From Calcarisporiella thermophila CBS 279.70 (taxonomy: Eukaryota > Fungi > Calcarisporiellomycota): a DNA stretch of 64,000 nt. Each line of letters opens with the position of its first letter. Positions within the stretch are counted from its first letter, which is position 1. A model generated the notes under the pieces. That model was not told the origin of the DNA. It saw nothing but the letters and a program-made list of their open reading frames with translations, and ran no database searches. The stretch lies in assembly GCF_041956535.1 (NCBI RefSeq), contig NW_027192215.1, positions 160,789-224,788 on the forward strand, in the 5' to 3' direction. The translations under genes were made by a program, and so were the position numbers. Positions 1-64,000 of this stretch are shown in pieces.

Positions 1-426
1 TGGGGGGATGTGTCGGATCGTTTTCTTGGACATCCGAATTCCATCGATGCGATCTGCCGGGTTGATGAGGATACAATTGTTACGGGATCAAGTGATGGTA
101 TTATTCGCGTTATCGGCATTCTTCCCAACAAGTTTCATGGAATAATTGGGGAGCATGAGGATTTCCCCGTGGAGCAGATAAAAATGTCGTGGGACAAGCG
201 ATATTTAGCAAGTTGCTCCCACGACGCTGTTGTGCGATTCTGGGATGTGAGATATCTGTTTGAATCGGAGGAGGAAGAAGAAACCAAGGATGAACAAAAG
301 GATGAAGATGAAAATGATACCGGAGGGATGGAGGTAGATGAAGAGGGATCCGGATCGAAGAAGCGGCGAAAGAATAAGAAGGAGAAAAACGCTGGCCCAG
401 TCGATGAGTTCTTTGCTGATTTATAG
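1..426 (+). CDS. JIP5: WD40-repeat protein JIP5/WDR55, 3' end only (gene starts before the window)
   Basis: Frame is open from base 1: WGDVSDRFLGHPNSID...TGSSDGIIR..ILPNKFHGIIGEHEDFPVE...LASCSHD..VRFWD, then an acidic/basic tail ending FFADL*. This is typical of WDR55/JIP5. Confidence 0.85.
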   Translation, partial: WGDVSDRFLGHPNSIDAICRVDEDTIVTGSSDGIIRVIGILPNKFHGIIGEHEDFPVEQIKMSWDKRYLASCSHDAVVRFWDVRYLFESEEEEETKDEQKDEDENDTGGMEVDEEGSGSKKRRKNKKEKNAGPVDEFFADL

Positions 427-869
427 TAATAAATCGAATAGTTAGCACAACACTAGCAAAATTAATACGCACCACAAATAGTTTTGTGTGTGACTGCACG
501 ACGCTATTCAACCTAGTGATCCAGTTTTTAGGAAAAATAAATTTGCGGTAAGCTGGTGTCTTAAAGGCTCGGGTTTTTTTTCTGCCTCGCCCCCCTCCCC
601 CCCTTTGTTTCCCTTCTTTGGTTTCCAATTCCAACGTCCAAGTTGGCTGAAGCGACAATAACCACGGGTCCGCTTATTCATTTGCGTCATCGCCTCTATA
701 TTTATCTCAGAGTTTGAGTTTCTTTATGACCTTTCATATACAATGCATCTCCCGTTACACCATATCTGTAAATAATAAGTTTTAGGTATATTTGTCACTT
801 CAAACTCGACGATCTATCTTTAGTAATCTCTCTTCAAAATTCATCACCATTTTCTGAGACGACATCAAT

Positions 870-1808
870 ATGCTAACGACAAAATCCTTCCCGCATAAAA
901 CCCGGCTGTTACCTTCTAAAGATCGTGATGCCTCGCATCCCCGTGGGGATTTGGGGCTTCATCATGGGGCTGCGACCGGAAATCTTGGCCTCGTTAAATA
1001 TGCCCTAGATCGGGGAGTCCCCGTCGATTCCTCTATCGGAGGTGTGCTGCCTATCCACTGTGCAGCATGTAATTCCAGTGATGGAAATTTGGCGGTGCTT
1101 CAGTATCTAGTAGAGAGGGGAGCTGACATCAATGCCACACGGATTTCGAAGAAAGAGAGTTTAGGGGGCGGAGGGTGGAATACTGAGGAGTCAATTGGGG
1201 TCACTGGATCGACTGCACTTCACTTTGCCGCTGCGAATAACTGCGCTAGAAATGCCGAACTCCTTTTGCAATTGGGAGCCCATATTGATGCAGAGGATAA
1301 ATTTGGAAATACCCCTCTTATGATTGCAATCGCAAAACAACATGTCGACGTGGTGAAGGTATTAAATAGCTACGAGGCTGGCAAGAGCTACCGGAAAATG
1401 TCAGCCACATATCCCGTGAATACTTCCCCCGCCATTAAACGCAAAAAAGCAGGATGGAATCGACCACGTACGGCCTCCCAACCTATACTACTTGGAGAAG
1501 ATCCCGATGACTCGACTCCAGTTCCCGCTGGTATCAATTCAGTTGCCACAGGGCGAAAGCGGTTCTCATATCCAGGAGAAGTTAATGGTGAAATCCTTAT
1601 GGTTTGTAGCACTGAGCCAACCACTCCAGCCCAATCGATTCCTGAGTTGAAGGTATCCTCTGATACAGATTCTTTACCCGATTCTGGGCCTTCATCAATT
1701 CACTCTTCAGCGGGAGAATATCAGCAAATGCAGGGGAAAAAGCGGGGTAGAAGTGGGAGTTTGCTGGATCGTATGGTTGATTTACTCAGAACGCGAAAAG
1801 GGAATTGA
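870..1808 (+). CDS. Ankyrin-repeat protein (N-terminal ANK repeats, disordered C-terminus)
   Basis: Intronless 312 aa ORF with ANK motifs GLHHGAATGNLGLVKY, LPIHCAAC...YLVERGADIN, GSTALHFAAANN...GAHIDAEDKFGNTPLMIA. Confidence 0.9.
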   Translation: MLTTKSFPHKTRLLPSKDRDASHPRGDLGLHHGAATGNLGLVKYALDRGVPVDSSIGGVLPIHCAACNSSDGNLAVLQYLVERGADINATRISKKESLGGGGWNTEESIGVTGSTALHFAAANNCARNAELLLQLGAHIDAEDKFGNTPLMIAIAKQHVDVVKVLNSYEAGKSYRKMSATYPVNTSPAIKRKKAGWNRPRTASQPILLGEDPDDSTPVPAGINSVATGRKRFSYPGEVNGEILMVCSTEPTTPAQSIPELKVSSDTDSLPDSGPSSIHSSAGEYQQMQGKKRGRSGSLLDRMVDLLRTRKGN

Positions 1809-2110
1809 ACTAGAGAGATGATGCACTTGTAACTATTTATTTTTGCACATTTTTCCTATTGTATTTCAAACCCAAGCTGTGTCGATGTCTGTGAATTCAC
1901 TTATTTAACTTTAGCTTGTATATACACCTAGCATTATTTCAGTACATAACGCAAATAAAGATTATACATAAAAAGTAAACAGAAAAGCTCGTGTATTTTA
2001 TTGATATAATTATTTTCTCAAACTAAAAGATATCATATTCAATATCTAGTCTATAATGATTATTAATATTGGGCGGCAAGGGATAAATATTACAGATAAC
2101 ATAGGACATA

Positions 2111-3300
2111 TTATAACTCCTTCTTTTCATCAGTCAAATCTCCACTCTCAATTTTTTGCCGTTTTTTCTCAGTAGCACTGTGTCGTTTTCTATCAAAGAG
2201 TGACAGGCTGCTCTCAATAATAACGTATCGTGAAATTAGGCTCAGTACGACCCCTCCCACGTACATTAATATGCGGTAATAGGGGCCAAATTTTTGTAGC
2301 AAGCCTAAAATACAGGTTGGATTAGAACGTCATTTTATCTTGTGCAAAGACAAGCATCATATTACCAGGAGGAGGAGAGAGCATATAATTTATGTTTACG
2401 CCAGATATCAGCACCACTGACTCAAGAACGAATACATGGTACAGCCCGATGGCAGCATAAGAAAAGAGCGCGAACTCCAAAGAAAGCGGGAACACGGGGT
2501 ATCGGCCAGAGTGTACCATATAAATTGGGACAACCAAAAGGAGAACATGAACTAAGGGTGATATAAGATAAGTGCTCCTGCAGAAATGTCTCAGCGTAAA
2601 AGCAATAGGCGATCGTTACCTAGCCAAAAGTTCTCTTGCTCAAATAACAAGCTGAAATTCCTAAGATCTGGTTGAACCAACGCGAGCACCGTGGCCCAGA
2701 CGTAGTGTAGATAGACATTAAATCCAAGGGCGACCATCCAGTTCTTTTTTTCTCCTTTCCATCCAAAGAACAACAAAATAGACAAAAGTGTCATATTGGC
2801 ATGACAGGGTTGAAACATGCAGAGAAGAGACGAGCGTATAATTTTATGAATGGCAATAAGCAGAGTACTAGCCAAAGTCAGAACAAAGACCGCAAAATCG
2901 GTGAATGTTGCCGATCGACTGGGAGTAAAGTTTTGAAAAGCCAAAGGGATTAGATTTCTAATAGTAGTGTCAAATACGGATTAATGTTTAATGCTTTGTT
3001 TATGATCATCTTCTGTAAATATATTTACCCTTGTCGGTACAGTGCCTTTGCATATACGAAGAATAATACACCAAAAAACAAATTAAATACAAGTATCTCA
3101 GTTGCGTGCTGGCGAGGCGACAAGTACCTTGCGTAGAATTAGAGTGCTAAATACCAGATATATTGCGGAGGAAAAGCAAAAGAGAATTACCAGCTGCCAC
3201 TCAATGGCATGAGCCAGTTGGTGGAGAGAGGCATCTCGGCGCTGAATTGCTTGACGACGTATTCTACACCATCAAGAATTAATGGAATGAGAGAGCTCAT
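2111..3300 (-). CDS. TMEM164: TMEM164-family membrane protein (putative acyltransferase), 5 exons
   Basis: ATG at 3300; four GT-AG introns join MSSLIPL..GSW|YLSPRQHATE..., MFQPCH, ENFWLVHVLLLVVPIY..GRY and VNINYMLSPPP. Ends in KKEL (di-lysine-type ER motif). PCH and N-x-N-Y-M-L-x-P match my recollection of TMEM164. Confidence 0.75.
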
Positions 3301-3530
3301 GATCGGATGGATCGTTTTATTTAAGGGAAGAGGAATTAAAGCTTTTTTAATTAGGAATCCATAATTTTGGCTGCGAGCTCTCCTCCCAACAAATTAGACT
3401 TGCAGCTGAACTAAAACTTAACCCCTTACTCTTATTTGACATTTATTTGAGCTAATGGTGCTACGTCATGATGGTACAACTTAGTGCAAATGGTTAAATA
3501 GAATAAATATCGGTCAAAGGAGCTCTCTAT

Positions 3531-4163
3531 TCACCGCATTAACTGGCACTTGGCTTCTCGCAAAGAGATGTATTCATGATCTCCTTCCGTTGGTTCTTTG
3601 TCCACTAACTTTGGTGCATCGACGGGCCACAGCGGCCCTGGGATCGACATGTTTTCGTCTGCCACATAAATATCGGCGTCATTTTCAAGCATATGCGACG
3701 GAGTCAGTGTGAGCCGTATTGTCGGCAGCCTTTCTTCGTCCAAACTTGAAGAGGTCGGGAAGCCGCGCTCCACTACCTCGTCAAAATTCTCATCGGAAAA
3801 ATAGGTGCGTAGTTTTCTTCGAATAATAGGCGAGTCATAGTAGACAGGTCTCGGGGAGTGTCCGTTTGAGCAAATAGACACTTGCTCCGGCGGGTTTTCG
3901 CACTCGGAGTGAATTTGAGAAGCCATGTATAATGGATCTACTCTCTCTTGGCGTGTGGAAGGATTAGGCGCATAATCAGTTTTGAAGTGCGAGGCTACAG
4001 AGTTTCCAAACTGTTGAGATTTCATGGCAAAAAGTTTCGGAAATGAGATGGAGCTTGAACGGCGAAGAGATCTGGATGTTGAATCGTGCGCGGCAAGAGA
4101 ATGAGGTTCAGATTTTCGGTGGGAAATGCGTTTTTCTGTCTGGGAAACTAACTGTGAGTCCAT
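3531..4163 (-). CDS. Conserved fungal hypothetical protein (210 aa)
   Basis: Intronless ORF. YYDSPIIRRKLRTYFSDENFDEVVERGFP...TIRLTLTP resembles an uncharacterised fungal motif (YY.dP..R.KLR.Y.....FDE.iE.GFP...TL.mTLT). Confidence 0.7.
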   Translation of the reverse strand: MDSQLVSQTEKRISHRKSEPHSLAAHDSTSRSLRRSSSISFPKLFAMKSQQFGNSVASHFKTDYAPNPSTRQERVDPLYMASQIHSECENPPEQVSICSNGHSPRPVYYDSPIIRRKLRTYFSDENFDEVVERGFPTSSSLDEERLPTIRLTLTPSHMLENDADIYVADENMSIPGPLWPVDAPKLVDKEPTEGDHEYISLREAKCQLMR

Positions 4164-4801
4164 AAGTAGAGGCTGTATGTTAAATATTTGACCGTGTCAT
4201 ACGCATAGAAAAGCACAGGCTAAAGAGACGTTATCATGACAAGTATTCACAGCTAGTATTTCCCTGTGATATCTCCGTTACCAGGGATCCGGTCGATGTG
4301 TAAAATAAGAAACCGGATGCCCACATATAGGTTCAAGGTAAAGCCATGCAGATCATCCGATTCGAATCAAATCCGTTACTATACTAATTCATAAGAATAA
4401 TTTGATATTTATATTTATTTCAATGATAGAAGTTAGCTTTATTCGCTGTGGATTGAAGATGGTAGGTGATATTGTAGATAAACTGTAGACTGTAGCTAAT
4501 ATTTTGCTTAGTTCTAAAGGCAAATTAGCATTCAAAACAATAGACCAATGCTAATTATACCAATACCATGATCCAATTTACTTAGTATGGATATCAGTGT
4601 GATGGATTTACCCCATAAATTCGGACTAGTAAATTCAATTTTTTTTACCGATTTGACTTCGCGTTTAGAAATGACATGATATCTGAAATTTATCTGAAAA
4701 GTAGATCGTAGAATTTTTCTAGAATGCCCAGCAGAGAGAAATTGTTGCAAAAACATATTGCATATTCCCCATCCTCTCTTCCATTTACAAGTATTAAAAA
4801 A

Positions 4802-6394
4802 ATGTTTTTTGCATCTATATCAGAGGCACTTCCTTATTTTATTTTATTTATTGCTGTATTATACTTTATTCTATTTGAATATCCAGACTGGCGTAGTAAG
4901 CGCTCTCTTGGTCATTCTACTTATGCCAAGACTCGAATTAACAAGGATGAAATACAACTTTCAAATGCCATACTTTTCCCCATATTGCTTCCCATTTCAA
5001 TTTTTTACTTTATTTTCATTCTTACAATTAACACATTGCGTCTGATTATTTTTATAACCCTCGACACTGTGGAAATTTCATCCAAGTTAGCATTTTCTAA
5101 AGGCCTGGAGGTGGCGAAAGAGATAAGGAGATCTTTTCCACGATGGTTTTCGAGAATCGTGCTCAAAAATATGTCGAGAGTAATGAGAGATTGGGCAGGG
5201 CCATTTTTTGCAATAGCAATTAAAGAAATACATCATGGAGCGGAATTTATCGGTAACGAATGGGACTCATTGTGTGAGTGGTGGGAGCATAAGGGAAGAG
5301 ATAAAGCTGCAGCAATCCTTGTGCCAACACTCGAATCATTTTTCGTCGCATGCCATACTCTCTTGGTCAAACCAGTGCAGTGGATCTTGCCGAGATTCAC
5401 AATGTTGTTCAAAATACTAGTTCGAGGTGGAATCGTACTCATAGTGGACATATTAGAGGACTTGTGGTCTATACTGACCATATTGTATACGTGCGGGAAA
5501 ACCTTGCACAGTTATCTAGTAGAACCATTTATCAGCACTGTGTGGGGAATTGGGAATTGGTTAAAACCGTACGCCATAGGATGGTTGAAATATTCGGCCA
5601 ACGGAGTCTTGTTAGGCGCTACTTGGACTGGACATGCAAGCATAATTATAATAGAGCAATTGACGCCCATGATGCAGCAATATTGGAGACAAGCCGTTTC
5701 ACTTTTTCTTTTCGAGATGTCATCGGGAGTATGGAATTTTTCACTCTTTGTACTCGCATTATCTCAGATAATTTGGAAGGCGGGACAAATTTGCGTGAAA
5801 ATGATAAAATGGATATGGGATACGTGTATTGTAATGTCACGTCTCTCGGTCGTAATCTGTAGCCACGCACAGGATATTGCAACTCGAAGCTTCACCACAA
5901 TTTCAGCCTCATTTTCTCCGTTGATCGCTATTGCTAGCTCGCTCGCTCACCAGATGTCACCTTACATTTTTGGATTTATTAATGCCTCTTGCCAATTCAT
6001 TTGCAATCCGCTAATGCTTGCTACCAGGAGAATGATTTCTCTGATAACGGCCTTGATTATGGTAGTTAATCCATATATACAATCCTTACTTATCTGGGGC
6101 GGAAATTGGACTGCATTCTTGCTTTTCAATTTGTATTCGAGTATTCATGCGTTAGTTTCGTGGGCAGCGTTTAATTCATATCGTATAGTTTGCAACTATA
6201 TCAGTACACTGGCTTCCGTACTTCCTCCATTTATTTTAGCACTCGACTCCGCAAAAAACTGGTGGATATACGCACAGCCACATATAATACAGAAGGGAAA
6301 ATTCCTTGTTTTGCAAGTAGATGAGGGAATCGCGTGGATTGCCGACGAAGTGGTGGGTTGGGAAAAGCGGATAAGACTTGAGCGGAAAAGATAG
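4802..6394 (+). CDS. Hypothetical hydrophobic, Trp-rich multi-helical membrane/lipid-associated protein (~530 aa; upstream in-frame ATG at 4724)
   Basis: Long intronless ORF with N-terminal TM segments and many amphipathic W/I/L-rich helices. No recognisable catalytic motif. Confidence 0.7.
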   Translation: MFFASISEALPYFILFIAVLYFILFEYPDWRSKRSLGHSTYAKTRINKDEIQLSNAILFPILLPISIFYFIFILTINTLRLIIFITLDTVEISSKLAFSKGLEVAKEIRRSFPRWFSRIVLKNMSRVMRDWAGPFFAIAIKEIHHGAEFIGNEWDSLCEWWEHKGRDKAAAILVPTLESFFVACHTLLVKPVQWILPRFTMLFKILVRGGIVLIVDILEDLWSILTILYTCGKTLHSYLVEPFISTVWGIGNWLKPYAIGWLKYSANGVLLGATWTGHASIIIIEQLTPMMQQYWRQAVSLFLFEMSSGVWNFSLFVLALSQIIWKAGQICVKMIKWIWDTCIVMSRLSVVICSHAQDIATRSFTTISASFSPLIAIASSLAHQMSPYIFGFINASCQFICNPLMLATRRMISLITALIMVVNPYIQSLLIWGGNWTAFLLFNLYSSIHALVSWAAFNSYRIVCNYISTLASVLPPFILALDSAKNWWIYAQPHIIQKGKFLVLQVDEGIAWIADEVVGWEKRIRLERKR

Positions 6395-6428
6395 ATATTT
6401 TAACAGCGTTGTACCGTATTATAATTTG

Positions 6429-6436
6429 TGACGTCA
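6429..6436. promoter_or_regulatory. CRE/ATF palindrome TGACGTCA upstream of the LisH regulator
   Basis: Perfect TGACGTCA about 270 bp before the ATG at 6707. Confidence 0.4.
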
Positions 6437-6706
6437 TCATTTGTGCTGGAACGTCTTTTCTCAAAAAATTGAACAGGAAAAAGCGAAAGACGAGCGAAAA
6501 GGGAAAATTTTTTTATCGAGCAACCCTTTTTTTTTAATCTTCATCTATTTTATTATTATTTACATTATTATTTTCTACAATTGAAGAGTGTCAAATTACT
6601 TATAACTTCTCGATAAGAACGAAGTGCGATGTCAATAACCTGGTGGTTTTCTTATTGAAGGCTTTTGACACAGAAAATCATTTAAGCATTACACTTAATA
6701 AAGAAA

Positions 6707-9024
6707 ATGAAGTAAGTTGCTTATTTCATCTCTCCTATCCGCCTAATTTAGCTTATTTGTTATGTCTTGTATTAGGCAAAGCACAGCATCAGATCAATCG
6801 CAGTCATCGCTGGACGATCCTCGATCGCGCGATCTACTCACCCTTTACATTCATGATTATCTTGTTAAACGAAAATTCACAGCCGCAGCAACGGCATTAC
6901 GAAAGGAGGCGAACATCGCTGGCGATTCACGTGTACCGATTGATGCACCTGATGGCTTCCTGTCGGAGTGGTGGACCGTGTTTTGGGATGTATTCAATAT
7001 GGCAAGAAGCTCACGAGGAAGTGGAGGTGCACCACCTGATGTAAAATATTTTTCTAGATCCACTCACTTTGCATGGATAAAAATCTAACTGGGCTCTTTC
7101 TAAATTTTTAGTTGGCGTCTCTAATGCGCCAGAACAGTAGCTCCTTTCCCCAACCACTTCGGATCGACACTCGTCCACCAACTCCAACACAACGGCCTCA
7201 TTCTACTGGTTCCAAGCCGCAAATGCCTCCCGATCCCAGCACACCTGTACTCTCTAATTTTGGAGCTAATGCAGCTTCTCTTTCTCCTCATGCCCCACGT
7301 CCCCCAGCACCTCCTTTACCACCATCAGATAGGCCACCTACCCCCGGCGCAGGTCTTCAGACTGGTGTTGTAGATCCACAAATGTTGCAGGCATGCCTCA
7401 AAGCTGCAGGGCTGGCAGGTCGAGATCCTAGATCCCTAAACCTAGAAGAGCAGAAGCGATTTATGCATCAACTACAAAAGTTCCATATGCAACGAAGAGC
7501 AAGGTATTTTAATCGTCATAAAATCCACCCATTTACATAATTTTATCAATATTTTTTGGCATAGTGCGGTTACTCCAATCCTCTCACAATCTCAACAAAA
7601 TCCTATGGATACCGCTTCATCTCCGCAGCCTACTGGCGCTGGAGGAGCAAATACGCACAGTCCTTTACCTACAAATCAAACAATGCCCAACCAGCCCACT
7701 GGTTTAGATGCTAATAGTTCACCACGCACTTTTGAACCAGGTTCAACGCCACCTGAGCCAAAGCGCCAACGTACTGTTTCATCGTCAGGTGGACTAGGGA
7801 ACAATAATGTAATGGTCACTTCCGCAGCACAGCCCGGGATGCAAATGCAGCAGCAAAACGGAGGCAATATGATGGGTGTACAAGCGGCAATGTTTCAACA
7901 ACAACAGCAGTATATGGCTGCACGAGGAATGCCAAACATGCCGATGACGCCACAGCAGGTTAACTTTTTGATTTTTTTTTCTCTTTAAAGCCATTCTTAT
8001 TGTGTTGTTCAATATAGCAAATGATGTGGCAGCAGCAACAAATGCAGCGTATGCTTATGCAGCGCCAACAACAAGCTCAAGCGGCTGCCGCACAGCAACA
8101 TGCCGCAGCCCAGCACGCCGCTGCTCAACATGCTACCTCCCAACAACCCCCCAAACAACAACCGCCACAGCGCCCTCCAGGAATACCTCAGGGGCTTGGA
8201 ATGATGATGCCAGGTGCACAAACAGGGGGCGCCCCAGGCCAAAATTCAATGGCAGATTATTTGATGATGCTTCAACATCAACAGAAGATGCAACTGCAAC
8301 AGCAAATACTACGTCAACAAGCCCTTGCTGCACAACAGCGGGCAGCCAACATGGTAAACGGACGGCCATCACCTCAGCCTTCACAAGTACAGCAGCAATC
8401 TCAGCAACCTCAGCAGCAGCCTCAGCAGCAGCCACAGCAACAGCAGCAGCAGCAGCAGCAACAGCAACAACAGCAACAGCAGCCGCAGCAATCCCAACCT
8501 CAGCAGCAAGTGGGAGGCCAAGGAATGGGAAATACTGGAGGTCAAGCTAGTCAGAGTAATGCAAGTGGAGAAGGGGAAAGCGGGATTGAGTCAATGAATC
8601 AGCTATCGAAGCATGTGCCTATGTCTTCTGCTGCAGAAGATTCGAGTTCTTCAAATGCTCCTACGGGAGGAGATGACTCAAATATATCAGGTGGAGGCGC
8701 AAATAGTTCAGCCAATACAGGCGGGGGCGACAATGCCGGTGGGAGTTCAACAGGAGCAGGTGGAGGCGCTGATATGGACGATGCGAGTGCAAAATTGCAA
8801 CTATCAAGTATCGATGATTTGGATAGGCTGATGATGGAGGGTGACTTTTCTGATATGTTTGGCGGTGGAGGGAGTGGAGGCGATGGGCTTGACGTAGTAG
8901 ATCTATTCGGAGGTGGTGGCGGAGGATTTTTGGACGGACTTGGGACCAAGAAGGTATTATTTAATATCCAGAGGTTATTTTCTATACCGTATGATGATTA
9001 ATATTATTTTTACAGGATGAATGA
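6707..9024 (+). CDS. LisH/LUFS-domain transcriptional regulator (Flo8/Som1/SSDP-like), Q-rich, 6 exons
   Basis: ATG AA|gtaagt..ttag|G CAA gives MKQSTAS. LUFS domain LLTLYIHDYLVKRKF..AA.AL..EA..PIDAPDGFLSEWWTVFWDVF, followed by P-, Q- and G-rich low-complexity regions. Last exon is GAT GAA TGA. Confidence 0.85.
8390..8509 (+). repeat. Coding CAG/CAA polyglutamine repeat
   Basis: Near-continuous CAG/CAA codons encoding QQQSQQPQQQPQQQP(Q)nPQQSQPQQQ. Confidence 0.9.
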
Positions 9025-9299
9025 TAAAGAGAAGGGTGCAGTGACATTAATATCAAATCCAGAACGCATCAACAAAATTCTTTTTTTTCATTTTTTTTTT
9101 TATTAACGGATTTTTCAGTGGGCATTCCGCCTAGACCTCGACCAGAGGAATATTGTGAAAGGCTGATATAATTTTTATATTAGTTATATATACGTTGCTT
9201 TACGGAAACAAAAGCTTAGCTTAATTGTGCGAGTGTTCGTGTGTGTGGAAGTTTTTTTACTGTTTTTCTTTTATGTTTAATTTTTGTTTGATAATTCAC

Positions 9300-9372
9300 T
9301 TTCTTCGTTATTTTATTTTATTTTTATTCTATTTTTATTTTTATTTCTATTTTTATTTCTATTTTTCCTGTT
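9300..9372. repeat. T-rich low-complexity (TTTTA/TTTCTA)n tract
   Basis: ttattttattttatttttattctatttttatttttatttctatttttatttctattttt in intergenic sequence. Confidence 0.7.
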
Positions 9373-9687
9373 AATTTTCTGTATTGCCTTTTTTATCCTT
9401 TAAAAAATGTTATGGTGGTGATGGTTCATTCTAAACATATCGAGTTCTCAGAATTTCTCATTCAAAATTAATAGAAAACAATGATGGGGTTCTAATGGGA
9501 CTTCAAAGGAAGTTCAAACCCTGAGTATACTGATTCCGTACTCGCTGAGAAAGATGTATTATTTTGTCCTCGTTAAATACTCAGGGCATATTAATTTTTC
9601 TAAGCTAACTCCGATCTTATGAAGAAATACGCCGAATAATTAACCTTTAACACGCTCTTTACAGGCTATTAGCCATCCTAGAACTTT

Positions 9688-9700
9688 AGCCAATCAAATT
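9688..9700 (+). promoter_or_regulatory. Extended CCAAT box (AGCCAATCAAATT)
   Basis: Matches the RRCCAATCA NF-Y/HAP consensus about 125 bp upstream of the S1P lyase ATG. The motif recurs at 42006 and 62882. Confidence 0.55.
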
Positions 9701-9823
9701 AATATGCCTAGAGTGAAATATGGCTGGCCTCTCGGGAATATCGAATTTTTAGGTCAAGAGTATTATTAGTAAGGGGAACGAAACCATTATAGCATTTATT
9801 AGTATCAACTACAAGATTTCACA

Positions 9824-11700
9824 ATGAAGGCACTGAAAAGATATTATTTTGTGAATATTAGTATTGATAATCTTAAAAATATCGTGTTCTATGTAATCAT
9901 CTCGCGATTGACTCGTTGGATACTAATAAGGATCTGGAGGCGAGGTCTGGTGGGATTCACGCTTGATATATGGAAAAGCATAGTCAAGGCAAGCTTTTAA
10001 ATGGCTCTAATTCGCAAGATGCTTGTGTTTGTGACATATTTACCTCCAATATTAATTTTAGAGAGCATTTGGCCTCTTTTGCCGCATTCCTCCAGTCCGT
10101 CGCTACATCTCTCAGAAACTTGCTGTCCCCCTTGAAGAAATTGTAAAATCGGTTGCTCCTAAAAATCATGGAACAACACGCCAGCTCTCTCTCCCGCCAA
10201 TTGGCCTCTCTGATACTCAAGTATTATACCGTCTCACTGAATATTCTAAGCTTGGAAGGGACGTGTCTGAATCATTGAGGCAGGGAAAAGTCTCTGGTGC
10301 GGTCTACCACGGAGGCGAGGAACTTGCTGATCTCTGCACCCAGGCCTATCGAATGTTTGCATTTTCAAATCCACTTCATGCCGAGCTTTTTCCTGGAGTA
10401 AATAAAATGGAGGCGGAAATAGTCAGCATGTGTCTGCATATATTCAACGCACCAAAGGAAGATGGCTGTGGAACGACAACATCAGGAGGTACAGAAAGTA
10501 TTCTAATGGCAGTGAAAGCATATAGAGATAAGGCGCGGGAAGAACGAGGTATTGTTGAACCGGAAATGTATGTAATTCGAAATTGCTTTGTTTTCTATAT
10601 TCTTTCCCAATTCAACCTCTCTGGATACTCTCTTTCAAAATTGATATTAATTTTTGAACTATTATAGAATTATTCCGGAGACCGCACATGCTGCCTTCAA
10701 CAAAGCCTGCGCGTATTTTTGTGTTAAACCCGTCATTGCACCCCTTGACTCCAAAAATTACAAGGTGGATGTTAAGGCCGTAAAGCGCCTCATCAATGGC
10801 AATACGGTGATGATTGTTGGCTCAGCTCCGTACATCGAAACTATATATCAGTGAAATCGAGATAAACATTGACTCGCCTTTTTGTTTATTGTACATAGAA
10901 ATTTTCCGCATGGTATCATAGATGATATCCCGCAGCTTGCCGCTCTGGCCAAGAAATACGGCATAGGGATGCATGTTGATTGTTGCTTAGGAGGTTTTGT
11001 TGTGCCCTTCTTAGATCGTGCGGGCTTCCCTACCGAACCTACAGATTTTCGCGTTCCAGGCGTGACTTCAATATCATGTGATACGCATAAGTATGGTTTT
11101 GCACCTAAGGGCTCTTCAGTAATTCTCTATTCCAGCAGAGCCATCCGTCAATATCAATATTTTTGCGAGCCCGATTGGATTGGAGGAGTCTATGCTAGCC
11201 CGACTATGGCTGGATCACGGCCTGGGGCATTAATAGCAGGATGTTGGGCTGCCTTAATGCGAACGGGAGAGCAAGGCTATATCGACGCAACAAGAAAGAT
11301 GGTCAAGAGTGCACGTATTATCAAAGAGGGTATAAACAACACCGAAGGGCTATTTGTGTTAGGTGATCCAAAAACTACTGTGATTGCCTTTAGTGTTAAG
11401 GACGATCCATTACTCGTCTTCGCGATTGCTTCCAGGCTCTCCAAGGAACATGGATATTATCTAACTTTGATGCAGAATCCACCAGCTGCGCATATTGCCT
11501 GTACATTGCTTACAACTGAAGAAGCCGCTGAAAATTTTTTGATTGATATAAGAAATGCAATGCACTGGGTACGACAACACCCTGAAATAAGGTGCCAGAA
11601 TTTTGAAGCAGTGCTCTATGGAACAACAGCTTCACTGCCGGATAAGAGCTTTCTTCGGGAGGGATCAGCTACATTTTTGGATGCGTTATACATGGCATAG
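9824..11700 (+). CDS. DPL1: Sphingosine-1-phosphate lyase (PLP-dependent), 4 exons, first intron GC-AG
   Basis: GKVSGAVYHGG, SNPLHAELFPGV.KMEAEIVSM, TSGGTESIL, HVDCCLGGF, SISCDTHKYGFAPKG (PLP lysine), YASPTMAGSRPG. N-terminal TM exon is joined through intron 9989-10061. Confidence 0.95.
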
Positions 11701-11959
11701 CATTTTTTTTATTGTCGCTTTTGTTTCAGCGCTTTCCGAGGAACTATTGCATTAGCATACATTTAATAATAGTAAATAGAATAATGTGTATTTTAGGTGT
11801 CAAAGATATGTAGTTTTAAGACCAATAAAGCGATGATGTAAAATATACTATATAACAATGCACCTATATTGGGTATATGCCACATAAATATAAAACTATA
11901 GTTACATTGGTAGCAAATGATGAGATATATGTATGAAATTTATACTCGAAGGAGCATGA

Positions 11960-12382
11960 TTATCTCCCAGTAAGAGAACTATTTGCAGGGTTGTGCAAAG
12001 ATCCAGCTTGGAACAATGATTCCCGTGACAAACTCCATGCGGTCCACTTTTTTTTTATAGCCTCTTTCTCAGTATGAATGTTCTGTTGCTTGGGAGGTAG
12101 AGAGCGCATAGAAGACATTCGCTTTAGTTGTTGCAGAGAACTATTAAATGGTGCCTTTAAAATGCGTGCGATTAGAGATGTTCTACGGATCAGCATCGGT
12201 GATTCTGTAGCTGGATCTTTAATAGTTATGGATGAAGAGTCAGAGATGCAGTCATTAGAGGAAGATATATCTGTATTGCAGGAAAAAGATTGATCGAAAA
12301 GAGAGAGAAGCTCGTGCTCTAAATTAGAGAGCCGAATAGAGAGCTCATCGTTATTGCTCTGGATATTCTTCTGTTGATGCAT
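11960..12382 (-). CDS. Hypothetical Ser-rich protein (140 aa)
   Basis: ATG-initiated ORF with an N-terminal coiled-coil-like segment and basophilic kinase-site-like motifs (RRTS, KRMSS). Divergent from FMP27. No family recognised. Confidence 0.5.
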   Translation of the reverse strand: MHQQKNIQSNNDELSIRLSNLEHELLSLFDQSFSCNTDISSSNDCISDSSSITIKDPATESPMLIRRTSLIARILKAPFNSSLQQLKRMSSMRSLPPKQQNIHTEKEAIKKKWTAWSLSRESLFQAGSLHNPANSSLTGR

Positions 12383-12674
12383 AACGAATGGCAGTTAAGA
12401 TATGTGCAATTACTTCGACAAATTTTTTAGAGGTTGACTTTGGCCACCGAGGGACCAAAATGTTTGAAGTGGTAAATTTGGGGAAATAGTCACAATACAA
12501 ATTAGTGCTGAAAAAATGCGGAAATGAGTGCAAAAAGAAAATTTAACCCCAAAGTCTTCTGATTGTTATTCATATGTCGTATCCATAATTTTTACGGTTC
12601 TCTTGCTCTACATCCATTTTCTGGCCACGAAATAATTGTTATTTTACTGAAGAGGACTTCAGGGCAATGACATC

Positions 12675-15600
12675 ATGTCAGTATCTACCCAGCATGTCCT
12701 AATCTCTCTTCTACTACTCTTCTTCTCCTATTTCTGCATCCGGTCGATTTTCCGTTTACTCGAAAAGCATTTTCGTATTCGCGTACGGCGCTTCGGCTTC
12801 TTCTCTATCACAGACCTACAGTATGAATGGTTTCCTAATGAAGAAGCTACTTCGCGTTTCATTCGCCTTGAATTTGCAAAAATGCGTCTACTTATGAAGC
12901 GCACTCTCGCTACACCTGAGGCAAATAGTAGCGAGGGGCCTCGGAGCAGCGCATGGATTACCCTGTATGTACGCGATCTAAAATTAACATTATCCACATT
13001 TGATGTGGTGAAGGCGACAAAGTCAAGTAAGCAACGGAAATCTATCGTGCAACGAATTCCATGGTGGTATACGCTCTCTATTGTGCGAATTTTAATGGAG
13101 TGGCTCAGCGCGGTACCAATGCAATTCTTTTTAAGTGGACTCGCAAACTATGTCGATCTACGAATAGAACGATTCCGTGTTTCTGTAGGGGATTTAGGAG
13201 TTCTTGAGGTCGATAATATCTCCACGGGGCTTAAGCTTTTTGCACAAGTGATAATGCAAGAGGGGCGATATTCAACAACATGTGCAACAAATCCTGCAGG
13301 TCTGACTTCTGCTTCATCAGATTCAGAAGAAGTAGAACATGTTCAACACTCTCCCAAGAATAGCCGACATCTTTTTGCTGATAAATTTCTCAAAATATTC
13401 ATAAACTACTCATGTATCCGAGTGCGAGATATCACTTCTGCACAGCTTATCTTACAAAATACTCCGTTAGCCTCACTCTTACGTTCGAGTGCGATGACAG
13501 CGTTATCCGCTTCAACAACTACGTACGTCCCACCCGCGATGGAAATCCCTGGTGTGATAAATCTGGTGATATCTTGCCATCTAAACCCTGCTTGTACAAA
13601 ACTAAAGACATTTGAGGTTAACTTCACGGTGGACGATATGATCTTTGGAGTGGATGCCTTACTACGCATACAAAACGCACTGAAACCTACCTCTACCGGA
13701 AGCCATGAGCCACCGACAAAATCAACAGAATCGCGTCGTGGCCGCCGCACTTTTCGTATCGGTGGAAAACGGGCTTCTCCGCCTTCAACTGCCGCTCCCA
13801 AATGTCATTTTAATTCGGTTAACATCAATATATCAAAGATCGTGTTCCTCTACGAGTGTACACCACATCTCCCATTTTCACTCGCTTTATTCGTAAACAA
13901 GCTAACCACCAACATCTTAATCGAAGCGCAGCACTCGCAACGTCGTCATCATCACTTCCGGGGTCAAGCTTTAAACGTGATGCCATATCAATTCGTCGCT
14001 TCTATTTCACTGATGCATTTAGACGCAGTTGAGGCACCTATAATGGCATATAATAAGTTGCGATCGATTCAGCCGAACTGGTTCACATTAGAGAAGATGG
14101 ATATGGTGTTAAAAGCAACAGCACTTCCAGCCTCAAATCAGTTCGAGACAGTAGATGAAGGAGACCCTAATGCCTTCTCTTTAATTATGAAGCTTAATCT
14201 TGAATCACCACGTGTGGTTCTTGATATAGCCAAAGTAAGCAAAATAATAGAAGAGGTGGGAAATTTCGGTAATACGGAGCGCGATACGAAAAATGCACAA
14301 ACCAGCATTTCGGAGGCGTCTTTATTCAGGTATATATTATTTTCACCACAATATGCTTGATATATTTTATTTAATCTTGCGTGTATTATACAGTTTTCTG
14401 CCAAAAGCCGATATTAACATAACGGTGCTTTCTCCTGCTCTCAAAATATTACAACCTGATGGTCATAAGAGCCTGCTATTTTGCCTAGAAGAAATACTTT
14501 TTGAAGCGAGTTGCGCCTATGCAGTAGATACCGAAGATTCGGATGTATCAGACAATATCTTGACAATGCAGCGGAGGATCTCTCTTGCCACAAATTCTCG
14601 GAAGACATCCACTGGTTTCCTATCTTCCCTATCAACCAGGTCCAATAGCGCATGGAGCGGCTATTTTGATCTGATTGCGTCCCTAAAGATAATTGGCATT
14701 TCATTGGAAACTTTGAAGAGCGGAAGTTCTCTCGGAGGTGACGAGAGTATTATTCTATTGCCTGTCTTTGAGGGAAACCTTAAGGGCTATTGTCCTGCAA
14801 GCACTGATCGAGATGGGAGTGGGATTGGCGGAATCGATATTTATTCAATGCAGAATGATGTTTCAGTAACCATTGCAAAACTGACTCTAAATGGATGGGC
14901 TGGTTGTGGAGCTGACCTTGAAAATACTCTCGAAATTTTATTCTCTACTCAAGCAGCCCTTTTTGCGCACACTCTCACATCACCGACTCCATCTTTTGCA
15001 AAAATTAAAGTTGAGGATAGCCGCGTGAGCTCGAGAGCTAAGTCGTTATTACTCGATAATGCTACATGGCACATCTCCCTTGCTTCATTTGAAGTAACCT
15101 TCATTGGTACAGATGCCACCAAGCCTACACTTCCTGGCAGTCCAATGCCGGCATATGATCGAAAAGGTGGCTTAAGGGTACACTTGGAATCCATGACAAT
15201 TGATTGCAGGGGAGCTTCAGTTAGTAACAACACACTGAGCGGTCAAAGCTTGAGTTTCGGAAATAAGGGCTTGGATGCGAATGCCGGACAAACAGTGGTT
15301 TTTGCTAAGTCAAAAAAGTTACGGATAACTGGTGTTATGGTTTCTCCCTACACAGGTATTCTAGTGGATCGCCGTGATGACTTACTTAATATACCGCAGA
15401 TGGAGGTGGCTGCCGCAATAGCTAAAGAAAAGGCTGAGTTGATATCAAAAGAGAAGATTCAAGTCCGAGTGAAGCAATTCAATGTTTCGTTTTCTTTGGC
15501 GAATTACTACTGCTGTTTATTGGCATGTGCAGGAGTAATGAAGATAATGCAAAGTGCAGGAAAAATAATACCTAGGTAAACCGTTGACTTTTATCCCATT

Positions 15601-18600
15601 TTGAATTAAACAGAATTTTGAATCTTTAACTTAATTACAGAGAAAGCGCTTCTAACTCGGATTCCCAAGCTCAAAAGCCTGCTGGCGATTCTACTCTCCC
15701 AAATAAACCTCAGTTATCAATTGTAATCGATCAAGTCAATATCTCCGCGCTCTTGCCTGGCCAACTCAAGCTCTTCTCTCGCATTGATTTTATTGACATA
15801 CGTTCTAATCCTGAAACCGCCATTAACCAGGATGATCACGCCACAGTGTCATGTATAAGGATCTTCGTCGTTTCACCTTACTGTAGCAACCTGTGGGAAG
15901 AGCTCATTGGTATTGACAGTGTGCATATTGGAGGAGAATCAAGTCCTGAAGACAGTTTAACGGTGATCAAGGTCCCTCTATTACGGCTCAGAGTTCCTTT
16001 TAACTATGTCCTCGCCAATATTCTTGATAACGGAATTGCCACTTTCAAGGCAGTGAAGAAATTATACGTTCGCTTTATGAAGCCTGGTATGCCAGAGCCG
16101 GTTGAACCTATTCCCAAATCGCCCGCTATTATGAAGCGATTCCGTTTGGAGGCAGATGTCATAACGCTGATTATTGAGGATGATCCATTTGAAGCGAAAT
16201 TAAATCTTATCTGGAGAACAGGATGCGGTGTACAACGAGAAAGGTTATGGCGTGAAGCTGCATTTCAAGCAAAAGTGGACGCAATGAACGCAAACGCAAA
16301 TCAAACTGTAGGTGGAGGAGGAGAGGCTGACCAAAATGAATTTCCAGCAGATGGGCAAGAAGTCCAGGAAGAAGCCAATTGGAAAGTGAACATCCAGGAA
16401 GCGTGGGATAAGCTGCTGCAATATAATTCACAAGAGTGGTTAAAACGAATACAAACTGCACGTGAAAAGCAATGGCAACATCAACATTGGCAACGCCAGT
16501 TACTCCAACAAGCCAATCCAATTCGCCTTGGCGCAACGCATATGTCCGATTTTGAAGACGAAATTTTGGAAGCACAACAGTTACCAATTGCTTTGGCAGA
16601 ACCCGGAAACTATCCACCTTTATTAAAGGTGACTTTCTACCGGCCAAAGTTGACGTTCTCTCCGCCCAGTTTTCCAATAGAGAAAGCAAAAGCTTTCCTA
16701 CACGAAGTTGGAAAGGGAATGCCACTAGATATTGAATTACAAACTTTTATCCCACTTCGACTTAAATGGACGATGGAAGAAGCTTCTGTGTTAATCAGAG
16801 ACTATCCTATGCCGTTACTACATATACCACCGATGAATAGAGAAGATACTTCTCCAATCGCTTATGTATTTGATGGCGACTTTATTATTGGAGAGGAAAT
16901 GACCGATGAGGAGAGTGTGAGATATGTCGATGTGACGATTTGGAGTCTCGAGGGGGATTTAGCGGATGAGTATTTGATGCGAGTTGAGCGTGTTGCAACC
17001 CCAATCAAGTTTTTCTCGACAGTACATGTGGATATATACACTCCATATGTGACACGCCTCTGCTGGTCAATGTCCGTACAGCCTGCAATACAAGAACTCG
17101 TGCGTGTGATTGACACTTTTACTCATCCCACTGTCGATCCCTCAGAAAAAACTGGCTTCTGGGATAAGATTAGGCTAATGCACCATACTCGGACTACTAT
17201 CGATTTTCATGGGGAAGGTGGTGTAGTTTTATCGGTTAAAGGAATGCGTGATCCCTATGCTACTCACGAGGATGGGGCAGGCTTAGCAATGGTTTGGAAG
17301 AAACGTGTTCAATTGCGGCTGGGGATACCTAATGAGGAACAAGAATTTCTCCAAGTTGACAGCGAAGAATCAATTTTAGTTATTCCCAATTTAGAAGCCC
17401 TTGCTTTTGCCGACCAAGTACCCCCCGTTTCGGCATCATCTTCATCATCAATATCCTCAGGGTTTGGTTCTAAAATATCAAAAAACGCAGGAAATTGGCT
17501 TGTGGACGATCTACCTTTTCAAAAAGTACTTACAAAACTGTCGGGAGGAGTTCGATGGGGCTTAGGGCTACATTTTGAACGTACTTGTCCTAGCAGGTGT
17601 CTTAACTGCAATAACCAACGCATGTGTCGTTTTTTCAATTTTATACCACATTATGAGGTAAAATATCGGGTTCCTCAACATGCGATTGCACCCGAGGGAA
17701 TGGTAATTAAGATTTCTTTTTTAGTTTGCACTATCAACACATTGTACATTATTAATTTTCCAACACCTTTAGGAATACGACTCGTTCGCTGGGTTTCGGT
17801 CTGACTCTATGCATGGCTCTCTAAGTGTCATAAGCCCGCTCGGCAAATTTGTCGGAATTGCAGGCACGCCTCATAACGCAGCACATCTTACTCCACGTGT
17901 GGCGGACCACTTTTGGAAATGGTGTCGTCTATTTGGAGCCGAAACACCTTCAATTCCGATCAAACAGGGAAAGCTATTCCCATCACTCGAGAAACCGGGA
18001 AAAAAATTCACGAAGAACCTAGGCACGCTAGCATTCAAGGTGTGCATGTCTCCACTGTCGATTGGTTATATTTACAAAGAAGACACGTTTATTGAGGGGA
18101 TAGGCGAAGGAGGTGCAGATTCGCTGGGCCTTAAGGCAGCAGTAAGCTCATTCAGTTTTGACTTGCATCAACGAAGAAAGAAATCTGTGATTATAGTCGA
18201 CCATTTGGGACCTCTTGAAAGACCGCAATGGACCTTGCCGGCGGTAGAGATTGTGCTACGAGAGCTGGATTTGCGCGCAATTCATGCAAAATATATTCGA
18301 AAGCAACAAAATGTAAATATGGCATCGAACTCATCCACAGGCTCATCGAACTCTTCACTTTCTTCTACATTCACCTTCTCGCCTGGTGCTCGAATCACTT
18401 CTGCTTATGATTCCCAACAACAAACGCGTATTTCTCCCGAAGAGCCCGCCAATGATCGTGATGATATGTTCCAATGGATGGATTTAGATGACTTTACTGA
18501 ATTGAGCATCATGCCTTATCCCCCAGATATACATCCTGACATAAAAGTTATTCCCTTTGGTTATTCGCCGCTGCTCGTGTTTTTCAAGCAAATGGATGCT

Positions 18601-21600
18601 CAAACCGCGGAAGAGCAGGAGGGAATACCACCCATGCATAGCTGTATTCTTGGAACCGGGGAAGAAGCTAGAATTGTGCAACTACGGCTATTTCTGAAGC
18701 GGCTACACGCAGTGGAGACGGAAATTAAGAATATCTCAAATTTCGAGGTATGTTCAGTTTTATTTACTTTTGCACATATTCTTTATAACTCATAAATATA
18801 TAATATTCAAGAGTGGCAAGCAGCCAATTTTCGATATGGGGGAATTGCACAGAAAACGGAATGCGCTTAGAAGACACATTCGAATGCTTCAGGGGCACGA
18901 CCCGATGCATCGACTCATGTCTTCTTCTTCATTTTCCTCTCTTGAACTCGACCCCAAATACTCAGTACCTTCATCTACAAACAATATGTCGCCAAATCTA
19001 GATAGTAGTGGCCACTTTAGCCTACGCTATGTTGTTCACAATGCAGAGATTTGTTGGAACAATGCAATTCGCAACGTAATCTACAAATGCATGGATTTAC
19101 GTGAACAACATAAAGGGCTGAAATATTATATGTCGATGACTGCTGTACGATTCCTTCGGGATTTAACTGCTGCTGTTGGGCAGGGACACGAAGATAACCT
19201 TAGACAGCCTCATTCTGCATCTGATTCGTTGCGTGCAGATTCACCCGATTCTGAAGGAGCTGACATGGCCCAAGAGCTGATACGCCAGCTTATTGCAGAT
19301 CAAGAAAGCAACTTTGTTGCACAAAATGAAACGGTGGTGGAGATTGAGGCAAAAGAAGGGGACCAGAGCGACGTTTCATCAATTGATTTGAAAGGAGAAG
19401 TGGAAGCAGATGAGAAGCTTCCGCCCGGCTACTCAATGGAAAATGATTCCTTAGTAGAGTTCATTAACCTACAAATCAATCTCCAGAGCGATAAAAATCC
19501 CGGTGTGAGTGTGATCCCTGCTGCAGAACGGCTTCAGGTCAAGTGGCGCAACATTATTGATGAGAGTGTAGCTATCACTGATGATAACCGGAATCGAATT
19601 GTGAAACGTCGAATAAATTGTCGAATGGATAATGCGCAATTTTTCGTTGCGAAAAAAGCAGATTTCAAAGATCTGGTGCCGGAGGGATTTGCGTGCGGTG
19701 ATTGCTACGGTTCACGTGGTCGTGAAAGCTGGCCAGTCTGGATTCCGCTAGAGACCTTAATTGATCATGAAAGTCAGCCGAGATGGTTTGAAAGAGTGGT
19801 ACCACGTACCTCCATGTCATTGCAATATGATAAATTTAACTCGCTGTGGATTAAGAAAAGTCGTCCTGCCGCAGATAACCGTCGTAGTTCATGGGCACCC
19901 CTCAGAGATGACGACCCGGAATCGCGTTTCGACGATCGGGTAGATTTACTACGAGTAACCTGTCCACGGATCGTATTTACAGCAGACTCGGCTCAGTATT
20001 GTGCATATTATGATGTAGTTACCGACCTGCTAATGTATTTAGAACCACGTAAGAAGGAGCGTATGGAACGAGTTAAAGAAATTCTTCTCGCAGCGGATCC
20101 CGATGACTTGGCGGGTGCACCTGAAACACTTGCAATGCTGCAGGATCGCGTAAGGCAACTGCACGAACTTCGCCTACAAGTAATGGAAAATATTGAGAAT
20201 ACGACAAAACGTCTCTCCAAAGAATATGTAGCAGTAAAGCATAGCCTGATTAATGCCCAGGAGGAACTTTACATGATGATGACCGCGATCACACAGGCAC
20301 AAAGTAGCCGAAGAGAAACAGTGGGTGAGGTAAAGACAGCAATGAAGGTGTTAGTTTCCGCAGAAGAGCTCGTTTGGTGTATGATGTTAGATGCGCATAA
20401 TCCATTATGTGAGTGGACATTATCAGAACCCAACTTACTGTGGATAACAAATGAGGACCATTCGATGGTTTATTTGGTTGAGATAAACCAGTTTAACCTC
20501 ATTAACCGTCTTCCTGCACCTACTTTTGAGGAATTGCTTGCTCCTTATTTCGACGAACGACGCCCGCCTGACTTTTTCAGAAACAAGATGCTTCGTGTGT
20601 ATCTGCGTGAGATGGCTCCCGTCGGGGGGATACAAGTGATAGAGCACCTTGAAGTGAATATATTTCCCCTGCGCGTACAGATGTCATATGACGTCGCCAA
20701 GCAACTGGTGATGTATATTTTTCCTGAAAAGGCTCGAACAGGTTCTCCGGATGCTATCCATAATGCCAAGAGTACTGGTGCCAACAGTCCATATACCTCG
20801 ATAAATCCGGGTACGATTGAAGCTGCATCACGTAAGCGTAGAGGTGGTTTAAATGACACCCAAAACGAAGATATGGATGCCATTACTGTTGGAACTTCAG
20901 ACGCCATAAGCATATCATCTAAGCGACGCGGAATTTGGACAATTTCAACAGAACCAGAAGAATGGTTGGATGAGCTACATTTAATGAAAACGCGTGCATC
21001 ACAAAACCGGACATTCATTTATATAAAAGTACCTGAAGCAACTCATTGCCTTAGCTACCAGGTAAGTTCTTATACAGTTTAAACACTTTACTTGTCTGGA
21101 AACTAAAACATCTTCCCACTTGTTTAGGGCGCGAAAACAAAAAATATTGAGGATTTTAAAGATTTTGTATTCCGAATGCCAACTTTCGAGTACCAGAACA
21201 AAACTTGGACTTGGCTCGAGTTTATGGTTCAATTAAAAAAGGGTATTTTATACACTGTTTCACATTTGGAAATAGGACTGTATGCTAATATTATTGCATT
21301 GTAGATATCATGGGAACAGTCATAGCACATGCGGCGGCACTAATGAAAGAAAAGATTCTCCCTCGTCGACACAAATACATTCGTCGTCCCTCTAATCCAA
21401 GCAGCCTGCTCTTGCTTGAAGATGTGAATATTGACCCAACTGACTCTACACCGTCCCTCCCACTTGATCTTGGTGATAGCCGCGAGATGGTAATAGAGCA
21501 AGGACAGTACGAAGGTTGTGAAAGGGAGGAGTGCCTAGAAAATACGGATATAAACCCCGAATCAAATCAATTTATGGTCACCAAACCGACGGTTAGTGAA

Positions 21601-21979
21601 GGCAACGTTAGTGTGTCTCCCTCCCCAGCATTAAGGCCCACACAGTCAGAACAAGCTGGCCATAAACTGTTGTCAGGATTCAAGTATGGTTTTCTGTTGA
21701 TGGCGCATAATTTCAAGATTTACAATTGTGACATTTGATAGATTTATGAAATTTAAGAAGCGAGAACTTGATGTTGCTTCAGATGATGAGCTCGTACAAA
21801 AGGTAAATATAATATTCAATTTGTTCATTTATTAGTTGATTCACACTGTGGTAAATCAATAGGATAAAAAATTGCAATCCCAAAGATATTCTCCTTCAAG
21901 CCTACGATCACAAAAACCAGGCAACGATATGGAGAAGGGGAAAATGCTTTTGGGTAAAAACTACAGTCCTGGATATTGA
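12675..21979 (+). CDS. FMP27: Bridge-like lipid transfer protein FMP27/Hobbit/BLTP2, 9 exons
   Basis: N-terminal TM anchor; EDDPFEAKLNLIWRTG, GFWDKIRLMHH (GFWDK domain), WPVWIPLE (WPPW domain), and an Apt1-like C-terminus MKTRASQNRTFIYIKV..SYQG..IEDF..FVFRMPTFEYQNKTWTW. All introns are GT-AG. Confidence 0.93.
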
Positions 21980-22864
21980 TCTTTTTCTTGATTGTTTTTA
22001 GCTATTTGCATTTATTCAAACTATAGAATTTATCTAATTTACCTTTATTGATATATATTTTTCATTGATATTTACCGATACCCCAGTGTTATATTATTTT
22101 CTGAATGCCACATTACATAATTTACAATAAAACATTGATAGAAAGTATACACACCCATTGAGATGTCCTAAGGCAATGTTAAACTATTAATTTATTTTCA
22201 TATTTTTAATAAAACTTGTACATCACGGGTTTTTAAAGGAATGGTTACTAGAGAAAGTGATTGAGGTTTGGTATGGAATATTTTCATATTATTGACCTTG
22301 CTCGACCATGTATTTGGTTATTATAATCGGCTCTAAAAAGAGTTAAAAATTTTGTATGCATTAATTGTCCAAACAATATGCTATAGCAACCTCGCCACAT
22401 TATCATATACAATTTATTAGAATGCAAAGTAATTCCTGGTTTTTTTGTCATTTAATCAAATTACAAATTTCAATAAAATATAAGAAAAAAATCAATAAAT
22501 AAAAAGAAATTTACAAAAAATTCATGAATTAAATAAAATTTTTGAAACTTTTGCTTTTTTAAATTTTTTATTTGTCAATTTTTAAAGAATTTTTTATATA
22601 AATTTTCTATTGTTATATTTCCAAATTCTTTTCACTCTCATGGAAATCCAATGTTATAAAAATAATTTTGTATCCATGTTATATAGTATTTTAATATTAA
22701 AAACTTATTTCAAGTTTTACAGAGATCTAATTATTGTAGAATTTATGTCAATAATTATTTAGCGAACAAATAGCCAAAGCTACGTAATATTCAATCGATG
22801 CCAATAATCCTAATATGGACAATTGAGTTCTCCAAATTTCTTTTTAACAACTCGTTTTAAAATC

Positions 22865-24216
22865 ATGCAATTTGCTAGATTGCGGTGCTATCATTCCCCT
22901 TTACTGAGGCATAAATGGATTTTTCGAAAATATACCACTGCAAGAGCCATGGTGTACTCTCAATATGGCCAACCGAAAGATGTTTTGAAGTTAGTTAATC
23001 TAATCTACGATTACCTCCCAGGTTTATTTTAATTCGACCAATTTTAAAGATTGCTAGAATATCAGCTACCGATGCCCAAAGATGATAATATTATCTTACG
23101 TTTCTTAGCTACTCCTGTTAATCCAGCTGATATCAATCAAATAGAGGGTGTATATCCTGTGAAGCCACCATTTACAAAAGAATTTGCACCAGATCAAGCT
23201 GTTGCTATTGCAGGAAATGAGGGAGTAGCAGAGGTCGTAGCAACAGGAAATGGTGTTAATGATATTAAAGTTGGTGATTTGGTGGTCATGGCGCGTGTGG
23301 CCTTTGGTGAGTGCATATAATATTTTTTTGCCATAAATATATATATTTACTTAATTATTCAGGAACCTGGAGGACTCACGCGTTAGCAAAACCACAGGAT
23401 GTCGCAGTCATACCAAAAGATATAGGTTTGATTCATGCGGCTACCTTAACAGTAAACCCATGTACTGCATATCGCATGCTCAAAGACTTCGCTTCTCTTC
23501 AAAAAGGCAACATAATAATTTATTGATTCAGTACCGATTGACTTTTTAAACATTGTATAATTCTAATAGGAGATTTTATTATACAAAATGGTGCTAATAG
23601 CGGAGTTGGCCAGGCGGTCATTCAAATAGCAAGGAATTGGGGTATAAAAACCATCAATATCGTCCGAAACCGGTATGTATAATGGTTAATAACTGTCTTC
23701 TCATGCATGACTAATAAGAAATCTCATAGTCCGGATATTGAAAATTTGAAGTTTCGACTTCGTTCTCTCGGTGCTACATATGTCCTGCTCGATGAAGAAC
23801 TAGGAAAAAGAGAGACGAAAGAGAAGCTAAGGGAATGGACGCAAGGAAAATCAATCAAGCTGGGTCTAAACTGCGTTGGGGGGAAGAATACTACTGAAAT
23901 GTCACGTTTATTGGGAGTTGGTGGACATCTTGTTACCTATGGCGCAATGGGTCGCCAGCCCATCACTATACCTGCATCACTATTTATTTTCAAAGATATC
24001 CATCTTCATGGCTTCTGGGTCACACGATGGGGGGAAGCCAATCCACAAAAACGACAGGCAATGCTTGAAGATATTATCACAATGATTAAATCGGGAGAAC
24101 TTGCGGAAGTAGAAAATGAACAAAACAAATGGAATGGAGATGCCGACAGTTTTATTGAAGCAGTCAACAAGGCTGGTGTCAGTTTTGGTGGCAAAAAACA
24201 GATTATAGTTTTTTAA
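22865..24216 (+). CDS. ETR1: Mitochondrial trans-2-enoyl-ACP/CoA reductase (MECR/ETR1), 5 exons
   Basis: Presequence-like N-terminus; [63 protein letters not shown]. Confidence 0.93.
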
Positions 24217-24310
24217 TAAAATCAAGATTCGAAGGCAGTAATTTGAAAATGGTTCAGCGAAAAGATAAATAAGCAAATTTTACAAAACCGCTAATTCAAC
24301 TGGATACAGT

Positions 24311-25277
24311 TCACTCAATCTTCTTTTGAGTTGCGTTAAGATTGCGAACATAAGGAAGAAAGCCAAAATATGCAATGGTTGGTTCACTTCTTAAAACGCT
24401 AGAACGAGTGAAAGTGAAAATTGTGCAAAAGAGATACATAGCAAAAGATGACAGCACATGCCTAGCGTCAATAAGCAAAAGCTCTAAATATTACTGACTT
24501 AATTTAAAAAAAAACACTTTTTTAATCTTACCACCAGGCATGCAGCTGGGGGTATGGGATATTCAAGCTAAAAAGATTAAAGCCTTGTCGTAATCGATGG
24601 CACAGATGAACATCGAATAACCAAAAAGCATATGCAATAGCAAAAGCTAATTGAGCAACCGGTGATAACAGCCATGCTCTTTGCTTGGTCCAGTTGCGCC
24701 AGGAATAATATAGGATATACAGATAGCAAATAAAAGCAAGTGATATGAAAGACGCCTGGAAAATAACAAATTCCAAAAGTTGCCACTGGCTTTCTTTGTG
24801 ATTGCCTGATACAAACATTGCCGTTGTAATAACTGAGCCATATCCCACAAGTAATAAGGGAAACCACGGTCCAAACCGTGTACATTTGGTGTTTTCCATC
24901 TCCACTGCGCAATAGAACATTGTGAGGATCATGAATATCATGGATGATTCATCCATCATCTGACCAGGAAAAAGAAGTGTCCCATGAAATGCGGTAGAAC
25001 CTAGACCCACAATAAATAGCGTACAAAAGAGCAGCCGGACTCGCCTCTCATGTTCGTAGTGGAGAAAGAGTCCAATTAATCCGATAATTGAGATAAACAA
25101 AGATGATAAAGTATTAAAATATTCGGCTATATAGTTGGAGACTTGGTAGTTTTTCTCACACCAGTCTAAAAAGGTTGGTGAGAATAACTATATTAACTGT
25201 TCAAAAACTAACTTACCAACGGTACTAGTGCTAGGAGACCAGAAGCCAATAGAATTATCATTTCCAATATCAATCAT
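24311..25277 (-). CDS. ACER3: Alkaline ceramidase (ACER3/YPC1/YDC1 family, CREST), 3 exons
   Basis: GFWSPSTSTVDWCEKNY..S.YIAEYFNTLS, GLGSTAFHGTL, QMMDESSM, QLHAWWHVLS. Ends in KKIE (ER retrieval motif). Confidence 0.93.
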
Positions 25278-26706
25278 GTTACAAAAGAAAAATAGGGGTA
25301 TATAGTAACGTATAATGATGAATTAGAATGGAGAAAGGAATAAAATACTAGAAGAAATTATCAATGTGATTTTTTAACCTAATGGCACTTAAGATTTGCG
25401 TGTGGGGTATCGTGAGAGCAGAAATATGGAATCCCAAACTATGGAATCTTAATGAGAAAATTAGTACAATAGATAAAGAATTGTATTAGAGCAACTGATA
25501 CAGGGTTGTAGCAACTAGTGCAAAATATTAGGTCTATTCAATAGGAATTATTAATATAACGAATCGTCACTATTCATTGACATGAGTTCTTCAAAGATAG
25601 TTCATCTGCAATACTAATGATTAATATGGAAAGTAGAGCATCAAGGAGGTGAATATTTAAGCGAGGTTTGTCGAATCAAAAAAGGCTGGATAGTGTAAAA
25701 TACTGATCTATGGACAAATTTTAATTGTGATTTTTATGTGTTCCAATACCAAATACATTTTTCAGCGGCCATTTCTCAAGACGTATTAAATAATTTACAA
25801 AAATACTATTAGCCGGTTAAGGTCGTCTTGGTACGTGCATCTTACATAGAATTTTCGAAATCGATCCACTACCCCAAAGATTCATTCAACCAAGACGTCA
25901 CATTTACCTTGGATTTTTGATTTCTAGCTGCTAATTAAAATTAGCTCGAATTGATGGTTCTTTTCTGCTGGACGTCCCTAAGAATGCATTTAATAGAGGC
26001 TCCGTATCAATACACAACGCATCGTGGATAGCATGTGCTCTAATCTCTTCAGCGCAAGTGCTGGCGAATTTCTGAGCAAATATTTACCGAGATAAGGCAT
26101 TTAGTTCTTTATTCTGTGTGAATGCACTTAAGTTTCTACATCGCACTAGCCAATCAATTAATAAGATCCCTTTAAGGGCGGCGGTCTGATTCACCATGGA
26201 AATCGCCCAAATAGCCCGAGCCAATTGAATAATTCAAACTTTTAGACCCTCTCTTCAGCCTTTCTCTTTTCACAAAGATATTTCAGACTGCCTGAGCGAA
26301 GTGGAAAAGCAACAAATAAAAAAACACGATTATTTGCAACGCGCCTGATAGCGCGTTTTTAATACTGATCGCGAATCGGTCAGTTAATTTTACAATAGAA
26401 TTTGCTTTTCGCCCAGTTTGACATCAAATAACGACATGGGCGCACGGTCCTTTTTCCAGTCTCTTTGTTAAATATATAATAGGCGTTTAATTTGGAGCGC
26501 GATGGTCACAATCTCCTTACTTTTTTCCTTGCTCACTAACCCCTCATTTCCTACGTGCCCATATACCCGTTTGAGCTGCGGGGTTTGGGACGTGCTATTC
26601 CGCTCATTTTCTTGCTTTCATCTTCATACAATTTCGTGGATGTTCATACTATTCATTTGTTAAGAAAGTCAGTTAATCTTCCTCTCCTGCTTCAATTCAT
26701 TCATTC

Positions 26707-28716
26707 ATGTACGGTGCTGCGCAATTCGAACTACTAGATTGGGAGCATGCCCTTGATCCTCTTGACACCTCTTTTGGTACGGCATTCCACCAATCTCTCG
26801 ACACATTTCCGAACGATTTCGGAGACTTGGCAGATTCCGGGGACGGGATCCTTGGTTCATATGCAAAAGGGGATGCTACATCTCTTCTCCGGCAATCTGA
26901 TCCTTTGACGGGATATGGAAACTGGCCGAATATCGCGGATCCCCTTGTCAGCAAAGGGGGTCTCGCCATGCCGCTAGCCCTCGCTACTGCGGAACTGGCT
27001 GGGAAGGAAGATAAAAAGATAGGTGGTGACCAGCCGCATCTAAGCTATGAGTCCTCCTCTCAGTGGTTGTCCGGTGATACGGATCCGTCATTCGCATACT
27101 CGAACAAACAGAACGTATCAAAATGGGGAAATCAGACTAATAAGGGATCTGACTGCACTCCATCCAGTCCCCAGAATTCAACTGCGGATCCTGTTCAGAC
27201 AAATTCAAGATCATTTTCTAATGGGCCTGCCATCCTCGTTACGCCTACGGATGGAAGTAATTGGCGGGAGGAATCAGATAATAATTCACAGTCTATTGAA
27301 AAACCTCACGATATACAGGTGACTTCTGAGAACGCAGCTGTGGCCCAATGTTTACCCAGTCCTTCAGCTGAGGTGCCACCCGGCGAAAGAGAGGGAAAGG
27401 ATGCGAGCATGAACACGGCACGCTACCTTGCTGCTGCATCCAATAATCTGCTACAGCAATTGGCCCATGGAGGCGGGGATATTGCTACTGTGCTCAGTCA
27501 GAATTTGGGTTCAAACTATGGGCACTATTCTACCGCTTGGCTTGAGCAATGTTTTACTGATATGAACACCCCAACACAAGGCGCTCGACCTCCGACAGCC
27601 CTCGACGACTATCTAAAGCAACTCTCGGGATTGAATTCAGGGAGTATTGGAGTCCCGCCTCAGATTAATCTGTACTCGCTCAAGGTAGAGCAATACTCAA
27701 GTATGATATCGAAGGACTAACTAATTTATTTGAGAATAATATAGGAATTGAATGCTTATGTTGCCGAGGCAGATTCTGCGCTTTTATCCATGCTTAATGA
27801 AACCGCTAATATCAAATTAAAGCGCCAATGCGAGGAGCTTTTCTTGCCCAAAATGCAGATTTCCGTCACGCCAGCTGGTGAACTCGACTCACCTTTATCC
27901 GTATCTCCCTCGTCGAGATGGGACCCTCAAGTCTATTCACCGCCACAGTTGGCCCCGCCATCAGCCCACAAAAGAGCATCGCCCCCATCTCCTCCTGCTA
28001 CCCCTACTAAGTTGTTTCTTCCTGGATCGGGGAACGGTTATCTCTCTATTCAACATGGCTTGGATCAGGATGATACTTCACCACCGGCAAAAAGACAGTT
28101 CGGGACACTTAGAAGATCAGCATCAAGCATTGCTTGCTCTCTGTCATACAATCCAAATCTTAATGAAGACGATACTGTTACAATGACATCGATGGCAGAA
28201 GAAGAAGATGATGATGATTCGGAGAAAGCAGGTAGTGAACTCTTTAATGTGGACTTTTTCTTTTCTGGTTCTGATGCCCGATTAGCCCGCGGTAAAAAGC
28301 ATGGCATGGCCGGACGGAAGGGAGAAAAAAAATATGGAGTTAATATTCCACGAAGATCATCTATGCCATGTTTATCTAAACATGGCAATGGTCTGTCTAG
28401 CTCGGTATCACGCGCGGGAAGTGGGGGAAATTCACCAATTTTTCAGGCATGTTTTAATTGTAAGCGCTCTCACTTAGGATGTGATAGTACGCGCCCATGC
28501 CGTAGATGCGTGCACAAGGGAATAGAGGATACATGTTTCGATGTTCCGCCAAAACAGCGCGGCAGACCCCGCAAAATTAAGAAAGATGAGCAGAACGCTA
28601 TTCCGTCGATCACTAATACTATTTCTAATTTCACAAAACAATCAAGTCTCGATTGCAATCACCCTGTCTCTTCGTCAGCATATAATTTGGATGCTTTTTC
28701 TACTTCGCTAAGTTGA
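26707..28716 (+). CDS. Zn(II)2Cys6 transcription factor with C-terminal zinc cluster (Rds2/Ert1/AcuK-like cluster type), 2 exons
   Basis: ACFNCKRSHLGCDSTRPCRRCVHKGIEDTCFDVPPKQRGRPRK. One GT-AG intron (~27684-27744) joins the two long ORFs. Confidence 0.88.
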
Positions 28717-28927
28717 TTTTTTTTCTTTCCCTTGGAAATTACATTTAATTTAACCTAGTCTCCTTTTCCTTATTTAATTTCTCTCTTTTCGATTTTCGAT
28801 AAACTGGTCTTGTAAATATTTTTTTTTGTAATAAATAATTTAGAAAATTTAGTTTAAATTTGTGACTTGTGAATATTCCCAGCACTCTCTTTTGTTCTTT
28901 CTCCTCGATATTACTAGAAGGATAACT

Positions 28928-30419
28928 ATGTCTCTTTACGGCGATCTTAAACCTGACACTTCGAAAGTGTCTTCAGACAAAGAGCCCGCTCTTCCAAAAT
29001 CATCTGCAGGTAGCTCCTGACAATCAATCGTAAATGGCCTGGCATTCATCCCCTCAATTGCTTGTCGGCCAATTACATTTTATCGTGATAGTTTTTTATA
29101 ATAACTAAGCATTAGAGAATATTATATTTAATAATTTTTCTAATCTATAACTATTACTGTGTGCGAACAAAAATCACATAAATAGCGAATTGGTCGGCGT
29201 TAACTAGATTCAAACCTGTAATTCAGAGGAGGCCCAATCCGACAAAGAAAGTTGTCTCTTCAAGAACTGTCAGTAAACCTAGTATTACGGCCACTGTAAC
29301 AACTTCTAATAGCACGGGATCGGAATGCGATAAGCAAATTCAAACCTTCAAAGCTGATGAAGAGACGAAGCTAGTACCTAATTTGCCGGATAACGACTAT
29401 CGTTCTAAGGCACTACCTATACAACAATCAAGTGTACGTATATCTTTCCAAATTAATTATTATTTTGTCCATATATAATTAACGATTAATATTAAACAGA
29501 AAAAAGGAAAGGGCACTGCAATTAGATCAAATCCACTATCCCTTGAAGATGATTACAATCCATCGTTTCCAAACAATTATGAGGAATATAAAGAAGCAGA
29601 GAAGCGAAGAAAAGAAGAGAAATCGCTCTACGATCGAGGAAATAGGCGCTCAGGTTCTTATGATTCAGATCTAGACTATCAAGAACTTAGTATGTTGTTC
29701 ATCAGTATTTTTCAATTTTTTTACTTACAATTTTATATTTTATATTATAGGCAATTTTCCACCTCCAGCTTCACTCTATTCGAGTGGTAATCAAATACTG
29801 GATTTATCACCCCAGGCGCAACAAAATCAAGCTTCAGTAGAGCATCCATCGGTCGACAGCTCAGAAACGGGAGAAGAGGCATATCTACGAAGGGTCCAGA
29901 TGAGCGTTAGACAGAATCCTATGAGCACGATTGCTGTGTAATACTTGGTTCTTTTGGATATGCAGGCTTTCTTATATTAATATTATTACAATATTTCTAG
30001 AGCTGACCAAAGGCTAGATCCTGAACAACAAAATGTAGTTGCTTCGAATCAGTCGCCTGAAAAACTTTCTACAGTAATCGTTCTCACAAATATGGTGCTT
30101 ATTTTCTTGTGTCTGTAGATTTGGTATATTGGATAATTTACCACTTTATACTTTGATATTTTACTAGGTGGGCCCAGGAGAAGTTGATGACAACTTGCAA
30201 GGCGAGACAGCAGAGGAATGTAAGAAGTACGGAAAAGTAGAAAGATGTTTGATTTTTGAGATCCCTGGGCAAGAAGTTCGTATTTTTGTGCGTTTCTCAA
30301 CATTGGAGTCAGCAGGAAGAGCGCTCGCCGATCTGAATGGACGATTTTTCGGTGGAAGAGTTGTTTCTGCCCGATTTTATGATGAGAAGAAGTTTGATAG
30401 TTTGGACTTGGGAGACTAG
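28928..30419 (+). CDS. SPF45: Splicing factor SPF45/RBM17-like UHM protein, 6 exons
   Basis: MSLYGDL start, EDDYNPSFPNNYEEYK (SPF45 motif), ETGEEAYLRR, and UHM domain VIVLTNMVGPGEVDDNLQGETAEECKKYG..VRIFVRF..A.ADLNGRFFGGRVV.ARFYD. Confidence 0.88.
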
Positions 30420-30502
30420 GTGTCATTTTCATAATTTTTTATTTTTCGATTAATTTAATCTATTATACATGCAATTCCAACATGCAACACGTCATCGTAG
30501 TA

Positions 30503-30511
30503 AAATTCGTA
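30503..30511 (+). promoter_or_regulatory. Candidate ribosomal-protein promoter motif AAATTCGTA (RPS9)
   Basis: An identical 9-mer precedes RPL15 at 31901. Confidence 0.35.
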
Positions 30512-30584
30512 AACATTTTTTTTGCCTCTGATACCGTCTTAACTTCACGGTTGCGAGTAGGCCAGAAGTGAATTTAAAGCAGTT

Positions 30585-31355
30585 ATGCCAAAGGTCCCTA
30601 GAAATTGTATCCTTTTAGTCTTACGCCAATGATCTACTGAATTTTTTCCTGGATATATTGAAATTTGATCCAATTCTTTGTGAATTTATTTTATAACGCT
30701 TCTGCCAATATATGACATTACCTTCACTCTTGACATCATCCAGGTTCCAAGACCTACAAGGTTCCACGTCGCCCATTTGAATCTGAGCGGCTTGATCACG
30801 AGCTTAAACTTGTCGGTGAGTACGGTCTTCGCAATAAACGTGAAGTATGGCGGGTAGGTTATACTCTGTCAAAGATCCGTCGTGCGGCTCGTGAACTTCT
30901 TACACTGGAAGAAAAAGATCCTCGGCGCCTTTTTGAGGGTAATGCACTTATCCGCCGGCTAGTACGCATTGGGGTACTTGATGAATCCAAAATGAAACTC
31001 GATTATGTGCTTTCGCTGAAAATTGAAGATTTCTTGGAACGACGCCTTCAAACACAAGTGTTCAAGCTCGGGTTGGCTAAATCAATTCACCATGCTCGAG
31101 TATTGATTAGACAACGACACATCCGGTATTTTATTTTAGACGAGATGATTTCAAATATAACGTTTGTATAATAGCTCTTCCTACAATAGAGTTGGGCGTC
31201 AGATGGTAAACATCCCCAGTTTCGTAGTTCGGCTTGATTCACAAAAACACATCGACTTCGCATTAACCTCACCGTATGGTGGTGGTCGTCCCGGCCGTGT
31301 TAAACGTAAGCGTCAAAAATCTGCGTCCAACAATGCTGAAGATGATGAAGAATAG
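30585..31355 (+). CDS. RPS9: 40S ribosomal protein S9 (uS4), 3 exons
   Basis: [45 protein letters not shown]...[55 protein letters not shown]. Confidence 0.98.
30607..30743 (+). other. U12-type (minor spliceosome) GT-AG intron in RPS9
   Basis: Donor GTATCCTTTT; branch-site-like TTACCTTCAC (30718-30727) about 17 nt before the CAG; no polypyrimidine tract. Removing it restores the RPS9 frame. Confidence 0.85.
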
Positions 31356-31900
31356 TTTTAGCGGACAATTATTTCATGAAGTTGCTGCCTACTCTAAAAT
31401 AAAGAATACATAACTAATCTATGTAAAAGTGTAACTTTTATAATTTAAATGGACTCTAGCAACTATAGCATTTCGGGAGCTCAATACAGATATATGGCGA
31501 GTAAGGATATGTGAATTAAAAAATAACATCATATATACGAAATGATACTTTGAAAATGAACTTTAAATCTGGTTACAATGTATTATGAGATGATAAAGCA
31601 AGTCTCCATGTGCCATCATGTTATTGTTTTCTCCTCTATTGACTTCGGAAAAGAGCTATCTACTAATGAACACGAATTTATTTTATTCCTTATTGTAACA
31701 AATTCATTGTGGTAATATAATGACTGGCTTAAAATTTACCACAAGTTTCTCTAGTTTAAATTACAAGTATGTACAAGTATATCCATGGCTTAAAGTATAA
31801 TAGAAGTCTGCTCTAAATGCAAAATTACATACTGGTATTCTATTAGATGAATCATACTACTAAAATTGGAATACCAAATTTGTTAATGGAATCCAATTCG

Positions 31901-31965
31901 AAATTCGTACGCAAAGAAATCGTGAAAAGTTCTTGGGCGACTGAATCTAACTCCTTCTCTTTTCC
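31901..31965 (+). promoter_or_regulatory. AAATTCGTA motif plus a TOP-like pyrimidine tract (CTCCTTCTCTTTTCC) ahead of RPL15
   Basis: Motif at 31901-31909 and pyrimidine run at 31951-31965, just before a probable 5'UTR intron (31986-32103). Confidence 0.4.
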
Positions 31966-32116
31966 ACCTCGTTAAAAGACTTAAGGTAACTATATGCATC
32001 CATCCATTGAAATATAAATGCATCCATCAATGAATGAATAAAATATCAATTCATGTCTAGTTAGAAAACTTACTTTTCTATCCATTTCGATTTGTCTATA
32101 TAGGCCACTAGCTACC

Positions 32117-32862
32117 ATGGGTGGTAAGTAGTAAGAGATCTAGTTTTATTGTATTAAGTTCTAATGTTATATTGCTTCATTCTCTCCGATTAGCGTACAA
32201 GTATCTTGAAGGCAAGTTTGACCTCTATAAATTAGTCTAGAAATGAGCGCTTAGTTTTAATAATAATAGAACTCTACAAGAAGAAGCAATCAGATGTTAT
32301 GCGCTTCTTGCTGCGTGTTCGTTGCTGGGAATATAGACAATTGAATGTTATTCATCGTGCTTCACGTCCCTCGCGTCCCGACAAAGCTCGTCGCCTCGGT
32401 TATAAAGCTAAACAGGGCTATGTTATCTATCGCATCCGCGTTCGTCGTGGTGGCCGTAAGAAGCCTGTGCCAAAAGGTCAGACTTATGGCAAACCCGTCC
32501 GTCAAGGTGTCACTCAGCTTAAATACCAAAAGTCCCTACGTGTCACCGCAGAGGAACGTGTTGGCCGCCGATGTGGAAACTTGCGTGTGCTAAATTCCTA
32601 CTGGATTAATAGTGATAGCACATATAAGTACTTTGAAGTTATTCTTGTTGATCCCAATCATAAAGCAATCCGCCGCGATCCCCGCATTAACTGGATTTGC
32701 AATCCAGTGCATAAGCACCGTGAGGCCCGTGGCCTCACCGCTATTGGGCGTAAGTCCCGCGGTATTGCAGGACGCGGCCACTTGTTCAACAACATGAAGG
32801 GAGGAGGCCGTCGTGCCAACTGGCGTCGCAACAATACTCTTTCTCTTCGCCGATATCGCTAA
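32117..32862 (+). CDS. RPL15: 60S ribosomal protein L15 (eL15); first two coding segments are 7 and 18 nt
   Basis: ATG GGT G|..|CG TAC AAG TAT CTT GAA G|gcaagt..atag|AA CTC gives [32 protein letters not shown]...SLRRYR. Confidence 0.98.
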
Positions 32863-33058
32863 AAGCTCCTTTGCGGTTCTGCTGTTTTATTGTCCATTTA
32901 TTCATTTCCTTTATAAATAAATACCTTTTCAACGAAGACTGATGATTTACCATCTAGATTATACTATCGAATACTTTTATTCCGCAGCAAATAGAATGAA
33001 TTTGAGAACAAGGGCGCTTTTTGACTTCTATTTTTTTCTCGCAACAGATTATATAAAT

Positions 33059-33460
33059 ATGTCAGAAAACGAAAAGGTATACTAGAATAAGGTGTTTATT
33101 AGTTCGCATGTACAATTAATTACGCTATCATATTATATAGGAGAAAAAGCCAGATGTTGAGCACATTAATATAAAAGTTGTTGGCAGTGTAAGCTAGGAA
33201 TTTGTATTTGTATATGTATTTTTTTAAGCTCATCATAATTATAGGATCATAACGAAGTATATTTCAAAATCAAACGAAACACACAACTTAGACGCCTCAT
33301 GACAGCCTATTGTGAACGCCAGGGAAAATCGCTTAACTCTGTGCGCTTCTTATACGATGGCCAACGGATATCACCTGAAAACACGCCAGAAGATTTGGAA
33401 ATGGAAAACGGAGATACTATTGACGTAATGGTGGAACAATTGGGGGGAAAATTATATTGA
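33059..33460 (+). CDS. SMT3: SUMO (Smt3), 3 exons; not in the ORF track
   Basis: MSENEK|EKKPDVEHINIKVVGS|DHNEVYFKIKRNTQLRRLMTAYCERQGKSLNSVRFLYDGQRISPENTPEDLEMENGDTIDVMVEQLGG-KLY*. Confidence 0.96.
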
Positions 33461-34121
33461 GGATGGCCCATAATGGGCATAATGTTGAATTTTAGCATCT
33501 CTTGGTATACAACTATTCTGCAGCGGTTTTGAGAAGCTTATATTGAAATACGAGTGGCATATGAATTAGCATAGGTGAATGTTATAATGTATATATTGTG
33601 TTTTATTGTTTTCAGAAATTTTGGTACGTTTTTCGTTTAATATTTAACCTTTTATATACTATGTTGTAAATGAGAAGATCATAGATGTGGTATTTACTTG
33701 TAATTATGGTTATGGGCTTTTCATTTGGGGTAATATTCTTTCATATAGAGGACAGAAATCTGCGCTCGATATTGAATTGATCCTTTATCATTTAAACGAT
33801 ATTACCTTTTGAAATGAAACCTGCTAATCGCATACTCTTTCTTCTCGTCACAGAAAGACTATGAATATTTATATAGTCTTAAGAATCAGCCATTAAAATA
33901 ACCATTCGCTTATATTCAAGATTTAACGTTATTGAAATACATGAATTTGTAACGATATTTATTAGCGTTATTGTCCAAAATTTATTTTCTTATATTTTCT
34001 ATCTAACGTTTCATTATGATCTCCTTTTCAATTCTATTAGTAATATCATTGATAAGCCACTGAATCAAATTAATTACTCGGGATCGCTGCAGAACGTTAT
34101 CAACCTATTTTGCTTGCAATA

Positions 34122-35466
34122 ATGGCTATACCTAAGAAACTTACCACAAAACCAGAGTGTTCTGCATTTATCGAAAATTTTAACACATTTTTATTTGATT
34201 GTGATGGTAAACTATACGTTGTAGGATTTTTTTTAAAATTTTTCTTCTCAACAACGTTATTCATTAGGAGTACTTTGGGATGGTGATCAAATTCTTCCCG
34301 GTGTTAGGGAGGTTTTGGAATTTCTACGTTCAAAAGGTACACATCTCATAGATTGTATTTCATGTTCAAATTTTCATTTTAATATTTAATAGGAAAGCGA
34401 ATCATTTTTGTGACAAACAATAGCACAAAATCACGCACAGCTTATAAAGCCAAATTTAATAAGCTGCAAATTGATGTCAGCACTGAGGAAATTTTTGGAT
34501 CTTCCTACGCATCGGCCGTATGGTTGCGTAAGGTAGCCAAGTTTCCCGCCGATAAAAAGGTCTATATCATCGGACAATCTGGTATCGAGGAAGAGCTTGC
34601 CTCTGAGGGTATTCAATATTGTGGTGCTGGGGTATTTCATTTTCTCCAAATAGTACCAGTGACTACCTCTTCTAAAGGCTATGTAAAACTTTTTTGAAAT
34701 AGGAAGACAATGAGAATGTTGCAGATATGAGTTTCAAAGATATTATCCCCGATCCTCAGGTAGATAAGAATCACGGTTTATTTTTTCTAGTAACAACTTA
34801 TATGATATACTCGTAGATTGGAGCTGTGCTATGTGGATTTGATTTGCATATCAACTACAAAAAGTACGCTAAAGCCTTCACCTATATTCGCTCGAACCCT
34901 GAATGCTATTTCTTACTTACTAATAACGATACCACCTATCCTGCTAATGGGACTATTTTCCCAGGTAATGTAATTTTTGGACGGTTCTATATTCATTACT
35001 AACGCAAAATGTATATCAAAGGAACGGGTTCAATTGTATCTCCTTTGATAACCTCACTAAACCGCCAACCGGATGCTGTGCTTGGAAAGCCAAATCAAAG
35101 TATGATGGACTGTATCAAGGCTAAGTAAGGAAGAAATCTATGAACCCCTTCGTTTGTTCTTTGGTATTAACCTGAACGAAATACTCAATTCATAGATATG
35201 ATATTGACCCACAAACCACTTGTATGGTTGGTGATCGTATTGATACTGATATTCAGTTTGGGATCAACGGCGGCCTTTCCACTTTGCTTGTGCTCAGTGG
35301 TAAGTCTGGATATTTATTGAGGCTCCTCATTTGCAAATAATGTTAGCTCACCTGGTCAAATTTGTAAAATGCAGGAGTCACGACTCAATCAGAACTAGAG
35401 CACTCCGAAATTCTCCCTAACTATTATATTAACAGCTTGGGTGATTTATCTATCGCAATTCAATGA
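34122..35466 (+). CDS. PHO13: HAD-IIA phosphatase (PHO13/phosphoglycolate phosphatase), 8 exons
   Basis: FLFDCDGVLW, FVTNNSTKSR, TNNDTTYP..PGTGSIV, LGKP, CMVGDRIDTDIQFGINGGL.TLLVLSGVT. Confidence 0.93.
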
Positions 35467-36073
35467 TTTAGACTATAGAGAGAATTTTATTTATCAAATA
35501 GAAATAAAGCTATAGAGATGCCTTTTATTGTTAAGCACTTGTTTTGAAGCTAGTGTTTGGGGGCTGGCTTTTGGCGAAGCCTTGCATTTTCAAAGACAAC
35601 TTTATTGTAGAATGGCACTCATAATAATATGTGAGTTTTGTAAATTGAGCTCAACCCATTATTCATTTAAGTGAGCGTTTTCTAATCGGGTCAAATCATT
35701 CGTTAATGCAGCAATAAGATAAAAAGATACACTCCGTATTGTGCTAGAAATATGGCGAGAAAATGGTCTTCTATATTAAGCTTTTCTTGGTGTGCCCCTT
35801 CTATTTAGATATTTTTGGCTTATTTGGAAAAAGTTTTTGTAACCACGTTTCCGATTTCCAAATATTATTCAGTATATAAACAGTAGTTTGAATATTATTT
35901 TCCTCTTTTTTATTTCCCTCAATCCGTTATTCTCTAAATATATTTTCGCCTGGTAGCGATATATTTTTATCCAATACCGCAGGAACGGTCTACTTACTTT
36001 GTATACTCACCTTCTTTTCTGCCTCTACCCGCTGGTACGGTTTTATTATACCTTTCCCAGGCCTTTTTTCAAA

Positions 36074-37228
36074 ATGTCCCATCAATATTTGTTTGCAAGA
36101 ATATTCCTTCTATTTGTGTTTTTGGCACTTCTTTCTCCTCTCTCAGACGCTAAAGAGCGTGACAGTAAGAAGCAGAATAAAAAGAGCAGAAAGCATCAAG
36201 GAAAGAAAGACATTGGTGCTTTTATGGTAACTCATAATTGACTAATCTTCCTTACAATATGATATACTGATCAGTCTATCTTATTTAAGACCAATCCTCC
36301 TCCTCGCCTAGTCCCCGGAGATGATACCGATGATTTCAAGGAAGCACGCAAGCCTAACAAACGCGGAGTATGTGGGGGACTTGAGCCAAGCCAGATCAAA
36401 GCCATCTACGTTGAAGGAGGCATTATGCCAACAAACTGGGAAGTGGCTGAGAAGCTTCGCGGACCGTGCACTTTTGAGGTTTCAAAATCGGGCAAGGATT
36501 CGGGATTCCGTAAGCTCAAGATCATAAAAGAGTGTGCAGCACAGAAGGGCGAGAACAAGTTTGCACTTCGACTCCCCAAAGGTCTCGTATGCGACCATTG
36601 CGTTGTACGCTGGACATGGAAGCCTAAGAAAGGTGAATCTTATGTCAATTGTGCGGATGTTCGGATAATTAAGCGCTCCAAGGGAGTACCTGGAGATGGA
36701 AAGCACAAATTCGAAACCGACGATTTAGCTGGGCCTGAGGAAGAGCTCGACTCCGAAAAGGAACAGGGTGATAAGAATGCCCAAAACGAGAAAAAAGACG
36801 CCAAGAATGACAAAGCTGCTGAATCGGAAGATGAAGCTGTTCGCGAGCAGAAAAAGGAATCCCCCACCGCTAACGAAAAAAAAGGCATTGGCAAAGATAC
36901 CAAAACCAATAAGGATGCAAAAGAAACAGGCAAAGACGGCAAGCAGACCGAAAACGACACCACCTCTCCCGTGGTTGGAAAAACTGAGGCGGCTGAGGAG
37001 CCAGACTTTGTGGTTGAGAAGGAAACGGTTAGTCAGGCCCAAGTACAACCCGTTCCCTCGCAACCTGTCAACTCAACTGCGACCGTGCCTGAAGAACCGG
37101 CATTTACGGTTGAAAAGGATAGAGAAGGCGAAAAAGTCAAGCGTGAAGAGGACAGGACATTTAGGGGTATCGATCGAAGAAGGTTATTAAGAGGTCGGTA
37201 CATAGGCTTCAAGCGAACCCATCATTGA
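36074..37228 (+). CDS. Secreted LPMO-fold (AA11/AA15/AA16-like) protein lacking the His-brace, with charged low-complexity tail; 2 exons
   Basis: Signal peptide (..LLSPLSDA), intron 36227-36289, then GAFMTNPPPR...CGG...W...GPCTFEVS...F..L...C...LP..L.CDHCVVRWTW....ESYVNCADVRI. Confidence 0.7.
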
Positions 37229-37777
37229 ATCTCCTAGATTAGTCTCCCTCCACTCCCTTATTGAGTTTCTTTTACCCTTCTTTAATTCCTTTGTATATTT
37301 GTGCTTTCTTAAGGCAGGCCTTAAATGACTCTTCAAATATATTAGCCCAACCGGTGCCCGGTTGCCTTTCATGCTCTGCTCAGCGTCTTAGGGTTTTAAT
37401 TTCTTCAGGCGTTACAAAGCCATACCCATTTTTCTTCTTTTAAGGTTTTTGCACATGACCTTGGAAAAATGCCCCGAACAGACCGAGCAGCCCGGCCAAC
37501 ACCATGGACACATACATGTCGGCACATAGAAAAAGTTCGAGAGCGTGACACTCACACTCTCTCGTGACAGCTTCCGAGAAATTTAGTCTTTTTTTCTTTA
37601 TTTCGAGCGGGACAACCTAGTTTATTTGATGTCTTCTTTAGCTACTCTCTTTTCTTCTCTCGCATCGTTTCGCAATTCCTTCTTTCATTTAGCATTTGCA
37701 GGTTGAATTCCAAATGACAACACGAGAATCTACTCTTTCCAACACTTCTCAAAATCTCACTTCTCAGCAGCTATGTA

Positions 37778-38443
37778 ATGAGCCAATTCCAATACGAAAT
37801 GGCGATAAGCCGACCTACAAAGTGGCCTATAAGCAACTGCCGGAGACATTGCTTAGTAGGTGCCGTTGCGTATTACACCGAGAATTCATTTCCTCATAAT
37901 TTCTGGCTAGATTTCATCTGTGAATCAATATGGAGCATCCTCCGTTATCACCCGTCTTCTTATTATTCCGTGCCGAGGAAACTTCCCGGATTCCTGCACT
38001 ATGTGACGCTAATAACGCGACGTGCTCAGGTTAATAGAACACTTGCATTGGTCACCCTAATATATGTAGAGCGACTGAAGAAGAAAATGCCTAGTAATTC
38101 AGTGGGGGACTATGGTATTATAATGGATATATCGGTGCGAGGTACTTTTTCTAATTTGCTATTGTCATAAGGGTTTTGCCATAGGGTGTTTACTGCCAGT
38201 TTACTCGTGGCATACAAGGTACTCTACGGAGAAGACAGCTACCACACACCCACTACCCATGAGGGTCCCCTCCGCCTCTCAAGTGGCTCGCTGTCGGCAC
38301 TTACCAATAATTTATTCAGTCCGAGGGAAATTTCGCTGATGGAGCGCACTTTTCTACAGCTAATTGATTTCAATGTATGGGTCACAGAATTAGATATTCG
38401 GGAATTTGTTCGAATCAACCGAGAGGATTTGATTTTATGGTAA
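37778..38443 (+). CDS. Pho85-type cyclin (Pcl1/2-like); alternative start 37714 if 37775-37859 is an intron
   Basis: LPGFLHYVTLITRRAQV..TLALVTLIYVERLKKKMP...G|..HRVFTASLLVAYKVL...FSPREISLMERTFLQLIDFNVWV. Confidence 0.82.
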
Positions 38444-38689
38444 TCGCCGATCGTTGTGTCTATATATCAACCATTTGTATTATTGCTCTGTTTAATATCT
38501 GTAGAGTTTCCTATCAATTTTGACCAGCAATTCTTTATAAATAGCAGTAATAAATAAAAATTAATCAACAAAGGGATTACAATAAAACAGGGTTATAGCA
38601 CAAAGAAAAATGCAACGGAATATGGAAGTGAAAAAAAGTGTCCAAGAGAAGGATTCGGGAAGGAGGTAAATTGACCGAAAATTAGAGAA

Positions 38690-39366
38690 TTAACTTGATT
38701 CTATACTACATTTTTGTTTTAACTTGCTGGTTGAAGTTTTGGTTTGGCTCAACTTATAGACACTCAGCAGTAAAAATCGGGTCCAACTGGAGAATTTCTC
38801 TGGTGAAATATAGAGACGATAGTCGATTGTATCTAAGAATTCGTATTCGATCCGACATATCTCCTCCACTCCCAGTCCAGTTGCGGAAGACCATGCCGAG
38901 TTAGAGATATACTTGTCTTGAAGAAATTTATTCGATACAATCAGAGCCGCTAGAAACGCACGGCGCCCACATCGAAAGAACCTCGATTGTTGCTTCGAGA
39001 GAAGTTTTCTATGACAGCGGCAAATGTAAAAGAGGGCGGCTTGCAGAGTTGAATAAGATATGTATCCTCTACGCAATGTGAGCTCTATAAAATCATGTAG
39101 CGGAAGGCAAGAATTGGAGTGTTGTGGCCAGAATGAGGCGACAACGAAAGCAGCAATGTCTACGAAAACAGTTGTCTCAAGTTAAGACAGTTCGAAGAGT
39201 CATCTTTAGGATCTTTATTTTACTCACCTACTAATTTCGATGCAGATGGGTGTTCTGTGGAAGATCTTGACTGTAGTGAGGATCCGACCTTTTGGATCGG
39301 ATTATAACGATGCCTAGCCCGTTTAGTGTTGCGCGGTAAGGGTTGTGGAGAAGCAATAGTTTCCAT
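38690..39366 (-). CDS. Pho85-type cyclin (Pcl5-like), 2 exons
   Basis: ATG at 39366; LV|DIAAFVVASFWP..LPLHDFIELTLRRGYISYSTLQAALFYI...CGRRAFLAALIVSNKFLQD..SNSAWS..TGL...EYEFLDTIDYRL. Confidence 0.85.
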
Positions 39367-39675
39367 ATCAGTTTGCGAGGGTTATGCTGGACCAAAATAT
39401 CCTGTCGAGGGTATATATCTCAAACAGAAGCATATAAGTAAGGGGTATTTATATTAGGATCTATAATTTGTAATTAATAAGTTTGTCAGAAAGTAGAGGT
39501 GTTTCATAATATTAAGCATGATTTCTATCAAGTCGAATCTCCTCAATTAGTAACACAAAACACCTTGAATGACAAATGTTGCGCCACGCCTAGTCACGCA
39601 TGTTGATATTCGATGTCCGTATACTGAGGGAAATTCTCTCCTAAATTGGATCCGCGTAATTTCTCTACCTTGCTT

Positions 39676-41587
39676 ATGAAAATAATGTCGACGATTCGTA
39701 GAGAGCAATTTTCTTCAGACGCAAATCGCTTCGGAAATATTCCATATCAGGATGAGGAGTTCAGTACAATTAAGAAAACTTTGCAACGACAGCTTGGTCC
39801 CGAGTTTACTAGTCAACGCCCCGGACCAGCAGGAAGTAAGCTAATGATTATTATATGTTTTATACTAAGCTTAATGTCATATCTAAATTAGCCGGAAAAA
39901 TAACCTATATTGAGGGATGGAAGACAATAAATCTTGCTAATGAGATCTTTGGATTCAACGGCTGGTCTTCGAGTATTATTGATATAACAGTGGATTTTGT
40001 AATAGAGGATGCTCTTGTTTCTATTATTTTGCAATATAATGATCAAGTATATTTTTGGGCAGGTGGATGTCTCTCCGGATAAACGTGTATCCCTTGGTTT
40101 ATCGGTGATTGTTCGAGTTACCCTCAAAGATGGAACGTATCATGAGGTATGCCTAGCTTAACAGCCTTTCTATTCCGGATTCTTGTTATACTCGAGTCAT
40201 ATATAGGATATTGGCTATGGATCAATTGAAAATTCGAAGAGTAAGGCAACCGCATTTGAAAAGGTATACGAAATGATTTAAAAATTAGAGGTCATAAACT
40301 CACACAAATTTCAACTAAAAGGCCAAAAAAGAAGCTACAACTGATGCGTTGAAAAGAGCGCTCCGTACCTTTGGGAACGTGCTAGGAAATTGTCTCTACG
40401 ATAAGAAATATGTTAGAAACGTGCAAAAAGTTTCAACCCCAATGGTATTTTTATTGTACATTTTACTTTACATTAATAAAATATAACCTTTTATTTGTGT
40501 TAGGTCCCGTTCAATTCAAATGAGCTCTATCGTCACTGGGAGATGTCAACAGATACTGCAAATGCTAGCGTCAATAGGCCATTATCGCCTCAAAAAAAAA
40601 AGTCATTCTCTCCAGTAACTCGTAAGAAGAGCTTATCCACTGCGCAGACCGGACAAGAAAGTAATTATTCTTATAAAAGCATTGTGAATATTTATCCAAT
40701 TGACGATATTTTTTTGATCTACAGATATTTCAAACAACGTTGCTCAACCCGTCCGACAGATGCTTAAAACACAAGCAGCGTCATTGCGCCAAGATTCCAC
40801 TTCTACTCCTCTACAACCCCGACCTCCATCCGCGCCGCAGGCCCCCGTACCAACTACAAACTCAGTGCCACCGCTGGCAATAACCCCAGCGACTGCTTGT
40901 CTTTCACACCAAACATCTTCACAGAGTGAATATGGCGTGGAAGGTATTATATTTTTGTTATTTTGAAGTGTTTGTCATTTGACTTGATTTGCTATGCCTT
41001 GTAGACAAAGATGATGATATGTTTGTGTCTATTGCCGAGGTTTTTGAAGATGATCGTGGACTTTTCACGGAGACTCCCCGTTTTGCCGAGCATGAATTCG
41101 ATCAGTGAGTTAGGAATAATAATCATCGTTTCCAAAACGCGTCTAATTAAAATACTGGTATAGCATCGATCTTCCTATACAGGAGCCTGATATCAAGTTA
41201 AGCTCTGGCTCCTCCGATACCAACTCTGGAATTAAAGATGTACAGACAACATTTGCCAATGCATCTAGCTTAGCTAATATATCGCGATCACCCTCCCCTT
41301 CGACAAAATTGGATATTGTTACGACAACAGGTTGTGCTCAAAAGTCGAATAGTTTGATTTCTGAGCAAATCCTTCCGTTGGATACTGCAAGCAAACTGGC
41401 AAAATTTCGAGCACCTCCTGCGGTCTCTAGTGGCGTGAACCTGTTTCAGGTTGGAAATGGCCAGCAGCATCCACCTCCAGTGTCGAAAACCTATCCTAAA
41501 CGTTCAGCTGAATTGGAGCCAGTAGTTGCAAGCGAGGTACCGCCGGTCGATCTTTCCGATCCCAAGGCAAAGCGGTCCAAAACTTAG
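39676..41587 (+). CDS. RAD52: DNA repair/recombination protein RAD52, ~9 exons
   Basis: [89 protein letters not shown]. Confidence 0.95.
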
Positions 41588-42005
41588 CATCGTGCTCGCA
41601 AATTTAATAGAAGCTAATATGCAAGTTATGAAGGGGCAATTTTCATTGTTTTTATGTATATACACAATTAATGATTCAATATTCTCGATACTCGTTATTG
41701 TACTTTATATATATATATAAATATAAACTTTCTGCTGTAGTCAACTTCATCATTTTTCTAGTGTACATCTTCCCATCAGCTAGCAAAGAATATTGTGATC
41801 GTACGAAAATAAAATATATTTCGCAGGGGCAAATGATGCCATTGAATAATTGTATACAATGCTGAAAAAATATGATAATTTCAGAATATAAACTAATCAT
41901 TTCTTCTCCGCGATTTCTTTGCATAATAACTGAAAAAATATCGGATACTTTACAGGACATCTATTTGTTTTCAAACTTTTTTATAATGTTATTTTAGATT
42001 TCTAC

Positions 42006-42022
42006 TTTCGGCCAATCAAATT
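42006..42022 (+). promoter_or_regulatory. Extended CCAAT box TTTCGGCCAATCAAATT
   Basis: 83 bp upstream of ATG 42105. An identical 17-mer lies on the minus strand at 62882-62898. Confidence 0.55.
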
Positions 42023-42104
42023 ATAATATCAAAGAATAGCCCGTGGAGCAAAAATCCCCATTTCTCTTTCACTTTGCCACTTTTTATCTCGGAATTTGAT
42101 CATA

Positions 42105-42431
42105 ATGGATAAACAAAAGAGCAAAACAGGACCAAAAGAAATTCCTTCTAAGTCATTGCAACAACACCAACAACAAGAGCAACATCGACAACCTAAATAC
42201 CGTCGTCGTTCAACCGAAGAGCTATTGTCTGCTGTTCAATTGGACATGGATTTACGCAAAGAGAGGTAATTTTTAGAATCAGTTTTAATTTCTTTTAATC
42301 TATTTTAATGAGATGGAAATTGAATTAGATCCGGACCACATTCGTACGATAATCAGAAACACGCAGGTTGGAAGCCAGGGGCAACACGTTCACAGGACGA
42401 TGATAAGAGCAATTTGCCTTATTCAGAGTGA
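42105..42431 (+). CDS. Small hydrophilic hypothetical protein (87 aa), 2 exons; not in the ORF track
   Basis: MDKQKSKTGPKEIPSKSLQQHQQQEQHRQPKYRRRSTEELLSAVQLDMDLRKER|SGPHSYDNQKHAGWKPGATRSQDDDKSNLPYSE*. A canonical 63-nt GT-AG intron (42266-42328) keeps the frame, and a CCAAT box lies upstream. Confidence 0.65.
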
Positions 42432-42618
42432 TGATTTTGGGAATAACACTCAGGGCTGTACTGGTATCCTCTTTTAAATTTTCTAAAGTACTCTTTTTTT
42501 TAAAAAAAATTTTTTTGTGCTAATTTGTAAGTTAATGTATATTTTATTCAATCATCTCTTTCTTACTTATGTGTAATAAAAATTTCTTGTATATAACTTT
42601 TGTGAAGAAAAAGTAGAA

Positions 42619-43791
42619 CTATTTCTTAGCCTCATACGAGTAAAGACCTTTGCCTGTCTTTCGTCCCAAGTTACCTTGAGCAACTAAATCATCTAGAAGC
42701 TTCACTGGAGCAACGAGAGCTTCTTCCATTTTTCCACTTTGCCTCCAACCGTCAACAATAAATTTGAGAGTATCAAGGCCAACAAACTAATAGATAGAGA
42801 GTTAAAACATTATCTGAATATTGATGATCGTGTCATAAAGCTATGTATACATACGTCAGCTAATTCAAAAGGTCCCATGGGGTACCCAGCGCCTAATTTC
42901 ATTGCCGTGTCTACGTCCTCCATGGTAGCCTCCCCACGCTCAACCAGGCGAAGAGATTCCATCATGTAAGGGACAAGAAGTCGATTCACGATGAATCTGT
43001 AAACGATACATTTAAGGGAGCAAAAAGAGAGAAATTAAGTGCCTTTATGTAAAAATATGACTTCGACTAATATATACCCAGGGGTGTCCTTGCAAGCTAC
43101 GGGGACCTTTTTCATTTGTTTACATACATCCACCAACGTACTAAAAACCTCGTCTGAGGTATCTTCAGTACGCACCACTTCTACTAACTTCATTTGTGGA
43201 ACCGGGCTAATAGGGATTGTGATGTTTAGCGAACGAAAACCATAGAATAAAAACTTCAAATTAATACTTGAAGAAATGAAGGCCTGCGAACTTATCGCGT
43301 CTCTTAGTTGCGAGTGCTATGTCTCCGATGGGCAAAGATGAAGTGTTTGAGCAGAAAATCGCCGATGGTTTAGCAACTGCGTCCAGTCGCTTGAATAGCT
43401 CTCTCTTCAGTTCCAAGTTTTCGACTACTGCTTCTACAACAAGATCTGCGTCTTGCGCACTTTTTTCCGTATCAGTACTTGTCTGAATGCGCGTAAGAGT
43501 ATCTTGCACAAAATTATCTTGCTGCTGTTGCTGGTCAGGATGAAGTTTTCTTGCAATTCGTTGCAATGATGAGGTGATGGATTTCAACGCTTTATCTAGT
43601 TGTGGTTGCGCTAGGTCAACAAGTGTGACGTTAATCTTGTGTTGTGCAGCGGTTTGCGCAATTCCTGAGCCCATGAGGCCAGAGCCATACACCGTAAGAT
43701 TTTGCACGGGGCTCATTTTGCTGGAGTAGCTACGCGCCGTCAAGATTGTCTTGTTGATATTGAAAGATTTGTTAAAGAGCAAACGCGACAT
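42619..43791 (-). CDS. HADH: Mitochondrial short-chain 3-hydroxyacyl-CoA dehydrogenase, 4 exons
   Basis: Presequence; [94 protein letters not shown]. Confidence 0.94.
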
Positions 43792-44243
43792 CACAGTCTG
43801 ATTTATATATTTATTTTTCTAGTAAGCAGGTGAATAAGAAGAAGAAATCCTATCTGGTGGCCACGAAGCTTGGATTTAAAAACTCGAAAATATTCACCTG
43901 AAAGTTATCTCAAAGTTTCGCAAACTAACCTAACCTAAAGGGAGTAAAAATAAATCCGTTTTGTGTTGTCCCTTAATCATCAATCTACGAAAGGCTCACT
44001 ATTCACATCACTTTTTTTGAATCAAATCCCTATCGAAGATAAATATAATTTTACTACTCGTTTATACCAAGATTTTTTACACATCGACAGTTCTTTTTAT
44101 TTCTCTCTTCTTCAATCATATTGATTTTTTTTTTTTCCTTCTAAATTGGACATTTATTTTGTGTATTTATACTGTCTCACTTGCGAATTCCCATCACACC
44201 ATTGTGATTTCTGGCTTATCTTTGTTTTTCTCGTTAGGATCGC

Positions 44244-45173
44244 ATGTACATCATGCGATTTAAAACAATAAGCCTCGTTCTATTCTCGCTTTCCTTGCTG
44301 GCCGAGGTGAAAGGAGTTCCCTCCAGCCAGCAGCCTCCCAATTCACATAATGCAAACGTGGACGTTGAAAATGATCGGAGGTTAGTTGACTCTTCAAAGA
44401 AACCCGAAACCCAACATCAGCATGCGCCTATCCCTGTAACTCTAAATCTCACCATTGACCACGCCTCAAAAACCCACCAATCTATCCCAAATAATACTGC
44501 TGTTTCTGATAATAGCACTTTAAACGGGGATAATTCTCGTGACAACATCACCGCCCTTCACTCCCAGATTAACTACAAGGAAATTAAAGATGAAGCTGAT
44601 GCCCTTCATCAGTCCATTATAATTTTCTCATCCGTTGCAGGAGTAATCATAGTTGCCTGCATCATACTTGGTTCAGTGTTATACTATCGAAGGCATCGAC
44701 GGCGAAAACTGAAGGGAAAGAAACGAGCGCTTTCGGATCCTGATAACAGCCCTGACTCTGATAGGGAAGCATTATGCGAATCCACATCCAGCGTCGCTCC
44801 GCAATCGTCTATAAATCCTGGATCTCCTAGGTTATCTCAGGATGGAAATCGAGCGTTACATGCGTGGGTACGACAGAGTGCCACTGCTGAAGATCCTAGG
44901 ATGATATCACCTGCGCCGCGCCCTCGTATGCTTCGCGATGTTATTCCCCTCCAATCACTAAGATCTCTTTCTTTTATTTCCCCATCCGCTCCCTCTGCCA
45001 AAGAACTCGAGGTATTTGAATATGGACAATCCTCAACAACATCTATGGAAGCTCCTTATATAACTGAAGAGCCCCCTGCCTATACACCATCAGCACCGCC
45101 TCTCTATGAATTGGCTCGATCAGGTTCTTTAAATAATCGAATAAGCAATGACATAGTTGGTAGCAGGTTATAA
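44244..45173 (+). CDS. Type I single-pass membrane protein with cytosolic PSAP and PPxY motifs
   Basis: Signal peptide, ectodomain rich in N-glycosylation sequons, TM (IIIFSSVAGVIIVACIILGSVLYY) followed by RRHRRRK, and tail SPSAPSA...EEPPAYTPSAPPLYE. Confidence 0.8.
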   Translation: MYIMRFKTISLVLFSLSLLAEVKGVPSSQQPPNSHNANVDVENDRRLVDSSKKPETQHQHAPIPVTLNLTIDHASKTHQSIPNNTAVSDNSTLNGDNSRDNITALHSQINYKEIKDEADALHQSIIIFSSVAGVIIVACIILGSVLYYRRHRRRKLKGKKRALSDPDNSPDSDREALCESTSSVAPQSSINPGSPRLSQDGNRALHAWVRQSATAEDPRMISPAPRPRMLRDVIPLQSLRSLSFISPSAPSAKELEVFEYGQSSTTSMEAPYITEEPPAYTPSAPPLYELARSGSLNNRISNDIVGSRL

Positions 45174-45589
45174 CCACACATTCTTTTATGCATTTTGTTT
45201 TATTTTTCATATTCTTATTATCTCTGCTCACCTTTTTTTTAGATCCCTAAATATAATGTAAAAGCAAATAAACAATCGGTTTTCAGTATGCATTGCTCTT
45301 CAGTTCCAATGAAATATCTCTGATCCAACCTTTGGATGCCAATTACTTTTTCAGTTTTATTCTTTATATTATCAAATATATTCAGAACCACATTAGAGAA
45401 TATACTTTATTATCCTTTTAGATATGAAATAGGATATGAATACATTAGGCCACTGCTTTTATGCTTTTTTCATCAAAATAGTAAATTTTGTTAGCCAAAT
45501 TAAGTCGATTCATATCGTACTAAATCTATATATTAAATTCAACAAACCGCGTAGCTAACATTGATTTTATTCATGATTAAAATGAGAAT

Positions 45590-48500
45590 ATGATCCAGGC
45601 ACTTCCACAACAGCAACAAGAAGAAAATTCAAGCACAGAAACTTTACTTCGGCGCCTTTTCGAGGAGACCGCAATTTCTGCAAGGTCTACACATCCATCC
45701 TCGCAAGAGCACCAGGAAGTCGTTCGACAATATTGTCTTTTAATCGAGAATGTAGTGCGTGATTGTTTAGTTCCATTATGCGATTCCGGCGGTAAGTGAT
45801 ATAAATCTCGTCAAAAATTAGTCCAAGGCTTACTATTTATGCTTATTTTGATTTAATCGCTTTTAGCTGAAATTTCGGAAATTGATCTAGCTCAAGCCAG
45901 AACTGCACTTCGGCTTATCGAACACGCTTTTACGCGCATGTCTGATGTTATTGTGCGTGCTCCTGCTCCAACGCAACACTCTTCTCAAATAGTTAGTCAA
46001 AAACAACAGAACGAAGTTGGACGCTTCAATATATGGGTGCTTGGGCATCTTCTTCCTGTCCTTTCCCGCGCCAATCTTGCCACTCTTCATGCGCAGACTT
46101 CACGAGCTGCATCTATCGTTGTTGGAGCACTAGGAATTCGCCTGCCGAATCTCTCAACACTCCGAGAGGTAGTTCAATCCATGTTAGGGGTTATACATAG
46201 TGTAGGAGCACTGGTCCAACCTAGCGAAAGCGATAAAGAAGATAATTTTCCATTGGACGTAGACTTGTTTGCAGGACATATGCTTACCGTGGATTCAAAA
46301 GCTGAGGCAATTAATCTGTTTGGCTATTTAATCGAGATTATGGTGGACGTATTCGAACGAGAACGTTTCTTGAGCGGAATATATGTGGAAGCGTGGGTGG
46401 TATTACTGAAAGCGGTTGAATGGGGAATAGAGTTGGAATGGGGTTCCCCTCTGCTAAATGTGAGCCAGCCCAATTATATTCATATTTGACAGGCATATAT
46501 TTACCAATCCTTTACAGGTGATTTTTCGTTGCATTAACAGACTTTTCTTGCTTGAATCGCTGCAAAATGTCGCTATATTTGACAGGGTGTATTGTGCAGT
46601 GATATCAACTGTATTCTGTTATGTATTTGACGAGGAGAGGTATGTGGTAAATTCTCTCCACACGAATAGCTTTTACTAATGCCTCCTAATTTAGGCATGG
46701 GACCTTTCCTGAGCTTGAAGAAGCAATTGGCCAATGTTGGCTCAAGACCTTAGAGTGCGTTAGTGAATATCAGTTGTCAACCATGGCTGATGTTGTGCAG
46801 GCTATCTTACTATCACCCGCGTTTAAAGAGATATACGATGTCAATATGAAGGTGCGGTTGAAATTCCTTATTTATTATAGAAGTGATCATTCTTTTAATA
46901 AATTTCACGCTTTTGAAATTACAGAGAGCGGCATTTTTATCACTAGAAAACCATATGGGTTCAACGTCAAATTCTCGTGATATGTTGTGGATACTTGTAG
47001 AATGGCTGAGTGTTCGACCAGTACGGGACATTGTTATCCGATGTCTAAGAGCATTTCTTCGAATATCACTGCAGGATGAGGCTAAATTACAAGAAAATGT
47101 AAGCTCACTGCTCTACCCATATTATAGATACAATTCATACTAATGTTTATTAATTAGAGCCCGCAATCTGTTAAGCGCGAAGGAAGTACTATCGAAAATG
47201 AACCTCATAAAAAGAGGGCTAAGATAGAGGAAGTCTCAACTGAAAATGACAAAATGGAGATTTTTGACGATGAGAAGGGGTAATCCTTATACTAACATTG
47301 CAAGGCTTTTGTCAACAATTGATATTAATTTTCATTTAAGGACAACTGTACAAGATTCCACATTGAATCGAGAGCAAATGGTAGCAACAAGGGACGTCTT
47401 TAGCCAACTTTTAATGCAAATTACCACTGCTGAAGTACATCAGGTGATTTTTTTTTTGCAATACCAATCAATTGCTTAGGATAACATTTTATGCATATTT
47501 TATCTCACGAATAGATACCTAACATATCAAGAATGTTGAGACTAGACGGTGTTATTACCGCAACTGCTGGTCTATTGACAAACCCAGTTCATCACGAGGG
47601 ACTGCAAAATAATTTACAATCAACTTTAGGATATTTTATCTCCTACATTCTGAAGAGCTCACAGCGAGTAATTTTTTCGAGCACATCCATCATTGTTCTT
47701 TAATTCTAATCACCTTTCTATTACTTATAGAACTCTTTAAATTTCTCTTACTGCAAAGAGGGAATGGATATCCTGTCCAATTCTATCAAATCCTTGGTAA
47801 TCGCCAAAGGTATTTTTTTTTATTTTCTATTTCACTGATTACATTTCAATTTTATCAATACTATACAAATTGCCTCAATTATTGACAATTAGACTACTTT
47901 CTTTTGGATGAAATGGAGGAAGAAATTACCTGTCTATTCTGTTTACCATGGCTTGGCATTTTCAAACGGCACTCACGCGAATCCCCCCCTATTCCAGCCT
48001 CGACTATAATAGCGATATACGCTTCGCTTTTTCCAAATTTAGAAGAAGACGATGTTTTTTCTTCAAAATTTGAAGTATTGGCTGATCTCGCAACTGACTA
48101 CATTCCTCTTTTGGCGTGCCTTCCCTTTCCTAAGTTTTGGCCTGAAATACGATTTCACCTATTTGCGCTAGCACTTACTCCTTTATTTGGCGAAAAAACG
48201 CGGGCAACGGCATGGTGCTGGCTACCTGTGATGTATTCACGAACCCAAAGTTTTCCGAGATGGAAATGCATAATAGATGAGTCCGCAAGGTAATGATTCC
48301 TTAACTTTTATTTTGAAAGGACGCTGTTTAATACTTTGTTGAATAACTCTTAAAGGGTAACAATAGATGACCCATTAAATTGTCTCAAAGCAGCTGCGGA
48401 AAATTTAGGCAAATTTGCCTGTATTAAAGCCGACGCCTTATTAATAAGTGAAATAGAGCCCGCTAGAGCTGTTGAAAAACATACCCCTCTCCATTTCGGT

Positions 48501-51500
48501 CTTAGTTTAGAGTGCTCTGTATGTGATTTGCATTCGGACAATCGATTCCAAGTTGAAGGACCACTTGATGAGTGGGATGCTTTTCTATCCCTTCTCTCTG
48601 TGCGCCAAGAGCCTGAAGTACGAATATTGTGCTTGAAAAGCGTTGGTCGGTTGCTAAGTCACATAGCTCCAGACGATCTTAAGATTGAAGGGGAAGCAGG
48701 ATTCAAATTTGGAACAGGAGCATTAGCGGCTCTTTCGAGTAAGACGCCATCTATTCGATTATCAGCCAGGTAATAAAGTTGTGCTTATGGATTTATTCGT
48801 TTAGCTTACCTTTTTTTTTTACTTTGACTTTAAAATAGTAAATTGCTTGCTCAACTATTCATTGAGCCGAGTCTTTCGAACTCAAGAATTATTCATGAAC
48901 GTCTCCAGGAAATGATTCAATCTGGGAATCCAACTCTCCAATGGACTGCAATACGAGCTATGGGAATTCTTGCCAAGTATTTGACTTTAACAAGCCCTAT
49001 TATGAAATCCTCTCTTATAACTGTCTTATAAACCGTAGGGTAGCAAATGAGAAGTCTCTGATGATAATATTTCGTTCCCTCATCGAAAATCTAAGCCAGA
49101 AAGATTTGTTCATTAAAACACTTTGTTCAAAACAGGTTAATATTTGCTATTTTCATTACCAATTTATTTTTCTTACTAAAGATAGTTCTTATAGATTCAG
49201 AATATTGCTTCACTAAAGAATACTACACCATCAACCCTCCTTTTGCCCTTCTTCCCTTATATCAGTCTCCTATTAGTTGATCGCCTTCTAACCGAAACTA
49301 GCATTGTGCAAGAAGTGGTACGACTAGTCAATATGGATATCGACACCTTCCTTGATTCAACACTTCAATATACCCTCCCACATCTAATTTGCGAACGTAG
49401 AATTGACGTTATTGAACGGATATCACAAATCCTGCATACAGATGTCCCTAACATGTGTGTCAATAAGATGCACGATATCCTCGCTCATTTGTTCATGCAT
49501 GCCGAAGATAAAATCACCCCTGCTACTAAATTTTTTATCTCCATCGCATCTTCAAATTTCAACAATATCACTGTGACAAGATTACTTCGTTCATGCACAT
49601 TATATCTCGTAACGAATCTTGCGGTTGAATTAGGCGACGAAAACGAGGAGACACGTGAAAGAGCTGAAAAGGCTCTGCGATATGTTGATGGAAAATTGAG
49701 TAGCAAAGATGGAGAAGAGGGCAGGGAAAGGGAGAAGGAAGAAGAGCGAACCGAAGGTTCTCTTTCGCAATTTTTGAAGCAATATTTTCTCGGAATATTA
49801 ACAAGTATCAGCGATTACATCAACGATTCGCGGGGGCAATATATGATATCGAAAAAGGTTAAAACAGTAAGAAGTTTAACTGAACTACTGAAGCTCATTG
49901 GGGCGGATATTCACACGGTAACCCCCCAGGTATAAAAACGACACTTGAAATTCATAGTATGCTTATTTATCTCTTACCTATATACCAATAGATTATGGCC
50001 ATGCTGCAAACTGTACTCAATCAACCTCAATTACGTGAAGTAGCACTTCATGCATGGCAAGTGTTTATCAAAACTCTGAAGATTGAACACATCGGCCCCC
50101 TCTTGAATCAAATCATCGCTATTCTCCTCAAGGTGTTTCCCGATTGCACCCCATCACAAAGCCAAGAAATTGTTAACATATTCGAGCATTTGATTATAAA
50201 AAATGGGAGACGTATGAAGAACTTTTTTCCGGATGTTGGGGTGCTACCAGATTATCCAGAGCTGGCCCCATTTCGTACTGTACTTCGTGCTGCACAAGAT
50301 AAATTAGATCAGATGGAGAGGCTTCAACGTCTACTTCGACGTGTTGCTCATGAAAATCCAATCCTATCCCAAAATGCACTGGTGGAGTTAAAGAACCTAC
50401 TTGAGGAACAGCAGGAACACTTGTGTCAGCGTATGCTTGCAGAAACAGTCGACCCTGTAGTGAGCGAGTTAATCCGTGTACTACTTGAAAGCTTCTCGCG
50501 CTATGATGGAAACAATGCTGATATTCAGCGTCTATGCTCCGAATGTCTTGGAATCGTGGGAGCTGTGGATCCTGGTCGCCTGGATATCTCGATCTCGGAA
50601 GAAAAAATTGTTGTTTTAAGCAATTTTACTGACCGTGAAGAGAGCGTGGAGTATGCTTGCAAAGTGATAGAAAAGCAACTTGTTGGTGCATTTCGTTCTG
50701 CTCGGACTACTTCACTTCAAAATCACCTCGCATTTGCAATTCAAGAACTGCTTAAATTCTGTGGATTTACACCCGATCTACTTGTATCTTCACGTACCTC
50801 ATCAAAAATGTCAGAGGCACAAAAGCGTGTAAGAGAGCGATGGAATAGTTTCCCAAAACTTGTGCTTGAAACGGTGTCACCATTGCTGGGAGCCAAATAC
50901 TACGTGCTCCCAGTGCCGATCCGCCCACAAGAATATCCCATATACCCACGAAAACCTGGATTTAAAGAATGGCTTCAGGCATGGACTGTGGATTTAATAG
51001 GGAAAGTTACCGAAGAAAATTCGAAGCAAATATTCGGTACCTGCAAAAACGTGGTAAAGCTTGCAGATGCAGGCATTGCACTCTTCCTATTACCACACTT
51101 GGTTCTCAACGTGCTTATCACCGGGACAGATAAAGATCGCGAAGAGATATTCACAGAATTGCTTGCAGTTTTAAAAGACGGCATATCCATCTCTCAGTCT
51201 GGAGTACTTCACGAGAAGCGCCAGTTAAGTAGCCAGACCATTTTTTCATTGGTTGACCACTTGACACGTTGGCTTCAGATGAAGCGCCAGAGCGAAAATA
51301 GTAAGAAAAGGGCAATTGCGAAGCGTGCTGGTCGATATGTTTCAGTGGACGAAGAGTTGAATCGCGACGACTCTCTCAAACATGTTGAGAATTTGCTTTC
51401 ACGCATTCCTCAAGATATTATGGCCGAATCTTCTTATCATTGCAAAGCTTACGCGCGAGCCTTAATGCATTTCGAGCAGCATATTCGTAACCAACGCAAC

Positions 51501-54500
51501 ACCTCCAAATCCGAGCAAGAAATGCAGCCGCTCTATAAACAACTACAAAGGATCTATGCTCACATTGATGAGCCGGATGGGATGGATGGAATTGCGACTA
51601 TGTTTCTGGACATGGCCCTTGAACAACAGATACTTGAGCACGAATCCGCAGGGCGATGGACAGCAGCCCAAACATGCTATGAGCTGTCACTGCAGCAAAA
51701 CCCTGACAATTTAGAGCACCACCTTGGACTAATGAATTGCTTAAAAAACCTGGGGCATTTGGGTAATTGGCGTTTAGTTTACCATCATCACAATATTAAT
51801 AACAAATATATATCTCATCTAGAAACTATGCTAACGCACGTAAATGGGATCGCTACACGCCACCCAGAGTGGTACAATCAAATCAATGCTTATGGTATAG
51901 AGGCTTCCTGGCGCCTTGCAGATTGGGCATCCCTCGAGGAATTCCTTAGTCGGGCCCACGACATTAGCTTCGAAGTTTTGGTTGGAAAGGTAGTACTGGC
52001 CATGCGGCAACAGGATGCGCTATCCTTTCACACTTGGCTGGGCCATGCTCGCGAAGCATTAATGGCTACGCTTGCTGCAGCGTCACGCGAGTCATATCGG
52101 CGTGCGTATGACGTGATTACAAAACTACATATGCTTTATGAGTTAGAGACAAGTTTATGTCTACGAGATTCAGCTACCAGTAGGCAGTCATTTGAAGAGG
52201 CTGCTTCGAATCTATTTCGACTTTGGGAGGCACGACTTCAAATCACACAGCCGACATTCAAAGTAAGGGAGCCAATATTAAATTTGCGCCGAATTGCGCT
52301 ACAGAATCTAAAATCCTCGGAAGTCGTCCGCCTCAATTCCGTCCCACTTCACCAAGAAATTTCACGTATCTGGCTCCAGAGTGCAAAGACGGCGCGAAAA
52401 GCTGGATATTTCCAGACCGCATATAGCGCTATCCTACATGCTTCTGAGCTCCGGGCGCCATTTATCTATACAGAACGTGCGAAATGGCTATGGGATCAAC
52501 ATGAGAATCGTAAAGCGATGCAAGAACTAAAGAATGCACTTATTGTTCATGGTCCCTCATTGGTGGGGGCTGGAGGTTCAAATATTAGTACGGATAGCAT
52601 TTCTGCAGCGAGAGATGTAAGTCTGGATACGAAATCTGAGGGGTTCGTTAGAGCAAAGGCGTTGCTGCTATTGACCAGGTGGATGGAGAGTATGAGCATG
52701 AGCGATTCAAAAACTCTCCTGAAGGAATACGACGCTGTCACAAATGATCAACCTCAATGGGAGAAGGGCTATTTTTATCTTGGGCGATATTATAATTCAC
52801 TACTTGAAGATTCCCGAAAAACTAATCAGAGCACAGTATACCAAACCGATCTCATCTATCATACTATTAAATGCTACGGCCGAGCCCTATGTTTTGGAAC
52901 ACGCTATATTTATCAAACTATGCCTCGATTATTGACGATCTGGCTCGACTTCGGCGCTACACCTGGATTGATTGAAACAGGAAGGGGAGAGTCAGAGAAA
53001 GCGACACTTCGGCGTGAAAAGATTACTGAACGATTCAACGCTGTCAATTCGTTGGTCAAAAAGTTGAATGAACGCCTTCCAGCTTACCAATTCCTCACCT
53101 GCTTCCCCCAAATCATTTCGCGCATATGTCATCGTAACAAAAATGTTTTTCAGGTGCTCGAAATGATCATTATCAACGTCCTCACTTCATATCCGCAACA
53201 GGCTCTCTGGTCAATGATGTCTGTTTCTCGCTCCACCTACTCTATACGAAAAAGCAGATGCAACAATATTCTCGCGAAGCTAAAATCTGATCAACACTCC
53301 AAAGTTAATGGTGTCAACGTAGAAACATTAATTCAACAAGCAATGAAGCTAACAGATCAGCTACTTAACCTGTGCAATTTCAGTATTGGCCAGCGTGAAA
53401 CGATGTTGAGCATCAATAGGGATTTTCGAACCCTACAGCGGATGACACCTCTCCAAATTATTGTTCCACTGCAATCAACGCTTATCCCATCTCTCCCGGC
53501 TTCGTCGCAAACGCTGAGCTCTCACCTGCCATTTATGAATGATCTGCCTACGATTGCAGGATTTCAAGATGAAGTGGAAATAATGTTATCATTGCAACGC
53601 CCGCGTAAAATTACAATAATCGGGAGCGATGGGAAAAACTATATTTTCCTCTGCAAGCCAAAGGATGATTTGCGAAAAGATGCTCGGCTTATGGAGTTTA
53701 ACTCAATGATCAACAAACTACTGAAAAAAGACCCCGAATCTAGGAAGCGACTACTCCATATTCGAACCTATGCTGTAGTTCCACTAAACGAGGAATGCGG
53801 TCTAATTGAATGGGTTCCTAACACTACAGGCCTGCGGCACGTACTCATGAAGTTGTTTCGCTCAAAAAACATTACTGTTTCGCACCAAGAAATTAAACAG
53901 ATACTTGAGCAAACACAGCCAACACCACAAGATGTATTCCTTAAGAAACTTTTGCCAAAGTATGTTTTTTTTGCGCACTATTTCTTGGTTGTTTTTTTTT
54001 TTTACTTATTTCTATATTACTAGATTTCCGCCCGTACTCCACGAGTGGTTTCTTGAGAATTTCCCTGAGCCTACTTCATGGCTAGCTAGTAGGCTAGCAT
54101 ATGCGACTACACTTGCAGTCATGTCGATGGTCGGGTTTATTCTGGGGTAAATGTTGGGGCCGTCAAATTAATCGTGAAATCCCTCTCATCTCTTTTGAAT
54201 AGACTTGGAGATCGCCACGGAGAAAATATATTATTCGACGAGCTTAGTGGGGATATCATACATGTCGACTTTAATTGTCTGTTTGATAAAGGGCTTGCTT
54301 TTGAGAAACCAGAAAAGGTTCCATTCCGACTTACGCACAATTTAGTTGATGCGCTTGGAATTACTGGATACGAAGGTTAGCATACTTGATAACATGTTTA
54401 TTACATGGGCTATTCAAGGCAATTTTACTAAATCTTCTTTTTTAGGCGTTTTCCGTAAAAGTTGTGAAGTATCACTTCGTGTACTTCGGAATAACAAAGA

Positions 54501-54824
54501 ATCGTTAATGAGCGTTCTTGAAACATTCATGCACGATCCACTTTGTGAGTGGAGTAAGAAAAAGGTTAGTCATGTCACTATTAACTCGTCCCGTTTTCAA
54601 GTTCCAAATATATTAACCTACTTGTAATATAGGCTAATTCCTCGGGGGAAGTGGAAAACGAGCAAGCTAAAAAAACTCTTACGACAATCGAAAGAAAACT
54701 ACTAGGTGAAGCCAAGGAGGGACCGGCGCTTTCGATTGAAGGACAAGTCCAGGAGCTTATTCGACAGGCAACTGATCCACTCAATCTGTATCAAATGTAT
54801 ATTGGATGGGCTGCGTACATGTAG
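45590..54824 (+). CDS. MEC1: Checkpoint PIKK kinase ATR/Mec1/Rad3, multi-exon
   Basis: HEAT/UME region, FAT domain ([22 protein letters not shown]), kinase [51 protein letters not shown], and [16 protein letters not shown]. Confidence 0.96.
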
Positions 54825-55039
54825 GAAAATGGAGGCGGTTGTAGTAATTAATTTTTTTTGCCCCCCATCAATTGTTAATATTCTGTGACTGCTAAATTTT
54901 CAATGTAAAAGAAATCTGTATTTAATTCTCTCTCGAATTCGAAAGCGATTAAAAATTCCAAATTGAACGCGTCGAGACTGAGTCCTTCAAGGACACTCGG
55001 CTATCGTGATAATATATCTAGGGTATAAGGTGCATTAAT

Positions 55040-58000
55040 ATGCAAAGCTGGCCTATCGATCCGCTTCACGAGCTCTGGAATGCCACAGCAGAACAATTGC
55101 AAACTATATTGCGATCAGAGAGCCAGAGCAAAAATATCAAGGCAAGAATAATCTATGATAAGCCTCGATTGAAAACATAAAAATAAGAGTATTGTACATG
55201 GAAACGTAGGTCATTGCACTTGTTCGATTAGAGAAACTTATTCGTGAACCACACATAAATTGTATTGATGTTTTGCCGGATATCCTTGCGCAGGTTTGCT
55301 TTTAAAGTTCATTCTCAAGTGTAATGGATTTATACCGAGTAATTAATGATGAACATCTATGAAACAGGTCGACTCAAAGTCAACAAAGCTTCAATGCCAG
55401 GCATTTAGGATTTTGCTCACTATATTCAGGGCAAGTTATCCCCTTGTATCCATGCGCCTATCATAGCTCCTAGGAATAATTACTCTATCATATACTTCAG
55501 ACGCGTAAAATAGCCCTTGGAGGGAAGCTGCCTGATAATTTATCTCGACTATCTGAACTTTGCTCGATAGTTACTGCCAAACTTTCCAATTCTCACCATC
55601 GAACCCGTTCTCTATGCCTGCAACTCCTAGTAGCAATACCAATGCAACTCCGGACATTAAACCAAGATCAAGAATCTATCTTCGTGACCGATGCAAAACT
55701 GCAGACAATTGTCAGCAAGTATGGTCAGGATTCAGATCCAAGAGTTAGAAAGGTTAGAATTGTTAAATTTTAGTGTTTTTCATATAACACCTCGTTTATC
55801 GTTCCCATGTATGGGTTTCTAAAGGTTGCACTGAATTCTCTTCTTTCACTGCATCTGCGTGGGTGTAACCTTGACTTATCTCTCTATCCGCTTGCTGTTT
55901 CCGCGCTTAAAGATGATTATGAGGATGTGCGGGTATCGGCCCTTGATCTTATCTGGTAAGTTTCTTACCTAGGTTAATAATAGGTCCGCTACTTTAAAAA
56001 ACAAACTTAGGGTTCTAGGAAATCTCTTCCAAGAGCACAAACTTAACGTCGAGCATGGTGGCATGAGCGAGGAGATCCGTATGGTTGACGATGTGTTCGT
56101 GAAAATTTGCGACATGGTCAACGATGGAACTGCCAAAGTACGATCAAAAGCATGCAACCTGTTGGGGACTTTCCGTCAGGTGAACATCAAGTTTCTCTCA
56201 CAGACCTTCAGCAAACAAATCATATCACATTTGCGGAGAAAAGTTCCTATGGGTCGTAGTAAGGGAGTAAGTCTTACACTTAATTTTGTGTGCTTTCTAT
56301 ATCCTAATTCCATCGGTGCTCATATGACAGTCAAAGAAGCTAATTCCAGTGGCCGAAGGAGATTTTGATGTCGAGTCCGATGAGTTTCGTCTCTTGGACT
56401 CTGGCGCTTGCGGTGCATTTGTACATGGGTTAGAAGATGAATATCAGGATGTCAGGCTCGCATCAATAGGTAAGCATCCGTGTGGTTGCATTTAGCATGT
56501 ATACTTATGAGTAAAATTTGTAGATTCAATCTGTGAGCTAAGCATGTATAACAAGGAATTTGCCATCCAATCTGTAGATTTCCTTGTTGGTAAGAAAACT
56601 CATTACTACCCTTGATGCTTCAACTCGATTAACTGGTCGTTTGGCTACAGACATGTTTAATGATGAGATCGACGAAGTTCGCTTAGATTCAATCAATAGT
56701 TTACGCAAAGTCAGCACAAAATCGCCCATCATCCTCGATACTGATCAGTTACAGATAGCGCTTGGAGTACTAGAGGATGCTAGCCGCCGCATCCGTGAGG
56801 GTGCCCACGAAATGTTGAGGTAGACCGCCATAATTCTGTTTATTCGTGTTCATGCTTATTTAAAAGAGAAAACAGAGTTTCGAATTTTGCATCAGCCGAG
56901 TGCATGCCTATTTTTATCGAAGCATTACAAGCAAATCTGGTAAGATATCCAGGCGATCAACTCTCCATTTATCGATGCCTACGTGACATTGGTGCGAGAC
57001 ATAGCGAGTTCGTTGGTAGGCTCTTGAATGCATTCCCAGTTCTACTTGGTGTATTGACATAATAATGCTTATATAATCTCCAACGCAGAACCGCTTGTTG
57101 CCAAATTATTGAAACTCGACCCGATATTTGCTCCACGTGAGCAAAACGTCGAAGACCCTACTTGTAAGTCAATTGGACACATATGTAATATACCACATAT
57201 AATGGACTTAAGCTCTCTCCACATAATCTACGGGGATAGATGTTGGGTATTTGATCTTAATACTTAACGCTGCAGAGGACAACAAGGATATACAGAGCCA
57301 GTTGCCAAAATATGTCCGTCGGCACTACACTTATTTGCGTGATAAGTTTCCCGGATGTTTCCCACCTCAACTTAGAGTAGCTCAAGCCCATCTACTTTTA
57401 TTTTTGCTAAAACATTGGCTAATGTCCCATTTTCCACTTTAAAACAGGCAGAGAGTAAAAGTGGTCTATTAATTGTGGAGGCACGGGAAACCCCAGTTAT
57501 TGAAAGTAAGAGTTACATCTTTTTTCCCGTTTGCATCTTGTAATAATGTTTTGGCTTTGGTTAGATCATGGCGACGTTGAGGATCTCTTAAAACACACGA
57601 TGGCTACAGTTTCCAAAATTGTAAAACTAGTTCAGCAACGAGAATGGAATGTAGCCAGCCGCTTCATCGCCGCTTCTAATGAGTATGTACATATTATTAA
57701 TTCTTCTAATGCTGCTATCCCATTCATAATTGTACCTTCACTAGGAATTTAAAATACATTGGGACACTCAATCCAATTCTGAGCGGAAAGGCAGAATTTG
57801 TAATCTTGTATTTGCAATGCTGCAAAATCTTAATTGAGGTGATTATCGTTTTTGTTGTAGTACGGAAGGATGGTTTATAGATTTTGTTTACGCACCAGGC
57901 AAAATCAAGGAGAGAACAATTTCGGTTTGGACGTAGTTCACTGGAGACGGCATCACAACTTCTGCGCATTTCATACAGCATGGAGCATTCATTTCTAGGA

Positions 58001-59126
58001 TTACCCCGCCAAGCAAGAAGTCTGATTGACCATTTCAAGCTGGTGGCACATATTCTTTGGGTATTCGGCTCGATATTAGAAAACAAAGGGTGAGCGCATA
58101 TTCGGTCGATTAAGCTGCTTTTTAATGGACTCTCATGCCATTCTTTCTCTTCTATGTATCAAAGGCTAACTAATGGCGAAAAAAGTCTTTTGGATTCTCT
58201 TCAGACTCTACAAGACCGAATCAACGATATCAACAAGTAAGGAGTTAATTGACACGACCCCCTACTCCCTCTCCATTCACACCTATCATTTACACGATAT
58301 CTAATAGAAAGTCTCGCGATACCGGCGTGGGTTGTGAGAAAATTACACGTCTAGGAGATCATTTGTCCACATGCATGCAAGTGGAGAACAATGCGATAAA
58401 GCTTGCAAAATCGTCGGAATTGCTCTTTGCTTATGTGCTGGTAATACTAATGCTAGCAGATGGCATTGCATTGAAGATAAACCTGTATTGCTTGACTTAG
58501 GACTATATCCCGGGTGAACTCGATATCGACAACTTGCTCAAGAAGACTCGGGGCACACTCATTAGTCCAAAATCGAATCCAGACAAACCTGTGGAATTTG
58601 TGTCTGCCTTTTCTCTGCGTGCCCAGATTGAGGCCGAGATCCAGCACATTACAAGCATACGATCAATCGCAATCAAGGTAATTCTGAGCTTGCGTTGCTG
58701 CAATGCTATTGCTACCGAATGTGACTGAACGCCTTTTATTCAAAGGCCACTTTCCTTGACCAATCAACCCGCCTCTACTGGCCTCCTGTGTCCCACTTTT
58801 GTCCCACCACACCCTACCATTATACCCTGGAAACCTCGATTGAGATTGAGCAGGCCGCATGGACAGGTGAGCGGCGGATCTATTTTTGTGTGCCGATGGC
58901 CTCTTCGCCCTAGCATTAACTAATGAACAACCTCACGTATATATTAGATAAATGCTATGTTACGCTCGAGCTAGTCTATGTCTTTGAGCCTGAGGAATTG
59001 GACCAAGCCGCCATCGATGATATCCTTGCTTATCCACACAAACCTTCATGCACCTCCCCAACCACAGTACCGATCGGCGATCCCGTACAGTTCTATATAC
59101 TACCGCGGCGCCTCAATCCTGGATAA
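55040..59126 (+). CDS. INTS4: Integrator complex subunit 4 (HEAT-repeat), ~19 exons, two GC-AG introns
   Basis: DSDPRVRK, ALKDDYEDVR..AL.LIW, RMVDDVFVKICDMVNDG..KVRSKAC, LLDSGACGAFVHGLEDEYQDVR, AIQSVDFLVDMFNDEIDEVRL, RHYTYLRDKFP match the INTS4 motif order. Confidence 0.9.
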
Positions 59127-59833
59127 CAGGATAGAAAGTCATATTACTAACACAATAAAAAAAATTAAAATAGTTAAACTGGTGCATTTTGGAAGATAAA
59201 GAATTACATGCCGAATGCACACCTCGAGAAAATACTACATTTAAATTCTCAAGGAAAATGACTTTGGTGAAATTCGACCTTTAGTGTATAGAAAACAAGA
59301 ATTATAAAGGAACACAATGCTCTCCGATACTATTTACATAAATTACCACCATTGAAGAATGACATGGTTCCATATCTACTTTTCCATGCCGGTCTGGAAA
59401 TTTTGGCAATCAAATTGACTACTTTGATTATTTAAGTCTTTCTCTGTATTTTATTTTGGCCTCGAATTTATTTTTTAATATTTTGATTTTATGCAAAGCA
59501 AGATTTAATGGATAGAGTGTTTATTGTATCAACTGGTATTATTTTCCTTTGTTGCTCCAAGGAAATCGTATATTTCGCATAATACTTTATTGGCTCGGTG
59601 ATTCAACGCTATTGACATTTGCTACAAATTTAGAGAGATAAAAACACAAGTTTTAAAAGCAATTCGATATGTTATGTTGCACGATATCAAGCATTAAAAG
59701 ATATGAAAGCTAATTTTCCTGTAAAGAGCATAGAGCAGGATTTAGCAACATTAAAGGTATAGCGATGAGTATGGATTGAGTAAATAATTGAAAATCGAAA
59801 TCAGTTAGAGGAAACATATATAGCATTCGAATG

Positions 59834-62729
59834 TTAATTCGCTAGTATTTGATCTTCTGGAGTAGGTAGCCGCTGAGCTCGCTTTTCTATTTCTAAATAC
59901 TCTAGCACTTCAGATGCAGTGGGACGTGTATTAGGGTCATCACTGAGCATACGATCTCCAATTTCGCCTATAAAAATTAAATTCGAAATAACGGAGAAAA
60001 AAATAGAATATAGAAAAATGATATAATACTCACCGAGTTTCGAGAGTAGATTTAATGCTTGAAGAGTTCTGCCAGCACTGTATATATCAGCTGGGAATCC
60101 ATGAGGCTCGTGTCGTTCAACTTCGGGTGCAATAAAAGTCTCGGTTCCAGCACCACTTTGCGTTTGCTTATCTTGGATTTCCTCAGCAAAATTGAAATCA
60201 AGTAAAACCCAGCTATCGAAGAAGAAAAATAGACGGATTAGGATAAAACGATTGTGTTGAAAACTGTTAAATTACCGCTTCTGCCTCTCACTATATCCGA
60301 TATTATTTGGTTTGATATCATGATGAATAATACCGCGAGTGTGTAGGGCCTTCAATGCAGAAAACAAGTCTCTCATAAAGCCTTCTCCAGTAAGCTTGAA
60401 CAAAAATAATAAACAAAAAAAGATTAATAGCAGGAAAAAGCGTAAAATTAAAAGTCAGTACCTTGAGAAAATCTCTGCCGTAAACCTCCACTTTATCTAA
60501 GATCATGCCATAACAACCATTAAGCAATAAAGTATTGTAAAGCCGCACAATGTTTGGTAAATCCTAAAAAGCATATCAGTGTAGTGATGCGAAGGGCTGA
60601 AATAAAAGGCATCAAATACCTGAAGTTTTTGAAGTAAAGAAATTTCATGCCCTTTTCCAAGCTTAGCTACAAATGCGAATGACTGCTCTTTATGAACTAC
60701 ATGGAACACGCGTGTATGATCACTCTTTTGTGAAATAGGTATTTGATTATTAAGATTTATCTTATGTTACCACAGGATAAAAAAGCTAAACCTTACCTTG
60801 TGTATAGTACCGAAATATTGGTAACCACATTTTTGTATAAGAGATAACATAGATATAGATATATCAGTTATAGATTGGTGATCACTTCCCCTGTCACAAG
60901 TTTCCGATTCCTCTCTTCTTTTATCACCTCTTGTATCTTTTCCTTTCTTCGATGGAGTAAATTTCGAACCTCCAGGACGGGATTCCAACTGTATTTGGGG
61001 AGGAGGAAAGCGATCTCCTACCAAATATTCATGAGTTAAGTCATAGCCTGTCCAGTAAAAACTGCAAATATAAAATTTTGAATACCCATTGTTATTGGAC
61101 CTCGTTTATGCATAAGTTTTTGTACTGTGACCATTGCTTCTCTGACAGGCCCAAGAAGGAAGCTACTGATCTTGACAATATGATCTATGTTGACTGAATG
61201 TACATAATTGGCTAGAATTCCCTCTAACAATTGCTCGAAGAGACAGAAGTTAAAGTGTGACCCATTCATTCCCTTGCGCTCTCGTATTGGTTTCATCCCA
61301 ACAAATTCAAACTCGCCATCCGAGGAGAGCAGAAGACCATACGTTCTGAGTTCTTCAATAGCACCATCAGGGACTCTTTTTGCCATCTTCTCTAGCGAAT
61401 GACGCAGCAACTTTGCCATTTTTCGAGTGTCTTTATGGGCAGATATCGAATCTTCACTCGCTGTCTCAACTTCCACAATCAATACCGGAATTTTTGTTCC
61501 TGCTATATGCACCCCACAAACAAAATCAACTATAGGAGCCCAATTTTCAGTCACCGGAAATCTGAACTCTCTCTGTGAAAAAAAATTTGGAATATTTGCT
61601 TCGTGAAGCGGTGTTCCAATGAGAGGTTCAAGAACTAAGCCGCCGAAATCCTGCTCTACCGTTGCATTACTTCTTGCAAGTGCTTTAATTCCCACCGTAA
61701 CTAAAAGCGGAGAAACAAATTCGGTAGGGCGATTGTGTGTTTGTATGCACCGTCTCCAATTATCTGCAGTTGCTATAGGGTCTGTATTTTGGATATTGAG
61801 TGCTTCATGTCTTTCATTGTCAGGAAGATCCTAAAAATGGAATGGCATGAGATATATAAACTGTATATGGCCTAAAAGCTTAGGTTGATTTTATGAATTT
61901 ACCTGGAAATATTCTTCAAAAGCGACCAATATTTCTTCCTTTTCTTTGCCCCATATGAGCCATTGGAATATGTGGCAGCAATCGAGACCAAGAATTTTGA
62001 AATCTTTTGCAAAAGAAAGTTGGCTAGAATTCTGTGCGCAGAAATCCTCCACAACTGTCTTCAGGTTAGAATCGCAAATACAATTCGAAGGCCAACGTAC
62101 TAAAAAACTCTGACGGAAAATGTTTTCTGCTGCCATTGTCAAAGTTGCCTTGAAATATCTAATAGAAAGTTTAAAAATTCAACGGTAAATGCATTAGTTG
62201 CTGAATCTTTCCCTACTGTTGTTCAAGTTTGTCCTTGGTAGTTTTGCGTGCGTGAGGATAATGCCACCCAGCGATGTGCCGAACATAGTCTTGCCACAGT
62301 TTCCCATCATTAAAAGGTGCTATATATTATGGGTATGGAATTATTTTAGAAAGAACCCATTGGCAATGTAAATAACATTTACGCGCTAAAACATTTATAT
62401 CTGAGTAATATCTTTCATCCAACTCAGGGAGACGAAAAGTTTGATTTCGAGATCGAGTCGGCGTCATTATTGAAGAAGGAGTAGGAGATACCGCTGATCC
62501 CATATAGGTATGTTCCTCCTGTGGTAATTGGGCAGAACATACACCAGGTGAGAGCATAGATTCATCACCTTGATCAGAAACTGGTTTCTTCGCTCTTTTC
62601 TGTCTTTGAGTGATGCCAGTCGTATTTTTCTCTAAAAATGAAATGCATATGATTTATTCGAGAAACATAAGCATCACAACATTATATACCCTTTTCCTTT
62701 TCCAATGAATGAGCTCTCTTTGGGGGCAT
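59834..62729 (-). CDS. Fusion of a PD-(D/E)xK-like restriction-endonuclease-fold domain and a Ser/Thr protein kinase (Crinkler-related REase+kinase architecture), 11 exons
   Basis: ATG at 62729 (MPPKR); ten GT-AG introns give one open frame. Nuclease-like core VEQDFGGLVLEPL...IVDFVC...VLIVEVE...HKDTRKMAKLLR...RTYGLLL. Kinase motifs FVAK, E..LL..L, NIVRL, IIHHDIKPNNI, LLDFNFA, GTETFIAPE, ADIYSAG, DPNTRPTASE. Confidence 0.8.
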
Positions 62730-62881
62730 GGTTAAATTTTCTTATTGAGTCAATGGTTATTTCCAAATTAAATACTCCTTTGAAATTAAATTGGGAGATT
62801 CCAAGCCTGAGCAGACATACTAGATTTGGGAGTTTCCAGAATGAATCAGACAATAAATATATAAGGAAATTTGGATTATGG

Positions 62882-62898
62882 AATTTGATTGGCCGAAA
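62882..62898 (-). promoter_or_regulatory. Extended CCAAT box TTTCGGCCAATCAAATT
   Basis: About 150 bp upstream of the nuclease-kinase ATG, on the same strand. Identical to 42006-42022. Confidence 0.55.
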
Positions 62899-63484
62899 TA
62901 TTCAAGTAGTATATCTTTAATATTATGCCCTTCTTTTGAAAGCTAATAACTCTACCAATATACACCCAAATGCCCTCATTTTTGATGCAATGAATACCCC
63001 TTTTCTTGCCGCTTCTTTTTGGAAACCACTTGCAAAATTTTTCCTTCCCCTAGTAGTGTTATATAGAGTTGCTCACCTACCTTAAAACCCACCTGCTTAT
63101 GTTGGTGGCCTTTTTCTTCCACTCTTGAACCCCCTAATTAGCAGGATAGAGAGGTCTGCAACAGCGTTAGAAGTAGGAGGGACCTCAGAGAGGGAAAGGT
63201 TTTGGCCCACAAGTAAATAAAATTAACCTATTTCCTCTGAGGAAATCAACCGTTGCTCCCGAACCTCTATCCTGGCCAGGAATTTTCCCCTTAATATGTA
63301 TGAAGAAACGCAAGGCAAGGAATCCACAGTAGACTGCCAAGGAAGCGGGGTGGTATTCCCAGCTTCAACCAAACCCCCTTGGGTTCTAATGTGAATTTTA
63401 ATTCCTTGACTCCATTTCTTCTTTTGGCCCCCACGCTCTCTTACTACCTCTCATCCACCAACTCATATACGCCAATCTAGATAA

Positions 63485-64000
63485 TCACAACGACAACCTC
63501 ATCAACCGCTTACATAATCCATCCATATCCAACTCTTGCGCAAGCGATGCAACCCTAGAGAGATACCTCTTAACCCCGGGAACCCTCTTGCTATCTTCTT
63601 TCGATGCTGGAGGCCGCTTTGTTTCCCTAGTGTCCTTTTTTATGAGAATTTTCGGTATTATCGGTACCCATCCGTCTCGTGACGAGGAGCTGCACGCGAA
63701 TATTGAATTATTTCTACAAGAAAATGAGAAGTATGTCGAAATGTTTTTGATTGACAAAACCTTGAGTGTCTCGGGTCTTTGGGCCCTTTCATAGTTAAAA
63801 AACTTTATCGAAAGTTTTGTCTCTGGTTCTCTGCCATTGTTGGTTGCTTCCAAGCGGCCTTCAAAAGAAGAAACCAAGTCTTTAACAGAGTTAATTCCTA
63901 CCGTGGATTCAACCGAAGAGAACCAGCGCGAAAGAAGTCCAAAATGACCGTCGACCCAGCTTTTACCATGGTATTCGGCAAAAAAATTCCATCGTAATTA
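63485..64000 (-). mobile_element. DNA transposon transposase C-terminal fragment (Sola2-like), probably defective; continues beyond the window
   Basis: Minus frame 63997-63485 reads LRWNFFAEYHGKSWVDGHFGLLSRWF..., matching the W.FF...HGK...DG..G third-catalytic-residue motif. An in-frame TAA lies at 64000-63998. Confidence 0.65.

What the first reader, a model, noticed from the sequence alone, without database searches (positions are those of the whole stretch)
30607..30743. Minor-spliceosome (U12) intron gating ribosomal protein S9: candidate autoregulatory switch
Seen: RPS9 intron 1 starts GTATCCTTTT (perfect U12 donor), has TTACCTTCAC about 17 nt before the CAG and no pyrimidine tract, and is about twice the local intron length (137 nt). 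It is the only such intron I found among ~100. Retention gives [15 protein letters not shown] (stop 30630-30632), and a possible bulged hairpin lies at 30639-30676 (GAAT..TGGAT / ATCCAATTC). Known: the minor spliceosome is lost in Dikarya but kept in some early-diverging fungi; U12 introns are slow and can be rate-limiting; RPS9/uS4 autoregulates through splicing in yeast and animals. Inference: a slow minor intron in a very highly expressed gene could couple ribosome production to minor-spliceosome activity and be a U12-based form of uS4 feedback. I do not recall a U12 intron in RPS9 elsewhere.
Basis: partly seen in the sequence, partly recalled or inferred. Interest (0 to 1): 0.76.

Follow-up and report, generated by a model that had tools for sequence, protein, structure and literature searches.

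The report
Minor-type intron in fungal RPS9
The first intron of a ribosomal protein S9 gene in an early-branching fungus starts with the exact signal of the rare "minor" splicing machinery and is likely removed by it; this copy shows no folded switch, but the same intron in root-symbiotic fungi carries a conserved predicted RNA fold that buries the splice site and would suit S9 feedback.

Summary
The intron is real (30607-30743, phase 1). Splicing it gives a protein identical to a public Calcarisporiella thermophila uS4 model. Its donor GTATCCTTTT is the only perfect U12 donor in the window (chance 1.4e-4 per intron) and a poor U2 donor. The branch site is only fair (2 mismatches, matched by 6 of 74 ordinary introns), and a U2-type branch site lies beside it. 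I could not test minor snRNAs or RNA reads. U12 type: about 80%. The proposed hairpin folds no better than shuffles, so a switch in this copy is unsupported. [quoted passage not shown] New: the position is ancient and mostly U2 (30 of 34 loci). In two arbuscular-mycorrhizal-like loci it has a minor-like donor buried in a conserved -21 kcal/mol duplex, plus a second, internal perfect U12 donor. The scan has noted fungal U12 introns on other DNA before, none listed in RPS9.

The parts
30585..30606 (+). RPS9 (uS4) exon 1: 7 codons plus the first base of Cys8
   Evidence: spliced product identical to P0120; Pfam Ribosomal_S4 and S4
30607..30743 (+). intron 1, 137 nt, phase 1, GT-AG, likely U12-type
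30607..30616 (+). 5' splice site GTATCCTTTT, perfect U12 consensus, poor U2 donor (-3.6 bits)
30630..30632 (+). in-frame TGA if intron 1 is retained (codon 16)
30648..30654 (+). CCTGGAT, can form 7 bp with 30738-30744 across the 3' splice site; weak evidence (2.7% of 3000 shuffles, 4 of 73 other introns)
30718..30727 (+). candidate U12 branch site TTACCTTCAC, branch A 30726 (-18), 2 mismatches to consensus
   Evidence: CCTTCAC variants among U12 calls in Phycomyces
30730..30734 (+). rival branch site TTGAC (U2-type YTRAY; A 30733 at -11)
30744..31125 (+). RPS9 exon 2
31126..31189 (+). intron 2, 64 nt, ordinary U2 (GTATTT..ATAG), phase 2 in HIR|V; by its flanking bases the position of the nematode S9 intron in PMC2846911 Table 1, probably the animal 'last intron' (inferred)
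31190..31355 (+). RPS9 exon 3 to stop

Best explanation
RPS9 intron 1 of this fungus begins with a perfect U12 donor and is likely a plain GT-AG minor intron, removed by the minor spliceosome with no dedicated uS4 switch in this copy. Shown: the boundaries, the donor, the stop on retention, and the lack of structure beyond chance. Inferred from known U12 chemistry: U11 pairs with GTATCCTTT, U12 pairs with ACCTTCAC and bulges A30726, and the first AG downstream (30742-30743) is used, joining T to GT to make Cys8. Slow removal could cap output of this one of three RPS9 paralogues, and retained transcripts would be degraded, but that follows for any retained AT-rich intron and is not feedback.
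For: Perfect donor at a boundary fixed independently by the protein; 1.4e-4 per intron under the window's own U2 matrix. As a U2 donor it scores -3.6 bits, as low as 3% of 73 true donors and like decoy GTs. Phase 1 is the commonest minor phase (PMC10639083 passage). CCTTCAC and CCTTTAC branch variants, with branch-to-AG distances I counted by eye at 23-26 nt, occur among U12 calls in Phycomyces and Rhizopus; the Rhizopus S13 U12 introns are about 150 nt. The species is sister to the other Mucoromycotina, and neighbours on both sides keep minor snRNAs: Bifiguratus U11, U12, U6atac; Rhizopus; Rhizophagus with 205 minor introns. Two AM-fungus-like orthologues have the minor-like donor GTATTCTT. 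No structure; donor duplex -6.8, 145 of 300 shuffles. No internal AG after +12 and the only inner GT of usable spacing (+74) scores as a decoy.
Against: The branch site has 2 mismatches, reached by 6 of 74 ordinary introns, and lies at -18 against an optimum of 11-13 nt. A perfect U2-type branch site lies at -11. U2 donors here are degenerate (GTATT in 11 of 74). Close relatives have few true minor introns: Bifiguratus 0 minor and 45 minor-like, Rhizopus 4 and 84. The minor snRNAs and proteins of this species were not testable. Absence of a predicted fold does not exclude feedback by a small or protein-induced element.
Confidence: 0.6

Rival explanations
1. A minor-like intron now spliced by the major spliceosome: the donor is a relic or a chance drift of the common GTATTT form, and TTGAC at -11 is the branch site.
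For: Perfect YTRAY at -11; weak local U2 donors. The position is canonical U2 in 30 of 34 assigned loci. Minor-like introns outnumber true minor ones in Mucoromycotina. My estimate: about 6 chance GTATCCTTT donors in a genome of about 45,000 introns (rate; the intron number is assumed).
Against: +5 C is seen in about 3% of local U2 donors and the full donor scores in the bottom 3%. The donor stays perfect to +10 and a U12-like branch site is also present.
Confidence: 0.2
2. A U12-based uS4 feedback switch: free uS4 binds the intron and blocks minor splicing, so the retained message meets the stop at codon 16 and is degraded.
For: RPS9 feedback through splicing is known in yeast and animals and moves between introns (PMC3315480). 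The intron is twice the local length. Three paralogues allow cross-regulation. A 7-bp helix can cover the 3' splice site. The orthologous AM-fungal intron has a conserved donor-burying duplex and signs of selective retention.
Against: The window intron shows no similarity to that element (341, 265 and 638 of 1000 shuffles as good) and no fold above chance. The 7-bp helix is matched by 4 of 73 other introns and ensemble pairing at the site is ordinary (30% of shuffles). In Rhizophagus minor splicing did not rise with proliferation (PMC10639083 section 35).
Confidence: 0.2

Closest known systems
U12 GT-AG introns in ribosomal protein genes: RPS13 of Rhizopus oryzae and Phycomyces blakesleeanus, RPL31 of Phytophthora, RPL4 of Physarum (Bartschat and Samuelsson 2010, PMC2846911; passages, section 10, supplement passages)
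   Same: GT-AG minor-type intron with GTATCCTTT donor in a ribosomal protein gene of a Mucoromycota-type fungus, similar length (about 150 nt in Rhizopus); that paper already suggests a regulatory role.
   Different: Different gene and position (RPS9, near the 5' end). The branch site is weaker than the CCTTAAC of Rhizopus S13. That paper's only S9 entry is a weak Trichinella candidate at the intron-2 position that fails both of its stricter rules.
Minor introns of Rhizophagus irregularis (205) and Basidiobolus meristosporus (249 or 237) (PMC10639083, PMC11347168; passages, one section, supplement rows)
   Same: Same intron class in non-Dikarya fungi; phase 1 bias.
   Different: Calcarisporiella is not named in either paper's held supplement and RPS9 is not named in text or supplement. 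The per-intron lists held elsewhere were not visible and may include RPS9.
RPS9/uS4 splicing autoregulation in S. cerevisiae (RPS9A/B) and animals (Plocik and Guthrie 2012, PMC3315480: passages, section 9, supplement 2 part 1 of 3; PMC12350175 and PMC11734700: passages)
   Same: Same gene, a stop codon on unproductive splicing, paralogues. In AM fungi a conserved intronic structure is also seen.
   Different: Yeast: U2 intron after nt 7 with a conserved kissing-loop structure. Animals: mostly the last intron. The window's intron lies after nt 22, is U12-like, and has no detectable structure.
USSE, the U11-binding splicing enhancer of U11-48K and U11/U12-65K (PMC3584512, passages)
   Same: The AM-fungal introns hold a U12 donor motif 23 and 30 nt downstream of an internal YAG, like a U11 site acting on an upstream 3' splice site.
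   Different: Single motif, not a tandem repeat; absent from the window's intron; function untested.

Membership tests
U12-type (minor) intron | 5' splice site RTATCCTTT | tested here: met
   0 mismatches; the next best of 74 local introns has 2
U12-type (minor) intron | branch site close to TTCCTTRAC | tested here: inconclusive
   2 mismatches at -18, matched by 6 of 74 ordinary introns; the same variant occurs among Phycomyces U12 calls; intronIC not available
U12-type (minor) intron | short branch-to-3' splice site distance (optimum 11-13 nt) and no polypyrimidine tract | tested here: inconclusive
   -18, longer than the optimum but shorter than Mucorales GT-AG examples; lack of a tract does not separate intron types in this genome
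U12-type (minor) intron | U11, U12, U4atac, U6atac and minor-specific proteins present in the genome | not testable with these tools
   no whole genome held; none in the 64-kb window by Rfam, which says little; present in relatives
U12-type (minor) intron | removal depends on the minor spliceosome | not testable with these tools
   needs lariat mapping or snRNA block
U12-type (minor) intron | orthologous introns of minor type | tested here: inconclusive
   of 34 assigned donors: 0 GTATCC, 2 minor-like GTATTCTT, 1 GTATCG, 1 GTACAT, 30 canonical U2
RPS9 autoregulatory intron | unproductive splicing gives a premature stop | tested here: met
   TGA at codon 16 on retention; not specific to regulated introns
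RPS9 autoregulatory intron | conserved, stable RNA structure in the intron | tested here: not met
   window intron: z +0.63, no similarity to the AM-fungal element. Met only in L010 and L034
RPS9 autoregulatory intron | splicing falls when uS4 is in excess | not testable with these tools
   experiment needed

The most novel reading that the evidence does not exclude
RPS9 intron 1 is a minor-spliceosome-linked uS4 feedback site across Mucoromycota. In arbuscular mycorrhizal fungi a conserved multi-hairpin element buries the productive minor-like donor, and a second, perfect U12 donor inside the intron diverts the message to a stop-containing form; Calcarisporiella keeps a stripped-down U12 version. 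Because the position is U2 in most other lineages sampled, it may also be a rare major-to-minor conversion.
Probability: 0.25. Interest if true: 0.72.

Novelty: new member of a known kind. Interest (0 to 1): 0.42.

Why it matters
Alone, this adds one species and one gene to the known set of fungal minor introns. It matters more as a pointer. The same intron in AM fungi holds a conserved predicted fold over its 5' splice site that I did not find described, and it explains several wrong public N-termini. If uS4 acts there, it is a further site of RPS9 feedback and would tie ribosome supply to minor splicing. The position, U2 in most lineages sampled and U12-like in Mucoromycota, is also a clean test of the assumption that intron conversion runs only from minor to major.

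Tried and rejected
Whole genome: none held. Sequencing runs: no RNA holder listed, so no reads were laid; this is no evidence either way. Rfam: 0 hits in the window and 0 at E<=0.1 in 6 of the 71 loci, so the AM-fungal element matched no curated family. RPS9 exon-2 pattern in prokaryote genomes and viral contigs, and the element's core in prokaryote genomes: 0 each. First gene-finder runs under-called or crashed; one search was used. Alternative U2 donor at +74, which would give a 64-nt intron: rejected, decoy-level score. Donor-burying helix in the window: chance level. Homology of the window intron to the AM-fungal element: none; a short 3' match to L010 reached 67 of 2000 shuffles but failed against L034 and L071. 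The idea that this is a low-expression paralogue: codon use equals RPL15's (0.47 and 0.47, ATR 0.34), so not supported. Other U12 introns in the window, including AT-AC: 47 near-motifs listed, only 30607 perfect; none of the others sits at a modelled exon end. Back-translating read-through N-termini of Umbelopsis-like models to type their branch sites: ambiguous, not used. No covariance model was built, since two sequences are too few. No query for a minor-spliceosome protein was available from the tools, so their presence in this species stays open.

Full report
Gene and organism. The region is RPS9 (uS4; Pfam). Exon 1 is 30585-30606, intron 1 30607-30743, exon 2 30744-31125, intron 2 31126-31189 and exon 3 31190-31355. 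The spliced protein equals public model P0120. A neighbouring enzyme exon and RPS9 exon 2 both match proteins labelled Calcarisporiella thermophila at 100%. This species is reported as sister to the other Mucoromycotina (PMC10079182, passages). Three uS4 paralogues with the same N-terminus are on record. No whole genome was held.

Is the donor more than chance? RTATCCTTT occurs once on both strands of the window, at a boundary fixed by the protein. I trained a simple gene finder on the window (100 introns) and kept 74 credible ordinary ones (median 64 nt, cut at 100 nt). Their donors are degenerate (GTAAG, GTATT and GTAAT 11 each), but +5 C is about 3% and none starts GTATC. The chance of GTATCCTTT is 1.4e-4 per intron, or 0.010 in 74. 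Scored as a U2 donor the site gets -3.6 bits, as low as 3% of 73 true donors.

The 3' end is less clear. TACCTTCAC (A at -18) has 2 mismatches to TTCCTTRAC; 6 of 74 ordinary introns do as well, and a perfect U2-type TTGAC lies at -11. The review optimum is 11-13 nt (PMC3584512, passages). However, U12 calls in Phycomyces include CCTTCAC and CCTTTAC variants, and Mucorales GT-AG examples have the branch 23-26 nt from the end by my count (PMC2846911 supplement passages). Minor snRNAs are reported in Bifiguratus, Rhizopus, Rhizophagus and Basidiobolus, but true minor introns are few in Mucoromycotina (0 and 4, against 45 and 84 minor-like). Weighing these, I put U12 type at about 80% (inference).

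Is it a switch? Retention gives a stop at codon 16, as most retained AT-rich introns would. The intron folds no better than shuffles (z +0.63; with exons +0.67). The donor has no strong partner (-6.8, 145 of 300 shuffles). A 7-bp helix across the 3' splice site is the only mild oddity (2.7% of 3000 shuffles; 4 of 73 other introns; ensemble pairing ordinary). There is no AG between +12 and the end, and the inner GT at +74 scores as a decoy, so no poison exon or alternative donor is evident. Codon use matches RPL15, in line with high expression.

The intron position is ancient. A pattern for an intron end followed by the start of exon 2 found 71 metagenome loci, 47 distinct. A donor could be assigned by script in 34: 30 canonical U2 (GTAAGT, GTGAGT, GTACGT and the like), 2 GTATTCTT, 1 GTATCG, 1 GTACAT, none GTATCC and none AT-AC. 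Of the 13 unassigned, 4 end in AC and look intronless; the rest are cut short or were missed. Many loci look like diatoms or ciliates (my inference from sequence and code), lineages recalled to lack minor splicing, so U2 there does not fix the ancestral type. The pattern needs Ser or Thr at the next codon and so would miss plants (recalled). Many public fungal models break at this same residue.

The unexpected result is in L010 and L034, whose proteins are closest to Glomeromycotina. Their introns are 549 and 460 nt and start GTATTCTT, a permitted minor variant under the rule quoted in PMC2846911. They share an 86-column core (score 100, 0 of 1000 shuffles) and fold better than shuffles (z -4.18 and -2.47). 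Folded separately, both cores give the same four hairpins, one with a both-sided change seen by eye; the cores alone are only z -1.72 and -1.00. In each, intron bases +1 to about +24 form a -21 kcal/mol duplex with the core (0 of 300 shuffles each) that competes with the first hairpin. In L034 the whole-sequence fold prefers a nearer partner that also buries the donor. Both hold a perfect internal RTATCCTTT at +197 and +203 (59 and 31 of 5000 shuffles), and both, with L071, hold TGGCTTTAC 29-36 nt from the end, a possible weak U12 branch site (3 mismatches). Mis-called N-termini of Paraglomus occultum (62 of 64 residues), Rhizophagus irregularis (7 of 8) and three Funneliformis species (four models) are translations of pieces of this intron; 3 of the 12 pairings tried (P0136, P0180, P0138 against L010) gave no convincing match, and P0138 against L034 only 4 of 5. 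P0287 and P0148 are identical over 182 residues, one with the intron's 3' end in front and one spliced. L034 and L071 keep intron 1 but lack the later introns seen in L010. This fits selective retention in RNA, but molecule type is unknown and intron loss could explain it. The window's intron shows no similarity to this element. With two full sequences, covariation is anecdotal.

What is known. [quoted passage not shown] In Rhizophagus minor splicing did not increase with proliferation, which counts against growth coupling. Conversion is assumed to run from minor to major. I found no report of a U12 intron at this RPS9 position (searches; text and supplement look-ups), nor of the AM-fungal element. 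Those searches cover open-access papers only, and the per-intron databases of the two surveys were not visible.

Verdict. Likely a genuine minor intron and a new member of a known kind; the switch is unsupported in this copy. The lead worth following is the structured orthologous intron of AM fungi. Interest 0.42.

Noticed in passing
L010:639-1187 (-) and L034:755-1214 (-); fragment L071:1-56 (+): Conserved structured element in RPS9 intron 1 of AM-fungus-like loci: -21 kcal/mol duplex burying the donor, four hairpins, a possible loop-loop pairing seen by eye, an internal perfect U12 donor and a shared 3' motif; no Rfam match.
   Followed up: partly
L010 intron 1, about +102 to +173: A nested, ordinary-looking U2 intron (AG|GTAATC, CTAAC, ATAG) lies inside the long intron, 23 nt upstream of the internal U12 donor; may define a poison exon.
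   Followed up: no
P0128, P0151, P0152, P0154, P0241, P0281: Public RPS9 models of Rhizophagus, Funneliformis and Paraglomus have wrong N-termini translated from intron 1.
   Followed up: yes
window 32117-32862 (+): RPL15 follows RPS9 in tandem; its intron 2 (32212-32269) is GC-AG.
   Followed up: partly
L006 (intron 343 nt before the match): Donor GTATCG at the orthologous RPS9 position, neither canonical U2 nor U12.
   Followed up: no
window about 55040-58900 (+): Many-intron HEAT-like gene resembling Integrator subunit INTS4 (label recalled; no Pfam hit on the one exon scanned); modelled introns all look U2.
   Followed up: no
window 59834-62682 (-): Gene with a region resembling a Crinkler-type nuclease fold followed by a kinase-like end (likeness recalled; no Pfam hit on the main exon).
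   Followed up: no
window about 36070-37228 (+): Secreted-looking protein with a weak LPMO_10 match (E 3e-6) and a long charged tail.
   Followed up: no
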